A stretch of 63,332 nucleotides of DNA, the filler included, from Reclinomonas americana ATCC 50394 (lineage: Eukaryota): NCBI GenBank assembly GCA_048213135.1. It is 12 parts of 12 records of this genome, joined end to end, with 100 filler letters (N's around TTAATTAATTAA, not from the genome) between each part and the next. Parts side by side here need not be neighbours in the genome. Positions count along the whole stretch, not along the records: positions 12,774 to 28,839 come from AFZH01022777.1; 11 more parts are not named here. One strand, 5' to 3'. A program made the translations under genes and the position numbers. Position 1 is the stretch's first letter, and every line of letters starts with the position of its first letter. Below, piece after piece: positions 1-63,332 of the stretch. A model generated the notes under the pieces. The model did not search any database. It saw only the letters and a list, made by a program, of their open reading frames with translations, and was not told the DNA's origin.

Positions 1-1389
1 AAATCTCTTTGCGGTGGCGGTGGGATCCGGTGTGCAGGTGCTGTCCATGGCTATGATCACCATGGGTGCGTGTGCGCGCTTTCCTTCCCCCTGTTGTGTA
101 TTCCAGAGTATTCACCTCGTGTCGACCCTGCCGCAGTGTTTGCGTCGCTCGGCTTCCTGCGACCACAGTTCCGCGGAGCCTTGATGACCGCCATGGTCGT
201 GCTGTATGTGCTCATGGGGTGCGTCGTTGGTATATCTGTACCTTTCTGTGAATCCTCGTATGTCTCACGCCGTCCTCGCAGAGCGGTGGCTGGCTATTTT
301 TCTGCGCGGTTCTACAAGACATTTGGCGGCGAGAACTGGAAGCGCAACTGCCTTGCCGTTGCGTGTCACTTTTTTTTCCGCCTCTGCTCTCTCTCCCTCT
401 TGTCTGCCCGCTCACTTGTGCGTACTGCAGACCGCGTTGGCATTCCCTGGCGCCTGCTTTGGTGTATTCGTCTTCCTCAACTTTGTCATGTTCATGATGG
501 GCTCGAGTGGAGCTGTACCATTCGGCGCCATGGTGGGCCTCATCGGCATGTGGTTCGGTATCTCTGTGCCACTCGTGTTTGTCGGCGCGTACTTTGGCTT
601 CCGGAAAGAGGCAAGTGTCATGCGAGAAACAACGGAAAAGTCTCTCTCTCTCTCTTCTCCCGCTTACATTTTTCCGCACAGGCTATTCAATACCCTGTAA
701 AACCGCGCAACTTCCCGGGTCACGTACCACCGCAGGTGAGTGTGGGGAAGGCTGACGATTGCAGATGTGTCGAGTGCTGACGTGCGCGACGGTGTGCTGT
801 GGCAGCCGTGGTACATGCAACCAATGTTCACCATCTTGGTCGGCGGCGTGTTCCCGTTCTTCGCCGTCTTCATCGAGCTCTTCTTCATCATGTCGTCGTT
901 GTGGCAACAACAGTTCTACTACCTCTTCGGTTTCCTCTTCATCGTGTTCTTCATCCTCATTATCACCTGCGGCGAAATCACCATTGTGTTGTGCTACTTC
1001 CAACTCTGTGGCGGAGTTGCGTGCCTGCCAGGGGAAGTGTCTGTTTCGCTCGTTCTCACCCAGTCATGCACGCGTGCAGGATCACCAATGGTGGTGGAGG
1101 TCGTTCCTAACATCGGGATCGTCGGCTCTCTATCTCTTCCTCTACTCGTTTGTGTATTTCTTCACGCGCCTCGACATTGTCGCCTTTGTGTCTGGCTTGT
1201 TATACTTTGGCTACATGCTTCTCATCTCCTTCTTCTTCTTCGTGCTGACGGTGAGTGTCGCGAAGCGCATTGCCACGCGAGCGCCATGCAAGCTCACTCG
1301 TACTCCACACGCGTGTGCAGGGTGCGATTGGCTTCCTGGCCTGCTTCTTCTTCCTGCGAGCCATCTACGCCAGCATCAAGCACAACTGA
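1..1389 (+). CDS. TM9SF: Transmembrane 9 superfamily protein (nonaspanin/EMP70), 3' portion, 8 exons in window; 5' end lies before the window
   Basis: Spliced translation includes [103 protein letters not shown] and [22 protein letters not shown]. These are the conserved C-terminal TM segments of TM9SF2/4-type proteins. Confidence 0.95.
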
Positions 1390-1648
1390 GCAAGTGCAAT
1401 CGACGAAAATAAAGGGGGATACAGGAAACAACAGAAAGAGCGTGGGTGATACAGTATCAGTGTTCGAGTTCGGGTCGATATGCATGAAAACAACTCAAAG
1501 CGCACTATGTGTTCCGCGCCTCACTGAACCGTCGTTTACCATGGACGAGCACAAAAACTCGACAGCGACTGCTGCACGACGCCATTGAATCTCCGACGCA
1601 CTCCGAGATTGATTGATTGCTTTTTTTTTTTGACTTGTGTCGTGCGCA

Positions 1649-3240
1649 ATGAGTTCCGCGTCTGCCCCCACTGTGGAGATTGCCCCGGGTGTGGCTCCCT
1701 TCCCGCTCATTGGTCTTGGTGCGTGTGCGCGCGCACACACACGCGTGTGACTGTTGCATGCACGCTCACAGTGCAAACATGCAACAACAAACACAGGTAC
1801 GTGGCAGGCGTCGCGTGGTGAAGTCGGCGCTGCAGTGCGCGCTGCCATTCTTGCAGGATGTTGCGTGCGCGCATATCATTGTCGTTCCTTTTGCCTTTAT
1901 CTTGGTGTTGACGTGGTGCATACATGCACGTAGATCGCCACATTGACACTGCCGCGATTTGTGCGTCGTCATTCGCTGCAGCTTTCTTCACTGGTGTTGC
2001 TCCTCTCACATGCGTGTGCAGATGGCAATGAGGCTGAGATTGGCGATGAGCTGGATCGCCTCATTAACACCGAGCATGTTGTCAAGCGCGAGGATGTGTT
2101 CATTGTCACGAAGGTTTGATGATGAAGATGACGATGGAATGTCGTGTTGTTGCTCAGTGTCGCTTGCAGCTGTGGAACACGGAGCATGCGCCGGCACGAG
2201 TGCGTGCAGCTTGCGAGCAGTCGTTGCAGGTGTGTTGCAATTGTGATTGGCCCCGTGCGTTTCATGTCACTCATGATGCATTCTCTCTCTGTTGTCTGTC
2301 GCAGCGCCTGAAGGTTTGCACCGTCGCGTGAGAGAACCCATCAACGAGTGCTCACTTCTTTTGCAGCTGGCGTACATTGACCTGTACCTCATCCACTGGC
2401 CAATGGCGGTACGTGTCGTCGCATGTTGCGATGCTCTTCTCTCACGACGCACACCACTCACCCGTACGCAGTTCAAGTCGGGCTCCTCGCAGATCGACGA
2501 CAGCGTCACTATTCTCGAAACGTGGCGGGAGATGGAGAGTTGCGTTGCACGCTGTCGAATTGCCGACATGGGAAGTGATTCTTCTCACTTCCGCGTCGCC
2601 ACGCAGAGCTTGTCGACGCTGGTCTGGTAAAGTCCATCGGTATCTCGAACTTTACGGTGGCGCAGGTCGAGGAACTGTGCGCCGAAGCACGCATCCGTCC
2701 TTCTGTGAACCAGGTCCGCCGCGTGCTTTGCCTCTGTGCACGTCTCGCTGACCCACTCACAAGTCACACGTGTACACAGGTCGAGTGCCATCTGTACCTG
2801 CCGCAGAATCGACTTCACGAGACACTGACTCGCCACGGCATCCACATGACGGCGTACTCACCGCTGGCCCAAAAGAGCGACAAGGCTGGTGGGCGTGTGA
2901 TGCTCGAAGATCCAGTGGTTCGCACGCAGATTTTTTTTGTTTGTCATCTATGCGCTCGAACGGTTGACCATGATGCCTGTCGTAGGTGACGCGCTTGGCC
3001 ACCAAGTACAGCGTGGATCCAGCCAACATTGCGCTGCGCTGGCTCCTCCAACGCGGCATCTCGGTGATTCCCAAGTCTGTCAACGCTGCACGAGTGGAGA
3101 GCAATTTCCGCGGAACTCTCGCCTTTGAGTTGAGCTCGGATGACATGAAGGAGCTGTCTGCCATCGACTTCCGCTTCCGCTTCGCCAATCCCGCCGACTT
3201 TTGGAACTTTGACAACTTTGCTGATGAGTCCCTCGACTAG
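1649..3240 (+). CDS. Aldo-keto reductase, about 11 exons including a 9-nt micro-exon (2305-2313)
   Basis: Spliced: PLIGLGTWQ...GYRHIDTAAIYGNEAEIG...REDVFIVTKLWN...YIDLYLIHWP...GLVKSIGISNF...PSVNQVECH...AYSPL...IALRWLLQRGISVIPKS. The catalytic Asp/Tyr/Lys/His tetrad is present. Confidence 0.95.
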
Positions 3241-3361
3241 ATCTCCATTCCTGTTTCAACGAGTGCACCACGCAGCTATGCGCGTGGGTGAAAGAATGAA
3301 TCGCCAGTGCAGCTCAACCAATTCTTCACTCTTCCACACTCTGATGATACCACATCACACC

Positions 3362-6300
3362 TCACTGAATGGCCAACGCAGCAGTCGCCAACAGTTCGTC
3401 CACATTGGCACCGGCGCCACGCAGGAATCGCTGCCCCTTGTTGAAACTGCAACCGAAACCCAGACAGTGAGATGTACAGCAACAGGTGGTGGTGAAGCAC
3501 ACAAGTGCACAAGAGCGACGAACATCAGCTGCCACTCGCCACGACGCGCAGCGCCCACGGTCTGCAAGCCATCAATTAATTAGTCCATCGAAGGTTGCAC
3601 CTTCCACACAATCAACGCTGATGCACAAACCTGCAGCACAGCCATTGCAATCGCAGTCCACCACACCTTGTCGTCGGCCACCGACGCCGGACGCAGTGCA
3701 TTCAGCTGCTCCACAGTCTTCGTCGTGTAGCCCGCAATCAGTCCGCTCTCCGATGGCGACCAGAACCCAGCAAACTGCACAAACAGCACACATAGAGCAC
3801 AGACAGAGGTCAGGAACACACACAACGACAGCAGCTGGTGAGTGGGGAGATAGAGAGAGAATGTTGGTTGCGCAACGTTTTGCTTCAGCATCAGTGAATC
3901 CTGTGTGGAATCGAGTGAGCAGCAAAGATTGATGACAACAGCACCTGCTGCAGACGCAACGAGGTTCAAGACTGGAGCTGCCACAACGGAGCTCTTGCCG
4001 ACAGGCTTTGACGATTGCCTGTACAGTTGTCTTCAGAGTCAGTTTGCCACATAAACACACTAATGAGTGCAGGGTTCGACGCACTTTTCCTCTGCCTCGT
4101 ACGACGCCAGAGAGGCGGCCAGTACTGCAGCCAGTGCCGGGTCGTCTTCATCGTCTCCACCGACCACTGCTGCTCTCCCGGCTCGCGCTGGAGCAGCAGC
4201 AGCAACTCGTAGCATGGGACCGTCCCTGATTTCATCGAGAAGTACAGAACGCTGTGCTACTCCAGATGGAGGTGGAGCTCTTGGAGGAGGGGGTGGAAGT
4301 TGGGGGGCCGCCGCTGCTCTGGGCGGTGGAGGCGACGCTCCTGGAGGCGGAGGTGGTGGTGGTGCACTTCCGTGCGCGGCCATCGGTGGTGGTGGTGGTG
4401 GTGGCGGCGGTGGCGGTGGTGCACCTGCATATCTGTACGCAAACATCGGTGGCGGAGGTGGCGGTGGAGGTGGCGATGCCATCGAGGATGAAGACATCAT
4501 CGCCCCAAACGAATTCGGCGGCGATGGTGCATTTCGCGCCCGTGACATCTCCTCTTGACGGCGGAATGCTGAAACCGTCCACAAACAGAGTGAGGCGACA
4601 GATGCAGTGCAAAAAGATGCAATCATGGCGGCAGTAGAACGCACATGCCATGGGCGAGGAAGCAGGACTGTTTTCCCAGTCCTCGTCGTCAGATCCTTCT
4701 GATTCATCGGAATCATCTTGCATGACGGCATGACGCGTTCTCAAACTGGAGACCGGCAATGCTATCGTCTAAGCCACTATCTTGGATATTCAATGGTAAG
4801 CAATGTGTACAGCAAACTCACCAGGCTGCCAACGATGCAACACCGGAGTTCGGCGCAAAAGCTGCGGGCGCAGCAAAACCATGTGCACCGAGACCTCGCA
4901 TCACAGGTCGTCCACTGGTGGCCGCTCTGTTGCACATCAGCAATAAGAATATAACGAATGAATGTGGAAACTGACAAGCAGTACTCAACGATTTGTAGCC
5001 GCTCTCGAGAGCAATGTTGATCTCACGCAACACCGGAGCCACTGCACACGCACCATCACAACCGTCAGACACTTTGCTGAACACTCTCAATTGTGTGTAC
5101 ATCCACGTACACCCACCATCACTGGCGGCCGATGGAGTGTCGTCCACCACAATGAAATTCGTGTGCTTCGACGCCAGCTTGAAGCGTGTCGCCAACTCCA
5201 CAATGTCGCCAGTCGATCTGCACACACAGAAACAGACAGACAGACACGCCACTCAGAACAGCAACAACAACGAAGACTCATGCGCACAGTCTCTTGTTCT
5301 TCACATGCGCGCACCCGTTGTGAGTCTCCAAGTGCGCGATCTTACTCTTGGCTGCACACACACAACACCACGTCAGCATTGGAGTCGCTGCTGATTCAAC
5401 ACACCACAGTTCATGATCGGCACAGTACCAGCAAGAGTGTGCACTTGCGTGCCGCGCACGGCCGCACCAGAACGAACAGTTGCTGTCTCCTCCACTTCCT
5501 CTGTCCAACATGCACAAACCAGTGAGTGTCGACTTGTGTGACACTGAAGAGATTTCGCACTCACCGGCACCCTGCTGCCACGTCAGCTTGACCTCAAACG
5601 AGCCGACATCACGCGGTGCAAACATGTACACGCAGTGCAACTCGCCCTGGAACGTCGGTGGAATCACATCGTCTGCCACATGCACACGCGGGTTGTCGAC
5701 CGTGATCTTGCAGTTTGTCAGCGCCGGTTGCATGGCGCCTGTGAGGACACCAAACACAGACGGACGCATCCCACCGCCGTCAGCTTCCATTTGCTTCGTG
5801 CGAGAAGCACGATGCCACGCAACGAGTGAGTTGGGTGATGACCAGCGAGGCCATCTGCTGCTCCCCGATCTTGCTGAATGCGGCACTGCCGTTTCCCTTG
5901 CGCGCCAGTTCCAACACCAGCTCGGCATCCACCTGCAGCCAAGATGCACAGTAAGCATCTCCAACACCCGTGCAGACAACCGCCACGAGACTCACATCGT
6001 TGCCGATGCCAATGGACCACACTCGAGTCGTTCCTGCATGCTGCACCACTGTGGAACTCATTGTTGTCAGCCAACGACGAACAGACGAGGATGACTACCT
6101 GCTGTCACACCGACCTTCGCTGACACAGGCCTGGGTGTTCTCCACCTCACCATCGGTCAGCACAAACAACTGGCGGCTGTAGCCGGCGACAACTGGCTGA
6201 CGGAAGATTGCACCCAGCGGTGCCAGCAGATTCGTGCCACCGAGATCACCGTCAGCGCGTTCGACATACGCACGCGCCTCGGTCAGCGTGTCCTCGTCGA

Positions 6301-7885
6301 CCTTGCGCGACTGTGGCCACAGACTGTGGAATACACCACCAAATCTGCGACCAAAAAAGAGCAGACGCTGTGCAATGAGATACACAAAACATGACAAGTG
6401 GGCACCCCCGATACATGCAGACCGATAGATGTTGAACATGACGCCAGGTGCGAGACTCTGCAAGAACAGTTGCATGGCGCGCTTGGCTTCGCGGATTGGT
6501 CCGCCACTCATCGACCCACCTGCATCACAAACATACATGATCACAATCTGAGCGACGATTGCACATGCCACTCCTTCACAACACGCCCACGCAACTGCAG
6601 TCCAACAGGAACACAATCTCCGTGTTGATCTCCACATCCAGGTTGGCATCCAACGCCGGGGCAATCGTCACACACACCGCCAGTTCCTTGTCGGTGCCCG
6701 CCAACGCCGGATCCACCTCCACAGAGACAGCAGGCACTGTTGCATTGTTCAATGTTGGCCAACAAGAAAGAAAGAAAGAGTGACAGACAGCAGCGCACCT
6801 GGCAGCTCCTCCAGTGTGAATGATACGCACAGGTCGCTGGCAAACGACTGTCGCACGTCCTCTAGACGCAGTGTGGCCTCGTTGTCGCGCACATCGGTGC
6901 TGTGCATAGCGTGATTCTCCGATGTCACATTGGTGATGACCGACGGCATTGTGGCCTTCACATCCACCGACGCGCAGAACCGACGCAGCACACCAAAGGC
7001 GGTCTCTATCTCCACTGCCTCCGGTGCAGACGAGCCGGCCTCACTGTCGACACCGAGTGAGGGAGAGATGCCTCACAGAGGAAAAGAGAGAGAGAGAGAG
7101 AATGAAACGCAACTCGCGCTCACGCAGCGGTGGCAGCAGCGACTTGGAGACGACAAAGACGAGGTTCTTGGCCAGTGCGTCGGCCTTCAGCTCCGTCACG
7201 TATGTGATGCACACGGTGGCCTCGTGTGTCGGATCCAGCCGACCGATGTTGACCTGTGTGTGAATGAAATGCACGATGGTCGGCGATCGAATCAGCAGAC
7301 AACACTGTCTCCTGGCAGCGACGACGCAACAGTGTAGGTGAATTCGTCACGCTTCTCGACCATGAAGGGTCGATGTCCGGCCGCAATGGCATCGTCGTAG
7401 CGCTCCTGCGCCCGCTGCTTGGCCTCTACAGCGCCCTGCAGCGATCAGAATCACCGATTAGCTAAAAATATCATGGCGTGTGTGATCGCTGACAACAAAC
7501 ACGCGAACACGTAGCACACTCAACTCGCAACACCCGCCCATCAACCTGCACTGCAAAGTCGCACACGGCAGTCTTGCGGTCACACGGGAACATGTACGTG
7601 ATCTCGAGTGGCGTGTCAGTGCGATTGGCGTAAACCTGGATGCATGTCACTCGAGCCGTCGCGCCCACAATCTCCGCTTGCACATGCACGCCTGTGCCAC
7701 AGCGAGGACGGAGAGAGAGAGAGACGGAGGAAGAGACACGAGTGAGACAAGTGCTTTGAGTGTGAAAGGCGGAAAAACGACAGCCGCGTCGCACCTTCCA
7801 CAGGCAGCACGCTCTTTCCTGCTGGCACTGTTGGGTCCTCGTAGAAGAGGCCCGCAATGGGCTGCACAAGTGTTGGTTCCTCCAT
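3362..7885 (-). CDS. VIT + VWA domain protein (VWA5A-like) with a polyproline, WH2-like and UIM-like insert
   Basis: VIT: QVYANRTDTPLEITYMFP...AVCDFAVQVDGR...RYDDAIAAGH. VWA MIDAS split by an intron: FLLDCS/GSM. Also LFLQSL, LGGTNL, LFVLTDGEV, SIGIG and a C-terminal WWTAIAMAVL...EWQL segment. ATG at 7885, TGA at 3364-3362. Confidence 0.88.
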
Positions 7886-7957
7886 GTGTTGTCTTCTCTC
7901 TCTCAAGTTCGTTCGATATTTACTGAGAGTGTCCTGTGTGTCAGCAACCAACTAAAC

Positions 7958-10394
7958 ATGGACGACGACGAGGGCGCCTCTCTCATTGTGTTCACCAACA
8001 ACCCATACCGCGACAATGAGAACAGTCGATCACCAGCAGCAGCGACATCGTCGGCAAGAAGAGAAACCGCGGGAAAGACCGAGCAAGTGCTCTTTTACCT
8101 TGCACTGGGCTTGCTGGGCGCCATTGTGGGCTTCTTTGGCGTCACACTGGTACGCAACAAGTATGCGCGTGTGTGTGCGTCCTTCTCTCTTTGTCTCTCT
8201 GAGTGTCGGTTGTGGCAGTTCCTGGCTTCTGGGCAGCGCGCGAAGGAGACCGATGCGACGTGGAGTGGCGAGGCTGCTGGTGTGGAGAGTGTGGAGATTG
8301 TGAACGGACAGGGAGGTGCGGAGAGTGACTTGCATGTGTGTGTACGCGTCACACACTCACCGTGATGTATGTGTGCACAGGCAGTGATTTGCCGCCATTG
8401 CCCAAGGTACGGCTTGCTTTCCACTGTTTTTGTTGCGTGTTTCGCGCGCCACACACACAGTGACTGACTGCTTGTTGCAGTTGACAAGTGCGGAATGCGC
8501 GGAGCAGTTCCCGTGGTCGCTGTTTGATCCGCGCGGGATGGTGTTTGCGCGTGCGCGCTATGGTGAGGCGGGTGTGGTGGGCGAGGCGCGATCGCCGTAC
8601 CCGCTGCGATCGGAGTGTGTCGGTGCGGTGTCGTCGTGGTTGACGGCGCACAAGACGGTGCTGAAGACGGCGGCGGATCGTACGGGAGCGACGCAGGTGA
8701 TGATGGAGGAGGACGCGCTGTCCATGCCGCCTCGCGCGCCTGGCTACCTGGTCAGGAGACACCCGCAGTTTGACAAGGTGAGACGCCGTTTGTTGCTGGC
8801 TGCGCGCCGGTGCCGTCGATGCTGACTGAGCACGCCAGCAGGCGGATCCATTGTACTTTGATCTGCCAATGCGGCCGCCGGGCAACCGCCCGACTGATCT
8901 CGGCGCACCCGTGCTCATGGCACCCGGTGGACGCGGTCAGCATGCACAGACTGCGCCACTGAAGGCGCACTCGGTTGTGATTGACGATGCTGTGCGTGGA
9001 GTGGCTCTGTGACTCCCAACGATGTACCAGCTCAATTTCGTTTTTCGTGCATGCAGTTGGTGTCTACGGACGGGCGGATCTTCTCGCGCGACCGTGTGTT
9101 CATTCCGCGTCAGTGTGCGCCGGCGGATCGCTCCGGGCACTTTGCGTGGAAGGCCGACGGCCGCGTGTGGCTCGTCGATGCCGTGGTGCCATTGCAGCAG
9201 ACGTGGGGCGATTCGTTCTTTCACTACCTCGGCGAAGTCCTTCCGCGCTTCCTCTTGGTCAGTTGTGACGCTACATGATGGCAACAGTGAGTGCATGTCG
9301 CTGACACTTTTACGTTGCAGGTATGGGAGGAGGTGAACGCCTTCCGCAACATCTACGTGCTCGTGCAGAAGAATGTCTACGGCGAGGAGGCGACTTTCGG
9401 CTTCCTCGAGGCTCTCGGCGTGCGACGCGAGCAGGTGAGTGGCAAGCTGCTGTGTACTCTCCCCCCTAATTTCCCCCTCATCCTTGCGGCTCACGCCATG
9501 ATCACAGGTACTGATCAATCCGCCACCGGTGCTGGCCAAAAAGGCGTATTTCACCAGCGGCGTCTTTTGTGGTGCGGCACACCCGACTGTGCTCCACGGA
9601 CTCGCCGACGCGTTCCAGTCGTTGCACAAGGAGATGATTCGGTCGGCTCTGCGTGAATTCTGGGAGGGTGCGGGCGGTCCTCCATGTGTGATGCACGTTG
9701 CATTTCACGCTTACTCTGCCTCTTGATTATCGTCGGCAGTGAAAGCGCCGCCCCTCAAGGATCCGGCCAGTGGAAAGCCCCGTCGACGAATTCTCATGCT
9801 GCAACGCAAGGGAGCCCGCTCGCTGGCCACACACGCTGCTGTTGCGTGCGCGCACTGGGGACAATCTTGTTGTTGTTGTTGGGTGGTGAAGTGACGCGAC
9901 AACCGGGCACAGATTGTGCAACTGATCAAGGACGAGTTTCCGCACTTTGTCGTCACCGAGTTTGCGGTTTCGACGGACAAGGCGCCGCTGGAGACGATTC
10001 TCGACTTTTACACGGCGGACATTGTGTTTGGGCCGCACGGAGGTGCCTTTGCACATCGCGCGTTCGTCCGGCGCCGACCGTGTGCGCATGTGGAGGTTCT
10101 GCCCGGCGGCAGCAATGGCAGCGAAGCAAGCAAGATCTGGAAGCCATCGCACGTAATGATGGCGGCGTACCAGGTACGTGTTGTATGTCTAGCAGAAATT
10201 AACTGACAAAGCTTGTGACACTCGCCGTTTCGTGTGCGCAGGGATGTCGCACGTTTGCCTACTTTGATGAGCGCGCGACCGACACCTCGTCATTAATCAT
10301 CACCCCAGAGGATGCGCGCTGGCTTTTGCAAAAGGTCGATGCGTACCTGTCAACCGAACCGCACGGCATGGAGCTGCAGCCTGCAGCGTCTTAA
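7958..10394 (+). CDS. Type II membrane glycosyltransferase, GT61-like, multi-exon
   Basis: N-terminal TM helix (VLFYLALGLLGAIVGFFGVTLV). FFHYLGEVLPRF and FYTADIVFGPHGGAFAH...VEVLP match the FH..E.LP and AD...GPHGA motifs of GT61-type enzymes. TAA at 10392-10394. Confidence 0.72.
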
Positions 10395-10489
10395 AAATAG
10401 AGTTTTGTACGCGCCAGTGAAAAGTAGGAACAAGTGTGTTTCGAAAGCAGGCAAAACGCGTTTAACTTCGTCTCACACCGCAAGCAGGA

Positions 10490-12523
10490 TTACTTGAAGC
10501 TCTTGCCGTCGAGCACCGGGCGGCCGTCAATCGGCTTGTCCCATGCCAGCATGTCCTCAATCAGAGCCTTGTCTGCGTTGTTGGCCAGGTCGGCCTTGCG
10601 CCACTCGTACAGCTCGCAGTCGTCGACCGTCTTCATGACGTCCGGCACCTCCGGGCCGCGGAACAGCCACACACCGCGAATGACCAGGTTGCCGGCCTCG
10701 CCAGTGATGAGCATGCTCGAGAAAGCATACTTGCGGCAGCCGTCGGCACGCTGGTGGAAGCCCTGCACCAGGTTGGAGGCCATGAACGGCACACTGAGCT
10801 CGTTGTTGTACTTGTAGTCGGCAAAGTGGAACGAGAAGCCCTCTGCATCAAAGTGCGACCACAGCCACGGGATGGCACCGTTGCGGGTGTCCGAGTTCGA
10901 GTACTGGCGCTTCCACTCCTCCAGGTTGAAGTTGCTCTTCGGCAGGGAGTCGAGCGGGTTCTTGCCCTTGGGAGCGTCCTCAAAGGACTCCTCCTCCTCC
11001 TCCTCAGCGTTGTGCGCAGCCGGAGCGGGGGCAGCCGGTGCCTCTTCGGGCTCCTCCTGCTTCTTGTTCTTCTTGCCACCCTCAGCCTTTGCCTTGCCAC
11101 CCTCCGCCTTCGCCTTGCCACCCTCGGCCTTGGACTTGTTGCCGCCCTCAGCCTTCTTGGCCGGCACCGGCTCCGCAGCCTGCTCGCAGAACTCAAAGGC
11201 GCCAATGACGCCAGAGACGTTGGCCTGCGACAGCACCGTCGAGAACCAGCGCGACACGTGCGGGAACTTGGCGCGCAGCGGGCGGTCCAGCACGTACTTG
11301 TACAGGCCCATCACGGAGCAGAACACCACAATGTCGGCCAGAGTGACGTGGTTGCCGACCAGGAAGGTGCGGTCCGACAGCACCGTGTTCAGGGCCTCGA
11401 GGGCGTTGAAGACGGTCTCCTTCGCCTGCAGCGCAACAAAGCAAAGCCAAATGCGTCGTCGTCAGTCATCCATGCAATAGGGGAAAGAAGACAGATGATA
11501 CGGTGGGAAAGGAGGTGGCGATGTGACGACGAACGACGACAGCAGCAGGAGCAGCAGCAACAACAAGTGGATCAGACAGATGGATCGGGTTTGCGTTCAT
11601 GATTAATCACAAGGAAATCGGCATTCGATGTTTTGCATCATCTCCGCGTGTATGCGTGCCATGCGTGTGCGTGTTCGTGCGTACGTCGCCACAGAGCAAA
11701 GGAGAAGGAGGAGAGAAGAAGACGGTGTGTGTGCGACATTACCTTCTCGGCAGCCGGGCGCTGGTAAGTGAGGAAGCCGAGGATCGGGCCGAGCCATGTG
11801 ATGGCCGCCGGCTCAATCTCGTTGCTGGCAAAGTCGAGCCACTGGTCAATGGCACCAGTCTGGTACAGCGACGAGCCGTACATGCTCTGGTTGCCGAGGC
11901 GGGCAACGTAGCGGGCAATAGCGTTGCTCTCAAAAATGGCACCCTCCGGGGTCGACAACACCGGCACCTTGCCGAGCGGGTTCATGCGCAGGAACTCCGG
12001 GGTCTACACACACAGAGAGAGAGAGAGGAGACGATCAGAGGAGGAGGAGCAGGAGGAGGAGCACGTTATTGATTAATGACTGACCTTGTTGGTGGTTCCA
12101 AAGGCGAACGGCGGCACCTCAATCTCCACATCGTTGTAGAGAGCGGTGATGAGTGCCTTGAAGGCACGCGGGTTGTTGGGGTAGGTGTAGAGCTGGAGTG
12201 CCTGTGGTTGTGGAAGAAGAACGGGAAGGGGAGGGCGCATCTCGTGAGAAGACATGTCGTCGCGTCATTCTCTTCCACTGCTCACCACACATACACACGC
12301 GCTCATACACAGTGATACAAACAATGTGGCGAGAGAGGAACGCAGAACAACAAGAAGAAGGGAGTGAGAGGTCGACGGCACGCGAAATGTGCATGCTGGC
12401 ACGCACACACACATATTCATTCACAAAGCAACGTGTTGTCCAGCATGTGCACGGGAAAAAGAGAGACAAACAGACAAGAGAGTGTACATGCAAAGCAGTG
12501 TGGTGAACAAGAGCACGCACCAT
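10490..12523 (-). CDS. EEF1G: Translation elongation factor 1B gamma; the first coding exon is the ATG alone
   Basis: GST-like N-terminus (LYTYPNNPRAFKALI, NPLGKVP, IFESNAIARY, TFLVGNHVTLADI), a Lys/Glu-rich linker and the EF1G domain (KNPLDSLPKSNFNLEEWKRQYSN, YKYNNEL, GVWLFRG, DGKSFK*). Confidence 0.97.
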
Positions 12524-12673
12524 CTTGGTGTTGAGCGAGGATAACAAGTTCTCCGCGATAAGCGAAAAAAATAACTAGGACCTAACTAAGGGACAATCCG
12601 GCAGCTTGGGACAACTTCCAGGCTTTTGAAGAATTCGGCGTCAAATCCATGCTTGTCATGAGCCGTGGTTTCT

Positions 12674-12773
12674 NNNNNNNNNNNNNNNNNNNNNNNNNNN
12701 NNNNNNNNNNNNNNNNNTTAATTAATTAANNNNNNNNNNNNNNNNNNNNNNNNNNNNNNNNNNNNNNNNNNNN
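12674..12773. other. Artificial contig linker; 11 identical copies start at 12674, 28840, 33762, 39638, 44029, 47366, 49979, 53212, 56652, 58186 and 61096
   Basis: Each is 44 N + TTAATTAATTAA (stop codons in all six frames) + 44 N = 100 nt. Confidence 0.98.
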
Positions 12774-12844
12774 TGGTGATCATCATGCAGCTGTGTTGCT
12801 GTTTGGATTAGTAAAGTTGTTGTTGCTCGAGTCAGCGGACGGCG

Positions 12845-13260
12845 CTATGTCAGCAGCTTCACCGCCGAGTTGATCAACAGAGAGGCCGCTCGCTCCACCA
12901 CCGAGTACAGACCGAGACCACCTTGCGACAGCGGGGTGTAGAGGAAGGGTGTGCCGGAGTCGTTGTTGAGGCCGATCGCGAGGCAGAGTCGGATGCTGCC
13001 GCGGATCTTGCGGTCGAATCTGGGGAGCACGTCCGGCTGAAGCTCCACGGCCGAAATGACAAAGGTGGCCTTGGTGAGGACGAAGCAGCGAACGGCATCC
13101 ACCTTCTGGAGCGGCAACAGCGACGACTGCTCGATCGGCCGCGGAGTGAAGAGCTGCTTCTCCAGCATCTCCGTCACTTGCTTCTTCGCCTCACTTGTGC
13201 GAGTCGGTGAGTAGAACGGGTAGCCAAGCCAACGATCGCACTCAGTGATCGACAGATGAC
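12845..13260 (-). mobile_element. Remnant of a non-LTR retrotransposon reverse transcriptase (last RT motif + thumb; resembles RLE-type clades)
   Basis: RWLGY (Y/WLG motif)...LLPLQKVDAVRCFVLTK...FDRKIRGSIRLCL...FLYTPLSQGGLGL. The YADD core is absent upstream and the frame stops at 12845. Confidence 0.8.
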
Positions 13261-13414
13261 ATGGCCGCGCGCGGAATACAGATCCGGCGCCGCAACGCCC
13301 CTGCTCGGTAGCCTTCTCTCTCTCTCTCTCTCCCTCTCTCGAGCTCGCTCTGTCGTCTCCATTATGCTCTCTTGCACACGCATTTGCTCTCAATGCAGCT
13401 GCAGCTGGCGCAGA

Positions 13415-13550
13415 CGTCGCGATCGATCGAGCGCGACGATGCTTCTCCCCCTCCTCCTCTCTGTTCCACACTGATCTCTCCCTCGCCTCCAGCTCCGTCG
13501 CTTAGCTCGAAATCTTTGTGAGTGTCCCGACGGACGTATCGTGTCCGTCG
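13415..13550. other. Two GC-rich inverted repeats downstream of RepHel (candidate 3' subterminal hairpins)
   Basis: 13415-13438 CGTCGCGATCGATCGAGCGCGACG is a near-perfect palindrome. 13528-13550 CGACGGAC-gtatcgt-GTCCGTCG is an 8-bp perfect stem. Confidence 0.4.
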
Positions 13551-13696
13551 CTGCGTGTCCGTTACGTTGGGAAAATAGGACAAGTAAATGGAAGGCCGAT
13601 AGGCCTACCGCGGGTCTTCAAATTCAAAGAGTGTGGAGGTACATTGTGTCTCATCATGGCGAAGTGCTGGTTGGCGTCGCGGAGTTGCGCAGTCTG

Positions 13697-16600
13697 TCAG
13701 GAGGCCTCGGTACGTGCGGGGCCATTGAGAGCTTCTAGCATCGTCATAACGGCTGACTGAATGTCCGCGCGTAGGTGCTCGAGAGAGTAGTGAGCGGACA
13801 TGGTTGCCAGTGTGGCAGCCGCCACGCTGTCGTCCATGGATGTCGCGTAGTCCATCCATAGCGGCACAGGTGTGGTTTCCATAGCCGCCGTCGTAATCGA
13901 TGGTGATGGGCGCGTGGCACTTGCGCCAGCGGCAGGATGTCGCTCGTCGGTGATCCGATCGCGAGGCCGTTGAGCAAGCCAGTTAGCAAGCTCTGAAGGC
14001 GCGTCGACACCGAGGCGCGACAGCATATCGTGGAGTGTGAACACTGCACGTGCTCGCAGTGCTCGAAGCGCAGAGCGACGACCTGCCATCTCCTTGGTGC
14101 TGAGTAGGGCACGTACCAGTGGCCACGCACTGCTCGCCGATGGGGGCGCTTCAACGGCCAACTGGTATCCATCGTCGCAGGCGTCACCGTGATCGGTCTG
14201 GACGATGTTGAGGAGAATGTCGTTCACGTCTCGCACGCGCGATAAGGCGACGTAGAGCAGGTTGGTGCGGATGACGAACAAGCCAACAGTATCTGTATAC
14301 GTGTCGGGTGCGGGAGGTACTGACGTTGAGGCGCCGCCAGTGGCAGTGGCGGACGAACGTGCGGTATTGCGCCTGCCCCTGGCCTTGGCTTCCGCGGCCG
14401 CAGCTGTTGCGCGCTTCGCAGCGTCGGCAACGGCGCGTGCGCAGTCCAGTATGTCTCTGGAAGGGAATGAAACCGCGATGCTGTCGAGTGTGAGGCCTTG
14501 GCTCTGGTGAAGTATATGATGATGTTATTTTGTTAGACGTACGTGTCGATGAAGTTGCAAGTGGTGCAAATTCACTGCTTACCTTGTGAATAGTCTGAGA
14601 GTATGCCTCCTCGAGTGGAAACATTTTCCGTGTAACTTTCTGCGGTCGATTGTCGGCTGCTTTCGTGAGTGCCTTCTTTCGTTGTTTGGTAACATCGGCG
14701 GTCAGCTGCATCGGCTCCACAAGCACGATGTTGTCGTGCAAGTACTGCGCGCGCGAGAGTGATACAAATGCATTCACTGTTAGCACGGTGAATAGTGAAG
14801 AAGCTTAAGGGGTGTGGCGAGAGTGGTTGTTACCTTGTAGTCGCCGAGTGCTCCTTGTGGTTGTCGTATGTTGTCATCCAGTCTGAGTAGTACGCCGGTG
14901 GGCATGTTGCAGTCAATGACATGTTGTGTGCTGTCGCTGGGTTGCGGCCGTTCGCCATTTGCCCACAAAACGTCGACCACTGTTCCTATGCTGCCGTTGA
15001 CAACGCCGCACTCGGCTAGGCCGTTTTGCCCATTGGTCGTTAACATCAAGCGAGCACCGCGAAACAGTATGAGCGTGTCTGGAAGTGCCGACAGTCCCTT
15101 GTAGTGTCGGCGTGACACGCTCAAGGCTGGTGCGCCTGCGCGTCTACTGACTCCTGCGCCGTCGCCGTCGCCGCGTTGAACTGCAGCTGGTGTTGTTAAC
15201 GTTGCAATTGGTGGCAGTGGTGACGGCAGTGTAGCAGCTGCTGTCGTTCTCGTTGTTGTTGTCGTTGAAGATGTTGTTGTCGGTGTCATTGTTGTTGGAG
15301 ATGTATCCGCAGCAGGTACGGAGTCCAGCGCCCGAACACGTACTGGAAGATGCTGCACATCAGCGCTGTGTAGGAGTGTTGCGTGGCGGGAGAAGTCCTC
15401 CGTTGCCGCCTTTCTCGGGAATAGGTGCATTGACCGCTTCCCCGCGATTGCCGCTCGTACTGCTTCGGAGCTTGGGTTGTAGTCGGTGGCAGCAGCGTCA
15501 GAGTGCACGTCTGTGGGACCGTTGTCGTGAAGGACTCGGAGGTTCCCTCGTTCGAAGTACAACCACAGTGACTGGAGTGATAGTCTGTTTATCACGGTCG
15601 TAATGGCGTTGGCGTCACCCGCGCACAGCTCGAACCCTGGCACGTGTACACCTCCACGCTCCGCGATTAACGTCACAACAGCCGAGTCCTTGTCTTGCAC
15701 TGAGAGTCGGTGGGAGCGCAACAGTTCGTCGTACTTGGTCTCCACAATAAACTGTGCAGCGGCGAGAGCAACAGCAGGAATGAGGGTGTGGAGCGTGTAG
15801 GTTTCGTCACTGAGTGTTGATGCTGTTTGGTCGTCCGGTACACGTTCACCACGTCTCACCAGACTCTGTACAATCCGAAACACAGCTTGCCGTACGCTCC
15901 AGTGACACGCTTGCAACAATAGTGGTGTGTTGGCGATGACTTGTGCGGTAGCGTTTCTGTGAAGTTGAACATCACGGAGTCGACTGTCCGCAGGTATACC
16001 ACCGTAATCATCGTCGCCTGCACTACGTGCCAATCGTCCCAGGTGTAGGCCGAGTTCACTGTTCGTGCTACAGTCAAGGTCGAGTGGTGGAAACTGGAAC
16101 GGGTTCCGTTGTCGCATGTTGTGTAACAGTTCAACAGTCGCACTCTGCCGAAGTTTCCGGAACAGATTGTGTCCAGCCGACGACGCTTGAGAACTCCCAG
16201 CACCAATGTTCGCAACATCGGAGTCTGGAGTTGCCTGGAAAAGTGGACGGTCGCCAATGGCCTCCAGTTGCGCAAAATCGCCGATGAGCACCACCGTGAT
16301 CCCACCAAAGGGCAGCAGATGAGCTCTGAATCGTCCACGCATGGGCAGTGGGATGTCGCTGACATGTACACCGCGACGGCGAACGAAACTGTCCGTCGAG
16401 AAGCACTGCATCACCAGATGTGCTCGCCGCTCGCAATAGTGGAGAAGAGCGGAGCCCACCATCGACATCTCATCGATCACGAGCACCCGGAGCATCTGCC
16501 ACCGTACTCTGATACGACAGAGCTGCTTCGATTCAGAAATGTCCGCTCCGACTGTGCTGGGGGAGAAGCCGAAAAACTTGTGAATCGTAGTGCCTCCGGG

Positions 16601-19600
16601 AAGCAGTTTGGCAGCCGCAGCTGTATAGGCCACCACCGCTACACTGCCTGGTCCGTAAACAGTCTCTAATAGTGACTTGACCACCGTCACTGCTGCCGTC
16701 TTCCCTGTCCCACCCTCGCCGCTGATAACCACACCGTGTCTGTGTTGGGCGAGGTGCTCATCCGCACCAACGTGCGCGTCACCCTGGAGTCGTGCGTTAC
16801 CGGCGACCACTGAGAGAACAGTGGCAACAGACACGCGTTGCATCGCCGTCAAGGAATCAATGGTTGCCCCTGAAACGGATGGTGACGGCGCCTGTGGCTC
16901 CGGCCGTGGTGGTGCTGCAGGTGCAGGTGGAAGTGGCTGTTGTTGGCGTTGTGGTTCTGTTTGCTGGTGTTTGTAATACAGGCTTTTGATCGCCTTCGTG
17001 TCCTCGGAAATCCGCGCTGCCAAGTTGACTGTTTCGGCGTTGACTCCCATTGCCAGCCACGAATGCGATGCGTCGACGACAGAAAATGGGAGGTCGGCAC
17101 CGGCATCGGTTGCCACTCCTCGCTGTCTCGGCGGCTGCTGCACTTGCGATGGATTGGTGCCGATGAACTCGATTGCCGGATCGACGTCGACGACACGGGC
17201 GAAATGACCACGCAGCTGCTTGCGCTGTTGCACCAATTCACGATACCGCTCCAGCTCGTCCTCTGAGGAGATTGCAGCCGAAGAAACCTGGTGCTCATCG
17301 CTTCCTTCCTCCTCGTCGATGTAGCCATCCACATCACCCTCTGCTCGCCGCCGCTCGTCGTCCTCACGGGCACCTCTCTCTTGCTGATTGGCGATGTGGA
17401 TTTTGAGAGCGGCAGTGTAGTCTGCCGTCATTCGATCGTGCAGTGGACGATCAATGACCTCCGCCAGCATGTTGTAGTCGACGAGCAGTACGCTGTTCTC
17501 ACTGGAGGTCACGAATGTCGTGAGCTGCTGGAGAAGCCAGTCACGCATTGCTGCTGAGTGGCCAGCAAACGCGGCGGCCTGAATGTTACTGGCAAGACTG
17601 TCGAAGTGGTACTCAGCCGGTGGAACACGAGCCGGCGCCTGTTGTTGGAACTGCAACGTCGTCGTCCACCATCCGGCGAGTGGGTCAAGTATTGACCGCC
17701 GCACAAGGTGACTCGGCCACTGCTGTGCTGGCAACAGCAGTAGAAGTGCTGACGGTGGCATGTACGAATACTCAGTGCTGCGGGAAACGTTGGCTTCGTT
17801 GTCACGGTGGCGTTGGCGTTCCTCCTGTTGACGAGCGTTGAGCACGGCCAGCAAGTTGTTCACCACGGTCGCCAGAGTACACGGCTCATGTGCATTCGGC
17901 AGCCCGTCATCGTCTCGGCTCTGGCACACGCTCGCAAACGTCGCTTGTGGCCAACAGTTCTCCAGTTCGACGCTGAGGCGTTCAACCGTAATCGCCGTGT
18001 TGACAGTCCTTCGCATCTGGTACCAGGAGGCGAACAGCTTGCACTGCTGGTACGACCAAGCATTGCTGACACCGGCGACAGAGCCGTCGGGTGCGAAGCG
18101 CAAAGGTCGGTAGGGTGGCAAGATTCGCAATATCTTGTGTGACGACGTGTCCGCGGCGAGCTTCAGTGCTCGGTACGGGCCATTCCACCGTGAAACAAAG
18201 CTGTAGAACGATGTCCATCGCGCCACATGTACAGCCGCGCCCTGCCCGTCACAATCTTGGTCGCGTTCTCTGATACCTCGTCGACTTGTTGCGTGGCCTT
18301 CGAGATACAGCTGCATCAGTGACTTGTTCGCGTGCTTCCTCGATAGCTCTCCACCTTCTCGTTGCGGCATCTCCACGTCGTCCTTGGCCATGTTGTTGCA
18401 TTCACAGTCAACAATCGAGTAGTGCCGTGCCATCAGCTGAGCCCCTGCGATGTCCAAGTGTACGGCATCGGCATTGTCGTCTCCACCACTGCCATCGACA
18501 TTGCCGGCAGGTTCAGCAGCTGCTGTCGGTGCCGCCAGCGCAGTGTCGTTGATGAAGTTGGGTTGGTGGCCGCGGACGCGTCGCACAGTATTCGTGTCGA
18601 ATCCGGCAAAGTGCAACATCAACTTCACCACTGACCGAGACGACCGCTTCATGTAATACCCGTTAATGAAGCAAACAACTTCTTGCGCACAGTAATCGCG
18701 GTCCTTAATCGTAGCGTTGTTAAAGCTCCGCTGGATTGCTGCGAGAGCGGTAGCCTGTCCAGGAGAATACGTCATCACGTGCTGCAGAGCGAGAGCGAGA
18801 AACGCTTTGGCAGATACTGACGCCTTCTCGCTTTTCATGGCATACCCGACAACGTAAACAGCGGCTCCGTAGGCAGACTGATCCAGCATAAACTGCATGT
18901 CATGGTGGGCGCCGTAAATGCTGAGGATGAGCGGGTTGTACGCGTTGACCATACACTCGGCCTCGCGTGGCCTAGGCAGCGCCACCTGGAGTGCGTTCCG
19001 GTGCTTGTGATGCGAGGTGATGGTTGCGTTCTGTTGTTGTTGACGTGGGAAGTTGAACTTGCACACTCCCCTCAGACCTCCACAGTAAGGCGTGTGACTG
19101 TGCATCTGAGTGGTCGAAACCATATCAGCCAGGTGCTGATATTCTCCGCGTGCCAAAATGTCTGGCGGAGTGCGTTCATGTGGGTGCTTTCTCGACAAGC
19201 GCACACTCTCGTCAGCCGCAGCCGTCACCACGTCATCCGGATCCAGAATGGCCACGGAATCGTCAACTGCGCTCTCCATGCCCGTTGCATCGTGAACAGT
19301 GTCGTCGATCGAGACGGCGTTGCCGGCGTGGTCGCAGCTGTCGGCGTGTACACCGTCGACGCGAGTACGGCGTGAGTGATCTTGCTGTTCCTCGCCGCAG
19401 ACCATAGACGTATCACGCGCCTCGTCTGCCTCTCGCAGCTGCAGTGCATGCGCAGCGTCGTCACCACAGTCGTGTTGCCCATCACCGTCCAGACGACAGG
19501 TACCGTCACGAACATCGGGCATGCGCATCGTCTCCTCCTCGTCAGCGCCCTCAATGACATTATGACGTCCGTCATGGAGTTGTTGGTCTGCGGTGTCATC

Positions 19601-22600
19601 ACTCGTCGGTGACATCGTCAATGTCGCTGGGACCAGTGTTGCAGATGTGCCGCTGCTGCTGCCGGACGACTCGTGTGCGCGCTCGTCGTTGCCAGCGCCC
19701 ACCAAGTCAAGGATCTCGCGATCTGGATTGAGCGTGAGGGAGACTACATGTATACAACACGTTCACATGCAAGTGCATTGATAAGTGCACAGTCGCTCTC
19801 AAAGGCTGCAGTGATGCATCGATGCACGTACCATAGTGGATGTCCGTGATGTTGGCAATACGGAGCGTTAGCAGTTGATCACCTTGAACTCCGTGGCCAC
19901 CGACGTCGTCCACATCAATCGGTGCAGCTGCCGCCACCACTCGCACTGCAGGTCGAAGTGCACGCCACGCAGGTCTAAAGTCACTTGGTTTGCTTGCGTC
20001 TACTCCGTCCAAGCCGTGTCGCACCTCAGCCGTGAGCACGAGAATGTGAACATCGAGCGCACTCGCGGCTGCCGCCACAAGAATAGCATCTCCGTCGACA
20101 CGCGGATTCGCCATGTGGTCGCAGTACTGCATGCATATATGTGAATAATAAATTACATGGTGAGAAAGAAGCACATGTTGCAGGAGGTGAGGTTTGGTGC
20201 GCACCTCGTCTATGGAATGGAATTGATTCGGATAGTGCGTAAACACCGCCTGTGTGAACGTCTGTTTCAAAATGTCACCGTCTGTGTCGCACAGCTCATG
20301 CCGGTGTTGTCGCAGCCAGCAAATCACATAGTGGCGAAGCACAACAGCGGCCAACATTGGTGGTAGATCGACAATGTTCCGGACACGCTCATCGTCAACT
20401 CCAAAGTCCGCCACATGAAGCCCAAGGTCGACACTGTCACCGTAGTCGAACTGCTGCCTGACCAACAGCTGATTCCGCAGCGCCGTGAGGACCTGGCGAC
20501 TGCACACGCCGTCCGCATCCCTGTCGAGTGGCACGCTGATCGCGCCATCGTCGGCAGGTGCGTAATAGTCGGCATAGTGAGCAAGCTGGAAAAAACACCT
20601 GTCACTGCCGTCAACAATGTCGCCGTTAACGTAGCCGCACTGCCGGAGTTGGTGGTAAATTGCAGTGAACAGACAGTTGCCACCCACGCAGCGGTCGTCG
20701 ACGGTGATGTAACCGGCATCGCGTGCCACGTAGTCGAGAGCAGCGTAAGGGTTGACCGGGTCAGGGCGTGGTGGCGGTGCCTGTGCTGCAGCAGCAGTTG
20801 CTGCAGCAAACCGAGCATGGTCAACTGCAGTCGCTCTTTCCGCATTCTGCTCCACCCACTGGCGATAGTGTTGCGCCACCATCTCGACCGACGAGTCAGG
20901 GGACGGAAAGCATGTAGTCATTCCAAGTGAGCCCATGAGGAACGAGGCAAGATTCTCACGGAGAAGCACATTGTCGTCGTGGTCATCGAGCAGTGATGTT
21001 GTTCCATCGGCAGGCTGCCGGTCTGGCACGAATGCGGGATTCAGCCACAGTAGCCCATGCAGATGCAACGCGCCTGCGCGTGTTCAAGTCAGCACATCGA
21101 GTGTGAAGTTGTGGTAAATTACAAAAGGCAACCGAACAAACCACGCTGCTGTGCTTCGAGGCGCCAGAAGTAGTCTTTCACATTGTACTCGGGAACCAAG
21201 ATGACCTCGAAAAGCGCTGCAATTCGCGCCTGCAAGAGCCGGACAGCAGCGTCTGGTTGCATGGCAAGTGATCGGTTGCGCTGCATGTTGGCAAAGTCGT
21301 AGTGCACTTCTGCGCTTGAGCCGCCAGAGAGTGGCAATGCCTTGTTCACTCGCCCTCGATCCGTCAGCATCTTCTCGAACTCTGGCCAGTTGTCCGACAG
21401 AGTGAGCGTAATGAAAAGGTGAGGAACTCCGAGAGTCGGTGACTGCATCATCGCAGTCACGTCCTCGTGTGTTTCCTTCCAAAACGCACGCGAACCGCGA
21501 ATAGGGGCAGTAAACCTGAACGCCTTTGCAGCCAGTTGAGGGTCGGCAGCCAAGGCGGCCGCGAGTTGGTCCGCCGTGGCGTCTCTTCCGAGAGCAGCGT
21601 TGGTTGACACGAAATACAGTGACTGGTTGCGAATCTTTTGACGATGTGACAAGTCAAACACGATGTAGCTGCGCATGCGCGAGCGCGCGCATCTGTGAGT
21701 CAGCAGAGAATTGGAAGGTAGAGGCTATAGCTAATCACTCACCGGAAATATGGGTGGCAGGCGAAACGCGGATGGTGAAACTGCATCAAATGCCGTCCAA
21801 ATTCGCACCATGACACATAATGTTGTCGCTCCACCATGACGTCAACGAGGACTTCTGTACCGTCATCTAGAGTCTGCTTCTGCTGCATGTTGAAATGCCT
21901 GACAGTGATATCGCCGCGGGAAGTCGGGAACAACGTAGCCAGGCACATTGTGAGCCACCCATTGACGTGGTACTCGCTCAACGGCTTCGCCCCAAGCGTT
22001 GGCGCACTCATTGTCACTATCGCTCGTCCACGGTCAACGGCGCTTGCAGCAGCGGTCGGTTGCTCATCATCTCCTCTCGTGCCATTTACACTCATAGTAA
22101 CATGGCGCCGGTAAAGCGAATGCGCATTGTCCTGAATGTGTGCGTCAAGCTGGTCGCCGACAAGTGGCAGGTCGAATTCACCACGCCCGTCACAGACGTC
22201 ACGTTCGTAAAGAGCACTCATCTCCTCTGCCTCTCGCTCACGCTCACGGATAATAGCCATGAGGTCGGCAGCCAGTTCCTTGTCAAAACCTCCATCGTCA
22301 TGTGTCGAGTAGTACAGAGCTAGCGCATCCATGTCCTCCTCTTCTCTCACAAGATCGTCACGGAATTCGTCGTACTCGTCACAAAGTTCTCTATCTCGTG
22401 CGTACCGCACTGCCTCGTCATCATCCAGATCAGCTAGAGTCGGTGGCGGCACAGCCGCTCCACACTGAGTGAGTGACACACCGAGCTGAAGCGAGGAGTG
22501 GCCAGCACCTTGATCCCCTGCTGACGCTGCAGCCGGTTGAAGGCACTCGAGGAGATGCTGAAGTGCAGCCTCTGTAGCAGCTCCTCTTCCAACACTTTCG

Positions 22601-25358
22601 CAATCACGTGTTCTCTCTGCTGGAAACCCGTCACACACATCAATGTTGTGCTGCCGCAGCACGGCGGCGACGCTAGCGTTGTCAATATCCCTCATCATTG
22701 AGATGTTGGGATCAACGATTGAAAGAGGAAAATAACTCTCCTTTTCGAGTGTCTCAGCGTCGTCAAACGTGAGCATCACTTCCTCCTCAGCACAGCGAAT
22801 GTCCGCACTGGCACACTCACTGCTGTCGTCATCACGACTGCGATCGCCACTGGCGCGGGCACCATCCGTTGCACCACTCCCATCACTGTCTGCATCACCA
22901 CTGCCGCCAGTATCATGTTCAACTGGCACAGATGGAGGTAGTTGATCGCGATTGGGATTACCCCCACTCTCGCTCGGTGCGTTGATAACGAAGTTGTCCA
23001 TCTCCTCTCGGTCCTGCACAATTCGTTGCCCAATCCCCTGTCCAACAATCAGATACCCGTTCTCTGGCAGCACGGCAAGGTTGCCCTCCGAGAGGGTAGC
23101 GTGATGCGCGCGGTAGATGGGATTGTTCGCAATCAGCCACTCCAACGCGGCCCGCACTCTCTCACGTCTCACCAGGCACCGTACTGGAGGTAGGTCATGC
23201 ACACGTTCCTGAATCACCACAAGCTCATGAACGTCACTTGGTAGCCGCGGCAAAACGTGAAACACAGTGGCACTATCGTTCCAGAAGCTGATGCTGTGAC
23301 CAGAATACGAATACTGTGACCCGCGGAGAATCTTGACCTTCACGATCCTCGCAACCATGGATATCAGCCTCTCCTCGGCCAGCGTGAGCCCCTGAAGTTC
23401 TGGCGGCACTTCGTGGTCCGGAACCATGTTGTTTTTCGGGCCAAACACATCGCGTCGTAGCGCTGGTGTGCCGTCAGGGTTGACAAGCTTCCGATGTTGC
23501 TTCTCAGATGCGCACTGCGAGCACAGTTGGACGCATACCTTGTCCGGTAATCCAGGCACCTCAGTACCGGCGTGCGACCCTTGGCCGTAAACAGTCACAT
23601 GCTGGTCCGGGCGGGGAACCATAGTTGTCAGTAATTGCATCCCATGATATTGCGCGCCTGTGCATGTACGTTTTCGTCGGTCAGACATAGACTGCAGACA
23701 TTGGCCGTCCGCATTGAATCGCGCACGAACTAACCACAGTTCCAACACGGGCAGTCGGGGAAAGCGATTCTCTTTTGCACCGCATCCAAGAACTCCAGTC
23801 TTGTGTGTTGCAGGTGTAATGCGATTGTCTCTGTTTGTTTAAGTTTCGCGCACAAGTCAGTCAATCCTCACTCAGCGGCACTACATGGGCGCCTTGTTAC
23901 TTACCGTTGAAAATCTTCTGCTGCTCAGCAGATCCATTGGCAGCATTGTTGAACGCGTACAACTCATCGTAGCGCACGCCGCACGTCGGACACTTGCCCT
24001 TCGGATCTCGCATTCCAGATCCAGCAGCACTCACACCATACCGTCGCTTGCTTGCTCGTTCATGGTCGTCTGTTACGATCACGTTAAATTTAAAGTGAGT
24101 GGTGGAGAAGAGCCGGGCAGAACTATCAAACACTTGCACGCCACACACCATTCTCGGCACCATCGTCGCCACATTCATCCAACTCTGACCGCGCACGTGT
24201 CCGTTTGTTGCCGGTCACGGTACGTGCACGTGAATCGTCTGCTGTGGCTGGCCGAGACTCAGGTGCAGAAGAGGCGACCACTGGTTGTGGTGTCGGAGTT
24301 TGTTGAGAGTCGAGTGTGCGCGCACTGGGCCGCACAACTCTGCCGCTCCTCGTACTTGTTACTGTCGGCGCAGTAACAGTTGCTGATGTGGCGGCGTCGT
24401 CGATTTCCATGCCGTCGACACGATCAACGGAACGCCGCTGCGCATGCTGCGCGTGAGCTGCCGACGCCATTAGCTCCTCTGGCATGGCGAAACCGTGACC
24501 GGCTGATGGGCCTCTCCGCAAGGCAAGCAAGCCCGATTCTTCAAAGCGACTGCGTCGCCGCCGGAAATCCGCGCTTGAAGGTTGGGCCACCAGCGGATGT
24601 GCTGAAACTTCCAGCAGCCTCCACGCATCCTCGTTGGTGGCCAGGATGGCCTCCATCTTCGTCGATCCCTCGTCGACCAGCCGAAGTGCCCTTGTCCACA
24701 GCGATTCAGCGCCGAAGCAATCGGCAAAGTCGTGGTCACTCGTCTCGTCGCTGTAGCTGCAGCACCCATGCTGCATCGCCAGCAGCCAGTTGGTGATGCT
24801 GTGGGCCGTCATTGTTGCGTTGGTAGCATCAGGGTTGATGGCCACTGCAACGCCGACATCTGCTGCACCGTCACAGACGTCAGCACATGATCCGGCGTCT
24901 CCGCACGCAGCTGACAACGCGAGGCGAGCACGATGCCAACCGGGTACTGCGAGGAGCACTGAGTGTGCCGCCGCCAAGGTGTCGTGATTGTCACGCATGT
25001 GACGGTCGTCCATACGCTGTAAGTCGTCAAGGATATCGCGCACATTATCCGTCCACGCGGCGGCGGCAGCAGCGGCTGAAGGGGTCCGTGTTGTGGAATT
25101 GCCGGCGCCGTAGCTGAAGCAGTGCGTTGACTTGTTGTACGTTGGCGACTCAGTGTTGACGAGGCACTCGGCCAGGCCGCATGCGTTGCGGCCGTCGAAT
25201 GTGGCCCACCCGCACACGATGAGCAGCATCATGCTGAGCAGTGCTCTCGCACAGACACCTCGTGCGTCGCCCGCCGCCCACGTGATGGCGTACTGCTCGA
25301 AAGGAGGGCGCGGGTGTGTGTGCCGTGCTGCGATGAACTGCGCATCACATTCACGCAC
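13697..25358 (-). CDS. Helitron Rep/helicase: CxxC fingers, DUF6570-like region, HUH Rep with inserted OTU-like domain, PIF1-family helicase; 5' end uncertain (possibly ATG 25641)
   Basis: N-terminal region: VPPELQGLTLAEERLI...GHSISF...LPRLP...VRAALEWLIANNPIY. Rep: IRGSRAFW, PHLFITLT, WRLEAQQRG/ALHLHGLLW, QMHSHTPYC...CKFNFP, NAYNPLIL...HHDMQ, YVVGYAMK, AQEV. Helicase: GEGGTGKT, LVIDEMSMV, PFGG...GDFAQL, NMRQ, VNGSIG, FPLEEAYSQTIHK/SQGLTL, YVALSRVR. GT-AG introns at 14504-14582, 14745-14833, 19744-19831, 20127-20204, 21074-21141, 21669-21742, 23658-23734, 23831-23904 and 24070-24148 give one continuous frame. Confidence 0.93.
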
Positions 25359-26702
25359 ACGGACGTTTGCGAGTGTAAGTACTGGTTGCCACCACCACTG
25401 TCAAGTGTACGCATGATGAGAGAACTCACGTCGCGAGGTCGAGCTCCGTTGCTGAGACTGGTACCAGCGACACTCTCCCCACTTGCTTCTCCATGATGAA
25501 CTGCGGTTGTCTGCATGCAAGGGTGCAGGTGAGCACTGCATGCAGGCGTGCTGGATGTGAGCTCACGAAGTTCAATATGCACACAACCTCTCGTTCACTG
25601 GCAGGTGTGGCACCGACAGCAGCATGACTGTCGAGTTCCATTGTGGCACCGGCCTGCGCGTGTTCAATGCGATATCAATCACTTCTGCCACGTACACACG
25701 GCAGTGAGCAGCGCCAGGAACACACCTCAAGCTTCCTCTAGATCTGTGTCAATATTAATCGCTGTTGTGCAAGCAGCGACAAGACGCACCTCTCTCTCTC
25801 TCTCTTTGTTAATCTGTTTTGTGTCTCGCGCCCAAAAAGGCAATGCCTGCAATTCTGTCCAACACTTCTGTGTGTGTGTCGCCGGCCGGCGCTAGCGCTG
25901 CTCGCATGTCGCACATGATCATGATGATGGGAGACACTGGATGTGAATGGATGTCGTTGGTGATGTAAGCGTCTCTGGATCTGACCAAGAGTTGACCCCC
26001 ATCGAAACGAACACGCGCACGCTAACTCCTTGTGCAATACTACTCACGCGCTCGTGAGACGTGCTGTCATGCGCGTTGACTCCTGTTCATCTGTTGCACG
26101 TTCGCTGTTGTGCACGTGGAGACACTCTTCTGCACTATGCAACGCTTGTGCGCCATTGGATGCGCCATTGGATCGAGAGAGTGGGCGATCGCGAGCGATC
26201 ACACAAAACAGGATCCGAACACAGATCACAACGCATCTTTCAACAGCACCATGCAGAGAACAACCAAGTACGTGGTGAATGGAAAATGTATGCAAATAGA
26301 AGTCGATTTCTTGTACCCGAGTGCAGTGGTTCTGCAAGAGCCGATCGCGAGAGACAATGAAAACAGCATCCATATCCGAACATGTAGCATAGTGCGAGAG
26401 AAGACATGAGGCAGTGATTGCACCAAGTCATGCATGGGAATGATCGTGATCGTGAAGTAGGAAAAGAAGTCACGTTATGTACTGAAGTGGTACTGTCTGT
26501 CGAAAAATGAGCAGAGAACGGACGAGAAAGTAAAGATAAAGTACAGCAGAGTGCGCACGAGAGCAAGGAAAAGAAGATCCGGGAGTACAGAGTGCCCACG
26601 AGAGGCACTGCTTGCAAGCGGAATCAAGGAGAGAGCAAAAAAGAAAAGACGATCTGTCGCGGCACAGCTTGCAGCCAGAAATCAGGGAGGAAGGCGATCT
26701 GA

Positions 26703-28623
26703 TCACGAGCTAGTGCGGCGCTTGCTACCCGTACCCGAACCGGTCTGCTTCGAGCCGTGGCCAGCGGGCGTGGCTGCAGCTGTCGGCGCAGCAGGTGGCG
26801 GTGCCATGGTGACGTCGGTGGTCGCAGAGGCCGGTGTCGTTGTTGCACGGATGTTGGCCTCCACAGCACTGAACGCGGCTTGAAGGTCATCTGGCCACGT
26901 GCGGACATTCGGCAGTGGTGCGGCAGCTGTGAGTACCAATTAGTAGCCACTTGTGTGCATGGGGCGATGCTGATCCTGCTGGCTTCGGGAACACGGCACC
27001 GCCATGAGCGAGACCGAAAGAGGGAGGCCTGTGAGGGCAAGCTCGGCCTTCTTGCGTCCGTCAGACGCGACAAACTGAGCAAGGCGCCGGCGATGAGTGA
27101 GATTCATCAGCAGACAACGTGCATGCAGCAGACAGACTCACCTCATCGTCCTGCCACTGATCGATTGTGAGGCCGGCAGGCAGCAGTGCGTCAATGGCGT
27201 CGTCACTGCCAACTTGAATAGCCCTTGTGAGCAGCACGACGTCACTCGACGGCTGTTGCTGCGGATCCGGCGTCGTGTCGTCGGCAAGGTGCAGATGTAG
27301 CTTGAACACAATGTGCGCTTCGTTGCCGCCGCACAGGGGGCACGAGAGCGTCACGCCAAAGGCATTGCGAGTGACTCGCATCATGTTTCTGCCACTGCAC
27401 TGAGCGCAGATTGGAGCGACTCCAAGCTTGGCGTCAACAGTGTAGCACGCAATGCTGTGGAAGGTGCTGTCGGAGGGTAGCCCTTGGAGATCGATGGCGG
27501 AGCATAGCTGCACGTGCATGCGGTGGCATATCGTTAGCATGTTTGTTTGCGTGCACACATCCGCAACAACAACAAACAGTACGTACCGTGGCGTGGATCT
27601 GCATGAGTGTGGTCCGTGGCACCGCGCTGCCCGATCCACTGGCAGCCGTGGCATCAACATCGCCTGCAGCGACGTATTCAGGTCCAAAGAGAGCCAGCAA
27701 CGCCGGCGTGATGCCCTGTGGCATTGCCAGTGGGCGTCGTCGCATCGTACTGGATGCGCCGGCATGCTGGCGGACAGCCGCGTCAGCTGGCGAGACCGTC
27801 ATGTCGTTGCGCCGTGCGATCGCGATTGGCTCCGGCTCGATCGTGGATTGACTGGCCACGAGGGCTGACGTATCAGCGACAATCCAGGCCGGCGAGCAGT
27901 GGCCCTTTCCGTCGAGGCCGCGGGACGCATCCCGGTACCTGCGCCATCGTACATATTCTTCAGTAAATAATGTCACGTGACACGCACAGACTGCGACATG
28001 GAATCCTCACCACTGCTCCAGTGCGTCCCCTCGACGACCGACTGGCGAGTCAGAAGTATGGATGTGAACCGAGGAGACTCGTGCCGTGGCAGAGAGCCGC
28101 ACTGATGAGGGAAGAGCACCGAGTGAGTACGAACCGCTGCATCATCTGGCACCTACAACATACAATGCAAACCTTTCCGAGTCTCTGGGTTCACGCTGAT
28201 CCCAATCCGAGTGATAACAAGGACGTCACCTTCTTGCAAGTGAGCGACAGCGTCGGACAGCGGCTTGAAAAGAGACACTTGAATCTGTGTATGTCATAAA
28301 TGTTAGCCACGAGCGCTGAGTGTCTAGACAGGCATGTGTGTAAGACGCACAAGCTGATGCTGGTCGTCGGCGACGTGGACCGTGCGGAAAAGCTTGCCAT
28401 TGACGGAGAGCCGTTCCTCCTCGTCGACGAAGACGATGACGCCAATCAAAGCTGGCGTCTGTTGAGCTTGGGGGATCCTCCACGTCCAGTATCCGAATGA
28501 GTCCACAGCAGCAGTGTTATGCTGCAGTGCTCTGTGGTACTCCTGAATGCCGATATCGACGAGCTCCGACACCGTCTTGCAGGCTGTCGTCCCCAGCTCG
28601 GCAACAGCATAGCGTTGAAGCAC
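26703..28623 (-). CDS. Divergent OB-fold protein with an RPA70 C-terminal-like zinc ribbon (putative ssDNA-binding protein); 5' exons lost in the gap, 3' end uncertain
   Basis: OB pattern IGVIVFVDEEERLSVNGKLFRTVHVADDQHQL/IQVSLF...LQEGDVLVITRI. A second domain reads CAQC-x16-CPLC-GGNEAHIVFKLHLHLADDT...AIDALLP. The exons have GT-AG boundaries. Confidence 0.65.
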
Positions 28624-28661
28624 CTGCGCATCGCGCTCAGCAGTAGATCGACTCAGTGAAG

Positions 28662-28663
<2 letters not shown>

Positions 28664-28744
<81 letters not shown>

Positions 28745-28779
28745 GTCGTCGTGTCGTCGTCGTCGTCGTCGTCGTCGTA

Positions 28780-28821
<42 letters not shown>

Positions 28822-28839
28822 ACGTCGTCGTCGTCGTCG
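28664..28839. repeat. (GT)n then (GTC)n microsatellite at the contig end, intronic to the OB-fold gene
   Basis: About 80 nt of GT repeats followed by an imperfect GTC run up to the gap. Confidence 0.95.
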
Positions 28840-28939
28840 NNNNNNNNNNNNNNNNNNNNNNNNNNNNNNNNNNNNNNNNNNNNTTAATTAATTAANNNNN
28901 NNNNNNNNNNNNNNNNNNNNNNNNNNNNNNNNNNNNNNN

Positions 28940-31900
28940 CCTGACTCGTGCCACCCGTGATTGTGTACGTCAGTGTCTGACCCGTGTTGACATCCGTTGA
29001 CGCCAACGAGCCAATCACTCCATTCACAGCAAGTGGTGGCGTGTACGTCGACGATGACAACGTCGGTGCAGTTGGAGCCACGTTCGCTGATGCAGTCACC
29101 AACGTCAGTCAAAATGACAGACAAAAAAAGAGACGAGAAACACACACCTTCGCTGATTGTGAATGTCGCACTCGCCGTCAGGATGCCATCACTCACTTGC
29201 ACAATCACTTGCAGACTGTTACCAGTAAGGCCAGCGACATTCGATCGCAAGCTCGTTCCACTGATGTTGAATGATGATGCGTTGGAGCCGCCCGTGATCG
29301 CAAATGTCAGTGTCTGACTCGTGTTCACATCCGTCGACGACAGCGTGCCAATCACTCCGTTCACGGCGAGAGGCGGCGTGTATGCCGACAATGACAGCGT
29401 CGGTGTCGTCGGCGCCACATTGACTATCATGGCACAGCAAAGTCAGCGCGAGTTAACGCAGAACGAAGACAATGCAGCACACAACACACCTTCGCTGATC
29501 GTAAAGGTTGCACTCGCAGTGCCACCCGCTCCATCGCTCACTTGCACAGTCACTTGCAGGTTGTTGCCAATCAAGCCTGCCAGACTGGATCGCAAACTGG
29601 TACCACTGATATTAAACAATGCAGAGTCAATGCCGCCCGAGATAGCGTACGACAACGTCTGGCCCGTGTTGGGGTCGGCAGACGACAAAGTGCCAATCAC
29701 TCCATTCAGCGCAAGCGGTGGTGTGTACGTTGTCGACGACAGCGTCGGTGCAGTCGGATTCACGTTGGCTGAGACGAACACTTGTGTGAGTGACAGGGCA
29801 CACACGAATCGAACGGACAAGAAACAAAGTCATACCTTCGCTGATCGTGAATGTAGCACTCGCTGTCAGCGTTCCGTCACTGACCCGCACAATCACTTGC
29901 AGATTGTTGCCAGTGAGGCCTGCCACACTGGATTGCAAGCTGGTACCGCTGATGTTGAACGACGCCTGATTCGTACCGCCCGTGATCGTGTACGTGAGCG
30001 ACTGACCCGTGTTGGGGTCAGTTGACGCAAGCACGCCAATCACTCCATTCACGGCGAGTGGCGGCGTGTACGTCGACGACGAAAGGGTCGGTGCAGTCGG
30101 TGCCACATTGACTGTCCCAGCCAGGAATGAGAGTCGCACAGCAGATAGACCAAGAACATGACAAGGACAACAAACCTTCGCTGATCGAAAACGTCCTGCT
30201 CGCCGTCAGGGAGCCATCGCTCACTTGCACAATCACTTGCAGGCTGTTGCCAGTCAGACCAGTAACATTGGATCGCAAGCTTGTTCCGCTGATGTTGAAT
30301 GATGATGCGTTGGTGCCGCCCACAATAGTGTACGTCAGAGTCTGACCCGTGTTGACATCAGTCGACGAAAGAGTGCCAATCACTCCGTTCACGGCGAGCG
30401 GTGGCGTGTACGTCGACGAAGACAGCATCGGTGTCGTCGGTGCCACATTGACTGTCACAAAATATGATAGATTAGATGCGTACGTTACCAACAAAGAAAC
30501 GAGACAAGAAGCGCACCTTCGTTGAACGTAAACGTTGTACTCGATTGCAGAGTACCGTCACTCACTTGTACAATCACTTGCAGGTTACTACCAGTGAGAC
30601 CAGCCACATTAGACCGCAAATTCGTGCCGCTGATGTTGAACGATGCCGAGTTCGCGCCGCCCGTGATTGTGTACGCAAGTGTTTGACCCGTGTTTGGATC
30701 AGTCGACGACAATGTGCCGACCACTCCGTTCAGAGCGAGAGGAGGCGTGTATGTCGATGATGACAATGTCGGTGCAGTCGGTGTCACGTTGGCTATATGG
30801 ATTTATACAAGTCTCATGTTAGCACTGCACGTACTTGGAAAACGCAGGGACATCCCAATTGCATACCTTCGCTGATCGTGAATGTCGATGTAGCGGTCAA
30901 TGTTCCGTCGCTGACCCGCACAATCACTTGCAGGTTGTTGCCGGTGAGGCCTGCCACATTGGACTGCAGACTGATGCCGCTGATGTTGAACGACGCAGAG
31001 TTCGTGCCACCCGCGATCGTGTACGTCAACGTCTGACCCGTGTTGGGGTCGGTAGACGCCAGCGTGCCAATGACGCCGTTCAATGTAAGTGGCGGTACGT
31101 ATGTCGATGATGACAGCGTCGGTGCAGTCGGTGCCACATTGGCTGTCACACGAGTTTTTTTAAAAAAGAGTGCACGAGAGACACGCACGCAGACAACAGC
31201 ATACCTTCGTTGATCGTGAATGTCGTGCTCGCAGTGCCGCCTGCGCCATCGCTCACTTGCACAGTCACTTGCAGGCTATTGCCAGTCAGACCAGCCACAC
31301 TTGACCGCAAACTGGTGCCGCTGATGTTGAACGACGCCTGATTCGTGCCGCCCGTGATCGTATACGTCATGGTTTGACCCGTATTGACGTCGGTCGACGC
31401 CAGAGTACCAATCACTCCATTCAGTGCAAGCGGCGGAGTGTATGCTGATGAAGACAGGGTCGGTGCGGTCGGTGGCACATTGACTAATGTGCTCGATCGC
31501 GTAAGTTGCACGGCCCAAACAAACAAATGGTACAACTAACTTATCAAACCTTCGCTGATCGTAAGCGTGGCGCTTGCCGTCAGGGTTCCGTCGCTGACAC
31601 GCACAATCACTTGCAGACCACTGCCAGTGAGGCCAGCCACATTCGAGCGCAAACTAGTGCCGCTGATATTGAACGACGCTGCGTTGGCGCCGCCCGTGAT
31701 CGTGTACGTCAGCGTCTGGCCCGTGTTGGGGTCGTTTGAAGCCAGCGTGCCAATCACTCCATTCAATGCAAGTGGTGACATGTACGTCGTCGACGACAGC
31801 GTCGGTGCAGTGGGTGCCACATTGACTGACGACAACGGAAGTTCAGTACACAGAGAAGAAGAGAAAACATGGAACGAAAGAGAGAGAGCATGAGCGATTC

Positions 31901-34900
31901 GGCAAACCTTCGCTCAGCGAAAATGTGGAACTTATCGCGCCGCCCCGGGAATCGATCACTTGGACAGTCACTTGTAAGTTGTTGCCAGTGAGACCAGCCA
32001 CATTCGACTGCAGGCTGCTGCCACTGATGTTGAATGACGCTTGATTCGTGCCGCCGGTGATCGCATACGTAAACGTTTCACCCGAATTCGCATCAGTAGC
32101 CGACAGTGTACCAATCACTCCGTTCAACACAAGTGGCGGCGTGTACGTCGATGACGACAGAATCAGCGCGGTCGGCGCGACATTGACTGCACACACAAAT
32201 TAGTAACTACAGAAACAGCGAATACGTTGTCGATGAATTTCAAACCTTCGCTTATTGTGAACGAGGTATTCGCCGTACCACCAGCTCCATCGCTCACTTG
32301 CACAGTCACTTGCAGATTGTTACCAGTGAGGCCAGCAATGCTCGATCGTAGACTTGTACCGCTGATATTGAAAGACGCTGCATTGGCGCCACCCGTGATC
32401 GTGTACGTCAGTGTCTGGCCCGCATCTGGATCGCTCGCTGAAAGCGTGCCAATCACTCCATTCAGAGCGAGCGGCGGAGTGTACATGCTACTCGACAACA
32501 TTGGTGCCGACGGACTCGTGTTTGCCCCTTAGCAATCAAGGAACAAAGATATCAGCTTCGAACGGTGCTGTAACCACAAAATCTGCGTTTGCAACATACC
32601 TTCGTTGATTGTGAATGTCGAGCTCGCAGTGCCACCTGCTCCATCGCTCACTTGCACAGTCACTTGCAAACCATTGCCAGTGAGGCCAGCCACATTCGAC
32701 CGCAGACTGGTACCGCTAATGTTGAATGACGAGGCATTCACGCCACCCGTGATCGCGTACGTCAGCGTCTGACCCGTGTTCGTGTCCGTCGCCGACAACG
32801 TGCCAATCGCTCCATTCAAAATAAGCGGTGGAGCATATGTCGTCGACGACAAGGTCGGCGCGGTCGGTGCCACATTGACTGCGACAGGCAACCAACTACT
32901 GAGATGCGAATGTGGAAAACAGAGACAATTAGCATGAGACATACCTTCGATGATCGTGAAAGTCGTGCTTGCCGTGCCGCCTGCTCCATCGCTCACTTGA
33001 ACAATCACTTGAAGACTGCTACCATTAAGGCCAGCAACATTCGATCGCAAACTGGTTCCACTAATGTTGAACCAGGCTGGATTCGTGCCACCAGTGATTG
33101 TGTACGAGAGTACCTGGCCGGTGTTCACGTCGGTTGACGACAGCGTTCCGATCACTCCATTCAAAGCCAAAGGCGGTGTGTATGTTGTCGATGACAAAGT
33201 TGGCGCAGTCGGAATGACGTTGGCTAACGATGCCTACCGAATGAGTTGCACAAGAAAAACACATATCATCCCTCACGGAATCTCACGTACCTTCGTTGAT
33301 GGTGAAGGTTGTCGTTGCCGTCAACGTTCCGTCACTGACGCGTACAATCACTTGCAGACCACTGCCGGTGAGACCAGCCACACTCGATCGCAGACTGGTA
33401 CCGCTGATATTGAATGAAGCCGAGTTGGTGCCACCCGTGATCGTGTACGTCAGTGTCTGACCCGTGTTCACGTCGGTTGACGACAATGTGCCGATCACTC
33501 CATTCAGCGCAAGTGGTGGCGTGTACGTTGTCGACGACAGCGTCGGTGCAGTTGGCGCCACATTCGCTGACCCAGACACCCACGTCAGTCAAACGACAGA
33601 CAAATCAAGGAACTCAGATAGCTACACACCTTCGCTGATTGTGAATGTCGTGCTTGCCGTGCCGCCAGCGCCATCGCTCACTTGCACAATCACTTGCAGG
33701 TTGTTGCCAGTGAGGCCGGCAATGTTGGATCGCAAGCTTGTTCCGCTGATGTTGAACGACGNNNNNNNNNNNNNNNNNNNNNNNNNNNNNNNNNNNNNNN
33801 NNNNNTTAATTAATTAANNNNNNNNNNNNNNNNNNNNNNNNNNNNNNNNNNNNNNNNNNNNGCCACATTCGAGCGCAGACTCGTGCCACTGATGTTGAAC
33901 GAAGCAGAGTTCGTACCGCCCGTGATCGTGTACGTGAGCGACTGACCCGTGTTGGGGTCAGTTGATGCTAGCACGCCAATCGCTCCATTCACGGCGAGTG
34001 GCGGCGTATACGTCGACGACGAAAGGGTCGGTGCAGTCGGTGCCACATTGACTGTCCCAGGTAGTGAAATGAGAGTCGCACAGCAGATAGACCAAGAACA
34101 TGACAAGGACAACAAACCTTCGCTGATCGAAAACGTCCTGCTCGCCGTCAGGGAGCCATCGCTCACTTGCACAATCACTTGCAGGCTGTTGCCAGTCAGA
34201 CCAGTAACATTGGACCGCAAGCTTGCTCCACTGATGTTGAATGATGATGCGTTGGTGCCGCCCACAATAGTGAACGTGAGCGTCTGACCGGTGTTGACGT
34301 CCGTCGACGCCAACGAGCCAATCACTCCGTTCACGGCGAGCGGTGGCGTGTACGTCGACGAAGACAGCGTCGGTGTCGTCGGTGCCACATTGACTGTCAC
34401 AAGCAAATGATAGGTGAGATACAAGCGAGACGAATACAAAGAACGACGAAAGAAACACACTTTCGCTGATCGAGAATGTCGTGCTTGCCGTGCCGCCAGC
34501 TCCATCGCTCACTTGCACAATCACTTGCAGGTTATTGCCAGTGAGGCCAGAGACATTAGACCGCAAATTCGTGCCGCTGATGTTGAACGATGCCGAGTTC
34601 GTGCCGCCCGTGATCGTGTACGTGAGTGTTTGACCCGTGTTCACGTCAGTTGACGACAATGTGCCGACCACTCCGTTCAGAGCGAGAGGAGGCGTGTATG
34701 TCGATGATGACAATGTCGGTGCAGTCGGTGTCACGTTGGCTACGTGAATTCACACCAGTCTTATGTTAGCACTGCATGTACTTGGAAAACGCAGGGACAT
34801 CTCAATTGCATACCTTCGCTGATCGTGAATGTCGATGTAGCGGTCAATATTCCGTCGCTGACCCGCACAATCACTTGCAGGTTGTTGCCGGTGAGGCCAG

Positions 34901-37056
34901 CAATGCTCGATCTCAAGCTGGTACCGCTGAGGTTAAACGACGCGGCATTCGTGCCACCCGTGATCGTGTATGTCAACGTCTGACCCGTGTTGGGGTCGGT
35001 AGACGCCAGCGTGCCAATGACGCCGTTCAATGTAAGTGGCGGTACGTATGTCGATGATGACAGCGTCGGTGCAGTCGGTGCCACATTGGCTGTCACACGA
35101 GTTTAAAAAAAGGACTGCACGAGAGCAATAAAGACAGACACGCACGCAGACAACAGCATACCTTCGTTGATCGTGAATGTCGTGCTCGCAGTGCCGCCGG
35201 CTCCATCGCTCACTTGCACAGTCACTTGCAGGCTGTTGCCGGTGAGACCCGCCAAATTCGATCGCAAACTGGTGCCGCTGATGTTGAACGAGGACGCATT
35301 GGTGCCGCCCGTGATTGAGAATGTCATGGTTTGACCCGTATTGACGTCGGTCGACGCCAGTGTGCCAATCACTCCATTCGCAGCGAGCGGCGGAGTGTAC
35401 GTCAACGAGGACAGCGTCGGTGCAGTAGGAGCCACATTGGCTTTCGACAGAAGTGAGAGATTTTAGCAAACGGCCACGGAGCGGCGAGAGAATACGGAGG
35501 TAAGAGATAAGAGAGAGATTCGGCACAAACCTTCGCTCAACGTGAATGTGGAACTGAATGAGCCACCCCTCGAGTCGGTGACTCGTACCGTTACTTGCAA
35601 GCTGTTGCCAGTCAGACCCGAGACATTCGATCTCAAATTGGAGCCGCTGATGTTGAACGATGCAGAGTTGGTACCACCGGTGATAGTGTACGTGAACGTC
35701 TCACCCGTATTCGCATCCGTCGTTGTCAGCGTTCCAACCACTCCGTTCAACGCAAGCGGTGGCGTGTACGTCGACGACGAGAGGGTCAGCGCGGTCGGCG
35801 CGACATTGGCTGCGCACAAGATGAATGAGCGGAATGATAATTCACCATATGCATCACACGCGTTAACAAACCTTCGCTGAGAGAAAAGGTGGAACTGAAC
35901 GTGCCACCCCTGGAATCGGTGACTTGCACTGTCACTTGCAAGCTGTTGCCAGTGAGACCAGCCACATTCGACTGCAGGCTGCTGCCACTGATGTTGAATG
36001 ACGCTTGATTCGTGCCGCCGGTGATCGCATACGTAAACGTTTCACCCGAATTCGCATCCGTTGCCGTTAGCGTGCCAATCACTCCGTTCGTAGCGAGAGG
36101 CGGTGTATACGTCGACGACGACAGAGTCAGCGCGGTCGGCGCGACATTGACTGCACGGAGAAATGAGTGAGCAGATTCCCGAAACGGCAAGCGACTGAAG
36201 GAGAGTGATAGAAGGATGCCAAGAAGAGGCACCACTCCCGAATGCGCCGTAATACTCGCTTCAAGAAGAGCAAGAAGCGAAAGAACGGGGATGAAGGGAG
36301 TGAAGGGGAAAGAGAAGGCAAAGGCGAAGGGAGAAGAGCAAATGACGGGGAGCAAAGGGAGAGTGGATACTCTTTGCCATGAAGACGGGGATGGAGAGTG
36401 AGAGCGAGAGAACAAGCAGCGGAACTCGTGAATGCAAAACAATGACATGCTTGGGGAAGAGAGATTGAAACAAAGAAGATGCACTCTTGCTGTGCAGCTA
36501 TGCTCGTTTTGAGGAGAAAACGAAACAAATGAATGGGGATGGAGAAATGAGAGGGAAGCGAAAGGGAAAGGGATAGGGCAAGGGAAAAACTGACAGACAG
36601 TATACAAAAAAGAGAGTGAGTGCTATGCTTGAAGAGAGAGAGAGAGAGAGAGGAAATCCGAGAAAGGCACTCCCAAATGCGCCGCAATGCTCGCTTTGAG
36701 AAGGAAAAAACGAATGACACGCGAAGAGGGTCATGATAGTGACAGTAATAAACGAATATAGAGACAGAGAGCGTAAGAGCAGAAGTGAGAGAATATTGGC
36801 AACGAGGGGCGAGAGAGTGCAGGAGAGTGCAGGAGAGTGCAGAGGAGTGCGGAAGAGTGCAGAAGAGTGCAAGAGAGCGCAGGAGAGTGCAGAAGAGTGC
36901 AGGAGAGTGCAGGAGAGCGCAGGAGAGTGTAGAGGACAGTGCAAGAGAGTAAAGGGGACGGTGCAAGAGAGTGAACGAGAGAGTGCACGAGAGCGACGGA
37001 AAGAGTGCGGGAGAGTTAAGGAGAGATTGCAAGAGAGAGTAAAGGAAAAAGCAAAG

Positions 37057-37089
<33 letters not shown>

Positions 37090-62449: not shown

Positions 62450-62876
62450 CGTCCCCGTCGAAGACGACAACGACAGCGACGACGACGACGACGCAGAGGA
62501 GAGCTTCATGTCGGCGCAGCAGCTGCGTGCCCGCGCACGGAGTCACCGGGAACCAAAGCATCGCGTGTTCCCTTCGTTGCGTACACACATCGGCACGCCC
62601 ACCCTCCCTCTTTCCTTTTGCTAACCTCCCTCTCCCCCCAAACACAGACTCGGTCTGGTCGTGTCGGCAGTCTCGGAGCGCGGACCGAGCGATACGCCGA
62701 TGGAGACGGGACGCGACAAGAAGCGCACGAAGGCTGCGCAAAAGCTGACGCACGCTCGTCGACGTGGACTGCGCGTCTCCGCCAAGCAAAGGACACGAGC
62801 AACGTCGTTCTTTGCGCAAAAGCAGCGATCGGGCATTGCTGTGCCGGCCATGGTGTTCACCAGGGGAGAACGGTGA
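62450..62876 (+). CDS. Possible 3' exons of an acidic/basic low-complexity protein
   Basis: An exon-like segment VPVEDDNDSDDDDDAEESFMSAQQLR after a polypyrimidine-CAG, then a Lys/Arg-rich exon; the last frame is uncertain. Confidence 0.3.
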
Positions 62877-63016
62877 CAACACCACCACGAACAGCAACAA
62901 CAATAGCAGCAACAAACAAATGAAACGCCAAAAAAACAGTGCAATCACAGAGCGTTCTTCTTACTATCCCTTCTCCTCCACTTGATGTACACTTCGACTG
63001 TTACACACTACACGCA

Positions 63017-63332
63017 TCAAAACGCAGCAGCTCCTCGTTCGCTTTCCCACTTGTTCCAGAACTTGGCCGAGTCGAAATCACCATCCCCGCCACCGCCACC
63101 ACCGCCTCCTCCTCTTCCACTATAACCGTCACCGTCGTCGCCACCTCCACCACCGCCGCCACCAAACGTAATCGGCACATCTTCGCCGACCAGCGCTGCA
63201 TCGACACCCGCCAGCTGCGACAACACACAAAACAAGATTGAGCACTCACTCTCCTTCGCAGAAAACCGCCCTCTCTTCACAAATGCGCACCTGCGCCTGG
63301 TGCGGGAACGTACGCTCGTACAGCAGGGTCAA
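63017..63332 (-). CDS. Possible 3' end of a gene with a glycine-rich tail, entering from beyond the window
   Basis: A GT-AG intron at ~63214-63290 is followed by LAGVDAALVGEDVPITFGGGG...FWNKWESERGAAAF*. Confidence 0.35.

Follow-up and report, generated by a model that had tools for sequence, protein, structure and literature searches.

OTU-type protease domains have long been known from Helitron-lineage elements (PMC4067079, PMC2836005 and PMC5148889, in the text available). In HELIANO, the captured domains described in the text all lie upstream or downstream of the RepHel transposase, with the OTU upstream (PMC11417382). Helitron VTD domains are active K48/K63 deubiquitinases, for which a role in keeping transposition proteins from proteasomal degradation has been proposed; as of that account, the activity of transposon OTUs had yet to be assayed (PMC9741609, available sections). 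The literature search, whose scope lay outside Repbase, the main reviews and the Helraiser structure paper, returned no report of an OTU within a Rep nuclease in the text it reached, and the accessible part of PMC13085455 makes no mention of OTU. More generally, transposons repeatedly capture ubiquitin and SUMO proteases.

The window analyzed here is a stretch of 63,332 nucleotides from Reclinomonas americana ATCC 50394, in which an earlier note had placed an OTU-like cysteine protease inside a Helitron-type HUH Rep nuclease. The locus lies on one contig (G000:C7310, window 12774-28839) of the 108 Mb assembly of this intron-bearing eukaryote, which comprises 16,441 contigs. DNA past the N spacers belongs to other contigs. 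This other DNA includes, on the minus strand, an elongation factor 1 gamma gene (GST_C plus EF1G) at 10490-12160 in the neighboring contig and, at 28941-32500, an extended array in which each exon encodes one Ig/cadherin-like repeat of ~100 aa.

The element and its transposase gene

Splicing of the RepHel gene was modeled from GT-AG boundaries, intron size, composition and reading frame, and is to be read as a prediction from sequence. Excision of four putative introns (21742-21669, 21141-21074, 20204-20127 and 19831-19744) leaves 2,916 stop-free codons. With 14833-14745 and 14582-14504 also removed, the model reaches 3,221 codons and gains the late helicase motifs TIHKSQG and YVALSR, which follow these two introns. 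The introns measure 68-89 nt, with a GC content below that of the exons in all except the first (55%). Pfam recovers DUF6570, Helitron_like_N and PIF1 in this order (Table 1). In the DUF6570 region, comparison with a sister element over 145 codons gave a dS of 2.15 and a dN of 0.24. The model stops ~200 aa past the last helicase motif, and its start codon is expected further upstream than 23838. Beyond it, window 24126-25400 (minus strand) holds a 424-codon frame with no significant Pfam match, kept in the sister element as 37-62% identical pieces, which may be a gene of its own or supply the N-terminal exon(s) of RepHel. The upstream gene(s) at 26700-28680 have 43-57% identical counterparts in the sister (C2147). 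They carry a CxxC..CxxC motif and may be RPA/OB-fold-like, an identity for which neither Pfam nor Atlas gave confirmation.

Table 1. Features of the element, with positions in the window
Feature	Position	Strand	Basis or remark
RepHel transposase gene model	13697..23838	-	3,221 stop-free codons, 6 GT-AG introns removed
Upstream gene(s) within the element, CxxC..CxxC motif, intron-containing	26700..28680	-	also L255 (C7311)
DUF6570 region (HLE2-associated)	23012..23448	-	Pfam PF20209, E 7.4e-23
Rep N-half (Helitron_like_N, motif I to HUH strand), model 612-886	21039..22005	-	PF14214, E 5.5e-21; Rep profile, E 1.2e-26
Intron, 74 nt	21669..21742	-	GT-AG model
Intron, 68 nt, within motif II (RG/ALHLH)	21074..21141	-	GT-AG model
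HUH motif His878-Leu-His880	21057..21065	-	Rep profile, gene model
Linker A, ~109 aa, Ala/Pro-rich run at end	20718..21038	-	gene model
OTU domain, model 994-1266, two introns inside	19733..20717	-	OTU profile, aligned blocks, fold search
Catalytic Cys1008 in GGNCLF, Gly at -3	20673..20675	-	Cys-block matrix
~94-aa insertion inside OTU, between Cys helix and LR helix	20352..20633	-	low model confidence
Arg1121 of LR helix	20334..20336	-	R in 29/30 references
Intron, 78 nt, in frame, no stop, GC 42%, inside OTU	20127..20204	-	GT-AG model
Asp1175 at aromatic position	20094..20096	-	aromatic in all 29 small-OTU references that have a residue at this point
Catalytic His1261 (HYVSL after splicing; His+2 = Val)	19836..19838	-	OTU blocks
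Intron, 88 nt, GT..AG, dividing HY/VSL	19744..19831	-	gene model
Linker B, 198 aa, acidic (23% D/E)	19139..19732	-	gene model
Rep C-half, QMHSH/CKFNFP block and motif III, model 1465-1638	18617..19138	-	Rep profile, E 3.8e-19
Motif III Tyr1559 and Tyr1563 (YVVGYAMK)	18842..18856	-	Rep profile, gene model
PIF1 helicase core	16259..16738	-	PF05970, E 3.5e-15; Walker A GEGGTGKT at 16720
3' terminus	13580..13621	-	subterminal inverted repeat TTGAAGACCC 13621-13612; hairpin AGGCC-TATC-GGCCT 13606-13593; end CTTG/T

The termini are shared with other sequences in the genome. The final ~110-125 nt before 13580 are found at six further loci with the identical end base and different flanks, and a seventh genomic locus carries this 3' end in slightly shortened form. 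Three of the loci with a matching 3' end are members of a non-autonomous HLE2 family, ~3 kb long and bearing tandem repeats of 73 bp, whose copies are 87-90% identical and have both ends in common with the query element (L179:6763-9924, L181, L184 and L250-L251; G000 contigs C160, C5277, C150 and C5870-C5872). The 5' end of this family reads TT(G/A)TTAAGGGTCTTCAA, and the reverse complement of its core gives the 3' subterminal TTGAAGACCC; the query's own subterminal repeat is likewise the reverse complement of the 5' end. The 5' word GGGTCTTCAA, present in the non-autonomous copies and in contig C7311, occurs six times in the genome, against none for a control word. Its copy in C7311 lies on the correct strand, and C7311 ends in the same simple repeats as C7310. 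On the grounds of contig numbering, strand and these matching repeats, it is probably the query element's own 5' end, which would give an element of ~17 kb. Among occupied ends, a T follows all 7 complete 3' ends and TT starts all 5 of the 5' ends. A separate repeat (window 12828-13548, 84% identical to L169) starts ~30 nt beyond the element's 3' end.

HUH motif, two tyrosines and PIF1 helicase are combined in one protein, and the asymmetric terminal inverted repeat and 3' hairpin agree with the terminal structure of HLE2 elements in the available descriptions (PMC5148889, PMC11417382). DUF6570 is described there as almost exclusive to HLE2 (PMC11417382); together with the best helicase matches, it points to this class. 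A strict-sense Helentron was rejected, as no AP endonuclease was matched by Pfam in the C-terminal frames. The coding part of RepHel is single-copy in searches of the genome, apart from the sister HLE2 without a Rep core (L246-L247; G000 C2146-C2147), which has the same 5' end and a 41% identical N-terminal protein. This sister is uninformative on the ancestry of the OTU because it is deleted from the first modeled intron position onward, where a copy of the upstream gene follows. The query is apparently an intact, autonomous HLE2 (Helitron2-type) rolling-circle element.

The segment between Rep motifs II and III

A Rep profile built from four full-length HLE proteins (P0001-P0004) matches the model in two separate parts and nothing in between (Table 1). 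The second HUH histidine is 679 residues from the first tyrosine of motif III, and ~580 residues are inserted in the Rep, of which the OTU accounts for ~270 and linkers of 109 and 198 aa for the remainder. The second of these linkers is probably disordered. The frame stays open across the 579 inserted codons, which are interrupted by two host-style introns; codon use at both catalytic blocks (Cys and His) resembles that of the Rep. This stop-free model, with Rep profile halves on both flanks, supports the in-frame fusion between motifs II and III that the earlier note had described.

The OTU motifs quoted in that note also lie on the minus strand where it had placed them (Cys1008 at 20675-20673, LRHYVICWL at 20339, YCDHM at 20126 and His1261 at 19838-19836), and the 88-nt GT..AG intron 19831-19744 joins HY to VSL as it had claimed. 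Homology was assessed with a profile built from 30 OTU sequences, of which 6 come from Helitrons, 3 from the host and 21 from viral contigs; the query was excluded, as were 9 probable animal-virus rows. The spliced insert scored 30.7 bits (E 1.6e-11, as a single target), against 3.8 bits for the best of 1,000 shuffles (473 reported) and -1.7 for the reversed sequence, and its proposed OTU identity is thereby upheld on an independent profile. Across 2,916 positions, the best-scoring site for each of three blocks (Cys, GD-helix and His) is the proposed residue. Cys1008 scores 28.7 against -0.8 for the next site; the margin of the His block is small (11.9 versus 11.1), and the LR block falls outside its top four sites. 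Alignment with 25 OTUs places the four blocks in matching order, from the Cys loop through the LR helix and the conserved helix to the His strand, and excising intron 20204-20127 lifts the OTU core score from 14.5 to 18.9 bits. Identity to the references is 16-28%, and a tree of 26 sequences and 120 columns places the query beside the host OTUs L161 and L163 at only 48% support.

Pfam PF02338, the family named in the earlier note, scores above its threshold when the frame is left unspliced (E 8.4e-6). The best-matching stretch (147-232), however, begins far downstream of the catalytic Cys and crosses the intron, which makes the hit weaker evidence than the E-value suggests. The top Atlas matches are OTU clusters, under the recognition threshold of that resource; an hhalign comparison against alignment A4 was weak (probability 29%), and neither the OTU exons nor the Rep exons had a significant sequence match in the PDB. 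An AlphaFold2 model from a 26-row OTU alignment has a mean pLDDT of 65, with core blocks at 81-90, compared with 39 for a single-sequence model. In a wide search of 48,161 chains, OTU-type structures filled the first 32 rows, the best with a Z of 10.1 and an rmsd of 2.3 across 122 residues; Foldseek returned no match at E<=0.001, and its top rows were otubains (E 0.02-0.1). The wide search points to an OTU fold, with some circularity, since OTU sequences made up the alignment behind the model. Taken together, the insert almost certainly holds a real OTU domain, and this domain is probably present in the main transposase protein.

The position of OTU domains among relatives

A motif-II pattern scan of metagenomes yielded at least 120 loci, and 93 of those listed match the Rep N-half profile (E<1e-5). 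The pattern is blind to elements with an intron in motif II, the query included, so that close relatives would escape the survey. Among the matches listed, HUH and motif III are 50-268 residues apart (median 156) in all 34 measurable loci, the other 59 being too short, broken or devoid of an in-frame motif III; the distance is 130-259 in the four HLE proteins. This segment is thus naturally length-variable, and the query is 2.5 times the longest measured among the matches listed. An OTU was found in 11 of the 93 listed loci, upstream in 2 and ~1,030-1,110 residues downstream of motif II, the helicase-end distance, in 9 (L056, L058, L076, L042, L047, L072, L083, L107 and L113). Six of these nine come from one assembly, and in three (L056, L058 and L076) the OTU is in the same open frame. 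An OTU inside the Rep was seen in none of the 93 listed loci. The survey also contained a divergent Rep group with the pattern Y..R.EFQ.RGT.HLH (L048, L059, L073, L074, L099, L053 and L065), apparently without the Cys/His block; its motif III lies 50-102 residues past HUH where measurable (L048, L053, L059, L074 and L099).

A phmmer search for HUH plus OTU among 1.84 billion representatives had 0 matches, word-based protein searches returned no match for either half of the Rep, and the helicase search retrieved only 4 proteins. No loci were returned by the HLE alignment in viral contigs or by the query in metagenomes. Viral motif-II patterns gave 35 loci, none with a Rep-profile match, and another pattern gave 0 loci. 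No relative with the query's OTU-in-Rep layout was found among the surveyed loci and protein searches. The novelty of position that the earlier note had suspected holds for the 93 listed loci and for the literature text searched: the OTU accessory itself is known, and its place within the Rep of an intact HLE2 transposase makes a real domain arrangement that is apparently undescribed.

Active site, candidate roles and comparison with known systems

The catalytic Cys1008, His1261 and LR-helix Arg1121 are all kept, and three supporting positions deviate. The earlier note had recorded the first, with Cys and His intact: Cys-3 is Gly in the query and Asp in 27 of 30 references. His+2 is Val, a position held by Asn, Asp or Glu in 19 of the 27 references with a residue there and by Val in 2. 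Finally, Asp1175 replaces the conserved aromatic (W in 20 references, Y in 5, F in 3 and H in 1). According to the available text of PMC7396840, His+2 is usually the third triad residue, and mutating the aromatic that holds the ubiquitin Gly-Gly abolishes activity in wMelOTU. Each deviation has a precedent. GGNCLF is shared by a pair of intact HLE OTUs on which purifying selection acts (L056/L058; dN 0.10, dS 0.80), the host OTU L163 also ends in HYVSL, and a host otubain, aligned without a gap in this register, has Glu at the aromatic site. In A20-type OTUs, the acid at His+2 is missing and one before the Cys takes its place (PMC7396840, available text); in the query, Asp1000 and Asp1001 precede Cys1008 in sequence. 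Because three supporting residues deviate together, though each with precedent, the predicted catalytic activity of the OTU is evenly balanced between presence and loss.

The best explanation is that an HLE2 transposase captured an OTU domain into the length-variable segment just after the HUH strand. Typical OTU domains have adjacent N- and C-termini (PMC7396840, available text); with termini this close and linkers of the predicted lengths, the Rep halves could still fold together, with the OTU as a tethered bead. The domain would act as a Cys-His deubiquitinase, possibly weak or altered in specificity, and would strip ubiquitin from the transposase itself or from nearby proteins, slowing the destruction of the transposase. 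This removal would take place when the transposase is free and perhaps also when it is covalently bound to DNA. Its job is probably the one that OTU/VTD domains perform at either terminus of other HLE2 proteins, and the novelty lies in the site. We give about an even chance to this reading, in which the deubiquitinase is tethered by long linkers within a variable loop and protects the transposase from degradation.

The main competitor is a captured OTU that is tolerated in a permissive loop as a pseudo-enzyme or passenger, its protease activity lost, and that at most binds ubiquitin. The three deviant residues, two large internal insertions and the lack of a close relative among the 1.84 billion representatives would fit such decay, but Cys, His and Arg have been kept despite an overall identity of 16-28% to the references, Gly at -3 is maintained under selection in other HLE OTUs, and the A20-type OTUs and the host otubain accommodate the other two changes. 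This alternative is possible but doubtful.

A narrower form of the tethered-deubiquitinase reading, which extends a proposal of the earlier note, would have the active enzyme remove ubiquitin in cis from the covalent Tyr-DNA intermediate and shield it from proteasome- or SPRTN-type crosslink repair, possibly under the control of splicing. DNA-protein crosslinks carry a ubiquitin mark, and SPRTN can be drawn to an HUH-DNA adduct (10.64898/2026.01.09.698661, available text). Position alone does not aim the protease at the phosphotyrosine site, because the linkers are long and a terminal OTU could reach it equally. This form is considered unlikely.

Regulated skipping of the OTU cassette, which would give a working transposase and leave the OTU form as a minor or inhibitory isoform, is improbable. 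A GTGAG donor at 20959, in the same phase as the 19831 donor, could be joined to the acceptor at 19744 and would remove 1,216 nt with the frame kept; yet the insert region holds 7 donor-like words, so that one in phase is expected by chance, and the cassette is open with two introns of its own. Self-processing, the other role raised in the earlier note, fares still less well. The OTU would cut the HUH half from the tyrosine half, ending activity or releasing parts. Processing by Helitron OTUs has been suggested (PMC4067079, available text), and loss of the Gly-Gly-holding aromatic could mean a different substrate, but a cut within the insert would split the nuclease active site by parting the HUH histidines from the tyrosines, and LxGG sites number 2 in the whole model (1.07 expected) and none in the insert. 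A nested insertion or misassembly, in which a dead Helitron was disrupted by the arrival of an unrelated OTU sequence, could draw on the single-copy element, the fragmented assembly and the non-coding insert at a similar place in one listed locus (L084), but is very improbable given a frame continuous over both junctions, intact Rep and helicase motifs throughout, and an OTU segment without another copy in the genome.

Since end truncation cannot shed an OTU flanked by nuclease halves, a Cys-to-Ala test in cis would be clean. The locus further suggests that a Helitron Rep tolerates a whole domain with linkers after the HUH strand, which is relevant to engineering, and annotation is affected because Rep profiles see split halves only. 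The weight of the case is limited to that of one orphan element with an atypical active site.

Compared with described HLE2 (Helitron2/Helentron) RepHel proteins with OTU, the query has the same DUF6570, Helitron_like_N, HUH, two tyrosines, PIF1 and element-borne OTU, together with the asymmetric terminal inverted repeat, 3' hairpin and a possible T/T-like target. It differs in having the OTU between motifs II and III, whereas the OTU lies upstream of RepHel in the available text of PMC11417382 and after the helicase in 9 of the 11 OTU-bearing loci among the matches listed. Helraiser (HLE1, PDB 7LCC) shares the HUH and YxxxY layout and the PIF1 helicase, and the HLE profile matches it. Its H595 and Y727 are 132 aa apart (PMC4778049, available text), against 679 residues in the query, and its canonical 5'-TC and 3'-CTRR ends are absent from the query element. 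In Helitron VTD deubiquitinases, a ubiquitin-type protease is also fused to the transposase, but with another fold and, in P0003, at the N-terminus; Ginger1 transposases carry a fused OTU or Ulp1 at the C-terminus (PMC2836005, available text).

At the level of the protease, the query shares the Cys loop, LR helix, GD helix and His strand with small OTU deubiquitinases (PF02338; OTUD1/3, yeast Otu2) and the host OTUs L161/L163, and OTUD3 is its best structural match (Z 10.1). The host set comprises L163, the near-identical pair L161/L162 and an otubain in two copies (L256-L261 set). One host gene, the HYVSL bearer, presumably has a CAP-Gly-like motif upstream. In otubains (PF10275), too, the stretch from Cys helix to LR helix is enlarged into a long lobe, which measures 88 aa in the host protein, and the aromatic position is taken by an acid. 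Otubain membership was rejected on a core z of 0.4, against 4.6-4.7 for small OTUs, and no PF10275 match, with one otubain compared; the ~94-aa insertion resembles the otubain lobe in place and not detectably in sequence, as 149 of 2,000 shuffles score as high. Relative to small OTUs, the query is set apart by this insertion after the Cys helix, which brings the Cys-to-Arg distance to 113 aa against 17-30 in 29 references, by a longer loop before the His strand, and by Gly, Asp and Val at the three supporting positions.
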